Shown: positions 1 to 64,000 of the stretch, one piece after another
How the letters are laid out: each line of letters starts with the position of its first letter
Position numbering within the stretch: the first letter of the stretch is position 1
Source: Burkholderiales bacterium
GTDB taxonomy: Bacteria; Pseudomonadota; Gammaproteobacteria; Burkholderiales; Burkholderiaceae_C
Length of the DNA stretch: 64,000 nucleotides
Direction: 5' to 3'
Assembly (NCBI GenBank): GCA_016192425.1
Contig: JACPUE010000066.1
Coordinates: forward strand, 99,306-163,305
Program-made: the position numbers and the translations under genes
The notes under the pieces: model-generated
What the model was told of the DNA's origin: nothing
Seen by the model: the letters and a program-made list of their open reading frames with translations, nothing else
Database searches by the model: none

Positions 1-839
1 CCAAGGACCGCATCCAGATGCGTTCGCTGACCGGCCCCAAGGCCAAGGATCAGCCTGCCGACCCCATCATCGTGCACCCCGACGTGCGCAAGATGCTGCT
101 CACTGCCAAGGCCTACGCCGAAGGCGGCCGCGCGCTGGAAACCTTCTGCGCCATGCTGCTGGAAAAAGAGCACCACCACCCCGACGAGAAGGTGCGCAAG
201 GACAGCGGCGATCTGCTCGCGCTGCTCACCCCCATTGCCAAGGCCTTCCTGACCGACAACGGCCACATCGCCACCAATGCCTGCATGCAGGTGTTCGGCG
301 GCCATGGCTTCATCAAGGAATGGGGCATGGAGCAGTATGTGCGCGACAACCGCATCAACATGATCTACGAAGGCACCAACACCATCCAGTCGCTCGACCT
401 GCTGGGCCGCAAGGTGCTGTCGAACAACGGCGCCACGCTGAAGAAGTTCGGCAAGCTGGTCGGCCAGCTGGTGGCCGAGGAAGGCGTGAACGAGAAGATG
501 GCCGAGTTCATCAACCCCATCGCCTACCTGGGCGACCAGATGACCAAGTTCACCACCGAGATCGGCTTCAAGGGCTTCCAGAACCCCGACGAAGTGGGCG
601 CCGCCGCCGTGGACTACCTGCGCGTGGCGGGCCACCTGGTGTTCGGCTACTTCTTTGCCCGCATGGCCCAGGTCGCGCTGCGCAAGATCGCAGAGGGCAA
701 CCAGGACCCGTTCTACCAGGCCAAGCTGCAGACGGCGCGCTTCTACTTCGCCAAGCTCTTCCCCGAGACGGCAACGGCCATGCGCACGGCCCGCACCGGC
801 AGCAAGGTGCTGATGGATACCGATCTGGCACTGGCATAA
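1..839 (+). CDS. acyl-CoA dehydrogenase, C-terminal part (5' end lies outside the window)
   Basis: The reading frame is open from base 3. The translation matches acyl-CoA dehydrogenase C-terminal helical domains (…IYEGTNTIQSLDLLGRKV…). Confidence 0.8.
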   Translation, partial: KDRIQMRSLTGPKAKDQPADPIIVHPDVRKMLLTAKAYAEGGRALETFCAMLLEKEHHHPDEKVRKDSGDLLALLTPIAKAFLTDNGHIATNACMQVFGGHGFIKEWGMEQYVRDNRINMIYEGTNTIQSLDLLGRKVLSNNGATLKKFGKLVGQLVAEEGVNEKMAEFINPIAYLGDQMTKFTTEIGFKGFQNPDEVGAAAVDYLRVAGHLVFGYFFARMAQVALRKIAEGNQDPFYQAKLQTARFYFAKLFPETATAMRTARTGSKVLMDTDLALA

Positions 840-868
840 ATTTATATATAAAAATCAAGGAGACGCCC

Positions 869-1306
869 ATGAATAAAGCGCTAGCAGCTATCATTTTTGC
901 AGTGACTTCCGCCCCTTCATGGGCACAGATGACGCCGGAAGGCCTGTGGCGCAACGTCGATGACAAAACCGGCGAGGCCAAGGCCGAAATCCGCATCCAG
1001 GCCAACAATGCGGGTGTGCTGACCGGCGCCATCGAAAAGCGCCTGAGCAAGGAAGCCAAGCCTGAGGACGTCTGCAAGGAATGCGATGACGACCGCAAGG
1101 GCAAGCCGCTCCTGGGCCTGGAGATCATCCGTGGCGCCAGGAAGGCCGATGGCAAGGACGTGTGGGAGGGCGGCAAGATTCTCGACCCCGAGAACGGCCG
1201 CAACTACACGCTGCGCCTCACGCCCATTGAGGGTGGCAAAAAGCTCGAAGTGCGCGGCTCCATTGCCTTCATCGGCCGCACGCAGACCTGGGTGCGGGTG
1301 CAGTAA
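869..1306 (+). CDS. DUF2147-like small secreted protein
   Basis: ATG at 869 preceded by an AAGGAG RBS. N-terminal signal peptide MNKALAAIIFAVTSAPSWAQ. Lys/Glu-rich mature part. Confidence 0.6.
   Translation: MNKALAAIIFAVTSAPSWAQMTPEGLWRNVDDKTGEAKAEIRIQANNAGVLTGAIEKRLSKEAKPEDVCKECDDDRKGKPLLGLEIIRGARKADGKDVWEGGKILDPENGRNYTLRLTPIEGGKKLEVRGSIAFIGRTQTWVRVQ
872..905 (+). repeat. AT-rich palindromic motif copy (AAGCGCTAGCAGCTATC-W5-…); intragenic, within a signal peptide
   Basis: AATAAAGCGCTAGCAGCTATCATTTTTGCAGTG. Confidence 0.6.
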
Positions 1307-1336
1307 GGCGCCCGCCGATCAACAAGGAATGAACCA

Positions 1337-3736
1337 ATGTCCCGATTTCAAGTGAAGAAAGTCGCCGTGCTCGGCGCTGGCGTGATGGGCGCGCAGATTG
1401 CCGCGCACCTGGTCAACGTCAAGGTGCCGGTGGTGCTGTTCGACCTGCCGGCCAAGGAAGGCCCCAAGAACGGCATCGTCACCAAGGCGATCGACAACCT
1501 CAAGAAGCTCAAGCCCGCACCGCTGGGCGTGGCCGAAGACGCCGCCCTGATCGGCCAGGCTAACTACGAAGAGCATCTGGAGCAGTTGCGCGATTGCGAC
1601 CTCATCATCGAGGCCATTGCAGAGCGCATGGACTGGAAGCTGGACCTGTACAAGAAGATCGCCCCCTTTGTCGGCGCGCAGACCATCGTTGCGTCCAACA
1701 CCTCGGGCCTGTCGATCACCAAGCTGTCCGAGGCGCTGCCCGATGCCATCAAGCCGCGCTTCTGCGGCATCCACTTCTTCAACCCGCCGCGCTACATGGC
1801 GCTGGTGGAACTGATCAACACCCCCACCACCGAGGCGCGCTACCTCGATGCGCTCGAAGCCTTTGTCACCAGCACGCTGGGCAAGGGCGTGGTGCGCGCC
1901 AAGGATTCGCCCAACTTCATCGCCAACCGCGTGGGCATCGCAGGCATGCTGGCCACGATGAAAGAGGTCGAGAACTTCGGCCTGAGCTACGACGTGGTCG
2001 ATGACCTCACCGGCAAGAAGCTGGGCCGCGCGTCGAGCGGCACCTTCCGCACCGCCGATGTGGTGGGCCTGGACACCATGGCCCACGTCATCAAGACGCT
2101 GCAGGACACGCTCTCGGCCGAGACCGACCCCTTCTACGCCAGCTTCGCCACGCCTGAAGTGCTCAAGACCCTGCTGGAAATGGGCAACCTGGGCCAGAAG
2201 ACCAAGGCCGGCTTCTTCAAGAAGGTGGGCCGTGACGTGCTGCGCTTCGACTTGGGCGAAAAGGACTATGTGCCCGCAGGCCAGAAGGCCGACGAGGTCT
2301 ATGCCCGCATGCTCAAGAAGCCCGCGGCCGAGCGCCTGAAGCTCCTGCGCAATGCCGAGGGCGCGCAAGGCCAGTTCCTGTGGGCCATCCTGCGCAACAG
2401 CTTCCACTACGCTGCCGTGCACCTGGCATCGATCGCCGACAACGCCCGCGATGTGGACTTCTGCATGCGCTGGGGCTTTGGCATGAAGCAGGGCCCCTTC
2501 GAGCTGTGGCAAGAAGCTGGCTGGCTGGAAGTCGCCAAGATGGTCCAGGAAGACATCGACGCTGGCAAGGCGCTGTGCAAGGCACCGCTGCCCGAGTGGG
2601 TGTTCAAGGGCCCCGTGGCCGAGCGCGGCGGTGTGCACCAGCCCGAAGGCTCGTTCAACCCCACCACCGGCCAGTTCGTGGCACCGCGCAGCCTGCCGGT
2701 GTATGCACGCCAGCATTTCCCCGAGAGCGTGCTGGGCGCCAACGCCCCCAGCGCCAAGACGGCAGGCACCACGCTGTTCGAGGACGAATCCATCCGCCTG
2801 TGGACGCTGGACGAGGCGGTGCTCATCGCCTCCATCAAAACCAAGATGCATGCCATCGGCGGCGGCGTGATCGAGGGCCTGCTCAAGGCCCAGGCCATGG
2901 CCGAGGAAAGCTACCAGGGCCTGGTGGTCTGGTCGCCGGACGAGATGTTCTCTGCCGGTGCCGACCTGCAGTCCATGCTGCCCGCCTTCATGATGGGCGG
3001 CTCCAAGGCTGTGGAAGGTGCCGAGGCCGAGCTGCAGAAAGCCATGCTGGCGCTGCGCTACTCCAACGTGCCCGTGGTGTCCGCCATCCGCGGCATCGCC
3101 CTGGGCGGCGGCTGTGAGCTGGCCATCTATTCGAGCAAGCGCGTGGCGGCCATGGAAAGCTACATCGGCCTGGTCGAAGTGGGCGTGGGCCTGGTGCCCG
3201 GCGCGGGCGGCCTGACCTACATCGCCCGCCGCGCGGCCGAGAACATGGCCTTGTCCACCTCCAAGGACGTGCTGCCCTTCCTGACCGAAGGCTTCACCGC
3301 TGCGGCCATGGCCAAGGTGGGCACCAGCGCGCTGGAGTCGCGCAAGCTCGGCTACCTGCTGGAGAGCGACGTGGTCGTGGCGCACAAGGACGAGCTGCTG
3401 TTCGTTGCCATCAACGAGGCCAAGGCCCTGTTTGCCAGCGGCTACCGTGCGCCGCACAAGCGCCTGTTCCCCGTGGCAGGCCGCAGCGGCATTGCCACCA
3501 TCAAGGCGCAACTGGTCAACATGCGCGACGGCGGCTTCATCAGCGCGCACGACTTCCACATTGCCAGCCTGATCGCAGGCGTGGTCTGCGGTGGCGAGGT
3601 GGAGGCCGGCACCCTGGTGAACGAGGAATACCTCATGGCGCTGGAGCGCAAGGCCTTCTGCAGCCTGCTCGACCACCCCAAGACCCAGGAACGCATCATG
3701 GGCATGCTGTCCACCGGCAAGCCTGTGCGCAACTGA
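1337..3736 (+). CDS. fadB: fatty-acid oxidation multifunctional enzyme with reversed domain order (N-terminal 3-hydroxyacyl-CoA dehydrogenase, C-terminal enoyl-CoA hydratase)
   Basis: 799 aa. N-terminal Rossmann motif VAVLGAGVMGAQIA and 3HCDH motifs. C-terminal crotonase fold (…ALGGGCELAIY…). Confidence 0.85.
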   Translation: MSRFQVKKVAVLGAGVMGAQIAAHLVNVKVPVVLFDLPAKEGPKNGIVTKAIDNLKKLKPAPLGVAEDAALIGQANYEEHLEQLRDCDLIIEAIAERMDWKLDLYKKIAPFVGAQTIVASNTSGLSITKLSEALPDAIKPRFCGIHFFNPPRYMALVELINTPTTEARYLDALEAFVTSTLGKGVVRAKDSPNFIANRVGIAGMLATMKEVENFGLSYDVVDDLTGKKLGRASSGTFRTADVVGLDTMAHVIKTLQDTLSAETDPFYASFATPEVLKTLLEMGNLGQKTKAGFFKKVGRDVLRFDLGEKDYVPAGQKADEVYARMLKKPAAERLKLLRNAEGAQGQFLWAILRNSFHYAAVHLASIADNARDVDFCMRWGFGMKQGPFELWQEAGWLEVAKMVQEDIDAGKALCKAPLPEWVFKGPVAERGGVHQPEGSFNPTTGQFVAPRSLPVYARQHFPESVLGANAPSAKTAGTTLFEDESIRLWTLDEAVLIASIKTKMHAIGGGVIEGLLKAQAMAEESYQGLVVWSPDEMFSAGADLQSMLPAFMMGGSKAVEGAEAELQKAMLALRYSNVPVVSAIRGIALGGGCELAIYSSKRVAAMESYIGLVEVGVGLVPGAGGLTYIARRAAENMALSTSKDVLPFLTEGFTAAAMAKVGTSALESRKLGYLLESDVVVAHKDELLFVAINEAKALFASGYRAPHKRLFPVAGRSGIATIKAQLVNMRDGGFISAHDFHIASLIAGVVCGGEVEAGTLVNEEYLMALERKAFCSLLDHPKTQERIMGMLSTGKPVRN

Positions 3737-3737
3737 C

Positions 3738-4298
3738 ATGAACGCTGTAGCCACCCATTCCACCGCGCGGCCCAACCGGCTGGCCCGCACCATGGGTCAG
3801 CTCGACCGGGTGCCCGCCGTGGTGCGGCCCTGGGCGCGCAACCTGGTGCTGCGCCGCGCCGTGCCCTTCACCGGCACGGCAGGCCTGCAGTACCTGGAGC
3901 TCACGCCCCAGCGCGTGGAAGTGGCCGTGGCCAACCAGCGCCGGGTGCAGAACCATATCCACGGCGTGCATGCCGCCGCCATGACGCTGCTGGCCGAAAC
4001 CGCCACCGGCATGGTGGTGGGCATGAACGTGCGTGACGACTGCCTGCCCCTGGCCAAGGAGCTGCGCGTGGCCTTCAAGCGGCGCGCCCAGGGCGCCCTG
4101 CGCGCAGTGGCCACGCTCACCGACGAGCAGCGCGCGCTCATGCAGCAAAGCGACAAGGGCGAAGTCACCGTGGCCGTGCAGGTGAGCGACGAATCCGGCG
4201 CGCAGCCCATCGAGTGCGAATTCATCTGGGCCTGGGTGCCCGCCAGCAAGAGCAAAACCAGTGCCCCGGCGGCCCCTGCCGCCACACCCCAAAGGTAA
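3738..4298 (+). CDS. hotdog-fold thioesterase-like protein (DUF4442/YiiD_C-like)
   Basis: 186 aa. Lies between fadB and the thiolase gene. Composition is hotdog-like. Confidence 0.45.
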   Translation: MNAVATHSTARPNRLARTMGQLDRVPAVVRPWARNLVLRRAVPFTGTAGLQYLELTPQRVEVAVANQRRVQNHIHGVHAAAMTLLAETATGMVVGMNVRDDCLPLAKELRVAFKRRAQGALRAVATLTDEQRALMQQSDKGEVTVAVQVSDESGAQPIECEFIWAWVPASKSKTSAPAAPAATPQR

Positions 4299-4308
4299 GG
4301 ATCCCATC

Positions 4309-5502
4309 ATGAAACAAGTCCAAGACGCCTACATCGTTGCCGCCACGCGCACGCCCATCGGGCGTTCGGGCCGCGGCTATTTCCGCAGCACCCGTCCTGA
4401 CGAGCTGCTGGTCGCTGCCATCAAGAGCGCCATGCTGCAAGTCCCCACGCTGGACCCCAAGGCGATTGAAGACGCCATCATCGGCTGCTCTTTCCCCGAA
4501 GGCGAGCAGGGCATGAACATGGCGCGCATCGCCGTGGGCCTGGCGTTCGACCACCCGGTGGGCGGCGTCACCGTCAACCGCTTTTGCGCTTCGGGCGTCA
4601 CGGCCATCCAGATGGCCGCCGACCGCATCCGCGTGGGCGAGGCCGACGTGATGATCGCTGGCGGTGCCGAATCCATGAGCATGGTGCCCATGGGTGGTGG
4701 CAAGCCCTCGTTCAATCCCGCCATTTTTGAGCGCGACGAGAACGTGGGCATCGCCTACGGCATGGGCCTGACGGCCGAGAAGGTGGCCCAGCAGTGGAAG
4801 GTGACGCGCGAGATGCAGGACGCCTTCGCGCTGGAGTCGCACCTGCGCGCCATCAAGGCGCAGCAGGCGGGCGAATTCACCGACGAAATCACCCCCTTCG
4901 ACGTGATCGAGCGCACGCCCGACCTGGCCACTGGTGAAGTCATCACCAAGACCCGCACCGTCAGCCTGGACGAAGGCCCGCGCCCCGATACCTCGCTCGA
5001 AGGCCTGGCCAAGCTCAAGCCGGTGTTCGCCGCGCGCGGCAGCGTGACGGCTGGCAACAGCTCGCAGACCAGCGACGGCGCAGGCGCGCTGATCCTGGCC
5101 AGCGAGAAGGCCGTCAAGCAGTTCGGCCTCACGCCGCTGGCGCGTTTCGTGAGCTACGCCGCACGCGGCGTGCCGCCCGAGATCATGGGCATCGGCCCCA
5201 TCGAGGCCATTCCCGCCGCGCTGCGCTACGCCGGCCTCAAGCACGAGGACATCGGCTGGTTCGAGCTGAACGAAGCCTTCGCCGCCCAGTCGCTCGCCGT
5301 GGTCAACACCCTGGGCCTGGATCCCGCCAAGGTCAACCCCATGGGCGGCGCCATCGCCCTGGGCCACCCGCTGGGCGCTACCGGTGCTATCCGCGCCGCC
5401 ACCGTGGTGCACGCACTGCGCCGCCACAAGCTGAAGTACGGCATGGTGACCATGTGCGTGGGCACGGGCCAGGGTGCAGCAGGAATCTTTGAAGCGCTGT
5501 AA
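4309..5502 (+). CDS. fadA: acetyl-CoA C-acyltransferase / 3-ketoacyl-CoA thiolase
   Basis: The MKQVQDAYIVAATRTPIGR… N-terminus and the C-terminal GLATMCVGTGQGAA-type motif are diagnostic of a thiolase. RBS AAGGTAAGGA. Confidence 0.9.
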   Translation: MKQVQDAYIVAATRTPIGRSGRGYFRSTRPDELLVAAIKSAMLQVPTLDPKAIEDAIIGCSFPEGEQGMNMARIAVGLAFDHPVGGVTVNRFCASGVTAIQMAADRIRVGEADVMIAGGAESMSMVPMGGGKPSFNPAIFERDENVGIAYGMGLTAEKVAQQWKVTREMQDAFALESHLRAIKAQQAGEFTDEITPFDVIERTPDLATGEVITKTRTVSLDEGPRPDTSLEGLAKLKPVFAARGSVTAGNSSQTSDGAGALILASEKAVKQFGLTPLARFVSYAARGVPPEIMGIGPIEAIPAALRYAGLKHEDIGWFELNEAFAAQSLAVVNTLGLDPAKVNPMGGAIALGHPLGATGAIRAATVVHALRRHKLKYGMVTMCVGTGQGAAGIFEAL

Positions 5503-5544
5503 TCGGGTACTGCGCGGGCAACCGCGCGCAGCCCGTGCCACTGG

Positions 5545-5662
5545 CGCGGCCTGAGCCAGGGCCACCGCGCAAGGGCCGCCCCGCAGCGCTGGTGGCGTCC
5601 CCCTTCCCGGCTCGCGCAGCGAGGCGAGAGAAGGGGGAAGGCGCGTAGCGCCACAGGGGGTT
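5545..5662 (-). repeat. REP-like ~125-bp GC-rich hairpin repeat, copy 1 (inverted orientation)
   Basis: Reverse complement matches the other copies: …CCCCCTG.GGCGCT.CGCGCCTTCCCCC…GGGAAGGGGGACGCCACCAGCGC…GGCCCTTGCGCGGTGGCCCTGG. Confidence 0.8.
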
Positions 5663-5714
5663 GTTGTCTATTTTCAAGCTGGCGCAGACCAGCGTGATCG
5701 ACAGGAGACACAGC

Positions 5715-6587
5715 ATGAACAAGCAGACCTTGCGGGTCGATGAAGGCGCCAGCGTGGCGCTGTGCGTGTTCGAGCCCGCAGGCGCGGCGCGCGCCAGCGT
5801 GGTCATCGGCGGGGCCATGGGGGTGCGGCAGGACTACTACGCATCGTTCGCCCAGTGGCTCGCGCAGCAGGGCTTTCGCGTCACCACCTTTGACTACCGG
5901 GGCCATGGCGATTCGCTCGTGGGCCCGATGCGCGAGGTGCGCGCCGACCTGTTCGATTGGGCGCGCGACTACGAGGCCGTGATTGCCGCCGCGCGTGTGG
6001 CACTGCCCGGGCAACCCCTGTACCTGCTGGGCCACAGCCTGGGCGCGCAACTGCCCGGCCTGCTGCGCAACCCCGGCCAGGTGGACGGCCTGCTCAGCGT
6101 GGCCGCGGGCAGCGGCTACTGGCGCGACAACGCGCCACGCCTCAAGCGCATGGTGCCGTACTTCTGGTGGGTGCTGGTGCCGCTGGCCACGCGCCTGTAT
6201 GGCTACTTCCCGGGCCGCAAGTTGCGCAAGGTGGGCGACCTGCCCGCAGGCGTGATCCTGCAATGGCGCCGCTGGTGCCTCAACCCCACCTACAGCGTGG
6301 GCGCCGAAGGGCCCGAGGTGGCGCAGCGCTACAGCGCGGTGCGCTTTCCGGTGCTGGCGCTGTCGATGAGCGACGACGAACTCATGACGCTGCGGGGCAC
6401 GCACGCCCTCGTCAACCTCTACAGCAACGCGCCCACGCGCGTCGAGCGCATTGCGCCGCAGGACGTGAAGGCGCTGCGCATCGGGCATTTCGGCTTTTTC
6501 CGCGAGCAGTTCCGTCAGACGCTGTGGCCGCGTGCGGTGGCCGACCTGGGGGCCCTGGCCCATCCGGCGGCGCAGTCGCCGGCATGA
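5715..6587 (+). CDS. alpha/beta-fold hydrolase
   Basis: GHSLG nucleophile elbow. AGGAGA RBS at 5703–5708. Confidence 0.7.
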   Translation: MNKQTLRVDEGASVALCVFEPAGAARASVVIGGAMGVRQDYYASFAQWLAQQGFRVTTFDYRGHGDSLVGPMREVRADLFDWARDYEAVIAAARVALPGQPLYLLGHSLGAQLPGLLRNPGQVDGLLSVAAGSGYWRDNAPRLKRMVPYFWWVLVPLATRLYGYFPGRKLRKVGDLPAGVILQWRRWCLNPTYSVGAEGPEVAQRYSAVRFPVLALSMSDDELMTLRGTHALVNLYSNAPTRVERIAPQDVKALRIGHFGFFREQFRQTLWPRAVADLGALAHPAAQSPA

Positions 6588-6623
6588 CGGTGGACAGGCG
6601 CATTTCACGGCACACTGGACACC

Positions 6624-7448
6624 ATGACGACACCGCATTCCTTTGACCAGGCCCTGGTGCTCGACACCTTGGCCGAGGGCCACTACCGGGGCCAGACACA
6701 CCCAGCCTACTGGAACATGGTCGGGCCGTTCGGCGGCATCACCGCAGCCACGGCGCTGCGCGCCATTCTGTCGCACCCCCGGCTGCTGGGCGAGCCACTG
6801 TCGCTCACGGTCAACTACGCCGGGGCTCCCACCACCGGGCCGTTCACGGTCGATGCCACGCCGGTGCGCACCAACCGATCGACCCAACACTGGAACGTGT
6901 CCATCGTGCAGGCCGGTGCGGACGGCGAGCCCGTGGTCACCACCACGGCCACGGCGGTCACGGCGGCGCGCCGCGACACCTGGAGCCTGGCCGACATGCC
7001 CATGCCCGAGGTGCCCCGGCCCGACACGCTGCCGCCCGTGCCGCCGGTGCCGGGCGTCGAATGGTTCAACCGCTACGACCTGCGGCCCGTGGCCGGTGCC
7101 CTGCCCCGGCAGTGGAACGGCCAGGGCGACAGCAGCCTCACGCAGCTGTGGATGCGCAACACGCCCGAGCGTGCACTGGACTTCTGCGGACTGGCGGCGC
7201 TGGCCGACGTGTTCTTTCCGCGCGTATGGCTGCGCCGCGCCGTGCATGTGCCCGCGGGTACCGTGTCCATCACGGTGTACTTCCATGCCAGCGCGCCGCA
7301 ACTGCAGGCCACAGGCACGGGCTACGTGCTGGGCCAGGCGCGCGCGCAGGAATTTCGCAACGGCTTTTTCGACCAGACCGCCCAGCTGTGGAACGAGGCG
7401 GGCACCATGCTCGCCACCAGCCACCAGATCGTCTATTACAAAGAATGA
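6624..7448 (+). CDS. tesB: acyl-CoA thioesterase II (TesB-like)
   Basis: 274 aa with a double hotdog architecture. N-terminus is typical of TesB. Confidence 0.7.
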   Translation: MTTPHSFDQALVLDTLAEGHYRGQTHPAYWNMVGPFGGITAATALRAILSHPRLLGEPLSLTVNYAGAPTTGPFTVDATPVRTNRSTQHWNVSIVQAGADGEPVVTTTATAVTAARRDTWSLADMPMPEVPRPDTLPPVPPVPGVEWFNRYDLRPVAGALPRQWNGQGDSSLTQLWMRNTPERALDFCGLAALADVFFPRVWLRRAVHVPAGTVSITVYFHASAPQLQATGTGYVLGQARAQEFRNGFFDQTAQLWNEAGTMLATSHQIVYYKE

Positions 7449-7477
7449 GGGCCAGCGCGCCCTCGCAAGGATTTCCC

Positions 7478-8254
7478 ATGAGCGAACCGCAGAACGACAT
7501 CCTCGTGCACGCCGATGCAGGCGTCATGACCCTGACCTTCCACCGCGTGGACAAGAAGAACTCCATCACCCGCGCCATGTATGCGGCGCTGGCCGATGCG
7601 CTGGAAGCCGCAGCGCAGGACGCCAGCGTGCGCGTGGTGGTGCTGCAGGGCGACCCCACGGTCTTCAGCGCGGGCAACGACATTGGCGACTTCCTGCAGC
7701 AGCCACCGTCCTCGCAGGATTCGCCGGTGTTCCGCTTCCTGCGTGCCATTGCCAGCTTTCCCAAGCCCGTGGTCGCCGCCGTGTGCGGCCCGGCCGTGGG
7801 CATCGGCACGACCATGCTGTTCCACTGTGACCTGGTTTATGCGGGGGACAACGCGGCGTTTTCCATGCCCTTCGTCAACCTGGGCCTGTGCCCCGAGGCA
7901 GCGTCCAGCCTGCTGGCGCCCCAGTTGCTGGGCTACCACCGCGCCGCAGAGGCGCTGCTGCTGGGCGAGCCCTTCATGGCCGAGGCGGCGCTGGAGGTTG
8001 GGCTGGTCAACCGTGTGGTGCCGCCCACCGAATGCAACGCCGTGGCACAGGCGCAGGCGCGCAAGCTGGCCGCCAAGCCGCTGTCCGCCCTCGTCGAGAC
8101 CAAGCGCCTGATGAAGCTGGGGCAGACGGCCCCCGTGCTCGAACGCATGGCCACCGAGGGCGAGAGCTTCGGCCGCATGCTGGGGGAGCCCGCCGCCCGC
8201 GAAGCCTTCACCGCCTTCATGCAAAAGCGCAGGCCAGACTTCAGCCAGTGCTGA
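7478..8254 (+). CDS. enoyl-CoA hydratase/isomerase family protein
   Basis: Crotonase fold, including the FSAGNDIGDF motif. Confidence 0.8.
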   Translation: MSEPQNDILVHADAGVMTLTFHRVDKKNSITRAMYAALADALEAAAQDASVRVVVLQGDPTVFSAGNDIGDFLQQPPSSQDSPVFRFLRAIASFPKPVVAAVCGPAVGIGTTMLFHCDLVYAGDNAAFSMPFVNLGLCPEAASSLLAPQLLGYHRAAEALLLGEPFMAEAALEVGLVNRVVPPTECNAVAQAQARKLAAKPLSALVETKRLMKLGQTAPVLERMATEGESFGRMLGEPAAREAFTAFMQKRRPDFSQC

Positions 8255-8287
8255 AGGTTTTTGAACAAATTGGCCTCTGGGGCCCGT

Positions 8288-8326
8288 CAATAAAGCGTAA
8301 GCAGCTATCAAAATAATAGCAATTGC
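8288..8326 (+). repeat. AT-rich palindromic motif copy (intergenic)
   Basis: CAATAAAGCGTAAGCAGCTATCAAAATAATAGCAATTGC. Confidence 0.7.
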
Positions 8327-8353
8327 ATCATCAGGCACACGCCCGGCACTTCC

Positions 8354-8836
8354 ATGACCAAATCCGCCACCGCCCCGCAGCCGTTCGAGCCCGAGTTCAT
8401 CGCCGGACTCAAGGCGATTTTTGAAGAGCGCATCCTGTTCAATCAGATGCTGGGCCTGAAGATCGAGCGCCTGGAGCCCGAGCTGGTGGTGGGCCGCATC
8501 GACATGAAGCCCGATCTGGTGGGGCACTTTGCGTACAACCGCCTCCACGGCGGCGTCATCAGCGCCGGGCTGGACGCCATGGGCGGGCTGGCGGTGATGG
8601 CCGCCATCGGTGCCCGCCACATGGACGAAGAGCCCCTGCAGCGCCTGCACCGCTTTGCCAAGCTGGGCACCATAGACTTGCGCATCGACTACCTGCGCCC
8701 CGGCATCGGCAGCCATTTCGAACTGCGCGCCGAGGTGCTGCGCCTGGGCTCGCGCGTGGCCACCACGCGCATGGAGTTTTTGGGTGCCGACGGCAAACTG
8801 CTGTCTTCGGGCGCGGCGGCGTACATCGTGTCCTGA
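8354..8836 (+). CDS. PaaI-family hotdog thioesterase
   Basis: 160 aa. The …HGGVISAGLDAMGGLAV… stretch is typical of 4HBT/PaaI. Confidence 0.6.
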   Translation: MTKSATAPQPFEPEFIAGLKAIFEERILFNQMLGLKIERLEPELVVGRIDMKPDLVGHFAYNRLHGGVISAGLDAMGGLAVMAAIGARHMDEEPLQRLHRFAKLGTIDLRIDYLRPGIGSHFELRAEVLRLGSRVATTRMEFLGADGKLLSSGAAAYIVS

Positions 8837-8974
8837 CCCCGCCACAACTGTATGGGGCTGCAAGCGTTGCAAGTGCATGCAACGCCTGAACCACCTGGTT
8901 ACCGATCTTGCGCAATGCGCGGTGTTTTACCGGCGCGTGGCTCCTACGATGGACTTTTGTCCCAAGGAGAAACG

Positions 8975-9508
8975 ATGGCCGTGCAAAACCCCTTCTTCGG
9001 CAGGCGCGAACCCGACGCCCTGGTCCCCCGCTCACCCTCCACGGCGCAGCAGCACCACGGCAACGGCGCAGCACAGCCCACCAGCGCCGCAGCCCCCGCA
9101 CCGCTTTCCAGCAGTGTCCCCAAAAGCAGTACCGAGCCCGCAGGCAGCAAGCTCACCGTCGGCCCCAACATCAAGCTCAAGGGCGTGGAAATCACCGACT
9201 GCGACACCCTGGTCGTGGAGGGCACGGTCGAGGCCACCATGGATTCGCGCGTGATCCAGATCGCCGAGCAAGGCGCGTTCCGTGGCGCGGCAGAGATCGA
9301 CATCGCCGAGATCCGGGGCGAGTTCAGCGGCACGCTCACGGCACGCCACAAGCTCGTCATCCACGGTACCGGCAAGGTCAGCGGCAAGGTGCGCTACGGC
9401 AAGCTGGTGATCGAGGAGGGCGGCCAGCTCAGCGGCGAGGTGGAAATGGGCACCGGCGCCGCCCTGGCACGTGCCCGCCCTGAGCCTGCCAGCGTCCTGG
9501 CGGCGTGA
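8975..9508 (+). CDS. bactofilin (polymer-forming cytoskeletal protein)
   Basis: RBS AAGGAGA. Beta-helical repeats such as TLVVEGTVEATMDSRVIQIAEQGAFRGAAEIDIAEIRGEFSGTL. Confidence 0.7.
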   Translation: MAVQNPFFGRREPDALVPRSPSTAQQHHGNGAAQPTSAAAPAPLSSSVPKSSTEPAGSKLTVGPNIKLKGVEITDCDTLVVEGTVEATMDSRVIQIAEQGAFRGAAEIDIAEIRGEFSGTLTARHKLVIHGTGKVSGKVRYGKLVIEEGGQLSGEVEMGTGAALARARPEPASVLAA

Positions 9509-9518
9509 GGAGGTTTTT

Positions 9519-9536
9519 GCCAAGCATTTGCTTGCT
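9519..9536. promoter_or_regulatory. palindromic candidate TetR operator
   Basis: CAAGCA-TT-TGCTTG perfect inverted repeat 30 bp upstream of the TetR start. Confidence 0.4.
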
Positions 9537-9567
9537 GAAATCCTGAAACCCGGCTAAGGTGCCGGGC

Positions 9568-10266
9568 ATGGATGCGCAGGGCACAGATTTTCCCGAGGCG
9601 CCCCGGCGCGCCCGGGGGCGCCCGCGCAAGCTGCCCGATGCGCGCGACGAGGGCAACCGCCGCCGCGAACTGTTGCGCTGCGCGGCGCGCCTGTTCCGCA
9701 GCCGGGGCTTCGCCGCCGTCAGCACGCGCGACATTGCGGCTGCGGCAGGCATGCAAAGCGGCTCGCCCTTCTACCACTTCGAAAGCAAGAGTGCGCTGCT
9801 GCACGCCGTGATGCACGAAGGCATGGAGCACGCCGTACGCAGCCAGCAGGCGGCGCTGGGCGGCGTGCGTGCCGATGCGCCGCCGCAGGAGCGCCTGGCG
9901 GTGCTGGTGCGCCACCATTTCGAAATCCTGTTCGGCCCCGAGGGCGACTTCATCCCCGTGATGCTGTACGAATGGCGCTCGCTCACGCCCGAGCAGCGCC
10001 ACTCCATCGCCCGCCTCAAAGCCGTGTACGAGGCCCCCTGGATGCCCGTGCTGCAGGCCTTGCACCAGCAGGGGCGGCTATGCACCGCGCCGCCGCTGGC
10101 GCGCCTGTTCATCCTGGGGGCGCTCAACTGGTCGGTGCAGTGGTACCGGCCCGATGGCCCCCTGTCACTCGATGCGCTGGCGCAGCAGGCGTTGGCCTTG
10201 TTTCTGGGGCCACCCGCCGCAGAGCCCTTCCTCCCACCCGCCCAACCCTTGGAGACCCCGGCATGA
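9568..10266 (+). CDS. TetR/AcrR family transcriptional regulator
   Basis: N-terminal HTH (…RRELLRCAARLFRSRGFAAVSTRDIAAAAG…). The stop overlaps the start of the next gene. Confidence 0.8.
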   Translation: MDAQGTDFPEAPRRARGRPRKLPDARDEGNRRRELLRCAARLFRSRGFAAVSTRDIAAAAGMQSGSPFYHFESKSALLHAVMHEGMEHAVRSQQAALGGVRADAPPQERLAVLVRHHFEILFGPEGDFIPVMLYEWRSLTPEQRHSIARLKAVYEAPWMPVLQALHQQGRLCTAPPLARLFILGALNWSVQWYRPDGPLSLDALAQQALALFLGPPAAEPFLPPAQPLETPA

Positions 10267-11036
10267 GCCTTTCCTTCCAGACCACCACCGAGAACAAGAT
10301 CCTGCACCTGCGCTTTGGCCAGGCAGGCGTGCGCAACCTCATGGACGACGCCTGGTTCGATGTGCTGGAGGGCCATCTGGCCCGTGCGGAAGCAGACTCC
10401 GGCGTGCGCGTGGTGCTGCTCAGCGCCGAGGGTGACGCCTTCTGCTCAGGCGCCAACCTCAAGAGCGTGCAGCACGGCCTGCTCGCCGAAGGCTACGCGC
10501 AGTCTGCGCTCTCGCGCCTGCTGCGCCGCCTGACGTCGTTCGACAAGCCCATCGTGGCGGCGGTACACGGCCTGGCCATCGGCGGCGGCAGCACCTTGCT
10601 GCTGCATTGCGACTTTGTGCACGCGGCGCAGGGCACGCGTTTTCAGCTGCCCTTTGCGCGCCTGGGGCTGGTGCCCGAATTCGGCTCCAGCTACCTGCTG
10701 CCCTTGAATGCCGGCATGCGGCTGGCCAGCCAGCTCGTGCTGCTGGGCGAGCCGTTTGACGCCGACACCGCGCTGCGCGCCGGGCTGCTCACCACCGTGG
10801 AACCCGCAGGCCAGGAACTGGCCCGCGCACGCCAGACCGCCGAGGCCCTGGCACAGCTCGCGCCCGGCCCCGTGGCACGCGCCAAGCGCCTGCTGCGCCT
10901 GGGCCACCAGGCCGCACTGCAGGCGGCGCTGGCCGCCGAGGGCGAAGCCCTGCAGGACAGCGTGCAGTCGCCCGAACTGGCAGAGGCGGTGATGGCTTTC
11001 ATCGAGAAGCGCCCACCGGATTTTTCGCGGTTTTAG
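10263..11036 (+). CDS. enoyl-CoA hydratase/isomerase family protein
   Basis: Crotonase motifs (…AEGDAFCSGANL…). ATGA overlap with the TetR gene. Confidence 0.8.
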   Translation: MSLSFQTTTENKILHLRFGQAGVRNLMDDAWFDVLEGHLARAEADSGVRVVLLSAEGDAFCSGANLKSVQHGLLAEGYAQSALSRLLRRLTSFDKPIVAAVHGLAIGGGSTLLLHCDFVHAAQGTRFQLPFARLGLVPEFGSSYLLPLNAGMRLASQLVLLGEPFDADTALRAGLLTTVEPAGQELARARQTAEALAQLAPGPVARAKRLLRLGHQAALQAALAAEGEALQDSVQSPELAEAVMAFIEKRPPDFSRF

Positions 11037-11045
11037 GGCATTGCC

Positions 11046-11468
11046 TTACACAGAGCCCTGAGCCTGCGGCACCGGGCGCGGGCGGCCTTCGCTGTCGATG
11101 GCCACGTAGGTCAGGCGTGCCTCGGTGACCTTCACGTAGCGGCCCTGTTCGGCAAAGCGCTCGGCAAAGACTTCCACCTCCACGGTGATGGAGGTGTGCC
11201 CGATGCGGGTGACGCTGGCGTAGAACGACAGGATGTCGCCCACGCGCACGGGCTGTTTGAAGATGAATTCATTGACCGCCACCGTGGCCATGCGGCCTTG
11301 CACGTGGCGTGCGGGCAGTACGGAGCCCGCCAGGTCCACCTGCGCCATCACCCAGCCGCCAAAGATGTCGCCATTGCCGTTGGTGTCGGCGGGCACGGGG
11401 ATGACCTTGAGCACCAGTTCCTTGTCTGTGGGCAAGGGAGCGGCGGGGCGGCTGGAATGCTGGGACAT
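11046..11468 (-). CDS. yciA: acyl-CoA thioester hydrolase (YciA-like hotdog)
   Basis: 140 aa. Contains the …GDIFGGWVMAQVDLAGSV… motif. Confidence 0.7.
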   Translation of the reverse strand: MSQHSSRPAAPLPTDKELVLKVIPVPADTNGNGDIFGGWVMAQVDLAGSVLPARHVQGRMATVAVNEFIFKQPVRVGDILSFYASVTRIGHTSITVEVEVFAERFAEQGRYVKVTEARLTYVAIDSEGRPRPVPQAQGSV

Positions 11469-11510
11469 GGGCACAATCTCTGGTGTTGTTTGATCCTTGG
11501 ATTGTCTCCC

Positions 11511-13328
11511 ATGCGCCGCCACGGCGAATCTGTTCCTTCCCTTTCGCCCCTCGATCCCGCCCGCCCACGTTCCGACTGGGCCACCCTGGGCCGCCTGCTG
11601 CCCTACCTGTGGCAATACAAGGGCCGGGTGCTGGCGGCCATTGCCTTCATGGTGGGTGCCAAATTGGCCAACGTGGGCGTGCCGCTGCTGCTCAAGCAAT
11701 TGGTGGATGCCATGGATGTATCTGCGGATGCCGCCACGGCGCTGCTGGTGGTGCCGGTGGGCCTGCTGCTGGCCTATGGCTTGCTGCGCCTGTCCACCTC
11801 GCTGTTCACCGAGCTGCGTGAACTGGTCTTTGCCAAGGCCACGCACGGTGCGGCGCGCAATATCGCGCTGCAGACGTTTGCGCACCTGCACGGCCTGAGC
11901 CTGCGTTTCCACCTGGAGCGCCAGACCGGCGGCATGACGCGCGACATCGAGCGCGGTGTGCGCGGCATCGAGTCGCTGGTGTCGTTTGCGCTGTTCAACA
12001 TTCTGGCCACGCTGGTCGAGGTGCTGCTGGTGCTTACGGTGCTGGGTGCGCGCTTCGATGGTGGGTTTGCCGTCATCACGCTCACGGCGCTGCTGTGCTA
12101 CATCGCCTATACCGTGCTGGTGACCGAATGGCGTACCCAGTTCCGGCGCGAGGCCAACGAGTTCGACTCGGCCGCGCACACCAAGGCGGTCGATTCGCTG
12201 CTCAACTACGAGACGGTCAAGTACTTCAACAACGAACAGTTCGAGGCGCGGCGCTACGACGAGAGCCTGGAGCGCCTGCGGCGCGCGCGCCTCAAGAGCC
12301 AGAGCACGCTGTCGCTGCTCAACACCGGGCAGCAGCTCATCATCGCCGTCGGGCTGGTGGCCATGCTCTGGCGCGCCACGCAGGGTGTGGCCGAGGGGCG
12401 GCTGACGCTGGGCGACCTGGTCATGGTCAACGCCTTCATGATCCAGATCTACATCCCGCTCAACTTCCTGGGCGTGATCTACCGCGAGATCAAGCAGAGC
12501 CTGACCGACCTGGACAAGATGTTCACCCTGATGGACAGGGAGCGCGAAGTGGCCGACGCCCCAGGCGCCACGCCGCTGGCCGGGCTGGCGGCGCCCACGG
12601 TGCGTTTTGAAGACGTGCACTTTGCCTACGAGCCCAGCCGCCCCATCCTCAATGGAGTCAGTTTCGAGATTCCGGCGGGCAAGACGGTCGCCGTGGTCGG
12701 GCCCTCGGGCGCGGGCAAGTCCACGCTCTCGCGCCTGCTGTTCCGCTTTTATGACGTGCAGGCCGGGCGCATCCGCATTGCCGGGCAGGACATCCGCAGC
12801 GTGACGCAGGAAAGCCTGCGCCGCGCCATCGGCATCGTGCCGCAGGACACGGTGCTGTTCAACGACACCGTGGCCTACAACATCGCCTACGGTCGCCCGG
12901 ACGCCTCGCAGGATGAGGTGGAGCAGGCCGCACGCGCGGCGCACATCCATGGTTTCATCGCCGCCACGCCCAAGGGCTACGCCACCATGGTGGGCGAGCG
13001 CGGGCTCAAGCTCTCGGGCGGCGAGAAGCAGCGCGTGGCCATTGCGCGCACGCTGCTGAAGAACCCGCCCATCCTGATCTTCGACGAGGCCACCAGCGCG
13101 CTGGATTCGGCCAACGAGCGCGCCATCCAGGCCGAGCTGCGCCAGGTGGCGCAGGGCAAGACCACGCTGGTGATTGCGCACCGCCTCTCCACAGTGGTGG
13201 ATGCGCACGAGATCCTGGTCATGGACGCAGGGCGCATCGTCGAGCGCGGAAACCATGCTGCGCTGCTGGCGGCAGGTGGACGCTATGCGCGCATGTGGGC
13301 CTTGCAGCAGGCGGGGCAGGAGCCTTGA
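11511..13328 (+). CDS. ABC transporter, fused permease/ATP-binding protein (ABCB/ATM1-like exporter)
   Basis: Six-TM N-terminal half. Walker A GPSGAGKST, signature LSGGEKQRVAIAR, Walker B ILIFDEATSALD. Confidence 0.85.
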   Translation: MRRHGESVPSLSPLDPARPRSDWATLGRLLPYLWQYKGRVLAAIAFMVGAKLANVGVPLLLKQLVDAMDVSADAATALLVVPVGLLLAYGLLRLSTSLFTELRELVFAKATHGAARNIALQTFAHLHGLSLRFHLERQTGGMTRDIERGVRGIESLVSFALFNILATLVEVLLVLTVLGARFDGGFAVITLTALLCYIAYTVLVTEWRTQFRREANEFDSAAHTKAVDSLLNYETVKYFNNEQFEARRYDESLERLRRARLKSQSTLSLLNTGQQLIIAVGLVAMLWRATQGVAEGRLTLGDLVMVNAFMIQIYIPLNFLGVIYREIKQSLTDLDKMFTLMDREREVADAPGATPLAGLAAPTVRFEDVHFAYEPSRPILNGVSFEIPAGKTVAVVGPSGAGKSTLSRLLFRFYDVQAGRIRIAGQDIRSVTQESLRRAIGIVPQDTVLFNDTVAYNIAYGRPDASQDEVEQAARAAHIHGFIAATPKGYATMVGERGLKLSGGEKQRVAIARTLLKNPPILIFDEATSALDSANERAIQAELRQVAQGKTTLVIAHRLSTVVDAHEILVMDAGRIVERGNHAALLAAGGRYARMWALQQAGQEP

Positions 13329-13405
13329 GGGCTTGAGGCGCAGCACCAGCATGCATGCGCGCTTGCCCCTATAGCCAGCGCAGGGGCGGGGAAGATAATT
13401 CCCCG

Positions 13406-14344
13406 ATGGAAACCAAATGGCTTGAGGATTTTGTCAGCTTGGCCGAAACGCGCAGTTTCAGCCGATCCGCGCAACTGCGCCATGTCACGCAACCGGCTTT
13501 CTCGCGCCGCATCCAGGCGCTGGAAGCCTGGGCGGGCGCCGATCTGGTGGACCGCAGCTCTTACCCCACCCGGCTCACGGGCGCAGGCAAGACGCTGTAT
13601 GACCAATCGCTGGAAATTCTGCAGGCGCTGCAAAACACGCGGGCCATGCTGCGCGCGCACAGCGTCACCAGCCAGGACATGATCGAGTTCGCTGTGCCGC
13701 ACACGCTGGCGTTTACCTTCTTTCCGGCCTGGGTGTCCACCTTGCGCGCCAAGTTCGGGCCGTTCAAGAGCCGGCTCATCGCCCTGAACGTGCACGATGC
13801 GCTGATGCGCCTGGTCGAGGGCAGTTGCGATTTGCTCATCACCTACCACCACGATTCGCAGCCCTTCCAGCTCGATGCGGAGCGCTACGAGATGGTCAGC
13901 CTGGGCAAAGAGGTGCTGGCCCCCTACAGCCGCCCGGACGCCGAAGGCAGGCCCCTGCATTGCCTGCCTGGCAAGCCAGGCCAGCCACTGCCCTACCTGG
14001 GCTATGCACCAGGCGCATACCTGGGCCGGGTGACGGAACTGATCCTCAAGCAATCGGGCACACCCATCCATCTGGACCGGGTGTATGAAACCGATATGGC
14101 CGAGGGCCTCAAGGCCATGGCGCTGGAGGGGCAGGGCGTGGCCTTTCTGCCCTATAGCGCCGTAAAGAAAGAGCTGAGAGCGCGCCGCCTGGTCAGCGCT
14201 GTCCCTCCAGGCGGCGGGGAACTGCAAATGGTGATGGATGTGCGCGCCTACCGGGAACGGCCTTTGGGCAAGGAGCCCGCCAAGGGCACCGCCCAGGCTT
14301 TGTGGGAATACCTGCAGGCTCAGGCTGGCGCGGGACTTGTATAA
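13406..14344 (+). CDS. LysR family transcriptional regulator
   Basis: N-terminal HTH (METKWLEDFVSLAETRSFSRSAQLRHVTQPAFSRRIQALE). Confidence 0.85.
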   Translation: METKWLEDFVSLAETRSFSRSAQLRHVTQPAFSRRIQALEAWAGADLVDRSSYPTRLTGAGKTLYDQSLEILQALQNTRAMLRAHSVTSQDMIEFAVPHTLAFTFFPAWVSTLRAKFGPFKSRLIALNVHDALMRLVEGSCDLLITYHHDSQPFQLDAERYEMVSLGKEVLAPYSRPDAEGRPLHCLPGKPGQPLPYLGYAPGAYLGRVTELILKQSGTPIHLDRVYETDMAEGLKAMALEGQGVAFLPYSAVKKELRARRLVSAVPPGGGELQMVMDVRAYRERPLGKEPAKGTAQALWEYLQAQAGAGLV

Positions 14345-14514
14345 AAATATTTCATAGTTGTGCGCGGATTCGGCATTGGCAATGCCTGATAGGGGGACTT
14401 ACCATCCGCGCCTTGAAGATTTTCCGGGGACGGATGCGGGGGGCTTTTGCCCTGCGCCGGTACCCATTTCAGCGCCATGGCGCTGAACCATGAATGGATC
14501 GACCGGGAGCCCGC

Positions 14515-15399
14515 ATGACCACCATCAGAAGCTTTGCCGTTTGCCTGGCGCTGCTGTGCAGTGCGGCAGCGGTGTCTGCGCAAACGGTGCTCGAGCGTGT
14601 TGCCGCGGGCGGCAAGCTGGTGGTGGCGCACCGCGAATCGTCGGTGCCGTTTTCTTACATGGTGGATGGCAAGCCGGTTGGCTATGCCGTGGATCTGTGC
14701 CTGCGCATTGCCGATGCCGTGCGCAAGAAAACGGGCATGAAGGACATGCAGGTGGAGTTCCTCATGGTCACGCCGGCCAATCGAATGGTTATGGTCGAGC
14801 AGGGCAAGGCCGACCTGGAATGTGGCTCGACCACCAACAACGCCGAGCGGCGCCAGAAGGTTGGATTCACCATCCCCCATTTCATTACCGGAGCGCGCCT
14901 GCTGGTCAAGGCTTCCAGCCCGGTGGACCGTATTGAAGACCTCACGGGCCGAAAGCTCGTGTCCACCAAGGGCACCACGCCGCTCAAGGCAGTGGAGCAG
15001 GCCAACCGCGAGCGGCTCATGGGCCTGACCATCGAAGAGGCCCCAGACCATGCGCGGGGTGTTGAAATGGTCGAGAAAGGCGAGGCCGATGCCTTTTTGA
15101 TGGACGATGTGCTGCTGTTCGGCCTGGCGGCCAACCGTCCTGACCCCAAGGCACTGAAGGTGGTGGGGCGGTTCCTGACCACCGAGCCGCTGGCCATCAT
15201 GCTGCCCAGGAGCGACGCGGCGTTCAAGAAGGTGGTGGATGACGAGATGCGCCGCCTGGTCACCAGCCGCGAGATCTACGATATCTACGACAAGTGGTTC
15301 ATGCGCCCCATTCCGCCCAAGGGCACAGCCTTGAACATGCCGGTGAGTTACCTGCTGCGCGATTTCTGGAAGTACCCCACCGACCAAGTTCCTTTCTGA
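14515..15399 (+). CDS. gltI: glutamate/aspartate ABC transporter substrate-binding protein
   Basis: Signal peptide. Contains the LECGSTTNN motif. An alternative start is at 14494. Confidence 0.8.
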   Translation: MTTIRSFAVCLALLCSAAAVSAQTVLERVAAGGKLVVAHRESSVPFSYMVDGKPVGYAVDLCLRIADAVRKKTGMKDMQVEFLMVTPANRMVMVEQGKADLECGSTTNNAERRQKVGFTIPHFITGARLLVKASSPVDRIEDLTGRKLVSTKGTTPLKAVEQANRERLMGLTIEEAPDHARGVEMVEKGEADAFLMDDVLLFGLAANRPDPKALKVVGRFLTTEPLAIMLPRSDAAFKKVVDDEMRRLVTSREIYDIYDKWFMRPIPPKGTALNMPVSYLLRDFWKYPTDQVPF

Positions 15400-15519
15400 A
15401 TACGGGTGGCGCGCGCAGCGCGTTGCCGGTTACGATGGTGCGGCTTCGGTGCAGGCCCAGGGCCTGCGCTGATAATCGCACACCGTCCGTTTTTTTCGTT
15501 GACCCACAAGGAGACAATC

Positions 15520-16413
15520 ATGAAGAAACCCCTGCTCGCGGCTGCCATCACCCTCTTGGCCGCAGGCTCTGCCATGGCGCAAGCCAATGACACACTGGCC
15601 AAGATCAAGGGCGCAGGCAGCATTACCCTGGGGGTGCGCGAATCCTCGGGGCTGTCCTACACCCTGGGCGGTGGCAAGTACGTCGGTTTCCACACCGAGA
15701 TGGCTGAGGTCATCATTGCCGATCTGCAGAAGCAGGTGGGCAAGCTGGAAATCAAATACCAGCCCGTGACTTCGCAGAACCGTATTCCGCTGATGACCAA
15801 CGGCACGGTGGATCTGGAATGTGGTTCCACCACCAACAACGCTGCACGCCAGAAGGACGTGGCCTTCGCCGTGACCACCTATGTGGAAGAGGTGCGCATT
15901 GCAGTCAAGGCCAGTTCGGGCATTGCGTCCATTAAGGACCTGAACGGCAAGACCGTGGCTACCACCACGGGCACGACGTCGGTGCAGACACTGCGCAAGC
16001 ATGAGCGTGCCGGCGGTATCGACTTCAAGGAGGTGTTTGGCAAGGACCACGCAGACAGCTTCCTCATGCTGGAAACCGGCCGTGCCGACGCTTTTGTGAT
16101 GGATGGCTCCATCCTGGCCGCCAACATCTCCAAGGCCAAGCATCCGGCCGATTTCAAGATCGTGGGTGAGGTGCTGAGCGTCGAGCCGATTGCCTGCATG
16201 CTGCGCAAGGACGACCCCGCGTTCAAGAAGGCGGTGGACGATTCCATCAAGCGCCAGATCAAGGACGGTTCGCTCGCCAAGCTGTACGACAAGTGGTTCA
16301 TGCAGCCCGTGCCGCCCACCAACCTGGCCATTGGCCTGCCCTTGTCTGCTGCGACGAAGGATGCCTGGGCCAACCCCAACGACAAGCCCATGGAAGAGTA
16401 CGCCAAGAAGTAA
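15520..16413 (+). CDS. second polar amino-acid ABC substrate-binding protein (paralogue)
   Basis: Signal peptide MKKPLLAAAITLLAAGSAMA. Carries the same LECGSTTNN core as the upstream binding protein. Confidence 0.8.
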   Translation: MKKPLLAAAITLLAAGSAMAQANDTLAKIKGAGSITLGVRESSGLSYTLGGGKYVGFHTEMAEVIIADLQKQVGKLEIKYQPVTSQNRIPLMTNGTVDLECGSTTNNAARQKDVAFAVTTYVEEVRIAVKASSGIASIKDLNGKTVATTTGTTSVQTLRKHERAGGIDFKEVFGKDHADSFLMLETGRADAFVMDGSILAANISKAKHPADFKIVGEVLSVEPIACMLRKDDPAFKKAVDDSIKRQIKDGSLAKLYDKWFMQPVPPTNLAIGLPLSAATKDAWANPNDKPMEEYAKK

Positions 16414-16518
16414 ACCAGGGTAGGAGCCGCCCCTTCGGACCAACGGTTTGAAGGGGCTTTTTTGTTGGGTGCTGCGGCAAGCCGCCCAGCACATCTTGTT
16501 TGAGGAAGGAACCATCCT

Positions 16519-17274
16519 ATGAGCTGGGATTGGCAGGTGTTCTGCGAGGACACGCTGACAAGGGAGGCGACGCAAGGCTGCTTTGGAAAAGGCGGCGACA
16601 TCACCTACCTGGACTGGATGCTGTCGGCATGGGGCTGGACTGTGTCAGTATCGTTATTAGCGCTGGTGCTGGCATTGGTCGTGGGGTCGCTGGTCGGCAC
16701 CTTGCGCACCTTGCCGGACAGGCCCATGGCGGTGCGCCTGGGCAATGCCTGGGTGGAGCTGTTTCGCAACATCCCGCTGCTGGTGCAGATTTTTGTCTGG
16801 TACCACGTGGTGCCCACCCTGTTCCCGGTGATGCGGGGCGTGTCCGGCTTTGTGCTGGTGGTGCTGGCGCTGGGTTTCTTTACCTCGGCGCGCATTGCCG
16901 AGCAGGTGCGCTCGGGCATCCAGGCCTTGCCGCGCGGCCAGCGCTATGCGGGCATGGCCATGGGTTTCACCACCTTCCAGACCTACCGCTATGTGCTGTT
17001 GCCCATGGCGTTTCGCATCATCATTCCGCCGCTGACCAGCGAGACGATGAACATCTTCAAGAACTCCTCGGTGGCCTTTGCCGTGTCGGTGGCCGAGCTG
17101 ACCATGTTCGCCATGCAGGCGCAGGAAGAAACCTCGCGCGGCATCGAGGTGTACCTGGCCGTCACGGGCCTGTACGTTGTCTCGGCCTTTGCCATCAACC
17201 GCATCATGGCCTTCATCGAAAAGCGCTCGCGTGTGCCCGGCCTGATCGTCGCCGGTGGATCGGGAGGGCACTGA
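16519..17274 (+). CDS. gltJ: amino-acid ABC transporter permease
   Basis: Polar amino-acid permease fold with the EAA-like loop …ARIAEQVRSGIQALPRGQ…. Confidence 0.85.
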   Translation: MSWDWQVFCEDTLTREATQGCFGKGGDITYLDWMLSAWGWTVSVSLLALVLALVVGSLVGTLRTLPDRPMAVRLGNAWVELFRNIPLLVQIFVWYHVVPTLFPVMRGVSGFVLVVLALGFFTSARIAEQVRSGIQALPRGQRYAGMAMGFTTFQTYRYVLLPMAFRIIIPPLTSETMNIFKNSSVAFAVSVAELTMFAMQAQEETSRGIEVYLAVTGLYVVSAFAINRIMAFIEKRSRVPGLIVAGGSGGH

Positions 17275-17275
17275 C

Positions 17276-17947
17276 ATGAACCTCGCTATCGACTTTTCCT
17301 TCTACAACTGGGACCTGATCAGCAACTTCGTGCTCAAGGGGCTGTATTTCAGCGTGGTGCTCACCGTGGTGGCTACGCTGGGAGGTGTGTTCTTTGGCAC
17401 GCTGCTGGCGTTGATGCGCCTGTCGGGCAAGAAATGGCTGGACGTGCCCGCCACCATCTACGTCAATGGCATGCGCAGCATTCCGCTGGTCATGGTGATT
17501 CTGTGGTTCTTCCTGCTGGTGCCCTTGCTCATCGGGCGCCCCATCGGTGCGGAGCTGTCTGCCACGGTGACCTTCATTGCCTTTGAAGCAGCCTACTTCA
17601 GCGAGATCATGCGCGCGGGCATCCAGTCCATTCCGCGCGGCCAGGTGTTTGCGGGCCAGGCGCTGGGCATGACCTACGGCCAGAACATGAAGCTCGTGAT
17701 CCTGCCGCAGGCGTTTCGCAACATGCTGCCGGTGCTGCTGACGCAGACCATCATCCTGTTCCAGGACACATCGCTGGTTTACGCCATTGGCGCCTACGAC
17801 ATGCTCAAGGGCTTTGAAGTCGCGGGCAAGAACTTCGGCCGCCCCATCGAAGCCTATCTGGCAGCGGCGGTGGTCTATTTCATCATCTGCTATGCCTTGT
17901 CCTGGACGGTCAAGCGCCTGCACCAGAAGATCGCCATCATCCGCTGA
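17276..17947 (+). CDS. gltK: amino-acid ABC transporter permease
   Basis: Contains …AAYFSEIMRAGIQSIPRGQ…. Confidence 0.85.
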   Translation: MNLAIDFSFYNWDLISNFVLKGLYFSVVLTVVATLGGVFFGTLLALMRLSGKKWLDVPATIYVNGMRSIPLVMVILWFFLLVPLLIGRPIGAELSATVTFIAFEAAYFSEIMRAGIQSIPRGQVFAGQALGMTYGQNMKLVILPQAFRNMLPVLLTQTIILFQDTSLVYAIGAYDMLKGFEVAGKNFGRPIEAYLAAAVVYFIICYALSWTVKRLHQKIAIIR

Positions 17948-17973
17948 TGGCCCCCGCGTGAGGAATTTCAACA

Positions 17974-18711
17974 ATGATCGAACTCAAGAACGTTTCCAAG
18001 TGGTACGGCTCCTTCCAGGTGCTCAACGACTGCTCCACCAGCATCAGCAAGGGTGAGGTGGTGGTGGTGTGCGGGCCCTCGGGCTCTGGCAAGTCCACGC
18101 TCATCAAGACAATCAATGCGCTCGAACCCATCCAGAAGGGCGAGATCTGGGTGGACGGCACAGCCATCCACGACCCCAAGACCAACCTGCCCAAGCTGCG
18201 CTCGCGCGTGGGCATGGTGTTCCAGCACTTCGAGCTGTTCCCCCACCTGTCGGTGACGGACAACCTGACCATCGCGCAGATCAAGGTGCTGGGCCGCAGT
18301 GCCGACGACGCCAGGAAGCGCGGCCTCAAGATGCTGGAACGCGTGGGCCTGATCGCCCACAAGGACAAGTTCCCCGGCCAGCTCTCGGGCGGCCAGCAGC
18401 AGCGTGTGGCCATTGCGCGCGCTCTCTCCATGGACCCCATCGTCATGCTGTTCGACGAACCCACCTCCGCACTCGACCCCGAAATGGTGGGCGAAGTGCT
18501 GGACGTGATGGTGGGCCTGGCCCACGAAGGCATGACCATGATGTGCGTGACCCACGAAATGGGCTTTGCCAAGCGCGTGAGCAACCGGGTGATCTTCATG
18601 GACGTGGGCGGCAAGATCCTGGAGGATTGCTCCAAGGAAGAGTTCTTCGGCAACCCCGACGCACGCCAGCCGCGCACCAAGGACTTCCTCAACAAGATCC
18701 TGCAGCATTGA
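17974..18711 (+). CDS. gltL: amino-acid ABC transporter ATP-binding protein
   Basis: Walker [10 protein letters not shown]. Signature [15 protein letters not shown]. Confidence 0.9.
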
Positions 18712-18723
18712 GGTAAGGGGGCA

Positions 18724-18848
18724 TCCCCCTGAGGCGTTGCGCGCCTTCCCCCTTCTCTTGGCTGTCGCCGGGAAGGGGGACGCCACCAGCGCCTGCACGG
18801 TGAAATGCTGGCGGCCCTTGCGCGGTGGCCCTGGTCTGGGCCGCGCGA
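18724..18848 (+). repeat. REP-like repeat, copy 2
   Basis: Same consensus. Intergenic between gltL and pyrC. Confidence 0.8.
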
Positions 18849-18970
18849 TCATTGAGGCCGTCGGCTCTTCACAGCGCCTTTGGGCGCTTTTTTGTGCCTT
18901 TTTTGCCTCCAGGCTGCATGCAGAAAGCGCTGGATGTTATGGTTTTGGAAGTCGCCGGCTGGGTGGGACA

Positions 18971-20053
18971 ATGCTGCCCATGACTGCCTTCCCCGACACC
19001 CTCACGATCACCCGCCCCGACGATTGGCACCTGCATGTGCGCGACGGTGCGCCGCTGCACACCGTGGTGCCGCACACCGCCGCCCAGTTCGGCCGCGCCA
19101 TCATCATGCCCAACCTGCGCCCACCCGTGACCACGGCGCAGCAGGCGCTGGAGTACAAGCAGCGCATCCTGGCGGCCGTACCGCAGGGCCTGGCGTTCGA
19201 GCCGCTGATGACGCTTTACCTCACCGACAACCTGCCGCCCGCCGAAATCGTGCGTGCCAAGGAGGCTGGCGTGGTTGCCTGCAAGCTCTACCCCGCAGGC
19301 GCCACCACCAACAGCGACGCGGGCGTGACCGACATCCGCAAGACCTACCGTACGCTCGAAGCCATGCAGAAGGCCGACCTGCTGCTGCTGGTGCATGGCG
19401 AGGTGACCAGCCCCGACATCGACCTGTTCGACCGCGAGGCCGTGTTCATCGAGCAGCAGCTCATCCCGCTGCGCCGCGATTTCCCCGAACTGAAGATCGT
19501 CTTCGAGCACATCACCACCCAGGAAGCCGCGCAGTATGTGCAAGAGGCCGACCGCTTCACCGCCGCCACGCTCACGGCGCACCACCTGCTCTACAACCGC
19601 AACGCCATCTTCACCGGCGGCATCCGTCCGCACTACTACTGCCTGCCCGTGCTCAAGCGCGAGGTGCACCGCCAGGCCCTGGTGCGGGCGGCCACCAGCG
19701 GCAGCCCCAGGTTCTTCCTGGGCACCGACAGCGCGCCGCACCCCGCGCACCTCAAGGAGCATGCCAGCGGCTGCGCGGGCTGCTACACCGCACACGCCGC
19801 CATCGAGATGTACGCCGAGGCCTTCGACAACGCGGGCGCGCTGGACAAGCTCGAAGCCTTTGCCAGCTTCCACGGCCCGGCCTTCTACGGCCTGCCGCGC
19901 AACCAGGGCACCATCACCCTGCGCCGCGAAAGCTGGACGCCACCCGGGAGCTACGCCTTCGGCGAGGCCGAGCTCAAGCCGCTGCGTGCGGGCGAGGCGC
20001 TGCCCTGGCGCATGGAACCTGCAACATGCCCAACGCCGCGCGGGGGGCACTGA
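18971..20053 (+). CDS. pyrC: dihydroorotase (homodimeric type)
   Basis: Contains …[10 protein letters not shown]… and …GTDSAPH… metal ligands. Confidence 0.85.
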
Positions 20054-20131
20054 AGCCTGCCCTGCCTGGCAGAACTTTTACCCCTAAGATCGCCTCCCAT
20101 GCCCGTGTGAGCGCAGTACCTGCGGCACGGT

Positions 20132-20160
20132 CTTGAAGAGGCGGTTGCGCGCACCCATCT
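20132..20160 (+). promoter_or_regulatory. candidate sigma-32 (RpoH) promoter of htpX
   Basis: CTTGAAG-N14-ACCCATCT versus consensus CTTGAAA-N13-15-CCCCATNT. Confidence 0.4.
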
Positions 20161-20210
20161 TCCGGGCTGGCGAAAGCACTTTCGCCTCTATATCTTCTTA
20201 TGGGAGTACC

Positions 20211-21092
20211 ATGAAACGTATCGTCCTGTTCCTGCTGACCAACCTCGCCGTGGTGGTGGTTCTTGGCATCGTGGCCAGCCTGCTGGGGGTCAACCGCTAC
20301 CTCACCGCCAATGGGCTGAACCTGGGCGCGCTGCTGGGCTTCGCCTTTGTGATGGGTTTTGGCGGCGCCATCATCTCGCTGCTCATGAGCAAGCCCATGG
20401 CCAAGTGGAGCGCCGGGGTGCAGATCATTGACGGCACACGCTCTGCCGACGAGGCCTGGATCGTAGAAACCGTGCGCAAGTTTGCCGACAAGGCGGGCAT
20501 CGGTATGCCCGAGGTCGGCATCTTCGAGGGTGACCCCAATGCCTTTGCCACAGGCGCGTTCAAGAACTCGGCCCTGGTGGCCGTGTCCACTGGCCTGCTG
20601 CAGAACATGACGCACGAAGAGGTGGAGGCCGTCATCGGCCACGAGGTGGCACACATCGCCAACGGCGACATGGTCACCATGACGCTGATCCAGGGCGTGA
20701 TGAACACCTTTGTGGTGTTCCTGTCACGCGCCATCGGCTACGCGGTGGACAGCTTTTTGCGCCGCGGCGACGACCGTGACAGCGGCCCTGGCATCGGCTA
20801 CATGGTCACCACGGTGGTGCTCGACATGGTGCTCGGCTTCCTGGCTGCCATCATCGTGGCCTGGTTCTCGCGCCAGCGCGAATTCCGCGCCGATGCGGGC
20901 TCCGCCCAGCTCATGGGCCGCCGCCAGCCCATGATCAACGCGCTGGCCCGCCTGGGCGGTGTGCATCCGGCCGAACTGCCCAAGAGCTTGGCTGCCATGG
21001 GCATTGCAGGGGGCATTGGCCAGCTGTTCAGCACCCACCCGCCCATCGAAGAGCGCATCGCTGCCTTGCAGAACATGCAGAACCAGGGCTGA
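20211..21092 (+). CDS. htpX: zinc metalloprotease HtpX (M48)
   Basis: [10 protein letters not shown] motif and four TM segments. Confidence 0.9.
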
Positions 21093-21094
21093 TC

Positions 21095-21188
21095 GCGGCC
21101 CCGCCGCGCTGGCGTGCGTCGTCCCCCTTCCCGCATCGCGCAGCGAGGCGAGAGAAGGGGGAAGGCGCGCAGCGCCTCAGGGGGTTGT
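21095..21188 (-). repeat. REP-like repeat, copy 3 (truncated; overlaps the 3' end of the COG2509 flavoprotein gene)
   Basis: Same consensus in inverted orientation. Confidence 0.75.
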
Positions 21189-22895
21189 CAGAATCTTTCG
21201 CGCCACGGCCTCGCCCACCTTGATGCCATCCACCCCGGCCGAGAGGATGCCGCCTGCATAGCTCGCGCCTTCGCCCGCCGGGTACAGGCCGACGGTGTTG
21301 AGGCTCTGGAAGTCCTCGCCCCGGGCGATCTTGAGCGGCGAGGAGGTGCGCGTTTCCACGCCGGTGAGCACGGCGTCGTGCATGTCGAAGCCCTTGATCT
21401 TGCGGCCAAAGGCCGGCAGGGCCTCGCGCAGCGCCTCGGTGGCGTAGCCGGGCAGGGCCTCGCGCAGGTCGCACAGCGTCACACCGGGCTTGTAAGAAGG
21501 TTCCACGCCGCCCAGTGCCTGCGAGGCGCGGCCCGCCAGAAAATCGCCCACGAGCTGGCTTGGCGCGTTGTAGTTGCTGCCGCCCAGCACGTAGGCATGG
21601 GCTTCGAGCTGGCGCTGCAGCACGATGCCCGCAAGCGGGTGGTGTTCGCCAGCCTTCAGCGCCTCCACGCCATACGTGGCGCCGAGCTGTGCCTCGAAGG
21701 TGGCGGGGTCGCTAGGGTAGTCTTGCGGATCGATGCCCACCACCATGCCTGCGTTGGCGTTGCGCTCGTTGCGCGAATACTGGCTCATGCCGTTGGTCAC
21801 CACGCGGCCGGGTTCGCTGGTGGCAGCCACCACGGTGCCGCCGGGGCACATGCAGAAGCTGTAGGCCGCGCGGCCGTTGCTGGCGTGGTGCACCAGCTTG
21901 TAATCGGCCGCGCCCAGCAGCGGGTGCCCTGCGTGGCGGCCCCAGCGCGCGCGGTCGATCACGCCCTGCGGGTGCTCGATGCGCAAACCCACCGAAAACG
22001 GCTTGGCCTGCATGTGCACGCCGCGCCCGTGCAGCATGGCGAAGGTGTCGCGCGAACTGTGGCCCAGCGCCATCACCACGTGGCGGGCCTCCAGCTCGTG
22101 GGTCTGGCCCGTGGCCTGGTCGAGCACGCGCAGGCCGCGCAGTTGGCGCTGGCCGGTGCTGTCCTGTTCGATGAGCACGTCGGTCACGCGCTGCTGGAAG
22201 CGCACCTCGCCGCCCAGCGCGATGATCTGCTCGCGCAGCGTCTCGACCACTTTCACGAGCTTGAAGGTGCCGATGTGCGGGTGCGCCACGTACAGGATCT
22301 CGGGCGGCGCGCCAGCCTGCACGAACTCCTCCATCACCTTGCGGCCCAGGTGGCGCGGGTCCTTGATCTGGCTGTAGAGCTTGCCGTCGGAGAAGGTGCC
22401 TGCGCCGCCTTCGCCGAATTGCACATTGCTCTCGGGGTTGAGCTCGCGCCGACGCCACAGGCCCCAGGTGTCCTGGGTGCGCTCGCGCACCGTTTTGCCG
22501 CGCTCCAGCACGATGGGCCGAAACCCCATCTGCGCCAGCACCAGCGCTGCAAAAATACCGCAGGGGCCAAAGCCCACGACCACGGGCCGTTCTTGCAAAG
22601 GGGCTGATGCATGACCCGGCGGGCGCCACTGCATGTCGGGCGCAGGGTGGATGTGGGGGTGACCCGCAAAGCGCGCAAGCAGCGCAGCTTCCTGTGCAGG
22701 CTGCGCCAGCGTGAGGTCGATGATGTAAACCGCCAGCACATCGGCCTTGCGGGCGTCAAAACTGCGTTTGTGTACGCGTACTTGCGCAATGTCCGCTGCC
22801 TGCAGGCCCAGGACGGTGGCCGCAAGCGTGTGCAAGGCTTCTTCGGGGGCGGCAACGGCGGCAAGCGGCAGCCGGAGTTCTGAAAGGCGGATCAT
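21177..22895 (-). CDS. FAD-dependent protein (COG2509-like NAD(FAD)-utilising dehydrogenase)
   Basis: GFGPCGIFAALVLA dinucleotide-binding motif. The 3' end of the gene reads through a REP-like repeat copy. Confidence 0.6.
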   Translation of the reverse strand: MIRLSELRLPLAAVAAPEEALHTLAATVLGLQAADIAQVRVHKRSFDARKADVLAVYIIDLTLAQPAQEAALLARFAGHPHIHPAPDMQWRPPGHASAPLQERPVVVGFGPCGIFAALVLAQMGFRPIVLERGKTVRERTQDTWGLWRRRELNPESNVQFGEGGAGTFSDGKLYSQIKDPRHLGRKVMEEFVQAGAPPEILYVAHPHIGTFKLVKVVETLREQIIALGGEVRFQQRVTDVLIEQDSTGQRQLRGLRVLDQATGQTHELEARHVVMALGHSSRDTFAMLHGRGVHMQAKPFSVGLRIEHPQGVIDRARWGRHAGHPLLGAADYKLVHHASNGRAAYSFCMCPGGTVVAATSEPGRVVTNGMSQYSRNERNANAGMVVGIDPQDYPSDPATFEAQLGATYGVEALKAGEHHPLAGIVLQRQLEAHAYVLGGSNYNAPSQLVGDFLAGRASQALGGVEPSYKPGVTLCDLREALPGYATEALREALPAFGRKIKGFDMHDAVLTGVETRTSSPLKIARGEDFQSLNTVGLYPAGEGASYAGGILSAGVDGIKVGEAVARKILTTP

Positions 22896-23084
22896 GGCTG
22901 GCGGGCCCGTGGTCATCGGGCATCGAGTCGATGTGGCGCCGGATTGTATCGAGCCGCCATGCGTCGGTGTTACACACGGTTTCAATGATCTCTGCGGAGC
23001 CGTCATCTTGGCGGATGTGGGGGGCGTTGTAGTCACAAGTCCGACGCGTTGTCGGACTGCTTACCAAAGTTCAAAGGAATCACC

Positions 23085-23345
23085 ATGAACAAACTTCTCG
23101 CTGCCCTGGTTGCTGGTTTTTTTGCTGTGACCTCGTTCGCTCAAACCCCTGCACCGGCGGCCGCTCCTGCAGCACCTGCAGCCGCAACGGCGCCAGCCGC
23201 AGCGCCCGCAGCCGCCAAGGAAGAGGCCAAGGCCGCTCCTGCTGCAACCGAGAAGGCCCCCGCTGCCGCAGCAACCAAGAAAGCAGCCAAGAAAACGCAC
23301 AAGACCAAGAAGGCCCGCGCTGCTGACACCAAGCCTGCACAGTAA
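23085..23345 (+). CDS. small secreted Ala/Pro/Lys-rich low-complexity protein
   Basis: RBS plus signal peptide. Followed by a strong terminator hairpin. Confidence 0.55.
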   Translation: MNKLLAALVAGFFAVTSFAQTPAPAAAPAAPAAATAPAAAPAAAKEEAKAAPAATEKAPAAAATKKAAKKTHKTKKARAADTKPAQ

Positions 23346-23395
23346 GGGCATCCCCCGTACCCTGGGAATCCACTGCCCAGGGACGTGCCCCCAAA

Positions 23396-23430
23396 ACAAA
23401 GAGCCCGCAATGCGGGCTCTTTGTTTTGGG
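23396..23430. terminator. bidirectional rho-independent terminator
   Basis: AAAGAGCCCGC-AAT-GCGGGCTCTTT followed by a T-run on the plus strand and an A-run on the minus strand. Confidence 0.7.
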
Positions 23431-23447
23431 GGCAACGCCGTGGCTGT

Positions 23448-24368
23448 TCAGGCTGTAGGCAAGAAACCCTCAACCGACAGATAGCGTTCGCCCGTGTCGT
23501 AGTTGAAGCCCAGCACCTTGGCGCCTGCCGGCAGTTCGGGTAGCTTCTGTGCAATGGCGGCCAGCGTGGCACCGGACGAAATGCCCACCAGCAGCCCCTC
23601 TTCGCGCGCGGCGCGGCGGGCGTATTCGCGGGCGGGTTCGGCATCGACCTGGATCACGCCATCAAGCAGGCTGGTGTCCAGGTTCTTGGGGATGAACCCC
23701 GCACCCAGGCCCTGAAGCGGGTGCGGTGCAGGTTGGCCGCCCGAGATCACGGGCGAGAGTGCAGGCTCCACCGCAAACACCTTGAGCTGCGGGAACCGCG
23801 CCTTGAGCACGCGCGCGCAGCCCGTCAAATGGCCGCCCGTGCCCACGCCGGTGATAAGTGCGTCCAGCCCGTCGGGAAAGTCGGCCAGGATTTCCTGCGC
23901 CGTGGTGCGCACGTGCACGTCGATGTTGGCGGGGTTCTCGAATTGCTGCGGAATCCAGGCGCCGGGCGTCTGGGCCTTGAGTTCTTCTGCACGCGCAATG
24001 GCCCCCTTCATGCCCTTTTCGCGTGGAGTCAGGTCAAACTGCGCGCCGTAGGCCAGCATCAGGCGGCGGCGCTCAATGCTCATGCTGTCGGGCATCACCA
24101 GGATCAGCTTGTAGCCCTTGACGGCGGCCACCAGCGCCAGACCGATGCCGGTATTGCCGCTGGTGGGCTCAATGATGGTGCCGCCGGGCTGCAGCGCGCC
24201 CGACTTCTCGGCGTCTTCCACCATGGACAGCGCAATGCGATCCTTGATCGAGCCGCCGGGGTTGCTGCGCTCGGACTTCACCCAAACGTTGGCGCCCGCG
24301 CCAAACAGGCGGTTGATGCGGATGTGCGGCGTATTGCCGATGGTTTGCAAAACGTTTTCAACTCTCAT
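23448..24368 (-). CDS. cysK: cysteine synthase A (O-acetylserine sulfhydrylase)
   Basis: PLP-enzyme motifs …[19 protein letters not shown]… and …GISSGA…. Confidence 0.9.
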
Positions 24369-24460
24369 GGCGTCTCCTGTAAAGCCAAAGAAAAACCGTG
24401 GTGTGCATTCTGAACCAGTTGTTCTGCCGTGCGGGCCATATGGATATGCCTGCAGGGCCA

Positions 24461-25552
24461 TCAACCATGCGGCAGCACCTCTACCCGCAAGGCCCGCTCC
24501 ACCGGTGTGATCTGCACCTGCACGGGCAGCCCGAGTGCAATGGTCTGCGCATTGGTCTGCGTGTGCGGCGTGGCCTCGGTGCAGGTGTAGCTGGCGGCCC
24601 GGCCGCTGCGCCACACCGCCAGGGCCAGCGGAAGCATCCACTGGTCGGCCAGGTGCGGGCCCAGTGCGCCTTGGCTGCGCTGGTAGGCGTGCACCTCATT
24701 CGCCAGCCGCTTGGCCACCTGCTCGGCCGACAGGCTGCGTTCGCCCAATTGGCAGAAGACTTCGGTGATGTGGGCGTGTTCCAGTGTAGCGATCAGTGCA
24801 TTGCCCGGTCCTTCGTTTTGGCGTGTCGGCGGTTGGCGCAACTGGCCTGCCTCGCACGTCCAGCCCATGCGCTGGCCCAGCGTTTCCAGCTCACGCGGAA
24901 CAATGCTGCGCGCCAGGCCGGGTGCCACGGCTTCGCACCAGGCGTTTTGCAGCGGGCCGCGTTCCATCACATCCACAGGGGCCAGCGGCTGCGCGGTGGA
25001 TAAGGGGGGCGTGATGTGCGCCACCAGCTCGCCACCCCCTGCAGGGAAGAAGCCGCGCCGCAGCAGTTGCAACTCCAGCCCCACGCCCAGCCGCCGCACC
25101 AGCGGGGCAAAGGCGCGCTCCAGAAAATCAAACGGCGGTGCCATCGGGTTGTGCGTGCCACCCAGCAACTGCACGCGGCTCTCGCCATCGGCCAGCATCA
25201 GCGCAGGCAGCACGGTCTGCAGAACCAGCAGGCAACTGCCCGCCGTGGCAATCTGAAAGCGGTAGTCCCCGCCCCGCACCGTGCCAGGCGTGAACTGCAG
25301 CGCTTGCGAGTTCAGCTCAGCGCCATCAGCCTGCCCGCCACACACGGCCGCCGCTGCCTGTACGCAGGCCAGGTGCTGCCGCATCAGCCCTGGCTTGGGC
25401 CGTCCGGCGCGGATGCGCGTAATGTGCAACGGCCGCCCGGTGACCATGGACAGGGCCAGGCCCGTGCGCAGGATCTGGCCGCCGCCTTCGCCGGTAGAGC
25501 CGTCGAGGGTGAGGGGGAGCATGTTGTGAGAGGGGGAAAGTGTCAGGTTCAT
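24461..25552 (-). CDS. rtcA: RNA 3'-terminal phosphate cyclase
   Basis: Aligns with E. coli RtcA (…[24 protein letters not shown]…RAGRPKPGL…). The start overlaps the upstream stop codon (TGATG). An alternative start 30 nt downstream is possible. Confidence 0.9.
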
Positions 25553-27378
25553 CAGCTCATGTAAAAAACGTCGCCATGGGGCGTGAAGGGCAAACGCCGT
25601 CCAGGAGCCAGCAGGTAGGCGTGCGGACGGCGCACGCTCAGGTGGTCGCAGTCGGCGTCGGTAATGATCAGCAGGGGGCCGTCCTTCGGAAAGTTCGTGC
25701 TGGTTTCCAGCAGTGTGATGGCAGGCTGCAGCATCGTGCCGCCACGGCCTTTGATTTCTACGCGGTGCGCGATGTCTTGCGCAAGCAGGTAGCCCAGGTC
25801 GTAGGGCGCCGCATCGCAGCACACCACGCGCACGGCGGGCACTTCCTTGGCCTCGGCATAGCTGGCGATGCTGCCCAGGGCCTTGGCCAGGGTGTGTTTG
25901 TCCATCGATCCAGAGGTGTCCAGCACCACGCCAAAGGTGCGTCCTTCCAGCCAGCGCGTGTCGGGCCCTGCATACGGGCGTGGAATGTCTGGCGTGGCCG
26001 ACTGGCGGCGGCTCAGCCGCGCATAGGTTCGGCGGGTTTCGATCGGTGGAAAGTGGTGGTCAAACCACCGCGCCAGCTCTACCTCCCACGGAACGGGCGG
26101 CTGCAATAGTGCACGGATTTCTTCCAGCAAGCCCTTGGGCAACAGGCCACGGCCTTGGGTTTCATGCAGCATCAGGCCTTTGCCCAACTGCTCTTTGTAG
26201 AAGGCATCCAAGTCGGTAAAGGGCGCTCGCTCAGTAGAAATCTTTCTGTCCAGCATGTCGCCTTGCCGTCCCGCCAGGGTTAGCAGCTTGCGCATGCGGC
26301 GCAGATCTAACACGATGCGGTCATACACTTCTTCCGCCGACAGGCCGCGCAGGTTCAGGTCGTGCAGTAGCCCCAGCGCAGGGGCGCTGCCCACTTGCAT
26401 CTGGATCAGCCAGTCGTTGATGACGTAGTCGCACGCCACGTTCCACAGATACGGGTCGCGCCCTTGCCGTCGGCCCATGTGCCGCAGTGCTACGTGCAGG
26501 ATTTCGTGTGCCAGCACAAAGCGGGTTTCCTGCTCGGTTAGCCCGGCAGCCGGGTTGAGGTAGATGATGCGCAGGGTTTCGTCCACTGCGCCGACCATGA
26601 TTTCCTCGCAGCGGCACAGTTCGGCGTCTTCCTGAATCTCGAAGGCCGCCACCATGGAACCTAGCAGTGGAAAGCTGCTGATAAACCAGCTGCGGGCACG
26701 CTCCGTCACGCTGCGGGGCATGCTGCGTGTGTCAGTACCCAGGGCTGTACGGGTGCCCGCTGCGATCTCCACCGCCTGTGAGACTGAATTGGCAATGCCT
26801 GCGGCAAACACTTCGCTCCAGCTTTGCTGCGATGACAGGACGCCATGGCGGACAGCAGGGACTGTCTGTTGGAGCCACGCATCTGGGGTTTCCAGGCTGG
26901 TGGCCTTGGGGCCTGCCAGCCCCAGGCCTTCGGCCCAAGTGGGCACGTCGGCTTCGCAGAACTGGCGGTACCAGCGGTCTTCATCCCACGCAGGCGCGTC
27001 GGCAGGCATCTGCATGTCTTGCGGGCATGCGCCGAACTTGACAGACGCCAGAAAGCGCGTGGTCACAACATCGCACGCTGCGCACCATGACGCCCAGTTG
27101 CCCCGGTCACTCTGGAACAGTTCCATGGCGTAGCTAAGTACACCTCGTGCCAACACGAAGGCCCATTCGGGGGCCGTGGCGTGGCGCTTGGGGTGCACAT
27201 GGATGGTGCCGCTCTTGAGCACCACAATCCAGCCTGCAGCAGGGCACTGGGATGCTGCAGTGCGCACCCAGCTTGCGCGCCGTGCCAGCGGGCCGAAGAT
27301 GGGGTGTGCGAGCACCATGGCCATGCCTGCTTCGTAGGCCTGGGTGGCAGGGTTGGTCTTGTGGTGGGGCTTGGCCAT
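25552..27378 (-). CDS. VWA-domain protein with an N-terminal HExxH metallopeptidase-like domain (DUF2201-like; predicted MoxR partner)
   Basis: Carries an HEILHVALRH motif. C-terminal MIDAS motif VVLDTSGSM. 608 aa. Confidence 0.7.
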   Translation of the reverse strand: MAKPHHKTNPATQAYEAGMAMVLAHPIFGPLARRASWVRTAASQCPAAGWIVVLKSGTIHVHPKRHATAPEWAFVLARGVLSYAMELFQSDRGNWASWCAACDVVTTRFLASVKFGACPQDMQMPADAPAWDEDRWYRQFCEADVPTWAEGLGLAGPKATSLETPDAWLQQTVPAVRHGVLSSQQSWSEVFAAGIANSVSQAVEIAAGTRTALGTDTRSMPRSVTERARSWFISSFPLLGSMVAAFEIQEDAELCRCEEIMVGAVDETLRIIYLNPAAGLTEQETRFVLAHEILHVALRHMGRRQGRDPYLWNVACDYVINDWLIQMQVGSAPALGLLHDLNLRGLSAEEVYDRIVLDLRRMRKLLTLAGRQGDMLDRKISTERAPFTDLDAFYKEQLGKGLMLHETQGRGLLPKGLLEEIRALLQPPVPWEVELARWFDHHFPPIETRRTYARLSRRQSATPDIPRPYAGPDTRWLEGRTFGVVLDTSGSMDKHTLAKALGSIASYAEAKEVPAVRVVCCDAAPYDLGYLLAQDIAHRVEIKGRGGTMLQPAITLLETSTNFPKDGPLLIITDADCDHLSVRRPHAYLLAPGRRLPFTPHGDVFYMS

Positions 27379-27385
27379 GATGCAT

Positions 27386-28450
27386 TCAGGTGGTCTTGGC
27401 CTGTCGTTCCACCAGGCGCGGAAGGTCGCGTACCACTTCGATCATGTACCAGGCAGGCAGCGTTTGTCCGGACTCTTCGGCCACGGCAATTTGGGCCATC
27501 TCCAGGCTGATCTGGGCCAAGTCTTTTAACATGGCTTTGGATCGGTGTACCAGTGCCTGTAGCTCGCCGGTGCTCGTGTTCTTGTCCCGCGGCAGGGCCT
27601 TGAGCAGCCGGGCACGAAACGCCTGTGCCAAGAAGTACAGCACGTCGCGGTCCTCGGGTGCGTGGGGCCAGCGGGCATCGCCCTTGAAAATGGCTTCCAG
27701 ACGGTGCCGGTCTGCCGCCAGCTTGCCAAAGGCTTTGAACTGCGCTGCATGCTGGGGCGTGAGGCAGCCATGGGCCATGGCTTCCACCATCGAGGTGGGT
27801 GGCGCGTCGCCAAACGCATGCAGCGCATCGCTGAGCATGTGCCACGAGCGAGGCGTGGAAAACGGTTCCTCATGCTTGGGCGGAGCGCTCCACAGGTGAT
27901 CCGGGCGCTGCTGCAGGTACTCCAGCACCATGGGATGGATGGCGTTGGCCGTGGCCCAGTTCAGCCATTCCGAGGCCGATACCTTCATGTGCACATGCAC
28001 CATGCGGTTCATCAATGCCGACGACATGGGTTTGACGATAGCGGAGTCTTGCGCCCGGTTGCCTGCACCGATCACGATAGAGCCTTCAGGCAGCGTGTAT
28101 TCGCCCACGCGGCGGTCATGAATCAGGCTATAGAAAGCCTTTTGCACATCCTGGGAGCATGCGTTGAGCTCGTCTAGAAAGATGCAGTAAGGCTCCTTGC
28201 GCGCAATCATGGCGGGTGGGCAAAAGCGGCTCACGCCGTCGAGGATCTGGGGCACGCCCATCAGATCCTCAGGGGCCAACTGGCTTCCCAGCAGGGAGAC
28301 ACACTCCAGCCCTACGCTGCGCGCGAACTGCTCTACCAGAGCCGACTTGCCAACGCCTGGAGGGCCCCAGATGAATACGGGGCGGGTGATGGCAACGTTC
28401 AGCAGGAATTCGGTGAGCTGCGAAGGCGAAAGCGCGTGGACGGTTTGCAT
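27386..28450 (-). CDS. MoxR-like AAA+ ATPase
   Basis: Walker A GPPGVGKS. Walker B IFLDELN. Confidence 0.8.
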   Translation of the reverse strand: MQTVHALSPSQLTEFLLNVAITRPVFIWGPPGVGKSALVEQFARSVGLECVSLLGSQLAPEDLMGVPQILDGVSRFCPPAMIARKEPYCIFLDELNACSQDVQKAFYSLIHDRRVGEYTLPEGSIVIGAGNRAQDSAIVKPMSSALMNRMVHVHMKVSASEWLNWATANAIHPMVLEYLQQRPDHLWSAPPKHEEPFSTPRSWHMLSDALHAFGDAPPTSMVEAMAHGCLTPQHAAQFKAFGKLAADRHRLEAIFKGDARWPHAPEDRDVLYFLAQAFRARLLKALPRDKNTSTGELQALVHRSKAMLKDLAQISLEMAQIAVAEESGQTLPAWYMIEVVRDLPRLVERQAKTT

Positions 28451-28481
28451 GATGTTCTTGTCGTTATTTCGGTGAATGTCG

Positions 28482-29312
28482 TCAGCGGTGGTAGCGCAGC
28501 ACAGTGTCGTGCAACAGCGCATCCAGCGTGGCGTGACTGGGTACGGGCAGTGGCTGCACAGGCTCGGCCGCATTGCGGGCCAGCTCGGCTTCGATAAAGG
28601 CATGGATGCCGGACCAGCGGGGGCTGGTGGCAGCCTCGTCGGCGCGCATCTTTATCTCCAGCAGTGCGTTGATCTCATCGACCAGCGCAGCGTCGTGCAC
28701 GGGGTGCAGCGTGTGCTGGGCCAGCTCGGCAAAGCGCATGGGCGGCACGCCGGGTTGCGTGCGGATCCAGCGTGCGGCCAGCAGCGGGCGCAGCACGTAC
28801 AAGTACTTTTTGTAGCGCACCTCGTCAGCTTGCAAATGCTCGCGGAAGTTCTTCTTGGCCATGGCCGCGTAGTGGTGCCAGCCCTTGGCGTTGGAGAACA
28901 CCTGCGCCGCCAGCGTGCGGAACTGCGCCATCGTGTCACCCTCTTCGCGGTACACGATGGGCGAGCCCAGCCATTCGAGCAGCGTGGGGTTGGATTCGCG
29001 CAGCAGCCCCAGCGCCTTGCGCAGGTCCCAACCGTTCACATCCAGGTCCCCACTGATTGGCAGCTCGATCACATCACGCCCCGGCGCAATGGTCAGGTAC
29101 CAGGGCAGCCGGTGCACGTAGATAAAGCGCACGTCGTAGTCGCTGTCGGGTGAGGCAAAGCCCCAGCCCCGGCTGCCAGATTCGCAGGCGAAGAGGACTG
29201 TCACGCCGTGCGTGGACTCGATGCGCTGCAGCTCCTGCATCACCTGTGCGCGCATGTGGGGCTCCACCGGGTGGGAGGAGCGCAGCATTTCCTGTTGGTC
29301 TGTTTTTTGCAT
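28482..29312 (-). CDS. DNA polymerase beta-superfamily nucleotidyltransferase of the RNA-repair-associated family
   Basis: GS…D.D motif (ACESGSRGWGFASPDSDYDVRF). Confidence 0.65.
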   Translation of the reverse strand: MQKTDQQEMLRSSHPVEPHMRAQVMQELQRIESTHGVTVLFACESGSRGWGFASPDSDYDVRFIYVHRLPWYLTIAPGRDVIELPISGDLDVNGWDLRKALGLLRESNPTLLEWLGSPIVYREEGDTMAQFRTLAAQVFSNAKGWHHYAAMAKKNFREHLQADEVRYKKYLYVLRPLLAARWIRTQPGVPPMRFAELAQHTLHPVHDAALVDEINALLEIKMRADEAATSPRWSGIHAFIEAELARNAAEPVQPLPVPSHATLDALLHDTVLRYHR

Positions 29313-29317
29313 AAAAT

Positions 29318-29365
29318 GAGCTGTATCGCTTGTTGGATAAGCGCTTGAAGCTATCAAAAGTGTAG
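29318..29365. repeat. AT-rich motif, inverted pair (intergenic, between rtcB and the nucleotidyltransferase gene)
   Basis: GAGCTGTATCGCTT-GTTGG-ATAAGCGCTTGAAGCTATCAAAAG. Confidence 0.7.
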
Positions 29366-29408
29366 TGAGCCAATAGTGCGGTGCTGTCACCAGCGCCGCA
29401 CAGGGCGG

Positions 29409-30632
<1,224 letters not shown>

Positions 30633-30661
30633 ATCGTTTTTTCGTTCTTTCGTTTTTTTGT

Positions 30662-31402
30662 TCATTGAACCATTCCGCGCGCTGCGGCCTGGGCGTAGGT
30701 TTTCAGTTCATCGTCGTTCTTCACATTCCGGATGAAGGCATCCATGCGTGCCTGCAGTTCACCAGGGCGGTTCAGGTGCACTCCCTCGTGCCCGATCCCA
30801 TGCAACGCCGATACCTGTGCTTCGCGCCAAGGCATGGCCAGCATTGCGCAGAACACCTGCCACATTGCGTCGCGCCATTCGGGGATGTGCTTGGCATTCC
30901 AGAACGTGGGCCACACGTCAAACCACATGTAGCTCACGAAGTACAGCCGATCGCTTCGGCTTCCGATGGTGTTCGGCGCGGTGTCCAGGCGCGGGCCCAG
31001 GCAGTCGCGCCATAAAGTGGGCAGGGCCTGCACCATGCGCATCGCGTCGGCCAGGGGCACGGAAGGGTCGTTCACCATGTGCGGGATGTCTCCCGCGTTG
31101 TTGCTCATCACATGGTTCAGGCCCATGCCGACCTGATCGTCGCTGTAAGGCGCCAGGTCCGTTCCCGCATTGGCGAACAGCACGGTCTGGACGTGCGTCC
31201 ATTGCAGCGGCGTGGCTTCGAACTCCGGCTCGTCGATCAGCCAATACCACTCCTGCCCGCTCTTGTCGGGCACGGGGCGGTCGAACAGGTAGCGCAGGGC
31301 CGCGCTGTAGACCGCTGGATCCAGGCCGACAGATGCGCACGTGGCGGGTGTGGTGTCCCGCTGCAAACGCTTTTCTCTTGCAGTTGGTTTTTTGTTCTTC
31401 AT
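30662..31402 (-). CDS. hypothetical Trp-rich protein; no recognisable family
   Basis: 246-aa ORF directly upstream of rtcB on the same strand. Coding-like codon usage. Confidence 0.5.
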   Translation of the reverse strand: MKNKKPTAREKRLQRDTTPATCASVGLDPAVYSAALRYLFDRPVPDKSGQEWYWLIDEPEFEATPLQWTHVQTVLFANAGTDLAPYSDDQVGMGLNHVMSNNAGDIPHMVNDPSVPLADAMRMVQALPTLWRDCLGPRLDTAPNTIGSRSDRLYFVSYMWFDVWPTFWNAKHIPEWRDAMWQVFCAMLAMPWREAQVSALHGIGHEGVHLNRPGELQARMDAFIRNVKNDDELKTYAQAAARGMVQ

Positions 31403-31429
31403 GGCAGTTCTCTCTGCGTTTGTTTTTGC

Positions 31430-32572
31430 TCAGCGCATTTTCACCAGGCCATTGAGCACCTGATCCAGGCCGCCAAACACCGAGATCTTGTCGATCCGCT
31501 CGGCCACGCGCTCCAGCGTCTCCAGCTCCTTCATACGCAGGGCGACGGGGTTGTCTTCCATCACCTTGGCGGTGTTGAGCAGCGAGCGCGTGGCGGCGGT
31601 TTCCTCGCGGCGGCGGATCACGTTGGCCTCGGCCTGTTTCTGGGCCTGCACCACCTGGGTCAGGATGGTTTTCATCTCGCCGGGCAGCACGATGTCCTTC
31701 ACGCCCACGCTCTCCAGCTGCATGCCATAGGGCTGCAGCTTGGCGGCCATGTGCGCGGTCACCACCTCGTCGATCACCGTCTTGTTCTCCAGCAACTCAT
31801 CAAGCGTGCGGGTGCCCACGGCGGCGCGCAGCGCAAACTGCAGCTCGCGGTAGAGGTGGTCGGCAGGCTTTTGCAATTGGGCAAAGGCGCGCAGCACATC
31901 GGTGTAGCGGTAGGTGGCGCACAGGTTCAGGCGCAGGCTTACCTTGTCGCGGGTCATGATGTCCTGGCCCGATACCTCTACGGCTTGCAGGCGCAGATCC
32001 ACCAGCTCCACGGCGACGGTGCGGCCGTACTTCCAGAAGGCGTAGGTGCCTGCGGTCAGCAGGCGCTCGACCTTGCCGTCCACCGTCAGCAGCGCGCACT
32101 GGCCTTCGGGCACTTGCACCTGCAGCACGCCGGTCAGGCCCGTCACCGCACGCTGGCGCAGTTGGGTTTGGGTCAGGCGCGCCACCAGGTCGGCGGGCAG
32201 TTCGGCGCCCGCTTGCAGGTCCACCACCTGGACGGTCACCTGGACCAGGCCCTTCCAGTACAGGCGGCGGGTGCCAGGGGGCAGGATTTCCACCAGCACA
32301 CCGTTCTCGCTGCGCAGGCCCACTTCGGTTTCCGACAGATTCACCTGCACAAACTCGGCAGCCACTACGGCGGGCTCCTGCGCCATCAGGTACTCGGCCA
32401 GGCCGTGGGTGAAGGCGGGTTGTTCCAGGGCGAAAGTCTCCGCACGCAACTGATCCATGCCTGCAAACAGCCAGTAGGTGCCGCTGTGCAGCACGCGGTC
32501 AAAGCTGCCATTGCGCAGCAGCAGGGCGCGTTCGTTCTTTTTCACCGTGGTGCGTTGGAACAACTTCAGCAT
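31430..32572 (-). CDS. SPFH/Band-7 (stomatin-like) domain protein with a long N-terminal extension
   Basis: C-terminal SPFH signature …GVKDIVLPGEMKTILTQVVQAQKQAEANVIRRREETAATRSL…. Confidence 0.7.
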   Translation of the reverse strand: MLKLFQRTTVKKNERALLLRNGSFDRVLHSGTYWLFAGMDQLRAETFALEQPAFTHGLAEYLMAQEPAVVAAEFVQVNLSETEVGLRSENGVLVEILPPGTRRLYWKGLVQVTVQVVDLQAGAELPADLVARLTQTQLRQRAVTGLTGVLQVQVPEGQCALLTVDGKVERLLTAGTYAFWKYGRTVAVELVDLRLQAVEVSGQDIMTRDKVSLRLNLCATYRYTDVLRAFAQLQKPADHLYRELQFALRAAVGTRTLDELLENKTVIDEVVTAHMAAKLQPYGMQLESVGVKDIVLPGEMKTILTQVVQAQKQAEANVIRRREETAATRSLLNTAKVMEDNPVALRMKELETLERVAERIDKISVFGGLDQVLNGLVKMR

Positions 32573-32786
32573 TTTGTTTTCCTCTTTCTTCTTCGTTGTC
32601 GTATCGGGTTGCCGTTACAGCGATGGCGAGGTGCCAGGGGGCGCAGCCAGGGCCCTGCAGTGCGCCGTGGTTGCTGCCCCAATCCCCAGCGGGAAGGGCG
32701 GCAGCGTGGCTGGCTGCGGGTGCAGGCTGTGCCGGGTGCTGGCACAAACCGCCACCGGCTGACGGGGCGGGGCCTTGCGGCGGCGT

Positions 32787-32822
32787 CCAAAAAAACGCAA
32801 CCCTGGGGCCGCTCCCCGCGTT
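32787..32822 (-). terminator. rho-independent terminator / attenuator between the ncRNA and the rtc operon
   Basis: On the minus strand: AACGC-GGGGAGCGGCCCC-…GCGTT followed by TTTTTTT. Confidence 0.55.
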
Positions 32823-33125
32823 CGGCGGGTGGTCTTTCGACCGGTACTTCCAATCAAGGTCTTGCGACCGTGGGCAGGAATCGAACCTGCGACAGACCCC
32901 TTGCGGGGGTTGCTCTACCAGACTGAGCTACCAGTGGTGACACGCCTGGAGTCGCACCGGGCACGTCCTTTCGGAGTGGCTACTGCAGCCGTGCCGTTAT
33001 CCAGCGCTTGCGGTGTGCGGCATGCAGGGCATCGACAGGGACCGAAGGCCCCGGACTTCCGGCACCGGCGGGGCGGACTTCTGTCCCAACCCCGGCCTGT
33101 GAGCGGTCACCGCTTGCGCTGGATG
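32823..33125 (-). ncRNA. Y-RNA (YrlA)-like non-coding RNA containing a tRNA-like module, transcribed from a sigma-54 promoter
   Basis: No credible ORF. GC-rich and highly structured. Contains a canonical D-arm and T-arm (see the 32868–32945 feature). Confidence 0.4.
32868..32945 (-). other. tRNA-like module (canonical D-arm and T-arm, non-canonical anticodon region, imperfect acceptor pairing)
   Basis: Minus-strand read: …CCACTGG-TA-GCTC-AGTCTGGTA-GAGC-A-ACCCCCGCAAGGGGT-CTGTC-GCAGG-TTCGATT-CCTGC-CCACGGT…. Confidence 0.5.
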
Positions 33126-33136
33126 CCTTGTCTATT

Positions 33137-33152
33137 GCCAGATGCGTGCCAG
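33137..33152 (-). promoter_or_regulatory. sigma-54 (-24/-12) promoter
   Basis: Minus-strand sequence TGGCACGCATCTGGCA versus consensus TGGCACG-N4-TTGCA; only one mismatch in the -12 element. Confidence 0.6.
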
Positions 33153-33281
33153 GTGGGTAGCCAGGGTGCCGCGAACTCATAACTTGTTGATTTGTATTGA
33201 TAAAAATCTGAATGCGCGGATGTTTTAGTTCATGGGTTATGAAAATACTAGAATTAAAGCTAAATAAATAGATTGATTTCC

Positions 33282-34910
33282 ATGCGCAAAAACAAGGTGG
33301 TGATCGGCTTTCTGGGCACGCAGCTCGACTCCGGCCGGGGCGCGGGGCGGTGGGAGAAGTGGCGCCCCACCGTGTCGCTGGTGCAGCACGAAGACGTGGT
33401 GATCGATCGGCTGGAGCTGCTCTACACCCTTGCGCACCAAGACCTGGCCCAGCTCGTGCAGGCCGACATGGCCATTGCCTCGCCCGAGACCACGGTGAAC
33501 CTGGTGCCCATGCCCATTGCCGACCCGTGGGACTTTGGCGAGGTGTATGCGCAGCTCTTTGATTGGACGCAGGCCTACCGCTTCGACACCGAGCGCGAGG
33601 AGTACTGGACGCACATCACCACCGGTACGCACGTGGCGCAGATCTGCCTGTTCTTGCTGGTGGAGTCGCGCCGCATTCCGGGCGTGCTGGCGCAGACTTC
33701 GCCCCCGAAGCGCCAGCAGGCGGGCGACCCCGGCAGCATTGCGCTGATCGACCTGGACCTCTCGCGCTACGACGTGATTGCCCAGCGCTTTGGTGCAGAG
33801 CAGCGCGATGCGGTGCAGTTCTTGAAAAGCGGCATCGCCACGCGCAATGCGCGCTTCAACGCCCTGATCGACGAGGTGGAGCGCGTGGCCGTGCGCTCGC
33901 GCGCACCCATCCTGTTCACCGGGCCAACGGGTGCGGGCAAGTCGCACCTGGCGCGGCGCATGTTTGAACTGAAGAAAGCCCGCCACCAGGTGGCAGGCGA
34001 ATTCGTCGAAGTGAACTGCGCCACGCTGCGCGGCGACGGCGCGGCATCCACCCTGTTCGGCCACAAGAAGGGCGCCTTTACGGGTGCGGCGGCCGACCGG
34101 CCCGGCCTGCTGCGTGCGGCGCACCAGGGCGTGCTGTTCCTCGACGAAATAGGCGAGCTGGGCCTGGACGAGCAGGCCATGCTGCTCAAGGCCGTGGAAG
34201 AAAAGCGCTTTTACCCCATGGGCAGTGACCGTGAGGTGGAGAGCGACTTCCAGCTGGTAGCAGGCACCAACCGCGACCTGCGCACCGAAGTCGCGGCCGG
34301 GCGCTTTCGCGAAGACCTGTTTGCGCGCATCAACCTATGGAGCTATGTGCTGCCCGGCCTGGCGCAGCGGCCCGAAGACATTGAGCCGAATGTGGACTAT
34401 CTGCTCACGCGCGTCGCCGCCGAGCTGGGCGGCGCGGTGCGATTCACCAAAGAAGCCAAGGCCGCGTACCTGCGCTTTGCCACGGGCCCCGAGGCCCTGT
34501 GGAGCGGCAACTTTCGCGACCTGGCCGCCAGTGTGACCCGGCTGGCCACGCTGGCAGAAGCAGGCCGCATTGGCGAATCGCTGGTGCAGGCCGAAGTGGC
34601 ACGGCTGCGCTGGCTATGGCAGCCGCAGGGCGCGGGGGCAGCCGCTGCACCCGATGGCGAAGCGGCGCTGCAGGCCTTGGTGGGTGCCGCTGCGTGGGAT
34701 GCCATGGACCTGTTTGACCGCCTGCAACTGCAGGCCGTGGCCGGGGTGTGCCAGCGTGCGCGCAGCCTGTCGGATGCCGGGCGGGTGCTGTTCCAGGCCT
34801 CGCGCACGCAGCGCTCCGTGGTCAACGATGCAGACCGGCTGCGCAAGTACCTGGCGCGGTTTGGGCTGACGTGGGAGCAGGTGGCGCAGTCGATGGCCAC
34901 GGCCGAGTGA
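33282..34910 (+). CDS. rtcR: sigma-54-dependent transcriptional regulator RtcR (CARF–AAA+–HTH)
   Basis: Collinear with E. coli RtcR from MRKNKVVIGFLGT… through …NDADRLRKYLARFGLTWEQV. Carries a GAFTGA motif. Confidence 0.9.
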   Translation: MRKNKVVIGFLGTQLDSGRGAGRWEKWRPTVSLVQHEDVVIDRLELLYTLAHQDLAQLVQADMAIASPETTVNLVPMPIADPWDFGEVYAQLFDWTQAYRFDTEREEYWTHITTGTHVAQICLFLLVESRRIPGVLAQTSPPKRQQAGDPGSIALIDLDLSRYDVIAQRFGAEQRDAVQFLKSGIATRNARFNALIDEVERVAVRSRAPILFTGPTGAGKSHLARRMFELKKARHQVAGEFVEVNCATLRGDGAASTLFGHKKGAFTGAAADRPGLLRAAHQGVLFLDEIGELGLDEQAMLLKAVEEKRFYPMGSDREVESDFQLVAGTNRDLRTEVAAGRFREDLFARINLWSYVLPGLAQRPEDIEPNVDYLLTRVAAELGGAVRFTKEAKAAYLRFATGPEALWSGNFRDLAASVTRLATLAEAGRIGESLVQAEVARLRWLWQPQGAGAAAAPDGEAALQALVGAAAWDAMDLFDRLQLQAVAGVCQRARSLSDAGRVLFQASRTQRSVVNDADRLRKYLARFGLTWEQVAQSMATAE

Positions 34911-35290
34911 GGGAGAGTTGACGAGCGGGGCGGATTTTCGTTAGTATCGCGCCCCTTTTCCATTCTTCCCGACGCCTTTTGAACCGGTGCTCGCGGCGCA
35001 GTCCCCCCCTTTGTTGAATGCGGGTGCGGGCAGCGCAGGGAGGTGTTTGATGCTGAACTTCTTCGCAATCACTGTTTGAAGCCGCGCGCCGGCCACCACT
35101 ACGCCAAGTGTCTTTGCACCGCCCCCACGTGCCATGACGGGAGGGGCTGCTTGCCAGGAGTCTTGACGCAAGTGGCCTGCCATCGCCACCGCAGGCCCCC
35201 TTTGGGAGTGCGCCAGTGGCCGACCAAGAGACGTAGCCGGGCTTCGTGCCGAGCAATGCCCGCGATCCATTCGCGCTGAAGGCCCTGGGG

Positions 35291-35306
35291 TGGCCTGGCT
35301 GATGCA
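35291..35306 (+). promoter_or_regulatory. candidate sigma-54 promoter upstream of the RNA ligase gene
   Basis: TGGCCTGGCTGATGCA has GG and GC at the correct -24/-12 spacing. It lies ~60 bp upstream of the 35369 start. Confidence 0.35.
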
Positions 35307-35368
35307 CGCATGCGTGCGTTAGTGGCATGGCTTGTGATCGAGTCATCCCTGCAAGAAAGGAGTGCATC

Positions 35369-36325
35369 ATGACGACGCGCTCAATCGAACACGTGGCGGC
35401 AATGCACTCGTTGCCGCTGCTGCGCTACCCGCGCACGCCCCATCTGGAGGGCTCGCGTCACCAAAGCGGTGATGCGCCCGATGTACAGCCGCTGGCCCCG
35501 TTGGTGGGACAGCATGCAGTCATCGAGGAAAAAATGGATGGTGCCAACTGTGCGCTGTCGTTCACCGAAGGGGGCGAGCTGTGCCTGCAGTCGCGCGGGC
35601 ACTACCTCACGGGTGGCGCGCGAGAGCGGCAGTTTGCGGCGCTGCACCCTTGGGCACGCGTGCACGAAGCGGCTTTGCTGGCCTGCCTGCAAGACCGCTA
35701 CGTGCTGTATGGCGAGTGGATGTTCGCCAAGCACGCCATGTTTTACGACCGGCTGCCGCACTACCTGCTCGAATTTGACGTGTGGGATCGCGTGGAGCAG
35801 TGCTTTCTGTCCACACCACGGCGCCATGCGTTGCTGGCAGGTTTGCCGGTGGTGTCGGTGCCTGTGGTGTATGAGGGGGCAATGCCTGCACGGGCGGAGT
35901 GGCTGTGGTCGTTGGTGGGGGCTTCGCTGGCGCGCACGCCGCATTGGAACCAGACGCTGGACGATACCGTGCAGCGTCTGCAGTTGCCGCTGGATTTGTG
36001 CCGACAGCAAAGCGATCCGTCGTCACTGGCTGAAGGGCTGTATGTGAAGCTGGAGGATACGCACCAGGTGCTGGCACGGTTCAAGCTCGTGCGCTGGGAC
36101 TTTGTGCAACACATTCTGGATTCGGGCTCGCACCACAGCGAACGGCCCGTGGTACCCAATGCGCTGGCAGCGGGGGTGAACCTGTATGCCCCTACGCTGA
36201 ACGTGCAATGGGCGGACATGGGGCTGCACCGCGTGCTGGGGCTGGAGGCGCTGCAAGCGCACCATGCCCAGTGGGCCGCGGTGCAGCGCACACAGAAAGG
36301 AGGTGCCCTATGGCGCCGCAAATGA
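35369..36325 (+). CDS. ATP-dependent RNA ligase (Rnl family)
   Basis: Nucleotidyltransferase motif I (EEKMDGANCAL). N-terminal YPRTPHL. RBS AAAGGAG. Confidence 0.75.
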   Translation: MTTRSIEHVAAMHSLPLLRYPRTPHLEGSRHQSGDAPDVQPLAPLVGQHAVIEEKMDGANCALSFTEGGELCLQSRGHYLTGGARERQFAALHPWARVHEAALLACLQDRYVLYGEWMFAKHAMFYDRLPHYLLEFDVWDRVEQCFLSTPRRHALLAGLPVVSVPVVYEGAMPARAEWLWSLVGASLARTPHWNQTLDDTVQRLQLPLDLCRQQSDPSSLAEGLYVKLEDTHQVLARFKLVRWDFVQHILDSGSHHSERPVVPNALAAGVNLYAPTLNVQWADMGLHRVLGLEALQAHHAQWAAVQRTQKGGALWRRK

Positions 36326-37500
36326 TGGAGGCAGCGCCGTATGCGGTGCTGCGGGGGCTGGTGCCGGCCCCTCACCAGCTACTGGACTGGGCCGCGTGCT
36401 GCGAGGCTATCGGTGCGCTACGCGCACTAGATACGACGCCGCAGGATCCGGTGCACCATGCCGAAGGAAATGTGGGAACGCACACGCGCTGGGTGCTGGA
36501 GTGCCTGCGCGAGGATGCCTACTTTCAGCAGGCCGCGTCCGATCGGCAGTGGGTGATGTTCATGGCGGCTTTGCTGCACGACATTGCCAAGCCTGCCACC
36601 ACGGTGGTGGACGAGGCCACGGGGCGCATTCGCCAGCCGGGGCATTCCAGCCGTGGGGCAGTGGATGCCCGCGTGCTGCTGTGGGTGGCTGGATGCCCGT
36701 GGGCGCTACGTGAGGCGGTATGCCGCTTGATTGCGGTGCACCAGCAGCCGTTCTTTGTGTGGCACTCGCACCAAGGCGTTGCGCCCGAGTATGTGGTGCG
36801 CAAGCTGTCGTGGGGGGTGTGCTGGGCTGAGTTGCTGGCACTGGTACGGGCCGACATGCGCGGGCGTATTTGCCAGGATCAGCAGCGCCATCTGGACGAC
36901 CTGCAACTGCTGGAAGAGCTGGTGCGCGAAGAAGGCGCGTGGGAGCGGCCTCGCCCCTTTGCAGACGCGCATACCGCGCTGCGTTACTTCAGGGGTACCA
37001 ACCTGTACCCCATGGAGCCGCTGTATGCCAGCCCTGGCTCGACCGTGACGGTGATGTGCGGCCTGCCAGCGGCGGGCAAAAACCACTGGGTGGCCAGGCA
37101 CCGACCGCATTGGGCGGTAGTGTCGTTTGACGACGTGCGCGAGGCATTGGGCCTGGCGCATGGCGACAACGAGGGGCAGGTAGCGCACCACGCACAGGAG
37201 CAGGCGCGCGCCTTGCTGCGGGCGCGGCAGCCGTTTGTGTGGAATGCGACACACCTGTCGCAGTCCATGCGCGACAAGACGCTGGATCTGCTGTATGCCT
37301 ACGATGCGCAGGTCGAGATCGTGCACCTGGAGCAGCCGCTGCCCGAACTGCTGCGGCGCAACCACCGGCGCGACACCACGCTGACCAACGCGGCCCTGCT
37401 GCGCATGCTGCACCGCTGGGAGGCCCCGTGGCCGACCGAGGCGCATCGCGTGGTATACGAGGGAGGCAATACAGCGCCAGCGGGAAATCGCGTACGGTAA
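36310..37500 (+). CDS. HD-domain phosphoesterase fused to a P-loop polynucleotide kinase (HD-Pnk-like end-healing enzyme)
   Basis: HD motifs (…HHAEGNVGTHT…LLHDIAKP…). Walker A GLPAAGKN in the C-terminal half. Overlaps the ligase stop codon. Confidence 0.7.
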   Translation: MAPQMMEAAPYAVLRGLVPAPHQLLDWAACCEAIGALRALDTTPQDPVHHAEGNVGTHTRWVLECLREDAYFQQAASDRQWVMFMAALLHDIAKPATTVVDEATGRIRQPGHSSRGAVDARVLLWVAGCPWALREAVCRLIAVHQQPFFVWHSHQGVAPEYVVRKLSWGVCWAELLALVRADMRGRICQDQQRHLDDLQLLEELVREEGAWERPRPFADAHTALRYFRGTNLYPMEPLYASPGSTVTVMCGLPAAGKNHWVARHRPHWAVVSFDDVREALGLAHGDNEGQVAHHAQEQARALLRARQPFVWNATHLSQSMRDKTLDLLYAYDAQVEIVHLEQPLPELLRRNHRRDTTLTNAALLRMLHRWEAPWPTEAHRVVYEGGNTAPAGNRVR

Positions 37501-37512
37501 CCCCAGCCGTTC

Positions 37513-38124
37513 TCAGGGCTTGCGCGCCGTCAGCAAGAACAAGGGGTACTCCCGCCCATTGCGTTGCTGCACGCGCAGGATTTCGGTAAACGCCACGCCT
37601 TGCAGGCCTGCGTGCTCGGCCAGGGCCTGCAGGGCCTGGGGGGCAAAACCGAAGTGGTGTACGCCCTTGGCTTCGTTGTCGCCGTGGAAGCTCCCGTCTT
37701 CTTCGTACAGGTCGACCAGGGCCACGCGCCCGCCGGGGTGCAGGGCATCGGCAAAGGCCTGCATCAATGCCGCGGTGTCGGCCACATGGTGCAGGGCCAT
37801 GCAGCTGACGATGGCGTGGTAGCGCACAGGCAGGCCCTCAAAAATGTCGCCCTGGTGCGGTGTGATGTTGGCATGGCCCTTGTCGGCCAGCACCTGCAGC
37901 ATGGCGCCAGACATGTCCAGCGCCGTGACCTGCGCCACCAGCGGCGCAATCTGCGTGGATAGCAGGCCGGTGCCCGCGCCAAAGTCCAGCACCTGGTCGG
38001 TGGGGGCCAGGGGCAAATGCGCCAGCAGGCGCGGCGGTACGGCGGCCAGTTGCTGGGACATGGGGCGCTGGTCCCAGTCGCGGGCTGCGGCGTCGAAATG
38101 GGTGGGGGTGGGTGCTGCGGTCAT
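37513..38124 (-). CDS. class I SAM-dependent methyltransferase
   Basis: Motif I VLDFGAGTG. Confidence 0.7.
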   Translation of the reverse strand: MTAAPTPTHFDAAARDWDQRPMSQQLAAVPPRLLAHLPLAPTDQVLDFGAGTGLLSTQIAPLVAQVTALDMSGAMLQVLADKGHANITPHQGDIFEGLPVRYHAIVSCMALHHVADTAALMQAFADALHPGGRVALVDLYEEDGSFHGDNEAKGVHHFGFAPQALQALAEHAGLQGVAFTEILRVQQRNGREYPLFLLTARKP

Positions 38125-38181
38125 GGCGCAAGTATGTGCCAGGTGGCTTGGCCTGTTGCGCTCTGGGATAATCATGCCCGT

Positions 38182-38644
38182 GAAGCACGCCAGACCGCCG
38201 CTGGTGCAATCTGGGAAACCAGGCACTGGAGGAACGTCCGGACTGCACAGGACAGCGTAGCAGCTAACGGCTGCCCACCGTGAGGTGAGGATCAGAGCAA
38301 CAGAGACGAGTCCGAGCGTGGATGTGCCCATCGGGTGTTCTGCGGTTCGCCAGCGCAAGCTGGCGCGGCTGGCGCAAGCCAGACGGTGACGGGCGAAAGC
38401 CCGGCACGACGCAGCCACCCCGGGTGCGAAGCGCCCGGGGTGAAACGGGCAATCTCTACGCGCAGCAATACCAAGTAGGCCAGCCACGGGAGCAGGGCGA
38501 CCTCTCTCGACCTTGTGGATCCGCAGGGAGAGCTGGCGGGTAGGTAGCACCGAGCCGGGTGGGCGACCCCCGGCCCAGAGTAATGGCGGTCACGCTGCGG
38601 GCAACCGCAGTGCACAGAATCCGGCTTATCGGCGCGCTTCACAC
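38182..38644 (+). ncRNA. rnpB: RNase P RNA (bacterial type A)
   Basis: P4/universal elements are present: GGAGGAACGTCCGGAC…, GGGGTGAAACGGG…, ACAGAATCCGGCTTATCGG. A P1 helix pairs GAAGCACGCC with GGCGCGCTTC. Confidence 0.8.
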
Positions 38645-38664
38645 TTTACAAGCAAAAAATGGCT

Positions 38665-38709
38665 CCAACGCTTATGGAATAAGCGCTGGCAGCTATCATT
38701 TTTGAAATT
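38665..38709. repeat. AT-rich motif, inverted pair (intergenic, just 3' of rnpB)
   Basis: CCAACGCTTAT-GG-AATAAGCGCTGGCAGCTATCATTTTTG. Confidence 0.7.
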
Positions 38710-39898
38710 CTTGCGGGCAATGTGGCGCCTGCCCCTGCTGCAGCGCGCGGGCGCGCTCCACGGTGTCGGGGTGGCTGCTCAGCAGCGACCAGATCGGGTG
38801 CGCGGCCTCGGCGCGGCCCTGTTTTGGGGGCGCGGGCTGGCTGGCGCCGGGTGTCTTGCCCTTGCCTTCCTCTTCTTCGTCCTTGTCGTGCGCAATGGCC
38901 AGCAGCAGCGTGCCCATGGGCGCGGTGGGCAGGGCGGTGTGGCGCATGAGGCCGATGGCGAAGCAGTCGGCCTCGCGCTCGTGGTTGCGGCGGTAGTGCA
39001 GGCCGGTGAGCAGTGCGCTGCCCGTGGACAGCACGCCCGACACATCGCCCAGCGCCAGCCCCAAGCCCATTTGCAGCACGCCTTGCTCCACCACCATGCG
39101 CGTGGTGTGGCGGTGCACCACATGGCCGATTTCGTGCGCCAGCACGCCCACCAGCGCGTCGTCGTCCAGGCCCTGCCGGGCGGCGCTTTGCACCAGGGCG
39201 TCGGTCATCACCACCTGCCCGCCGGGCAGGGCGAAGGCGTTGGCGGGCATGCCGGAGCGGAACTCCAGCCGCAGCCGCGGCGCGTAGCCGGGGTAGCGCT
39301 GCAGCGCAGGCGGAATCTGCAGTGCCAGCGCATCAAAACGTGCACGCAGCTGGGCCTGGCGCTCGGGCGGCAGCTTGCTGGGCTTGAGCAGGCCATCGTC
39401 CATCTGCTGCAGGCCCTGGTCGGCCAGTGCGGTTTCCCAGCCCACAGGCACCCAGTGCGTGAGCTGCGTGGCCATCCACGGTGTGCCGTAGCGGTAGAAC
39501 AGGGTCAGCCCGATGGCGGCGGCCAGCAGCGCCGCCAGCAGCACGCTCCAGCGCGTCTGCATGTGCTGCGCCAGGCCGGGGCGTGCGCCCGCGGCGGCCA
39601 GGGCGGCGTGCCAGGCGGGCACGGCGTCAATCTCCAGGCTGCCGTGGTCGCGCAGGTCCACCACCACGCGCGCCTGGGGGCGGCGCGCGTTCCAGGCCTC
39701 GGGCCAACCCACGTCCTGGTGGGCAAACACCACCGGCGCCACGCCCGGCGCCGACAGCGGATGCAGGCTCAGCGACGGCCCCCGGGCCGTGGGCTGCAGG
39801 CCCACCAGCACCGGTCGAGCCTGGCTGCTGCGCCCATCAAACCAGTGCCCCGGCAGCAGGTCGCCGGGTGCGTTGGTGGATTGGTGAGAGCTGTTCAT
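38696..39898 (-). CDS. M48-family metallopeptidase
   Basis: HEIGHVVHRH motif with a downstream glutamate. Confidence 0.8.
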   Translation of the reverse strand: MNSSHQSTNAPGDLLPGHWFDGRSSQARPVLVGLQPTARGPSLSLHPLSAPGVAPVVFAHQDVGWPEAWNARRPQARVVVDLRDHGSLEIDAVPAWHAALAAAGARPGLAQHMQTRWSVLLAALLAAAIGLTLFYRYGTPWMATQLTHWVPVGWETALADQGLQQMDDGLLKPSKLPPERQAQLRARFDALALQIPPALQRYPGYAPRLRLEFRSGMPANAFALPGGQVVMTDALVQSAARQGLDDDALVGVLAHEIGHVVHRHTTRMVVEQGVLQMGLGLALGDVSGVLSTGSALLTGLHYRRNHEREADCFAIGLMRHTALPTAPMGTLLLAIAHDKDEEEEGKGKTPGASQPAPPKQGRAEAAHPIWSLLSSHPDTVERARALQQGQAPHCPQEFQK

Positions 39899-39994
39899 TT
39901 GCTTGCCTCCTCAGCGATGCGCATCACCCTCATCGCTTGAGGCGGGCGTGCCCCATCCCCAGGCGCCGCAGGCGCCACAGAGGGGTGTTCGTGA

Positions 39995-41275
39995 TCACCC
40001 AATCAGATCCAGCCCCGCCGCATCGGCCAGCGCATCGCCCAGCCCGCCTTCCTGGTGGCGCAGCATGTGGCCTGCCAACTGGTTCACGCCACCCTTGATG
40101 TGCAGCGTGACCGATTCGAGCTTCATGGCGTATTCGTTCACCCGCGCAAAGGGCCGGTAAAAGCCCAGCGTCAGCAGCGTGAGCATCAGGTTGCGCACGC
40201 GCAGCCAGACGAATGCGCGCACGCTCAGCGTGCAGCGAAAGCGGGCCACCTGGCTCACGCCGATGTTGTTCCACTGCAGCAGGAACATGCGCGCTTCGCG
40301 GTAGGCTCGCGCCGGGGCCGAGGCCAGCAGCAAGAGCATGAACAGCGCAATGAATCCGAACAGGAACACGAAGAACACCCACACCCCTGCGTTCTTGCCC
40401 AGGCCCGCCAGCAGTGCGACCGAGCCCCCCGCAGCCAGCGCCACCAGTGCTGCCATGCCCAGCACGCCCAGCACGCTCAGCAGGAACACGCCCACCGTGG
40501 TGAGCCAGATCTTGACGAAATCCATGTACACCGGCTTCCAGCGCCCGGCCTCGGCGCCCAGGTGGGTGCGCAGCACCAGCAGGCTTTTGTAGTTGTATTC
40601 CAGCCGGATGAAGCACAGCACAGAGAGCGCCACGCCCAGCAGCAGCAAACCCCACAGCGCTGGCGGCAGGGGCGGCATTGCGTGCCCTTTGCCGCCTTCG
40701 GCTGCGGGGGTGGCGCCATCCAGCGCCTCGGCCAGCGCTGGGGCCGCCCAACGCAGGCCAAAGACCACGCCAATCCACACCAGTGCAATGGCAAACACGG
40801 GCCAACTGGCGCTGTACACATCGCGCCACGAGGCCAGAAACTGCAGCCGCAGGCCGCGCCAGCGTGTGTTGCCCAGCCGGAACCGCATGGCGCTGGCCCA
40901 CAGGTAGGGTGCCAGCGCTGCGCCAGCCAGCACCAACAGAGCGGCGGCAGTGTCCTGCCGGGTGTTCACGGCGATCTTGTAGGCCAGCGTCAGCAGCACC
41001 AGCAGCACAAAGCCCTTGACCATCTTGCCTTGCGGGGCGGTGAATTCCAGCGGACTGTCGGCCACCAGGGTGTGGCCATAGAAGTACTGTGCCGTGCGGC
41101 GCCGCGCCCAGGGGGTGTACCACCCCAGGGTCACGATGCTCAGCAGCACGTTGACGATCCAGACGCGGAAATACTCCCCACCGCTGCCGGAAAACGCCAG
41201 CGGGTGGGCGTCGATCGATGCCGACGCCAAGGGTGCCGCCTGTGCCGAAGCATTGCTGCGGGGCTTGTGTTCCAT
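39995..41275 (-). CDS. DUF898 (YjgN-like) membrane protein
   Basis: Multi-TM protein. Typical partner of the M48 peptidase. Confidence 0.65.
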   Translation of the reverse strand: MEHKPRSNASAQAAPLASASIDAHPLAFSGSGGEYFRVWIVNVLLSIVTLGWYTPWARRRTAQYFYGHTLVADSPLEFTAPQGKMVKGFVLLVLLTLAYKIAVNTRQDTAAALLVLAGAALAPYLWASAMRFRLGNTRWRGLRLQFLASWRDVYSASWPVFAIALVWIGVVFGLRWAAPALAEALDGATPAAEGGKGHAMPPLPPALWGLLLLGVALSVLCFIRLEYNYKSLLVLRTHLGAEAGRWKPVYMDFVKIWLTTVGVFLLSVLGVLGMAALVALAAGGSVALLAGLGKNAGVWVFFVFLFGFIALFMLLLLASAPARAYREARMFLLQWNNIGVSQVARFRCTLSVRAFVWLRVRNLMLTLLTLGFYRPFARVNEYAMKLESVTLHIKGGVNQLAGHMLRHQEGGLGDALADAAGLDLIG

Positions 41276-41361
41276 GGTCTCCCTCCAGGATGGCCGGGCA
41301 GTGTAGCAGTGGAGGGTGGATTGTGATTTGAAAGCGCTCGCAGGGCATGTATCCACAGCGT

Positions 41362-41386
41362 GGGCAGCTATGGTTTTTGATGGTGC
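41362..41386 (+). repeat. AT-rich motif, half copy (intergenic)
   Basis: GGGCAGCTATGGTTTTTGATGG. Confidence 0.45.
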
Positions 41387-41394
41387 TGCCACGG

Positions 41395-41432
41395 CCCAGG
41401 CGCGCAGCGCCACAGGGGGGTGTCAGAATTTT
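41395..41432 (-). repeat. REP-like repeat, short terminal fragment
   Basis: Only …GCGCAGCGCCACAGGGGGGTG…. It sits next to an AT-rich motif copy. Confidence 0.5.
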
Positions 41433-42208
41433 TCCCAGGGCTGCAGGTAGCGCCACTGCCCTTCGGGCACCTTGGCCAGCGGCACGCGGCCGATGCGGAT
41501 GCGCTTGAGGGACAGCACCTGCAGGCCCACGGCCTCGCACATGGCCGGGATCTGGCCGGGGCGGATGCCCTTGAGTGCGAAGCGCAGCCGCGTTTCGTTC
41601 TGCCAGCTCACCTTGATGGGGGGCAGCGGCCGGCCGTTGAACGAGAGGCCATGGCAGAGCTTCTGCAGACCGCCTTCTGCGATCTGGCCTGCCACCTCGG
41701 CGATGCATTCCTGCTCCAGCGTTTCGATGTCCTCGGCCAGCTTGCGCGCGATGCGCTTGTCCTGCGTGTAGACCACGAGCCCGCTGGCCGGGGTGGGCAG
41801 CGGTGTGAAGCATTCAAGCTGCTTGAAATGGCGCAGCAGCACGCGGATGCCCGCGGCATCCTCGGGCAGGTGGCTCTGCGCGTTCAGCAGCGTGAGGGCG
41901 GAGGGTGCGCCCTGGCTGCGGCTGCCATGCGCGGCTGCGCCCGCGTCCAGCCCCAGCCCCGCTTCATAGCCCGGCGGCTTGTGCAGCAGCAGGGTGACGG
42001 GGGTGAGCGCCAGCAGGCTGGCGTCTTTCTCTACCGTCACCGCCTGGCCGGGGCGCACGCGTGCGCCAGGGAGTTCCACCACCTGGCCTTCCACGCGCAC
42101 AAAGCCGCCTTCGATGTACTGCTCGGCGGTGCTGCGCGAGCAGGCCAGTTGTTCGGCCACACGTTTGGCCAGGCGGATGTGGCTGGGGTCAGGGTTCTTG
42201 TCGGTCAT
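41423..42208 (-). CDS. rRNA pseudouridine synthase (RsuA/RluB family; S4 domain plus catalytic domain)
   Basis: S4-like N-terminus and the conserved …LLHKPPGY… segment. Confidence 0.75.
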   Translation of the reverse strand: MTDKNPDPSHIRLAKRVAEQLACSRSTAEQYIEGGFVRVEGQVVELPGARVRPGQAVTVEKDASLLALTPVTLLLHKPPGYEAGLGLDAGAAAHGSRSQGAPSALTLLNAQSHLPEDAAGIRVLLRHFKQLECFTPLPTPASGLVVYTQDKRIARKLAEDIETLEQECIAEVAGQIAEGGLQKLCHGLSFNGRPLPPIKVSWQNETRLRFALKGIRPGQIPAMCEAVGLQVLSLKRIRIGRVPLAKVPEGQWRYLQPWEKF

Positions 42209-42229
42209 CGAATGAAGAGGGTGGGGTGT

Positions 42230-43894
42230 TCAGTTGTTGCCGGGCTGCTGCGCGCGGATGCGCTCCACATGCGCGATCAGCGAGCGCTGGGCCAGCGGCC
42301 ACATGCGTGGCGGCACGTCGGCGTAAGCCAGTTCCACCCACTGCTCCACCGTGCCTTCGGGCAGTGCCTGCATGGCGGCGATGACCTTGGCCTCGCGCGC
42401 CAGGCGGTGGCCCTTGAGCTGGGCGATGGCGCCGCGTGCCTCGCCCAGCACATGGCCGTGCGCGGGCAGGATGAACGCCACGCCGTGTTCGGCGCAGAGC
42501 GCATCGAGCCGGTCGAGCGCGTCGAGGTAGTCGGCCATGTTGCCGTCGGGCGGGTTGATGATGGTGGTGCTGCCGTTGAGGATGTGGTCGCCACTGAACA
42601 GCAGGCCGTCCTCGCGCAGCAGCAGGCACACATGGTTGGCCGCGTGGCCCGGCGTGTGCACCACCTGCAGGGTGTGGGTGATTTCGCCGTCCAGCCCTTT
42701 GCCAGTAAGCGTGAGCAGCTCATTGTTTGATAGCGCCCGGTCGGGCGTGAACTGGCTGTCAGCGCGCGCCGTGGGGGCCGAGGGCAGGCCCAGGATGGGC
42801 GGCGTGGCGCGGCCCGCGCGCTGGCACATCTGCTGCAGCGGCTTGCTGCCTGGCGAGTGGTCGGGGTGCGAATGCGTGCATACGATCATGCGGATGTCGC
42901 CGCCCGCGGCGCGCCACAGGCGCTCCAGGTGCTCGACGTCTGCCGGGCCGGGGTCGATGGCGACGTAGCCCGTGGCCGGGTCGCCCACCAGGTAGCTGTT
43001 GGTGCCGGGGCCGGTCATCACGCCGGGGTTGGGGGCGGTCAGGCGCTGCACGTTCTTCAGCAGCGGCACGGCGCGCTCGCTCTGCCAGTCGAGCGGGTGG
43101 GCGATCTGCCCGTCGGGGCAAACCAGGGCCAGCTCGCCGAAGGGCATTTCGTCCTCCATGTAGCGCGCTTCCTTGCCATTGAGCAGGCCCGCGCGCGGGC
43201 AGCTCGTCCACAGCGGGGCTTCGCTCACGGCGCAGGCGGCCAGCACATCGTCCACGCGCGCGAAGGGCGCCAGCCGCTGCAGCGTGCGGATGGTCGGGAA
43301 GATCATGAAGAAGCCGCCGCCCGCGTGGCGCTCCAGGGCGTCCTGCGGGCGCACCCATTGGGGCTCGAACTGCTCGGCCTCGTCGGCCACGGGCGTCTGG
43401 CCTTCGGGCATGCGCGCCACCAGAAACGGCACATCAAAGCGCTTGGGCAGGTCGCGGTCGGTGATCCAGCGCGCCAGGGTGAACACCCCGTCGGCGGCCA
43501 GCCGCAGGCCGCGCGCCTGGCATTGTGCGGCGAACGGGGCCTGGCGGTCGAGCGCGGCGATGTCGTCGGCCCCGGCCCAGCGGCCATCGGCATGGCGCGC
43601 CAGCAGCACGCCCAGCTCCTCGAAGCTCTCGCGGATGGCGGCAATGGCCTCGGTGAGCTGTTCGTCGCCCTGCGTGGCGCGGCGTGCGGCGGCGTGGTGC
43701 GATTGTGTGTCCAGCGCGTCGATGCCGCCGCCGGGGAACACGTAGGCGCCCGGCGCAAAGCTGGCTTGCTGCGAGCGCCGCGTCATCAGCACCTCCAGCC
43801 CCTGCGCGCCATCGCGCAGCAGCAGCACGGTGGCGGCGTTCAGGGTGGGGACGGGGGGGCGGGGCGGGTGCAGGAGCTGGCTGGGGCGTGTCAT
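42230..43894 (-). CDS. NUDIX hydrolase fused to an MBL-fold metallo-hydrolase
   Basis: Nudix box …AIRESFEELGV…. C-terminal HSHPDH and HTPGH motifs. Confidence 0.7.
   Translation of the reverse strand: MTRPSQLLHPPRPPVPTLNAATVLLLRDGAQGLEVLMTRRSQQASFAPGAYVFPGGGIDALDTQSHHAAARRATQGDEQLTEAIAAIRESFEELGVLLARHADGRWAGADDIAALDRQAPFAAQCQARGLRLAADGVFTLARWITDRDLPKRFDVPFLVARMPEGQTPVADEAEQFEPQWVRPQDALERHAGGGFFMIFPTIRTLQRLAPFARVDDVLAACAVSEAPLWTSCPRAGLLNGKEARYMEDEMPFGELALVCPDGQIAHPLDWQSERAVPLLKNVQRLTAPNPGVMTGPGTNSYLVGDPATGYVAIDPGPADVEHLERLWRAAGGDIRMIVCTHSHPDHSPGSKPLQQMCQRAGRATPPILGLPSAPTARADSQFTPDRALSNNELLTLTGKGLDGEITHTLQVVHTPGHAANHVCLLLREDGLLFSGDHILNGSTTIINPPDGNMADYLDALDRLDALCAEHGVAFILPAHGHVLGEARGAIAQLKGHRLAREAKVIAAMQALPEGTVEQWVELAYADVPPRMWPLAQRSLIAHVERIRAQQPGNN
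42706..42738 (+). repeat. AT-rich motif copy inside the NUDIX–MBL gene
   Basis: AGTAAGCGTGAGCAGCTCATTGTTTGATAGCGC. Confidence 0.6.
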
Positions 43895-43907
43895 GAAGGC
43901 ATTATGA

Positions 43908-44034
43908 GCACCCCCCTGAGCGGCTGCGCCGCTTCCCCCCGCTCTCGCCTCGCGTTGCGAGGCGGGCAGGGGGACGCCGCCGGTGCGGCGGGGCGGCCCT
44001 TGCACGGCGGCCCTGGCCTGGAGCACGCCGGTAG
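43908..44034 (+). repeat. REP-like repeat, copy 5
   Basis: Same consensus. Confidence 0.8.
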
Positions 44035-44070
44035 CATGCGCTGTGGACGATGCGTGTCGATGGGCGGAAT

Positions 44071-44775
44071 TCAGCCTCGTGCCGGAATCTCCAGCCCGCG
44101 CTGCACGGCCGGCCGCTCGACGAAGGCCGCCAGCGCGCGCTGCACCTGCGGGAAGCGGTCGAACTCCACCAGTTCGCCCGCGCCATAAAAGCCCACCAGG
44201 TTGCGCACCCAGGGGAAGATGGCGATGTCGGCAATGGTGTATTCGTCGCCCATGACCCAGCGGCGGCCCGCCAGGCGCTGCTCCAGCACGCCGAGCAGGC
44301 GTTTGGATTCGGCCACGTAGCGGTCGCGCGGGCGCTTGTCCTCGTAGTCCTTGCCCGCGAACTTGTGGAAGAAGCCGAGCTGGCCGAACATCGGCCCCAC
44401 GCCGCCCATCTGCCACATCAGCCATTGCAGCGTCTCGAAGCGCGCGGTGGTGTCTGCGGGCAGAAAGCGCCCGCTTTTGCTCGCCAGGTACACCAGGATG
44501 GCGCCCGACTCGAACAGCGCAAAGGGTTTGCCGTCCGGGCCGTGCGGGTCGATGATGGCGGGGATCTTGTTGTTCGGGTTGAGCGAGAGGAACTCGGGCG
44601 AGAGCTGGTCGTTGGTATCGAAGCTCACCAGGTGCGGCTCGTAGGGCAGGCCGGTTTCCACCAGCATGATCGACACCTTCACGCCGTTGGGCGTGGGCAG
44701 GGAGTAGAGCTGGATGCGGTCCGGGTGCTGGGGCGGCCATTTGCGGGTGATGGGGAAAGCGCTCAGGTCATTCAT
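44071..44775 (-). CDS. glutathione S-transferase (Nu/YghU-like)
   Basis: GST N- and C-terminal domains. Confidence 0.8.
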
Positions 44776-44854
44776 CGGAAAGCTCCTTGCGGAAAAAACA
44801 CAGCCGGACAAGGCACCGTGCCACGGTGCGGCGACAGCTACGATAATCCAAGCC

Positions 44855-45733
44855 ATGCAGATCCGCTTTACCAAGATGCAGGGTGCGGGCAATGACTTTG
44901 TCGTGCTCGACGAGACCCAGGAACGCCTGGGGCTCACGCCCGCGCATTACCGCTTTCTGGCCGACCGCCACTTCGGCGTGGGGGCCGACCAGATCCTGAC
45001 CGTGCGCCCCGCGCCTGCGCCGGGCCTGGACTTTGAATACGTGATCCACAACGCCGACGGCGGCGAGGTGGAGCAGTGCGGCAACGGCGCGCGCTGCTTT
45101 GCGCGCTATGTGCGCGACAAGGGGCTCACCGCCAAGGACCGCATCCGCGTGCAGACGCTGTCGGGCGTGATCGCACCCGAACTCACCCCCGACGGCCGCG
45201 TCACCGTGGACATGGGCCGCCCGCAGTTCGACCCGGCGCGCGTGCCCTTCGACGCTGCAGGCCTGGTGCCCGTGCCCCAGGGTTTGGGGCAAAAATGGCC
45301 TCTTGCGCTGGATGGGCAAGCGCAGGCAGCTACTGTTTTGATAGCGGTTGTCTCGATGGGCAACCCGCATGCCGTGCAACTGGTGGAGGACGTGGACACC
45401 GCCCCGGTGGCGCAGACCGGCCCGCTCATCGAGTGCCACACCCGTTTTCCGCAGCGCGTGAACGCGGGCTACCTGCAAGTGGTGGACCGCAGCCATGTGC
45501 GCCTGCGCGTGTACGAGCGCGGTGCGGGCGAAACCCTGGCCTGCGGTACCGGCGCCTGCGCGGCCGTGGCGGCGGGCATCCGCCTGGGGCTGCTCGATGC
45601 GCGCGTGGACGTGCAGACGCGCGGCGGCCTGGTCACCATCGCCTGGAGCGGCCAGGAGGCCGACTCCGTGTTCCTCACCGGCCCCGCCGTGACCGTGTTC
45701 GAAGGCCAGATCGACATTCCCGACGCACCATGA
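44855..45733 (+). CDS. dapF: diaminopimelate epimerase
   Basis: Collinear with E. coli DapF (…GNDF…VVSMGNPH…CGTGACA…). Confidence 0.9.
45301..45347 (+). repeat. AT-rich motif copy inside dapF
   Basis: CTTGCGCT…CAAGCGCAGGCAGCTACTGTTTTGATAGCGG. Confidence 0.6.
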
Positions 45734-46455
45734 CCACCAGCAACGCCATCCCCCCCATCACCGAAGACGACATCGCCGAATACCTGCTGCGCACACCCGG
45801 CTTCTTCGAGCGCCATGCCGAGGTGTTGGCGGGCGTGCAGCTCACCAGCCCGCACGGCCAGCGCGCCGTGAGCCTGCAGGAGCGCCAGGCCGAAATGCTG
45901 CGCGAGAAGATCAAGGGCCTGGAGCAGCGCATCATCGAAATGGTGCGCCACGGCACCGAAAACGCCGCCATCGGCCAGAAGGTGCACCAGTGGACCGGTC
46001 GCCTGCTCGCCGTGCGCGACCCGTTCGACCTGCCCACCGAAGTGACCGAGAGCATCCGCGCCCTGTTTGACGTGCCCCTGGCCGCCGTGCGCGTGTGGGG
46101 CGTGGCCGGGCCCTACATCGACTGCGACTTTGCGCTGGGCGCCAGCGAAGATGCGCAGGCCTTTGCCAGCTCGCTGACCATGCCCTTCTGCGGCCCCAAC
46201 CTGGGCTTCGAGCCCACGCAGTGGCTGCCCCAGGCGCTGGTCACGCCCGAGGGCGAGACCGAACCCGTGGCGCACAGCGCCCAGTCCGTGGCCCTGCTGC
46301 CCCTGCGCGAAGGCCCCATCGACAGCGCCACCCCCGCCTTCGGTCTGCTGGTGCTGGGCTCGCCCGACCCCCAGCGCTTCGACGCCACCATGGGCACCGA
46401 CTTCCTCGCGCGCATGGCAGAACTCGCCAGCGCTGCCTTGCTGCGCTTGCGCTAG
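45730..46455 (+). CDS. yigA: DUF484 (YigA) family protein
   Basis: ATGA overlap with dapF. Conserved dapF–yigA–xerC synteny. Confidence 0.75.
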
Positions 46456-46462
46456 CGTGGAA

Positions 46463-46585
46463 CACCCCCCTGAGCGGCTGCGCCGCTTCCCCCCGCTCTC
46501 GCATCGCTGCGCGTTGCGGGCAGGGGGACGCCACCAGCGCGGCGGGACGGCCCTTGCGCGGTGGCCGCTGGCTTGGGCAGCGCTC
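46463..46585 (+). repeat. REP-like repeat, copy 6
   Basis: Same consensus. Between yigA and xerC. Confidence 0.8.
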
Positions 46586-46647
46586 ATGTTGCGGGTGGTT
46601 GGCGATGCTCCGTGTTGTGGAGCGATGAACCGATTGGCGCGAAAGGC

Positions 46648-47595
46648 ATGACCCCCGCGCCGCTGCCCCCCGAAGCCCTGCGCTACCTGGAGCATGTGCG
46701 CGTGGAAAAGCGCCTGGCCGCGCGCACCGTCACCCTGTACACGCTGGACCTGCAGCGCCTGCAGCAGGTGGCCGCGCAGGCGGGCCTGCCCCTGCTGCAA
46801 TTGCAGACCGCACACATTCGCCGCGCTGTGGCGCAGATGCATGCGGGCGGGCGCAGCGGGCGCGGCATTGCGCTCATCCTCTCGGGCTGGCGCGGCTTTT
46901 ACCTGTGGGCCGCACGCCAGGGGCTGACCGAGCACAACCCCGTGCAGGGTGTGCGTGCGCCCAAGGCCCCCAAGCCCTTGCCCAAGGCCCTGGACGTGGA
47001 TGATGCGGTGCGTCTGGCCGACCATGCCGAAGACGGCGCCGACCCCTGGCTGGAGGCGCGCGATGCCGCCATGGTCGAACTGCTGTACGGCTGCGGCCTG
47101 CGCGTGGGCGAGCTCGAAGGCCTGGACGTGGCCCCTGGCCCCGACACCGAGCGCCTGGGGCGCGGCTGGATCGACCTGCAGGCCGCCGAAGTGCATGTGC
47201 GCGGCAAAGGCAGCAAGCGCCGCAGCCTGCCCCTGGGTGCGGCGGCGCTGCAGGCGCTGCAGGCCTGGCTGGCACAGCGCGCCACGCCGTTTGCGCCCGG
47301 CCGGCTGGACGCTGCGCTGTTCCTGGGCCAGCGCGGCACGCGCCTGTCGGCCCAATCCATCTGGCTGCGCCTGCGCCAGCGCAGCCAGCAGGCCGGGCTG
47401 AGCACGCCGGTGCACCCGCACATGCTGCGCCACTCCTTTGCCAGCCACCTGCTGCAAAGCAGCGGCGACCTGCGCGCCGTGCAGGAGCTGCTGGGCCACG
47501 CCAGCATCACCACCACGCAGGTCTATACCCGGCTGGACTACCAGCACCTGGCCAAGGTGTACGACCAGGCGCACCCACGGGCGCGGCGCAAGTAG
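46648..47595 (+). CDS. xerC: site-specific tyrosine recombinase XerC
   Basis: R…HxxR…Y catalytic residues (…HMLRHSFASHLL…TTQVYT…). Confidence 0.85.
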   Translation: MTPAPLPPEALRYLEHVRVEKRLAARTVTLYTLDLQRLQQVAAQAGLPLLQLQTAHIRRAVAQMHAGGRSGRGIALILSGWRGFYLWAARQGLTEHNPVQGVRAPKAPKPLPKALDVDDAVRLADHAEDGADPWLEARDAAMVELLYGCGLRVGELEGLDVAPGPDTERLGRGWIDLQAAEVHVRGKGSKRRSLPLGAAALQALQAWLAQRATPFAPGRLDAALFLGQRGTRLSAQSIWLRLRQRSQQAGLSTPVHPHMLRHSFASHLLQSSGDLRAVQELLGHASITTTQVYTRLDYQHLAKVYDQAHPRARRK

Positions 47596-47620
47596 TCCAG
47601 GGGCAGGCGACAATCCGGCG

Positions 47621-48841
47621 ATGAAAACGATCCGACTCAAGCCCGGCAAAGAGCGCTCGCTGCAGCGCCGCCATCCCTGGATTTTTGAAAGCGCCATCGC
47701 CAAGGGCGGCGGCGACAGTGGCGAGACGGTGCGCGTGGAGTCGCACGAGGGCCAGTTTCTGGCCTGGGCGGCGTTCAGCCCGAGTTCGCGCATCCGAGCG
47801 CGGGTGTGGAGTTTTGACGAAGCGCAGCGTATTGATGCTCCGTTTTTTGTAGCTGCTTGCGCTCGTGCAGTAAGCGCTAGAGCCCGGTTTGATATACAAA
47901 GCGACGGTGTGCGCCTGGTGCACGGCGAGTCGGACGGTCTGCCCGGTCTGGTGGTGGACCGCTATGGCGACACGCTGGTCGCGCAGTTCACCAGCGCGGG
48001 CACGGAGCGCTGGAAGGGCGTGCTGGCCGATGCGCTCTTGCAGGCCACGGGCCTGGCGCGCCTGTACGAGCGCTCGGACGCCAGCGTGCGCCAGCTCGAA
48101 GGGCTGGAGAGCAGCACCGGCTGGCTGCGCGGCGGCCCGGCGGCCGGGGGTGAGGCGCCCCCGCTGGAGTTGGCGATCCACGAGCACCAGTGGCTTCTCA
48201 CGCTCAACATCGCCGAGGGCCACAAGACCGGTTTCTACCTGGACCAGCGCGACAGCCGCAAGCGTTTTGCCGACTGCGTGCAGCGCCTGGGGCTGCGCCG
48301 TGTGCTCAACTGCTATTGCTATACCGGGGGCTTTTCGGTGGCGGCGCTGGCGGGCCAGCGCGCGGCCGGGGTGGAGGACGGCGAGGTGGTGTCCATCGAC
48401 TCGTCTGGCCCGGCGCTGGAGCGCGCGCGCGCGCATGTGGCACTCAATGGCTTCGACGCCGCGCGTGCCACGTTTCTGGATGCCGACGTGAACGCCTCGC
48501 TGCGCCAGTTTCTGCGCGAAGGGCGGCGCTTTGACGCCATCGTGCTCGACCCGCCGAAGTTCGCCCCCACGGTCACGCACGCCGAACGCGCCGCGCGCGC
48601 CTACAAGGACATCAACCGCCTGGCGCTGCAGCTGCTGGAGCCCGGCGGTGTGCTCTACACCTTCTCGTGCTCGGGCGGCATCAGCGCCGACCTGTTCCAC
48701 AAGATCGTCGCATCGGCCGGGGCCGATGCCGGGGTGGATGGCTATATCCTGGAGCGCCTGGGTGGGGCGCCCGACCACCCCATGACACTGGAATTCCCCG
48801 AAGGGGAATACCTCAAGGGCCTGGCCGTGATGCGCAAGTGA
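47621..48841 (+). CDS. rlmI: 23S rRNA (cytosine1962-C5)-methyltransferase
   Basis: Collinear with E. coli RlmI (…HKTGFYLDQRD…RVLNCYCYTGGFSV…DPPKF…). Confidence 0.85.
   Translation: MKTIRLKPGKERSLQRRHPWIFESAIAKGGGDSGETVRVESHEGQFLAWAAFSPSSRIRARVWSFDEAQRIDAPFFVAACARAVSARARFDIQSDGVRLVHGESDGLPGLVVDRYGDTLVAQFTSAGTERWKGVLADALLQATGLARLYERSDASVRQLEGLESSTGWLRGGPAAGGEAPPLELAIHEHQWLLTLNIAEGHKTGFYLDQRDSRKRFADCVQRLGLRRVLNCYCYTGGFSVAALAGQRAAGVEDGEVVSIDSSGPALERARAHVALNGFDAARATFLDADVNASLRQFLREGRRFDAIVLDPPKFAPTVTHAERAARAYKDINRLALQLLEPGGVLYTFSCSGGISADLFHKIVASAGADAGVDGYILERLGGAPDHPMTLEFPEGEYLKGLAVMRK
47842..47897. repeat. AT-rich motif, inverted pair inside rlmI (in-frame)
   Basis: TTTTTTGTAGCTGCTTGCGCT-CGTGC-AGTAAGCGCTAGAGC…GGTTTGATATAC. 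Uses codons atypical for the host. Confidence 0.65.
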
Positions 48842-48846
48842 GCACG

Positions 48847-48897
48847 AATGCTATAAAAATAATAGCTGCTTGCGCATGATGTGAAAGCGCTAGAGGC
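48847..48897. repeat. AT-rich motif, inverted pair (intergenic, between rlmI and zigA)
   Basis: GCTATAAAAATAATAGCTGCTTGCGCATGATG…GAAAGCGCTAGAGGC. Confidence 0.7.
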
Positions 48898-48994
48898 ACA
48901 AATCACTCAAATTTCATACAGCCCCTGCGCACAGGGGCTTGACAGCTCGGCTACAGTTTTTGGGTTGTCTCCCGAATTTCTCCCAAGGCTTCTC

Positions 48995-50071
48995 ATGTCC
49001 CTCATCCCCGTCACCATCCTCACCGGTTTCCTGGGTTCGGGCAAGACCACCTTGCTCAAGCGTGTTCTGTCCGAAGTCCACGGCCAGAAGATCGCCGTCA
49101 TCGAAAACGAATTCGGCGAGGAGAACATCGACAACGACATCCTCGTGACCGACAGCGAGGAGCAGATCGTGCAGATGAGCAATGGCTGCATCTGCTGCAC
49201 CATCCGCGAAGACCTGCGCGAAACCCTGCAATTGCTGGCTGCCAAGCGTCGCAAGGGCATGCTGGCTTTTGACCGCGTGGTCATCGAGACCACGGGTCTG
49301 GCCGACCCCGGCCCGGTGGTGCAGACCTTCTTCATGGACGACGAGATCGCCGAAACCTACCTGGTGGACTCCATCCTCACCCTGGTGGACGCCAAGCATG
49401 CCCAGCAGCAGCTCGACGATCGCCAGGAGGCACGCCGCCAGGTGGGCTTTGCCGACCAGATCTTTCTGTCCAAGACCGATCTGGTCAGCGCCGAAGAGGT
49501 CGATGCGCTCACCCACCGCCTCAAGCACATGAACCCGCGTGCGCCGGTCAAGGCCGTGCACTTCGGCGAGGTGCCGCTCAGCGAGGTGCTGGACCTGCGT
49601 GGCTTCAACCTCAACGCCAAGCTGGACATCGACCCCGACTTCCTCAAAGAGGACGAGGACGACCACAGCCACTGCGGCCATGACCACGGACACCACCATC
49701 ACCACGACCATGCGCATGGCGAGCACTGCAGCCACCCCTCGCACCAGCATGGGCGCCACCACCACCACGATGACGACGTCAAGAGCTTCGTCTACCGTGC
49801 CGAGCGCGCCTTCGACCCGGCCAAGCTGGAAGACTTCCTGGGCGCCATCGTCAACATCTACGGCCCGCGCATGCTGCGCTACAAGGGTGTGCTGCACATG
49901 AAGGGCACCGAGCGCAAGGTCATCTTCCAGGGCGTGCACCAGCTCATGGGCAGCGACCTGGGGCCGCAGTGGGCCGAAGGTGAAAAGCGCCAGAGCAAGA
50001 TGGTGTTCATCGGCATCGAACTGCCGCGCGACATCCTGGAGCAGGGGCTGGACCAGTGCCTGACCGATTGA
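48995..50071 (+). CDS. zigA: COG0523 zinc-metallochaperone GTPase (ZigA/YeiR-like) with a His-rich tract
   Basis: GFLGSGKTTLL, CxCC (GCICCT), and a HCGHDHGHHHHHDHAHGEHCSHPSHQHGRHHHHDDD tract. Confidence 0.85.
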   Translation: MSLIPVTILTGFLGSGKTTLLKRVLSEVHGQKIAVIENEFGEENIDNDILVTDSEEQIVQMSNGCICCTIREDLRETLQLLAAKRRKGMLAFDRVVIETTGLADPGPVVQTFFMDDEIAETYLVDSILTLVDAKHAQQQLDDRQEARRQVGFADQIFLSKTDLVSAEEVDALTHRLKHMNPRAPVKAVHFGEVPLSEVLDLRGFNLNAKLDIDPDFLKEDEDDHSHCGHDHGHHHHHDHAHGEHCSHPSHQHGRHHHHDDDVKSFVYRAERAFDPAKLEDFLGAIVNIYGPRMLRYKGVLHMKGTERKVIFQGVHQLMGSDLGPQWAEGEKRQSKMVFIGIELPRDILEQGLDQCLTD

Positions 50072-50235
50072 TGCAGCACCTGCAGTGTGGGGAATGCACA
50101 ACGTCTGAACCCAAGCGGAGCTGTGCCTATACAATCGCGCCCCGGTAAAGCCAAGGGCGTACTACGATAAGACCTCCCGCAGGTGGCACCCCGCCGCCGC
50201 AGCAGCGGGGAGCCCGTACCGCGAGGAGACAGGAC

Positions 50236-50949
50236 GTGAACGCTGCACCCAGCAAACCCAAGGCCCCTGCAAAGGCGCCTTCCGCCGATGCCCCACAGGC
50301 CCCGGCAAAAGCCAGCGCCAAGGCGGCTGCGGCGTCGGCTGACGGCTTGCCCGTGCGCAGCGCTCGGCCTTCTTCCCGCCTGGCCCAATTGACCGTACCA
50401 TCCATGCAGCAGACCGTCGCATCGACGGCCGCCAAAGCGAGCTACACGAATACCATGCCCACCACCCTGCAAGCCCCGCGTACTGCGGCTCCTAAAAAGG
50501 ATCCCAAGCTGGCCAACCACTGGAAGACCAGGCCCCTGGAGGAGCTGACCGATGCCGACGTGCTGGCCATGCCCGACAGCGAGTACATGAACGACGTCCA
50601 GATGGCCTTCTTCCGCCGCAAGCTGGTGCAGCTCAAGCAGGACATGCACAACAACGCGGGCGAAACCACCGAGCACCTGCGCGAGGACACCGTGGTTGTT
50701 CCCGACCCGGCAGACCGCGCCACCATCGAAGAAGAGCACGCCCTGGAACTGCGCACCCGCGACCGCGAGCGCAAGCTGCTCAAGAAGATCGAGCAGTCCA
50801 TCGCCCGCATCGACGCAGGCGACTACGGCTACTGCGACGAAACAGGCGAACCCATCGGCGTGGGCCGCCTGCTGGCACGCCCCACGGCCACGCTCTCGCT
50901 CGAAGCCCAGCAGCGCCGCGAGCTCAAGCAAAAAATGTTCGGCGATTGA
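50236..50949 (+). CDS. DksA-family transcription factor lacking the C4 zinc finger (DksA2-like), with an Ala/Lys/Pro-rich N-terminal extension
   Basis: DksA core (…YMNDVQMAFFRRKL…ELRTRDRERKLLKKIEQSIARIDAGDYGYCDETGEPIG…) with only one of the four Cys residues. GTG start after a GAGGAGA RBS. Confidence 0.7.
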   Translation: MNAAPSKPKAPAKAPSADAPQAPAKASAKAAAASADGLPVRSARPSSRLAQLTVPSMQQTVASTAAKASYTNTMPTTLQAPRTAAPKKDPKLANHWKTRPLEELTDADVLAMPDSEYMNDVQMAFFRRKLVQLKQDMHNNAGETTEHLREDTVVVPDPADRATIEEEHALELRTRDRERKLLKKIEQSIARIDAGDYGYCDETGEPIGVGRLLARPTATLSLEAQQRRELKQKMFGD

Positions 50950-50994
50950 GAAAGCGCACCCTTTGAGTTTTTGCCGCGCAACACGCCAGCCATC

Positions 50995-52734
50995 ATGAGC
51001 AAGGACGACAATCCCTCCTCCGGCGGCGGCCTCCTGTCCAAGGTGGTGCGTTTCGTGCGCAACCCCACGGTCAACTGGTCCGAGCTGGACTCCATCCAGG
51101 ACGACAAGGAGAGCCAGTACAGCAAGCAGATGCTCAAGGAAATGATCGAGCGCAAGCGCCGCAACGACTTCGTGCGCCGCCGCGAATTCGATCAACTGCG
51201 CAAGCTGCGCCAGCGCGACGCGCTCAGCGGCCAGCGCACGGCCGACCTGGCAGCGCGCCCCTCGTTCTTCCAGAGCAGCCTCACCTCGCCCGGCGAGCGC
51301 GCCGTCACGATCAAGAAGATCGACGAGATCGAGGCGCAAATGTCCATGCAGTGGTGGAAGAGCAAGCAGGCGGGCGAAAACCCCGAAAGCACAGCCCCCA
51401 TGCAGGCGGGTGCTGCCCTGGCCAATGCGCCCACCATGCCCGCGCCGGCCAATGCCTATGCGCCAACGGCGCCCCTGGATCTGCAACCCACCCCTCCCGT
51501 GCGCACGGCGCCAGAGCCGCTGTTTGCGGGCGACAGCCTGGCCGCACAGGAAACCCCCGTTCCGCAGGAAGAGCCCGATGTGGCCACCTGGAACATGGGC
51601 GCGGGCAGCTCTGCACCTCGGGCCGCACCGGCCTTGGAGAAATTCGTGCACGAACCCGACCTCGAAGAAGCCGCCATCCGCTTTGCCAATGGCGACTACG
51701 CGGGCGCAGAGGCGGGCCTGCTGGAAGTGCTGGAGCGCCACAGTGCCGACGGAGCCGACGCCCAGTTCGACATCTGGATGACGCTGTTCGACCTGTACCG
51801 CGCCACCGGCCAGCAGGACCGGTTCGATGCACTGGCCATCGACTTTGCCGGGCGCTTTGCGCGCTCGGCCCCGCTGTGGTTCTCCATCCCCGAACAACTG
51901 GGCCTGCAGGCGGCCGTGCAGGCAGAGCCTGCCGCACCCAAGCGCGAATTTTCCTGGAACGCACCCGCCGCCATGGCGCTGCAGTCCGTGGCCGCGCTGC
52001 AGGCGTCCATCAACCGCTCGGCCTCCCCCTGGACGCTGACCTGGACGCGCCTCAAGTCCATTGAAGATGCGGCGGTCACCGCACTGGCCAACGAGTTCAG
52101 CCGCTGGGCCGACATGAAAGGGCAGTTCGTATTCACGGGCGCGCAAGCGCTGCTGACCCTGCTGCAGGAACACACCCAGTCGGGCGACCGCGAGGCCAAC
52201 CCCGAATGGTGGCGCCTGCGCATGGCAGTGCTGCGCTTCATGGGGCAGGCCGACGAGTTCGAGATGGTGGCGCTGGACTACTGCGTCACCTACGAAGTGT
52301 CGCCGCCGTCCTGGGCCAACCCCCTGTGCGGCTACAGCGACGACGCCACCCCCGAGGCCGCACCCGCAGCGCAGCCAGCGCAAGACCTGGTCGCGCGGCC
52401 GCACTGGAAAGACAGCACCACCCCGGCGCCGCTCACAGGCTTTGGCGATTCGGTACCCGCGCTGGCCGGGCTCACCGGCCACATCGAGGGCGACGCCACC
52501 CACCTGCTCGAAGGCATGCAGGACCATGTGCCAGCGGGCCATCCGCTGGCCATCCCGTGCGACAAGCTCATCCGCATCGACTTCACCGCGGCGGGCTCGG
52601 TGCTCAACTGGGCCGCCCAGCAGCAGGCCCAAGGGCGCGAGGTGCAGTTCCATAACCTGCACCGCCTGGTGGCCGTGCTGTTCAACGTGCTGGGCGTCAA
52701 CGAGCACGCCTGGGTGCTGCCGCGAAAAAATTAG
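50995..52734 (+). CDS. hypothetical protein (N-terminal charged/low-complexity region; two C-terminal repeats, possibly STAS-like)
   Basis: 579-aa ORF with good coding statistics. No confident family assignment. Confidence 0.5.
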   Translation: MSKDDNPSSGGGLLSKVVRFVRNPTVNWSELDSIQDDKESQYSKQMLKEMIERKRRNDFVRRREFDQLRKLRQRDALSGQRTADLAARPSFFQSSLTSPGERAVTIKKIDEIEAQMSMQWWKSKQAGENPESTAPMQAGAALANAPTMPAPANAYAPTAPLDLQPTPPVRTAPEPLFAGDSLAAQETPVPQEEPDVATWNMGAGSSAPRAAPALEKFVHEPDLEEAAIRFANGDYAGAEAGLLEVLERHSADGADAQFDIWMTLFDLYRATGQQDRFDALAIDFAGRFARSAPLWFSIPEQLGLQAAVQAEPAAPKREFSWNAPAAMALQSVAALQASINRSASPWTLTWTRLKSIEDAAVTALANEFSRWADMKGQFVFTGAQALLTLLQEHTQSGDREANPEWWRLRMAVLRFMGQADEFEMVALDYCVTYEVSPPSWANPLCGYSDDATPEAAPAAQPAQDLVARPHWKDSTTPAPLTGFGDSVPALAGLTGHIEGDATHLLEGMQDHVPAGHPLAIPCDKLIRIDFTAAGSVLNWAAQQQAQGREVQFHNLHRLVAVLFNVLGVNEHAWVLPRKN

Positions 52735-52737
52735 CAT

Positions 52738-52860
52738 GCTCCCCCCTGAGGCCCTGCGGGCCTTCCCCCCTCTCTCGAATCGCTGCGCGATTCGGGAGGG
52801 GGGACGCTCCCAGCGCGGCGGGGCGGCCCTTGCGCGGGAGCCCTGGTCTGGGGCGCGCCA
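52738..52860 (+). repeat. REP-like repeat, copy 7
   Basis: Same consensus. Upstream of hslV. Confidence 0.8.
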
Positions 52861-52939
52861 GTTTCACGCGGCACTGGAAGCGGCAGCACCACTAAAAACT
52901 GACTTGTATTGATGGTGGGCGCCCCCACCTACGCGCCCT

Positions 52940-53503
52940 ATGACCGCATCCAACGAATCCCCGGTGTTCCACGGGACCACCATCCTCAGCGTGCGCCGCC
53001 AGACCCCGCAGGGCGTGCAGGTCGCCATTGGCGGCGACGGCCAGGTCACGCTGGGCAACATCGTCGTCAAGGGCACGGCGCGCAAGGTGCGCAAGCTGCA
53101 CCATGGCAAGGTGCTGGCGGGCTTTGCCGGCGCCACGGCCGACGCCTTCACGCTGTTCGAACGCTTTGAAGCCAAGCTGGACAAGCACCAGGGCCACCTG
53201 GTGCGCGCCGCCATCGAGCTGACCAAGGACTGGCGCACCGACCGCGTGCTGCGCCGCCTGGAGGCCATGCTGGCCGTGGCCGACCGCGAGGCATCGCTCA
53301 TCATCACCGGCAACGGCGACGTGCTGGAGCCCGAGCAAGGCATCGTGGCCATCGGCTCGGGCGGGGCCTATGCGCATTCGGCCGCCAAGGCGCTGCTGAC
53401 CAACACCGAACTGGGCGCCGAAGACATCGTGCGCAAGTCGCTTGCGATTGCCGGTGAGCTGTGCATCTACACCAACATGCACCACACCATCGAAACCCTG
53501 TAA
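52940..53503 (+). CDS. hslV: ATP-dependent protease subunit HslV
   Basis: …[10 protein letters not shown]…[14 protein letters not shown]…. Confidence 0.9.
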
Positions 53504-53513
53504 GTACACTGAG

Positions 53514-53553
53514 TTGCTATTGAATTGATAGCTGCTTGCGCTTGATTGACGGG
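53514..53553 (-). repeat. AT-rich motif copy (intergenic, between hslV and hslU)
   Basis: Reverse complement CCGTCAATCAAGCGCAAGCAGCTATCAATTCAATAGCAAC is nearly identical to the copy at 8288. Confidence 0.75.
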
Positions 53554-53585
53554 CGCTATGTACCGATTTGATTGGAATTTTCTCC

Positions 53586-54908
53586 ATGTCTTCCATGACC
53601 CCCCAGGAAATCGTTTCCGAGCTGGACCGCCACATCGTCGGCCAGTCCAAGGCCAAGCGGGCCGTGGCCATTGCGCTGCGCAACCGCTGGCGCCGCCAGC
53701 AGGTGCAAGAGCCCCTGCGCCACGAAATCACGCCCAAGAACATCCTCATGATCGGCCCCACGGGCGTGGGCAAGACCGAAATCGCGCGGCGCCTGGCACG
53801 CCTGGCCGATGCGCCCTTCATCAAGGTCGAGGCCACCAAGTTCACCGAGGTGGGCTATGTGGGCAAGGACGTGGACACCATCATCCGCGACCTGATGGAA
53901 GTGGCCGTCAAGCAGGAGCGCGAGGTGCAGACGCGCCAGGTGCGCACGCGCGCCGAAGACGCGGCCGAGGAGCGCATCCTGGACGTGCTCATCCCCGTGG
54001 CGCGCGCCCCTGGCAGCGAGCCGCCGCCCGACAGCACCGCGCGCCAGGTGTTCCGCAAAAAGCTGCGCGAGGGCCAGTTGGACGACAAGGAAATCGAGAT
54101 CGAACTGGCCGAGGCCCGCCCGCAGCTCGAAATCATGGGCCCCGCAGGCATGGAGGACATGGCCGAGCAGCTGCGCGGCATGTTTAGCCAGATGGGGCAG
54201 GGTAAGCGCAAGGCGCGCAAGCTCAGCATTGCCGAAGCGCGGCGCCAGCTCGTCGAGGAAGAAGCGGCCAAGCTGGTCAACGAGGAAGAGATCAAGCAGC
54301 GCGCCCTGCTCAGCGCCGAGCAGAATGGCATCGTCTTCATCGACGAGATCGACAAGGTGGCCGCGCGCCAGGAGAGCAGCGGCGCCGATGTCTCGCGCCA
54401 GGGTGTGCAGCGCGACCTGCTGCCGCTGGTGGAAGGCACCACGGTGCACACCAAGTACGGCATGGTCAAGACCGACCACATCCTGTTCATTGCCTCCGGC
54501 GCCTTCCACCTGGCCAAGCCCAGCGACCTGATTCCCGAGCTGCAGGGGCGCTTCCCGATCCGCGTGGAGCTCGATTCGCTCTCGGTGCAGGACTTTGAAG
54601 CCATCCTCACGCAGACACACGCCTCGCTGGTGCGCCAGTACCAGGCGCTGCTGGCCACCGAGGGCGTGGCGCTGGAGTTCACGCCCGAAGGCATCACGCG
54701 CCTGGCGCACATTGCCTTTGAAGTGAACGAGCGCACCGAAAACATTGGCGCGCGCCGCCTGGCCACGGTGATGGAGCGTTTGCTCGACGAGGTGAGTTTT
54801 GACGCCGCGCACCGCGCGGGCCAGACGGTGGTCATCGACGCAGCCTACGTCGATGCGCGCCTGCAGGCCCTGTCGCAAGACGAAGACCTCTCGCGCTTCA
54901 TTCTGTAA
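53586..54908 (+). CDS. hslU: ATP-dependent protease ATPase subunit HslU
   Basis: …[21 protein letters not shown]…[17 protein letters not shown]…. Confidence 0.95.
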
Positions 54909-55144
54909 AGTGCCTTTTCGGTGCGGGCCGCCCGATCCCTTGGGGGAGCGGGCGGCCTGTGTCTTTGGAATGCTGCAAAAGGGCAGACCACCCGCATGCC
55001 TCAGGTGTTACTTTCATAGGCGCGTCTAACTGCTTTGCGCAAAAGGTTTTTTGCCTGACAGACACATGCAAAACAACACCTAAGTCCTTGATTTCATTGC
55101 AAGAAGTTGTTGCAAACCCTGTTGTGAACACTGCTTTTCCTGTT

Positions 55145-55185
55145 ACAGTGCAAAAAAGTGCAATTAGGTGGTGAAAAGTGCCATT
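55145..55185 (+). promoter_or_regulatory. candidate MraZ operator: three AAAGTGC(A/C)A direct repeats with 10-bp phasing in the dcw promoter region
   Basis: AGTGCAA at 55147 and 55157; AGTGCCA at 55177. Confidence 0.4.
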
Positions 55186-55239
55186 TTCGGCCCGTGGCAG
55201 GCCGGTGGTGGGTTCAATCAACAGCAAGGGGTCGGGGCA

Positions 55240-55668
55240 GTGTTTCAAGGGGCGTCTTCGCTCAGTCTGGATGCGAAGGGTCGGCTTTCTGTGCCGACCC
55301 GGCACCGTGACGTCCTGAGCGCAACCGCTGCGGGCCAGCTCACCATCACCAAACACCCGCATGGCTGCCTCATGGTGTTTCCGCGCCCCGAGTGGGAGAA
55401 GTTCCGCGGCCGCATCGCCGAGCTGCCCATGTCGGCCCAGTGGTGGAAGCGCATCTTCCTGGGCAATGCCATGGACGTGGACATGGACGCCACCGGCCGC
55501 GTGCTCATCGCGCCCGAACTGCGCCAGGCCGCAGGCATCACCAAGGACGCCATGCTGCTGGGCATGGGCCAGCACTTCGAGCTGTGGGACAAGGCCACCT
55601 ACGACGCCCAGGAGGCGTTGGCCATGCAGGGCGAAATGCCCGATGTGTTCAAGGACTTCTCTTTCTGA
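55240..55668 (+). CDS. mraZ: transcriptional regulator MraZ
   Basis: GTG start. …[14 protein letters not shown]… duplicated DXXXR-type domains. Confidence 0.85.
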
Positions 55669-56605
55669 GGCGCGCTTGAATCCCACGGCTGCACACACCA
55701 CCGTACTGCTGGACGAAGCGGTCGATGCACTCCTGGCGGGCGCGGGCGACGCGCCTGCGGGCCTGTGGGTCGATGCCACCTTCGGGCGCGGGGGGCATTC
55801 GCGGCGCATCCTCTCACGGCTCTCGCCCCAGGGGCGCCTGCTGGCCTTCGACAAGGACCCCGAAGCCATCCAAGAAGCAGCGCGCATCCAGGATGCGCGT
55901 TTTTCCATTCGGCACGAAGGTTTTCGCCATCTGGCCGACCTGCCGGTCGGCAGCGCCGCTGGCGTGCTGATGGATCTCGGCGTGAGTTCGCCCCAGATCG
56001 ATACCCCCGAGCGGGGTTTCAGTTTCCGTTTCGATGGCCCGCTGGACATGCGCATGGACACCACGCGCGGCCAAAGCGTGGCCGAGTGGCTGGCCAGTGC
56101 CGAAGTAGGGCAGATTGCGGAGGTGATACGTGAATACGGTGAAGAACGGTTTGCTGGCCCCATTGCAAAGGCGATTGTTGCTCGGCGGCAGGAACGGGGT
56201 CCTGTTGCATCCACCGCAGAACTGGCCGAGCTCGTGGCTGGCGCGGTCAAAACCCGCGAGCCGGGCCAGAACCCTGCAACGCGCACATTTCAAGCTCTTC
56301 GGATTTTCATCAACGCCGAGCTTGAAGAGCTGCAACAGGCGCTAGAGGCCAGCCTGTCGGTGCTGCAGCCGGGCGGCAGGCTGGTGGTCATCAGCTTCCA
56401 CTCGCTCGAAGACCGCATCGTCAAGCAGTTCATCGCGCAGCACTCCAAGGAGGTGTACGACCGCCGCGCCCCCTTTGCCGCGCCGCAGCCCATGCGGCTC
56501 AAGGCGCTGGCGCGCACCAAACCCGGCGCTGCCGAGGTGGCCGCCAACCCGCGCGCACGCAGCGCCGTGATGCGCGTGGCCGAGCGTACAGAGGTTCCGG
56601 CATGA
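55643..56605 (+). CDS. rsmH: 16S rRNA (cytosine1402-N4)-methyltransferase
   Basis: …[13 protein letters not shown]…[11 protein letters not shown]…. An alternative TTG start at 55676 is possible. Confidence 0.85.
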
Positions 56606-56898
56606 TCCGCCTGAACCTTGCCCTGTTGCTGGCGGTGATCGCCAGTGCGCTGTACCTCGTGCACACGCAGTACGCATCGCGCCAGCTCTATACCGAGCTG
56701 GACCGCGCCACGGCCGAAGCGCGGCGCCTGGAAACCGAGCACCAGCGCCTGCAGGTGGAAAAGCGCGCCCAGGCCACGCCGCTGCGGGTGGAGCAACTGG
56801 CGCGCGCGCGCCTGCAGATGCGCACCGCCACACCGGCCATCACGCAGTACGTGGTGGATCCGCTGCCAGCGCAGCCGGCATCGGAGGCGCGCCGATGA
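56602..56898 (+). CDS. ftsL: cell division protein FtsL
   Basis: Small single-TM protein between rsmH and ftsI. Confidence 0.8.
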
Positions 56899-58640
56899 GC
56901 CGCAGCGTGCTTTACGCCACCAGCCCGCTGCTGGCCAGCAAGACTCCGGTCTGGCGCAGCAAGTTCATCGTGGGCATGATCGCCCTGGGTTTCGTGGGCC
57001 TGGGCATGCGCGCTGCCTATGTGCAGGTGGTGGGCAACGAGTTCTTCCAGCACCAGGGCGAGGTGCGCTTTGCGCGCACCCTGGAGCTGCCCGCCAACCG
57101 GGGGCGCCTTCTGGACCGCAACGGCCTCATCCTGGCCTCCAGCGTGCCGGCGGCCAGCATCTGGGCCATCCCTGAAGACGTGGAGCACGACGACCCCCAG
57201 GTGCGCGCCAAGCTCAAGGATCTCGCGCGGCTCATGGGCATGCCGCCCAAGGACCTGATGGCCAAGCTGGCCGACGAGGACAAGAGCTTTGTCTGGATCA
57301 AGCGCCAGCTCGACTGGGACCTGGGCCAGCAGATCGTTGCGCTGGGCATCAAGGGCATCTACCTGCGCAAGGAATACAAGCGCGAGTACCCTGAGGGTGA
57401 ATCGGCTGCGCACATCGTGGGCTTCACCAACGTGGAAGACAAGGGCCAGGAAGGCATGGAGCTGGCCTTCAACGACCTGCTGGCGGGCAAGCCGGGCTCG
57501 CGCCGCGTGATCAAGGACCGCCTGGGCCGCGTGGTCGAGGGTGTGGGCGAGATCAGCCCCCCGGTCGATGGGCGCGACATGCAACTGTCCATCGACAGCA
57601 AGGTGCAGTTCTTTGCCTACCAGAAGCTGCGCGACCAGGTGCAGGCGCACAAGGCCAAGGCGGGCAGTGTGGTGGTGCTCGATGCCGTGACGGGCGAGGT
57701 GCTGGCTCTGGCCAACTACCCCAGCTATGCGCCCGACAAGCGCCAGAACCTCTCGGGCGAACAACTGCGCAACCGCGCGCTGACCGACACCTTCGAGCCG
57801 GGCTCGACCATGAAGCCCTTCACCATTGCGCTGGCGCTGGAGACCGGGCGCGTGCGGCCGCAGACGGTCATCGACACCACGCCGGGCCGCCTGACCATCA
57901 CCGGATCGACCATTTCGGACACGCACAACTACGGCGCGCTCACCGTGGAGGGCGTGATCCAGAAGTCCAGCAACGTGGGCACCACCAAGATCGCCATGCA
58001 AATGCCTGCGCGTGAGATGTGGGAGACCTTTTCTGCCGCAGGCTTCGGGCAAAAGCCCCAGCTCGGCTTTCCGGGCGTGGTCAGCGGCCGCCTGCGCCCC
58101 TACAAGACCTGGCGGCCCATCGAGCAGGCCACCATGTCCTACGGCTATGGCCTCTCGGCCAGCCTGTTCCAGATGGCGCGCTCCTACACCGTGTTTGCGC
58201 ACGAGGGGCAGATCATCCCGGCCACCATGCTCAAGAGCAGCGAACCCGCCGTGGGCGTGTCCGTGTTCTCGCCCAAGACGGCCGACGCCGTGCGCAAGAT
58301 GCTGCAGATGGCCGCAGGCCCTGGCGGCACGGGCCAGAAGGCGCAGACCGTGGGCTACTCCGTGGGCGGCAAGTCGGGCACCGCGCGCAAGCAGGTGGGC
58401 AAGAGCTACGCCAGCAACAAGTACCGCGCCTGGTTCACCGGCATGGCCCCCATCGACAAGCCGCGCATCATCGTCGCGGTGATGGTGGACGAGCCCAGCA
58501 ACGGTGTGTATTACGGCGGCGCGGTGGCTGCGCCCGTGTTCAGCGAAGTGGTGCAGCAGACGCTGCGCATGATGGGCGTGCAGCCCGACATGGACGTCAA
58601 GCCACAGATCGTGGCCGATGTGGTGGAGGAGCCGCTGTGA
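56895..58640 (+). CDS. ftsI: peptidoglycan D,D-transpeptidase FtsI (PBP3)
   Basis: STMKP, SSN and KSGT motifs. Confidence 0.9.
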   Translation: MSRSVLYATSPLLASKTPVWRSKFIVGMIALGFVGLGMRAAYVQVVGNEFFQHQGEVRFARTLELPANRGRLLDRNGLILASSVPAASIWAIPEDVEHDDPQVRAKLKDLARLMGMPPKDLMAKLADEDKSFVWIKRQLDWDLGQQIVALGIKGIYLRKEYKREYPEGESAAHIVGFTNVEDKGQEGMELAFNDLLAGKPGSRRVIKDRLGRVVEGVGEISPPVDGRDMQLSIDSKVQFFAYQKLRDQVQAHKAKAGSVVVLDAVTGEVLALANYPSYAPDKRQNLSGEQLRNRALTDTFEPGSTMKPFTIALALETGRVRPQTVIDTTPGRLTITGSTISDTHNYGALTVEGVIQKSSNVGTTKIAMQMPAREMWETFSAAGFGQKPQLGFPGVVSGRLRPYKTWRPIEQATMSYGYGLSASLFQMARSYTVFAHEGQIIPATMLKSSEPAVGVSVFSPKTADAVRKMLQMAAGPGGTGQKAQTVGYSVGGKSGTARKQVGKSYASNKYRAWFTGMAPIDKPRIIVAVMVDEPSNGVYYGGAVAAPVFSEVVQQTLRMMGVQPDMDVKPQIVADVVEEPL

Positions 58641-60127
58641 TCCGCACCCTGAGCAATACCCACGAGGCCGTGCAGTGGCTGCGCGCGCGCGTTACCGGCA
58701 CGCTGCAGACCGACAGCCGCCGCATCGCGCCGGGCGACGGCTTCATTGCCTGGCCCGGCGCCGCCACCGACGGCCGCGCCCATGTGCGCGACGCCCTGGT
58801 GCGCGGCGCTGCGGCCTGCCTGGTCGAGCACGAAGGCGTGCAGCCCTTTGCCCTGGCGGGCGACGAGATCGCCGCGCTGCCCCGTCTCAAGCAGGCCACG
58901 GGCGACATTGCCGCCGCCTGGTTCGGCCAGCCCAGCCAGGCGCTCGAGGTGGTGGCCGTCACGGGCACCAACGGCAAGACCAGCACCACCTGGTGGCTGG
59001 CGCAGGCGCTATCGAATCAGGAGCGATCTACGCACGGCCCGTGCGCCCTGGTTGGTACTTTGGGTGTGGGGCTGGCGGGGCGCCTGGAGCCCACGGGCAT
59101 GACCACGCCGGACCCGGTGCTGCTGCAGCGCGCCTTCCGCCGGTTTGCCGATGCCGGGGCGCGCTCGTGCGCCATCGAGGCATCTTCCATCGGCCTGGCC
59201 GAGCACCGGCTGGCGGGCACGCGCATTGCCGTGGCGGTGTTCACCAACTTCACCCAGGACCACCTGGACTACCACGCCAGCATGCCGGCCTACTGGCAGG
59301 CCAAGGCCGCGCTGTTCGACTGGCCCGGCCTGCGCGCGGCAGCCATCAACATCGACGACCCCCAGGGTGCCGCCTTGCATGCGGCCTTGCAGGGGCGCGG
59401 CATCGACCTGTGGAGCCTTTCGCAGCACACGGACGCACGCCTGCGCGCCACTGAGGTGGCCATGGGCGAGGGCGGGCTGCGTTTTCGCGTGAGCGAAGGC
59501 GCGCACAGCCTGCTGCTGCAGACGCAGGTGATCGGCAGCTACAACGTCTCCAACCTGCTGGGCGTCATCGCCGCGCAGCGTGCCCTGGGCGTGCCCTTGG
59601 AGCAGGCCGTGCACGCCTGCGAGCAATTGCTGCCCGTGCCGGGCCGCATGGAGCGCATCGTGCAGCCCGGCCAGCCGCTGGTGGCCGTGGACTACGCCCA
59701 TACCCCCGACGCCCTGCAGCAGGCCCTGCAGGCCCTGCGGCCTTTGGCGCAAGAGCGCGGCGGCCAGCTCTGGTGCGTGTTCGGCTGCGGCGGCGACCGC
59801 GATGCGGGCAAGCGCCCGCTGATGGGCGGCATCGCGCAGCGCCATGCCGACTGGGTGGTGGTCACCAGCGACAACCCGCGCAGCGAGCGGCCCACCGACA
59901 TCCTGCACCAGATCCTGCTGGGCACCATTGCCGGGGAAACCGTGCGCGCCGAACCCGACCGCGCGGCTGCCATTGGCCTGGCCCTGCAGGAAGCCGATGC
60001 GCGCGATGTGGTGCTCATCGCAGGCAAGGGCCACGAGGACTACCAGGAAACGGCGGGTGTGCGAAAGCCGTTTTCCGATATGGCACAAGCCATCGCAGCG
60101 CTCCAGCGCCGAGGAGACACCCCATGA
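58637..60127 (+). CDS. murE: UDP-N-acetylmuramoyl-L-alanyl-D-glutamate–2,6-diaminopimelate ligase
   Basis: GTG start overlapping the ftsI stop. GTNGKTSTT P-loop. Confidence 0.9.
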   Translation: MIRTLSNTHEAVQWLRARVTGTLQTDSRRIAPGDGFIAWPGAATDGRAHVRDALVRGAAACLVEHEGVQPFALAGDEIAALPRLKQATGDIAAAWFGQPSQALEVVAVTGTNGKTSTTWWLAQALSNQERSTHGPCALVGTLGVGLAGRLEPTGMTTPDPVLLQRAFRRFADAGARSCAIEASSIGLAEHRLAGTRIAVAVFTNFTQDHLDYHASMPAYWQAKAALFDWPGLRAAAINIDDPQGAALHAALQGRGIDLWSLSQHTDARLRATEVAMGEGGLRFRVSEGAHSLLLQTQVIGSYNVSNLLGVIAAQRALGVPLEQAVHACEQLLPVPGRMERIVQPGQPLVAVDYAHTPDALQQALQALRPLAQERGGQLWCVFGCGGDRDAGKRPLMGGIAQRHADWVVVTSDNPRSERPTDILHQILLGTIAGETVRAEPDRAAAIGLALQEADARDVVLIAGKGHEDYQETAGVRKPFSDMAQAIAALQRRGDTP

Positions 60128-61545
60128 CGGGCATGACCTTGCAGCAGGTTTTCGCCTGGATCGAGTCGCGCGAGCCGCGTGCGCGCCTGGTGGGCGATGG
60201 TGCCACGCCCCTGGCGCGCGTGCACACCGACACGCGCACCCTGCAGGCGGGCGACCTGTTCGTGGCCCTGCGCGGCGAGCGCTTTGACGCCCACGACTTC
60301 CTGGCCCAGGCCCGTACCAGCGGCGCCGTGGCCGCCATTGCCGAGCGCGGACTGCAGGCCGCTGGGCTGCCCGGCATCGAGGTGCCCGACAGCCTGCAGG
60401 CCCTGGGCCACCTGGCCGCCGCATGGCGCGCGCAATTCAGCCTGCCCTTGATCGCGGTGACCGGCAGCAACGGCAAGACCACGGTCACCCAGATGATTGC
60501 CGCCATCCTGCAGGCCCACGCGCAGCAGGCTGCGTTTGCCACGCGCGGCAACCTCAACAATGCCATCGGCGTGCCGCAAACCCTGCTGCGCCTGAACGCC
60601 ACGCACCGCGTGGGCGTGGTCGAGCTGGGCATGAACCACCCCGGCGAAATCGCCCTGCTGGCGCGCATCGCCCAGCCCACCGTGGCCCTGGTGAACAACG
60701 CGCAGCGCGAGCACCTGGAGTTCATGCACACCGTGCAGGCCGTGGCCGAAGAAAACGGCTCGGTGCTGGCTGCGCTGCCCATGGATGGCGTGGCCGTGTT
60801 CCCGGCGGGCGATGCCTACACCGCGCTGTGGCAGGGCCTGGCGGCCGGGCGGCGCTGCATCACCTTTGGCGGCGCGGGGGCCGACGTGCGCTGCACCCAG
60901 GCCCAGTGGCAGGGCGGCGCCTGGCAGGTCACCCTGGCCACGCCGCAGGGGCCGCTGGCCTGCGCGCTGCACATTGCGGGCCGCCACAACGTGACCAACG
61001 CACAGGCTGCCGCGGCCTGCGCACTGGCGGCCGGTGTGCCGTTGCAGGCCATTGCGCGCGGCCTGGGCGCGTTCGCGCCGGTCAAGGGCCGCTCGCGCGC
61101 GCTGGGCGTGCGCTGCGGCGAGCGCACCGTCACCGTGGTGGACGACAGCTACAACGCCAACCCCGACTCCATGCACGCCGCCATCGAGGTGCTGGCCGAA
61201 CTGCCCGCGCCGCGCCTGCTGGTGCTGGGCGACATGGGCGAGGTGGGCGACCAGGGGCCGCAGTTCCACGCCGAGGCCGGCGCCCATGCCCGCGCACGCG
61301 GCATCGAGCGGCTGTACGCGCTGGGCCCGTCGTCGCAGCACGCCGCGCAGGCCTTTGGAACGGCCACGCATTTTGACGACATGGCATCGCTCCTGGCGGC
61401 GGTGCGGCAGGCGCTGCCCGAGGTGGGCAGCGTGCTGGTGAAGGGATCGCGATTCATGAAGATGGAACAAGTGGTGGAGGCGCTGGCCCCCGCCGCGCAA
61501 GCCGCCGCAGCGGCGCAGGAGGCCGGCCATGGCACGACGCATTGA
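60124..61545 (+). CDS. murF: UDP-N-acetylmuramoyl-tripeptide–D-alanyl-D-alanine ligase
   Basis: GSNGKTT P-loop. Position after murE is conserved. Confidence 0.9.
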   Translation: MTGMTLQQVFAWIESREPRARLVGDGATPLARVHTDTRTLQAGDLFVALRGERFDAHDFLAQARTSGAVAAIAERGLQAAGLPGIEVPDSLQALGHLAAAWRAQFSLPLIAVTGSNGKTTVTQMIAAILQAHAQQAAFATRGNLNNAIGVPQTLLRLNATHRVGVVELGMNHPGEIALLARIAQPTVALVNNAQREHLEFMHTVQAVAEENGSVLAALPMDGVAVFPAGDAYTALWQGLAAGRRCITFGGAGADVRCTQAQWQGGAWQVTLATPQGPLACALHIAGRHNVTNAQAAAACALAAGVPLQAIARGLGAFAPVKGRSRALGVRCGERTVTVVDDSYNANPDSMHAAIEVLAELPAPRLLVLGDMGEVGDQGPQFHAEAGAHARARGIERLYALGPSSQHAAQAFGTATHFDDMASLLAAVRQALPEVGSVLVKGSRFMKMEQVVEALAPAAQAAAAAQEAGHGTTH

Positions 61546-61560
61546 TGTGGGAGGTGCCCC

Positions 61561-62739
61561 ATGCTGATGTGGCTGGCCCAATGGCTGCAGGGGCTGTCGC
61601 CCGAGTTCGGGTTCTTGCGCGTGTTCCAGTACCTCACGCTGCGTGCGGTGCTGGGCGCCATGACGGCGCTGCTCATCGGTCTTCTGGCCGGGCCTGCCGT
61701 GATCCGGCGGCTGACGGCGCTGAAGATCGGGCAGCCCATCCGCACCAACGGCATGGAAACGCACCATGTCAAAAGCGGCACGCCCACCATGGGCGGCGTG
61801 CTCATTCTGCTGGCCATTGCCATCTCCACCCTGCTGTGGGCCGACCTGTCCAACCGTTTTGTCTGGATCGTGCTCATCGTCACGCTGGGCTTTGGCGCCA
61901 TCGGCTGGGCCGACGACTGGCGCAAGGTGGTCTACAAAGACCCCAACGGCATGCCCTCGCGCGAGAAGTACCTGTGGCAGTCGCTCATCGGGCTGGCGGC
62001 GGCGCTGTACCTGGTGTTCAGCATTTCGGAAAGCTCCAACCTCAAGGTGCTGGAGCTGTTCTTTTCGTGGGTGCGATCAGGGTTTGACGTGAACCTGCCC
62101 CCCAAGGCGGGCCTGCTGGTGCCGTTCTTCAAGGAGGTCAGCTACCCGCTGGGGGTGCTGGGCTTCGTCATCCTGACCTACCTGGTCATCGTGGGCTCCA
62201 GCAACGCGGTCAACCTGACGGACGGCCTGGACGGCTTGGCCATCATGCCCGTGGTCATGGTGGGCTCGGCGCTGGGCGTGTTTGCCTACGTGGCGGGCAG
62301 CGCGGTGTATTCCAAATACCTGTTCTTCCCGCACATTCCGGGCGCGGGCGAACTGCTGATCTTCTGCTCCGCCATGGCGGGCGCGGGCCTGGCCTTCCTG
62401 TGGTTCAACACGCATCCGGCGCAGGTGTTCATGGGCGACGTGGGCGCGCTGGCGCTGGGCGGTGCCCTGGGCACCATTGCCGTCATCGTGCGCCAGGAAA
62501 TCGTGCTGGCCATCATGGGCGGCATCTTCGTGGTCGAGGCGCTGTCGGTCATGCTGCAGGTGAGCTGGTTCAAGTACACCAAGCGCAAGTACGGCGAAGG
62601 CCGGCGCCTGCTCAAGATGGCGCCGCTGCACCACCACTTCGAGAAAAACGGCTGGAAGGAAACGCAGGTGGTCGTGCGTTTCTGGATCATCACCATGCTG
62701 CTGTGCCTCATCGGCCTGTCCACATTAAAACTGCGATGA
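61561..62739 (+). CDS. mraY: phospho-N-acetylmuramoyl-pentapeptide transferase
   Basis: Ten-TM protein with …[13 protein letters not shown]…. Confidence 0.95.
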
Positions 62740-64000
62740 ATCCGCTGGACGAGCCGCTCCCCCCACCCGCCGAAGGCGTGCCTGCCGAGGCTGCGCCCGC
62801 CACGGCCCCGGCGCCCCAGCACGAGCTGCCGCAAACCCTGGACGCCGCGCGCGAGGCCGCGGCCTTTGTGGCGCGCATCTTTGCCGAGACGCCGGTGTCC
62901 GAACCCGGTGCAGACGCCGCCGAGCCCGCAGCGCCCGAGCCTGCGGCCGAGGAACAGACCGCTGCTTCAGACCCCGTGCCCGCAGGCTGGCCGTTGGGGG
63001 GCGGCAAGCTCCTGCAGGACCAGGCCGTGCTGGTGCTGGGCCTGGGCGCGTCGGGCCTGGCCATGGCGCGCTGGTGCGTGCGCTGCGGCGCCCAGGTCAC
63101 CGTGGCCGACACGCGCGAGGCGCCGCCGCAACTGGCGCAGCTGCACGCCGAACTGCCGCAGGCACGCTTTGTGGCCGGAGCCTTTACCGAGGCCTTGCTC
63201 GACGGCGCAGCCTACAGCGCGGTGTACCGCTCGCCCGGCCTGGCACCGCAGGCCATTGCTCCTATTTTTATAGCTGCTAGCGCACGTGGAATAAGCGTTG
63301 GCGGCGAAATTGACCTGTATTCCAGCGCCCTGCATGCGCTGCGCGCTGCCCATGGCTACGCGCCCGCCGTGCTGGCCATCACCGGCACCAACGGCAAGAC
63401 CACGGTGACCTCGCTCACCGGCAAGCTGGTGGCGCATGCGGGCAAGTCGGTGGCGGTGGCAGGCAACATCGGCCCCACGCTGCTGGACACCCTGGCCGAG
63501 CGCATCGACGCAGGCCAGCTGCCCGAAGCCTGGGTGCTGGAGCTGTCGAGCTTTCAGCTGGACGGCGTGCGCGGCTTCGAGCCCACGGCGGCGGCGGTGC
63601 TCAACGTCACCCAGGACCACCTGGACTGGCACGGCGACATGGCCGCCTACGCCGCCGCCAAGGCACGCATCTTTGGCGAGCAGGCCCTGATGGTGCTCAA
63701 CCGCGACGATGCGCTGGTGATGCACATGCTGCCGCCGCCCGGCCGCCCGAAGGCGGCAGCAGCCCCCTTGGGGGGCAGCGCAGCACACGCAGTGGCAAGC
63801 GTGGGGGCGCCGTCCATGCCGCCGCCAGTGAGGCAGAGGCTGCAAAAGGCACAGCACCGCGCCCATGTGACCTTTGGCGCAGACATGCCGCAGCGGCCGG
63901 GCGATTTCGGCATCGAGGCCGTCAACGGCATGGCCTGGCTGGTGCGCGCGCAGGAGGCCGACGAAACCCTGCGCCGCAGCAAGAACGCCGAGGAGGAGCT
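62736..64000 (+). CDS. murD: UDP-N-acetylmuramoylalanine–D-glutamate ligase, with a ~95-aa Pro/Ala-rich N-terminal extension (3' end lies outside the window)
   Basis: GTNGKTT P-loop. The ATG overlaps the mraY stop. Confidence 0.85.
63258..63305. repeat. AT-rich motif, inverted pair inside murD (in-frame)
   Basis: CCTATTTTTATAGCTGCTAGCGCA-CGTGG-AATAAGCGTTGGCGGC. Confidence 0.65.

Follow-up and report, generated by a model that had tools for sequence, protein, structure and literature searches.

Can a DNA repeat set part of the amino-acid sequence of conserved enzymes? The question is raised by an AT-rich palindromic sequence that lies in frame within rlmI, and again within murD, in a stretch of 64,000 nucleotides (hereafter the window) from a Burkholderiales bacterium. 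We asked whether the two segments belong to one element, whether they were inserted or written over existing codons, and what might keep them there.

A dispersed repeat family of Comamonadaceae

The segments are best read as members of a dispersed, AT-rich, imperfectly palindromic repeat family of Comamonadaceae, about 65–70 nt long and REP/MITE-like, of which we found no published description; a literature search with the core strings of the repeat returned no paper. From 5' to 3', the element comprises a 17-bp palindrome (GCTAY-N7-RTAGC, with an A/T-rich N7), TGC, a hairpin of 7–11 bp, AGAGGCC and an A/T run, and is as a whole an imperfect palindrome. Within the 17-bp palindrome, GCT and AGC do not vary in any of the three sets of copies compared. 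At the (A/G)TAGC head, AGC is invariant and T nearly so, while the first base is mostly A, not G.

We trained a profile model on six intergenic copies of the window only, excluding all genic copies, and searched with nhmmer. The profile matched segments of murD, dapF and rlmI and gave no further significant match in the window (Table 1). Together with a weak copy in a gene for an MBL-fold hydrolase, the window holds 10 copies, approximately one per 6–7 kb. A scan for the core motif matched essentially only full copies, with no surplus of lone half-sites.

Table 1. Copies of the repeat in the window, in order of position.
Coordinates	Strand	Location	Match
832..915	-	Covers the preceding gene's stop (839) and the DUF2147 gene start (866-1306)	55.1 bits
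8255..8332	-	Intergenic, 1 nt past the stop of the enoyl-CoA hydratase gene (7445-8254)	57.0 bits
29300..29378	-	Intergenic, between rtcB (stop 29409) and a RlaP-family gene (neighbours by Pfam)	47.6 bits
38636..38720	-	Intergenic, flanked by RNase P RNA and an M48 peptidase gene (its 3' end)	53.9 bits
42676..42740	-	Within the MBL-fold hydrolase gene (- strand; Pfam Lactamase_B); weak, partly decayed	E ~0.03 (first model)
45283..45351	-	Within dapF (gene ~44855-45733, + strand), reverse to the gene	23.3 bits, E 1.9e-6
47835..47899	+	Within rlmI (gene 47621-48841), same orientation as the gene	22.1 bits, E 4.7e-6
48843..48920	+	Intergenic, past rlmI	48.5 bits
53505..53588	+	Intergenic, fills the hslV-hslU spacer (flanking genes by Pfam)	56.1 bits
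63252..63322	+	Within murD (gene from 62736 to beyond the window end)	30.2 bits, E 1.3e-8

Between genes, the copies are true insertions or deletions, placed 0–10 nt past stop codons in either orientation. The copy that follows rlmI begins 2 nt past its stop; a cobW-like gene comes next, and its promoter-like GGGGCTTGACA..GCTACA lies downstream of the copy. In relatives this spacer carries the element on the plus strand, on the minus strand or not at all, and its length differs by ~70 nt; no target duplication is obvious there. The hslV-hslU copy has an orthologous copy in six further loci (L001, L002, L003, L004, L006 and L015). The copy next to the RNase P RNA (38182-38644) forms the best hairpin in the window (-21.6 kcal/mol, z -4.8). 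At the DUF2147 gene (Pfam), the reverse strand of the left arm encodes the ATG and signal peptide, MNKALAAIIFAV. No copy in the window matched Rfam at gathering score, and around the best-formed copy there was no match to E 10. Intrinsic terminators (GC-rich stem plus T run) were rejected as an identity of the repeat: a terminator and promoter scan flagged no copy within 44–64 kb, and most hairpins of the window are weak.

Copies within genes resemble the repeat in their DNA

The rlmI copy covers residues ~72–93 and encodes DAPFFVAACARAVSARARFDIQ. In an AlphaFold model these residues belong to a helix (73–90) that follows the PUA domain, and their variability is above average; they are a permissive part of the protein. 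Among the closest RlmI relatives the segment shows an excess of amino-acid differences, inflated by recounted private changes of the window sequence, and this excess is a sign of low protein constraint only. The murD segment should correspond to the helix-strand that closes domain 1 of MurD, and the dapF segment to the strands between the DapF domains.

An earlier note on this DNA held that one element sits in rlmI and murD in the same orientation and frame. The profile matches (Table 1) and the codon phase agree: TAGCTGCT[T/A]GCGC begins at 47850 in rlmI and at 63271 in murD, both copies run in the direction of their gene, and in each the first base of the core falls on codon position 2 (GTA|GCT|GCT and ATA|GCT|GCT). 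Of 66 nt, the two segments have 44 in common; at third codon positions they agree in 14 of 20. The encoded peptides, described as near-identical, share only 9 of 20 residues. The claim that the frame is always the same fails, since the weak MBL-fold copy, which encodes ..NELLTLTGKGLDGE.., follows the orientation of its gene in a different reading frame. This copy can be aligned to the intergenic-only model, and its orthologous position is matched in seven other loci. As for the half-copies listed in the same note, that at 45301 is a match to the repeat, though not a half, being part of the full reverse copy in dapF. The one at 872 is likewise a match, but belongs to the copy that overlaps the DUF2147 start codon and signal peptide, and the one at 16642 is matched by no model.

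We then have to separate likeness of DNA from a by-product of the peptides. In 100 locally shuffled windows, the best score was 10.1 bits. When the peptides were recoded synonymously with the codon usage of the genome, none of 1000 recodings reached the native score for any of the three genes, whose recoded peptides gave at most 1.9, 5.9 and 9.0 bits. Third-position GC content (GC3) is 0.25 in the rlmI segment against 0.83 for the gene and 0.30 in the murD segment against 0.84; across the genic segments it is 0.25–0.38, against ~0.8 in the rest of the gene. Because recoded peptides never score as the native sequences do and GC3 of the segments is low, the resemblance lies in the DNA and is not a by-product of the peptides. 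The DNA-driven effect proposed in the earlier note is thus upheld: the motif needs atypical, A/T-ending codons.

The motif is kept on the same codons across genera

The motif occupies the same codons of these genes in Acidovorax, Giesbergeria, Rhodoferax, Polaromonas and Curvibacter, and is absent from Variovorax, Ramlibacter and Comamonas, which have GC-rich codons instead. For rlmI it is found on the same codons in 24–27 other genomes, for dapF in 22 genomes and for murD in seven of eight orthologous loci examined, Comamonas having GC-rich codons at the site. Rare codons ending in A or T (ATA, GCT, AGA, CGA, TTT) are kept across genera within the segments. In 177 distant pairs, drawn from motif-bearing groups picked partly by the motif itself, the same A/T-ending codon is used at 54% of conserved segment residues and at 7% elsewhere; the stretch starting at residue 71 ranks top of the whole gene. 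The choice of groups bears likewise on the GC3 range of 0.25–0.38 given above. Since unusual codons keep the repeat there across many genera, a DNA-level signal appears to have shaped parts of these enzymes.

The same peptide on other codons, which would have pointed to conservation of the protein, was not seen: motif-free taxa lack the IAAC/IAAS..IS peptide and have related but different residues on GC-rich codons. This bears on the alternative that the peptides are kept for protein reasons and their DNA resembles the repeat by coincidence. The MurD pattern AA.A.G+.+.G.IDL is indeed kept as far as Pseudomonas, and the RlmI helix pattern FF..A..RA..AR.RF is family-wide. Yet such conservation leaves the recoding and shuffling results, the third-position identity between rlmI and murD and the conserved A/T-ending codons without explanation. 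The recoding and codon analyses already refute this alternative, whose probability we put at next to nothing.

Genic and intergenic copies tend to occur together. At loci where rlmI carries the motif we counted 23 other copies in 264 kb, against 13 in 515 kb at motif-free loci (Fisher p 0.0013), and the motif states of rlmI and dapF are concordant in 43 of 53 loci. Genic copies are slightly more similar to the intergenic copies of their own genome (23 of 29, p ~9e-4), an effect to which base composition may contribute. The single-gene tree is compatible with one origin or several. In lineages L005 and L015 the intergenic copies are kept and the rlmI segment is fully GC-recoded; a genome can therefore do without the genic copies, and any selection that acts on these must be weak or conditional.

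Genic copies add no residues

Did the element enter these genes by insertion? The 47-residue block of RlmI has a single length in 69 genomes, the DapF block is 34 residues long with or without the motif, and MurD shows no gap among 120 homologues and is colinear with MurD in the PDB. The earlier note described the orthologous sequences in E. coli as unrelated. For MurD this fails, as TPALVQAAAKGVRISGDIDLF of P. aeruginosa aligns to the segment gap-free, residue for residue; for RlmI only ID..FF are common to E. coli, and the alignment with RlmI in the PDB is colinear. Motif-free orthologues thus have an equal number of codons and homologous residues. The copies in rlmI and murD are not insertions, nor in all likelihood is that in dapF. 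They are length-neutral overprints on homologous residues. Of the two routes offered before, overwriting or insertion, only the first agrees with the lack of any length change relative to motif-free Comamonadaceae; nor is the segment a surface loop in RlmI, where the model has a helix.

The classical alternative, in which a mobile palindromic element jumps in frame into the genes and is then tolerated, as in the Rickettsia palindromic elements, has some appeal for a family that resembles small non-autonomous elements and whose intergenic members are truly inserted or deleted. Comamonadaceae DapF is also ~11 residues longer in this region than gamma-proteobacterial DapF, and an old small insertion in the dapF region retains some probability. 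However, motif-bearing and motif-free orthologues are equal in length for all three genes, outgroup proteins have homologous residues where the element lies, and no target duplication was seen. For rlmI and murD, insertion is already contradicted, and we regard it as very improbable overall.

Pairing is maintained between genes and not within them

The intergenic hairpin covaries. Among 28 copies, five of nine stem pairs are compensatory, i.e. changed on both sides, covariation scores 0.24, compared with 0.157 for shuffles (0 of 500 exceed it), and pairing reaches 74% of cells, whereas sliding gives no more than 49%. The rlmI and dapF series show neither covariation nor arm-arm compensation, with 54–59% pairing, and genic hairpins are weak (fold z -0.6 to -1.8). 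Given the absent covariation, low pairing and weak folding, we rejected selection for an RNA hairpin inside genes.

These data also weigh on a site-specific function of the mRNA, in which AT-rich, rare-codon hairpins would delay or control translation, or control mRNA processing, where the domains of these particular proteins meet, the likeness to the repeat being secondary. Genic copies are clusters of rare codons, and all three strong ones lie at or near domain boundaries (in RlmI after the PUA domain; in MurD and DapF at the sites assumed above). But codon rarity does not account for a 60-nt match to the intergenic profile, the dapF copy is oppositely oriented, the hairpins are weak with pairing that is not maintained, and several lineages do without the motif while their protein architecture is unchanged. 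We judge this function improbable.

Another possibility is functionless homogenisation, selfish or mechanistic: sites in genes that by chance looked like the element would be converted again and again by the many copies between genes, either by ectopic gene conversion or because templates switch at quasi-palindromes. This would keep the sites element-like in the face of GC pressure, and the proteins would tolerate the outcome. Some variants are indeed lineage-specific and common to genic and same-genome intergenic copies, such as AGC GCA in rlmI and dapF of Polaromonas glacialis, or the AAGGGC variants of the Rhodoferax/Polaromonas group. The length-neutral change and the dispensable genic copies of L005 and L015 fit as well, and the covariation of intergenic arms can come from template-switch repair. 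Against this, the copies have only ~13-nt perfect runs in common, at 55–70% identity, and given the minimal homology of RecA such runs are too short for RecA-type conversion. Conversion of whole elements would also bring in loops, some with stop codons, whereas the loops of genic copies are free and in frame and both arms are motif-like; the genic series moreover lack arm-arm compensation. Homogenisation therefore seems to us unlikely, if less so than an mRNA function.

What may maintain the motif

Our main reading is that the segments of rlmI, murD and dapF (strong) and of the MBL-fold gene (weak) are coding-embedded members of the family, whose motif is maintained at the nucleotide level in permissive coding stretches; we give it a probability of about 0.5. 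The motif would have been written in place, without change of length, at sites where the ancestral peptide was already similar to one of the element's translations. Such a route would need ~20 directed substitutions per site, which we count against it. Held since then at the nucleotide level, the motif would have pulled the protein towards element-encoded residues (IAAC/IAAS...IS). Its upkeep may be due to purifying selection on primary-sequence recognition by a family-specific trans-acting protein, transposase-like or a host DNA-binding protein, and would involve neither RNA pairing nor protein function. The likely target of this putative protein is the invariant GCT-N11-AGC module.

A search by tblastn with E. 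coli RayT, whose identity as the query was confirmed, found no RAYT-like gene in ~1 Mb of the window and related loci (nothing below E 0.018), and a plasmid collection contained no Comamonadaceae RAYT. An ORF between two inverted copies in locus L035 was considered as a transposase and is not one; it encodes a cupin.

Comparison with known repeats

The Rickettsia palindromic elements are reportedly insertions of 100–150 bp that add 30–50 residues to proteins. Like them, the present family is a dispersed palindromic repeat found between genes and in frame within conserved genes, with tolerated peptides and orthologous copies in relatives. Unlike them, its copies are ~65 nt long, add no residues and overlay homologous codons. 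The work of Ogata et al. 2000 on the Rickettsia elements is cited in PMC1779305 and PMC10969869.

The beta-proteobacterial repeat element BRE (Hot et al. 2011, PMC3110155) occurs in Polaromonas JS666, Delftia and Acidovorax, measures ~90 bp with 69% GC, is often tandem (VNTR) and is mostly intergenic, with some repeats wholly within coding sequences. The present family is similarly a Comamonadaceae repeat, mostly intergenic and partly genic. It is AT-rich, ~65 nt long and single-copy per site, and we rejected BRE as its identity. Coding palindromes are also described, in PMC6649704, for mitochondrial genes of Nematomorpha. There too, inverted repeats are laid over conserved coding sequence without disrupting it and DNA-level forces shape protein; those palindromes are long, perfect, gene-specific and organellar, not a dispersed family common to intergenic DNA.

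In common with REPs, the present element is a short imperfect palindrome with compensatory stem changes and copies right past stops in either orientation. Its conserved head, (A/G)TAGC, may correspond to GTAG in REP, though its first base is mostly A; its consensus is lineage-specific and whole lineages are without the family. REPs and REPINs are short imperfect palindromes with a GTAG head, mobilised by RAYT transposases in E. coli and Pseudomonas, and extragenic by definition. The present family differs in having at least three to four copies inside genes, an extra 17-bp palindrome 5' of the hairpin and no RAYT in ~1 Mb. The hallmarks of MITEs (discrete insertion, terminal inverted repeats, presence/absence polymorphism) are found in the intergenic copies only.

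DNA uptake sequences, such as the USS of Haemophilus and the DUS of Neisseria, have cores of 9–12 nt, occur about once per kb and are also found in coding DNA. A motif of this kind could have been built up in situ by biased uptake and recombination, with lineage 'dialects'. Several features are alike: the motif arose within coding DNA, with no indels, at permissive sites and in permissive frames; these sites are conserved between related species; lineage or genus-level variants exist, and hairpin copies lie just past genes. However, the present composite is ~65 nt long with two unlike arms, occurs only once per 6–7 kb and leaves no excess of half-sites, and its intergenic copies are indels whereas uptake signals arise by point mutation. 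We hold an uptake-like signal to be scarcely probable.

The repeat described here is also a mark of the orfF/gcuF cassette (DUF1010), which belongs to a widespread integron array, dfrA12-orfF-aadA2. A chromosome of Comamonadaceae type is thus a likely source of the cassette, and the DUF1010 'protein family' would in part be a translation of the repeat. DUF1010 as a whole is not a translation of the element, as the match is weak, aligning profile positions 1–23 with one translated copy (E 0.17); therefore, at most part of this family derives from the repeat.

Implications

Dispersed bacterial repeats are usually treated as extragenic insertions. Here one family shows two behaviours, with indels between genes and length-neutral, codon-compatible overprinting in housekeeping genes. 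It is possible, if rather doubtful, that the repeat family and its putative recognition factor actively impose sequence on coding DNA without indels, setting amino acids of RlmI, MurD, DapF and probably more essential enzymes throughout a bacterial family. If this is true, protein evolution would be driven by lineage-specific changes of the signal, for instance AGC to AGG, which replaces Ser by Arg in RlmI, and 'overprinting' would be a length-neutral mode of repeat spread distinct from transposition. In annotation, dN/dS analyses and codon-usage scans, such stretches would be mistaken for DNA gained by horizontal transfer, or for proteins that evolve under relaxed constraint or in an unusual way. 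The family offers a clean natural system in which to study how strongly a signal in the DNA can determine the sequence of a protein, and what it is that reads the signal.

Copies of a dispersed repeat inside genes

The core of the segments in rlmI and murD, TAGCTGCT[T/A]GCGC (starting at 47850 and 63271), recurs at several further places in the window. We built a profile from the six copies lying between genes and ran it on the 64 kb, which gave only three further significant matches: murD, dapF and rlmI. The highest score in 100 windows shuffled within 60-nt blocks was 10.1 bits. The family consensus is TTGCTAT-(A/T-rich)-ATAGCTGC-TWGCGC-loop-GCGCWA-GAGGCC-ATTT. We found no matching family in Rfam, nor any publication with the core strings of the element. 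The published beta-proteobacterial repeat BRE was rejected as its identity, being GC-rich, 90 bp long and tandem. An E. coli RayT query retrieved no RAYT from ~1 Mb of window plus related loci, and the plasmid collection gave no Comamonadaceae RAYT.

Features of the window, with scores against the intergenic-only profile
Feature	Position	Strand	Score	Remark
Intergenic copy	832-915			in profile
DUF2147 gene	866-1306
Intergenic copy	8255 (start)			in profile
Intergenic copy	29300 (start)			in profile
tRNA	32871-32933
RNase P RNA	38182-38644		165 bits (RNA model)	class A
Intergenic copy	38636 (start)			in profile
Weak fourth genic copy	42676-42740	-		MBL-fold hydrolase gene; reading frame differs
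dapF copy	45283-45351	-	23.3 bits	reverse-oriented, inside gene
rlmI	47621-48841	+
rlmI copy	47835-47899	+	22.1 bits
Intergenic copy	48843-48920			in profile
Intergenic copy, hslV-hslU spacer	53505-53588			in profile
murD	62736 to past window end	+
murD copy	63252-63322	+	30.2 bits, E 1.3e-8

The window comes from a Comamonadaceae genome and has a GC content of 66%; its top protein matches are in MAGs labelled Burkholderiales or Giesbergeria, with Simplicispira and Acidovorax next. Both rlmI and murD show a local GC trough, with a segment GC3 of 0.25 versus 0.83 for the gene in rlmI and 0.30 versus 0.84 in murD. An earlier note had placed the two segments in the same orientation and frame, and the core indeed begins at codon position 2 in both. 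The same note called the encoded peptides near-identical, but just 9 of 20 residues are common; the DNA is identical at 44 of 66 nucleotides and at 14 of 20 third codon positions. In 1000 recodings of each native peptide, drawn from the codon usage of this genome, the best scores were 1.9 (rlmI), 5.9 (murD) and 9.0 bits (dapF), far below the native 22-30 bits. Hence, the match rests on rare codons that end in A or T (ATA, GCT, AGA, CGA, TTT). The likeness of the genic segments to the family resides in the DNA, not in the protein.

Genic copies are also linked to intergenic ones across genomes. There are 23 other copies in 264 kb where rlmI has the motif versus 13 in 515 kb where it does not (Fisher p 0.0013), and the motif states of rlmI and dapF are concordant in 43 of 53 loci, neither count being phylogenetically independent. 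Genic copies show a slightly higher similarity to intergenic copies from the same genome than to those from other genomes (23/29, p about 9e-4), to which base composition may contribute in part. Some lineage variants are common to genic and intergenic copies, e.g. the AAGGGC form of the Rhodoferax/Polaromonas group, which changes Ser to Arg in RlmI.

Other relatives gave further cases. In a Polaromonas MAG, a gene for a short-chain dehydrogenase has an in-frame copy (..DAINTVAACAINTLGSAHF..; locus L035, 10228-10290) in the codon phase of rlmI and murD, so that more genes are affected in other genomes. The dapF of a Rhodoferax MAG (L012, ~373-530) has an in-frame TAA within the element-homologous stretch, so that the gene is a pseudogene or the assembly is wrong there. 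Locus L036 (CALRUM020000009.1), titled Asaia bogorensis MAG, has rlmI and dapF genes of the Comamonadaceae type that contain the element; mislabelling or contamination of this bin is probable.

Absence of insertion in the genes

No gap was found at the segment among 120 RlmI and 120 MurD homologues. The rlmI block from RARVW to HGESD spans 47 residues in all 69 genomic loci, and the corresponding dapF block 34 residues, motif or no motif. Comamonadaceae DapF is ~11 aa longer than gamma-proteobacterial DapF in the variable region around the segment, including in motif-free Comamonadaceae. In P. aeruginosa MurD, TPALVQAAAKGVRISGDIDLF aligns gap-free to the window segment, which makes the earlier claim of unrelated sequence in outside orthologues wrong in the case of MurD; E. 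coli RlmI is colinear, but has only ID..FF in common. Insertion and chance are excluded for rlmI and murD. The AlphaFold model of RlmI shows the segment as a helix (residues 73-90) rather than a loop; variability of this segment is above the protein average.

MurD has an N-terminal extension of ~90 Pro/Ala/Glu-rich residues (62736-63010) ahead of its conserved Rossmann domain. Its length differs widely across homologues (proteins of 345-578 aa), and the murD start overlaps the mraY stop.

Conservation across genera

We retrieved 80 rlmI loci from GTDB species representatives and eight murD loci. The motif occupies the same rlmI, dapF and murD codons in Giesbergeria, Simplicispira, Acidovorax, Verminephrobacter, Rhodoferax, Polaromonas and Curvibacter. 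At those positions Variovorax, Ramlibacter, Caenimonas, Pseudacidovorax and Comamonas have GC-rich codons and different residues, e.g. FFAARCRAAVQARGLF. Segment GC3 is 0.25-0.38 in motif-bearing rlmI genes, the rest of the gene being at ~0.8. In 177 rlmI pairs below 80% protein identity, from a motif-bearing group itself defined by two short motif patterns, conserved residues have the same A/T-ending codon in 54% of cases within the segment versus 7% elsewhere; outside the segment, codon identity is near the level expected from codon bias alone (0.54 versus 0.46). In this comparison the top 20-codon window of the whole gene starts at residue 71. Motif-bearing and motif-free lineages are interleaved in the RlmI tree. 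Two lineages (L005 and L015) have fully GC-recoded rlmI segments despite keeping intergenic copies, which implies that genic copies can be lost.

Intergenic copies and pairing

Intergenic copies of either orientation begin at a distance of 0-10 nt from a stop codon. In the spacer that separates rlmI from the cobW-like gene, the element is in (+) orientation, in (-) orientation or absent, depending on the lineage (loci L001-L076), and spacer length differs by ~70 nt between genomes with and without it. Hence, intergenic copies are true insertions or deletions. In element-free spacers the stop codon is directly followed by a conserved promoter-like GGGGCTTGACA...GCTACACT. The copy filling the hslV-hslU spacer is at the orthologous place in L001, L002, L003, L004, L006 and L015 (~11.1-12.1 kb), i.e. 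in several genera, so some intergenic copies are also very old. Another copy lies within a few nt of the 3' end of the RNase P RNA. The DUF2147 gene begins inside a copy whose left arm, read on the reverse strand, codes for the ATG and the signal peptide, MNKALAAIIFAV; the gene start may therefore have come from an element.

The central hairpin of intergenic copies covaries, with 5 of 9 pairs compensatory (score 0.24 versus 0.157 in shuffles, exceeded in 0/500). The orthologous rlmI and dapF series show no covariation and just 54-59% pairing, and genic-copy hairpins are weak. Invariant across the intergenic, rlmI and dapF sets is GCT-N11-AGC, a 17-bp palindrome with an A/T-rich centre, a pattern more suggestive of a site recognised by a protein than of an RNA stem.

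A copy in an integron cassette

In class 1 integrons with the array dfrA12-orfF-aadA2, the orfF/gcuF cassette (DUF1010, PF06231) contains a copy (41.6 bits, E 6.6e-13, intergenic-only model), located in plasmid pCTX-M3 at L089 3995-4064 (at about position 66.7 kb of NC_004464.2). BLAST matches the element in ~1750 enterobacterial plasmids of PLSDB, mostly annotated DUF1010, and positions 1-23 of the DUF1010 profile weakly match one translated chromosomal copy. This hints at an origin of the cassette in a Comamonadaceae-like chromosome, and the ORF may be partly spurious.

Proposed overprinting and maintenance

The best-supported account is that a REP/MITE-like family would overprint permissive coding stretches in place, without changing their length, and that the motif would afterwards be maintained at the nucleotide level. 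This maintenance may be due either to selection, mediated by a protein that recognises the motif, or to a drive that homogenises the copies.
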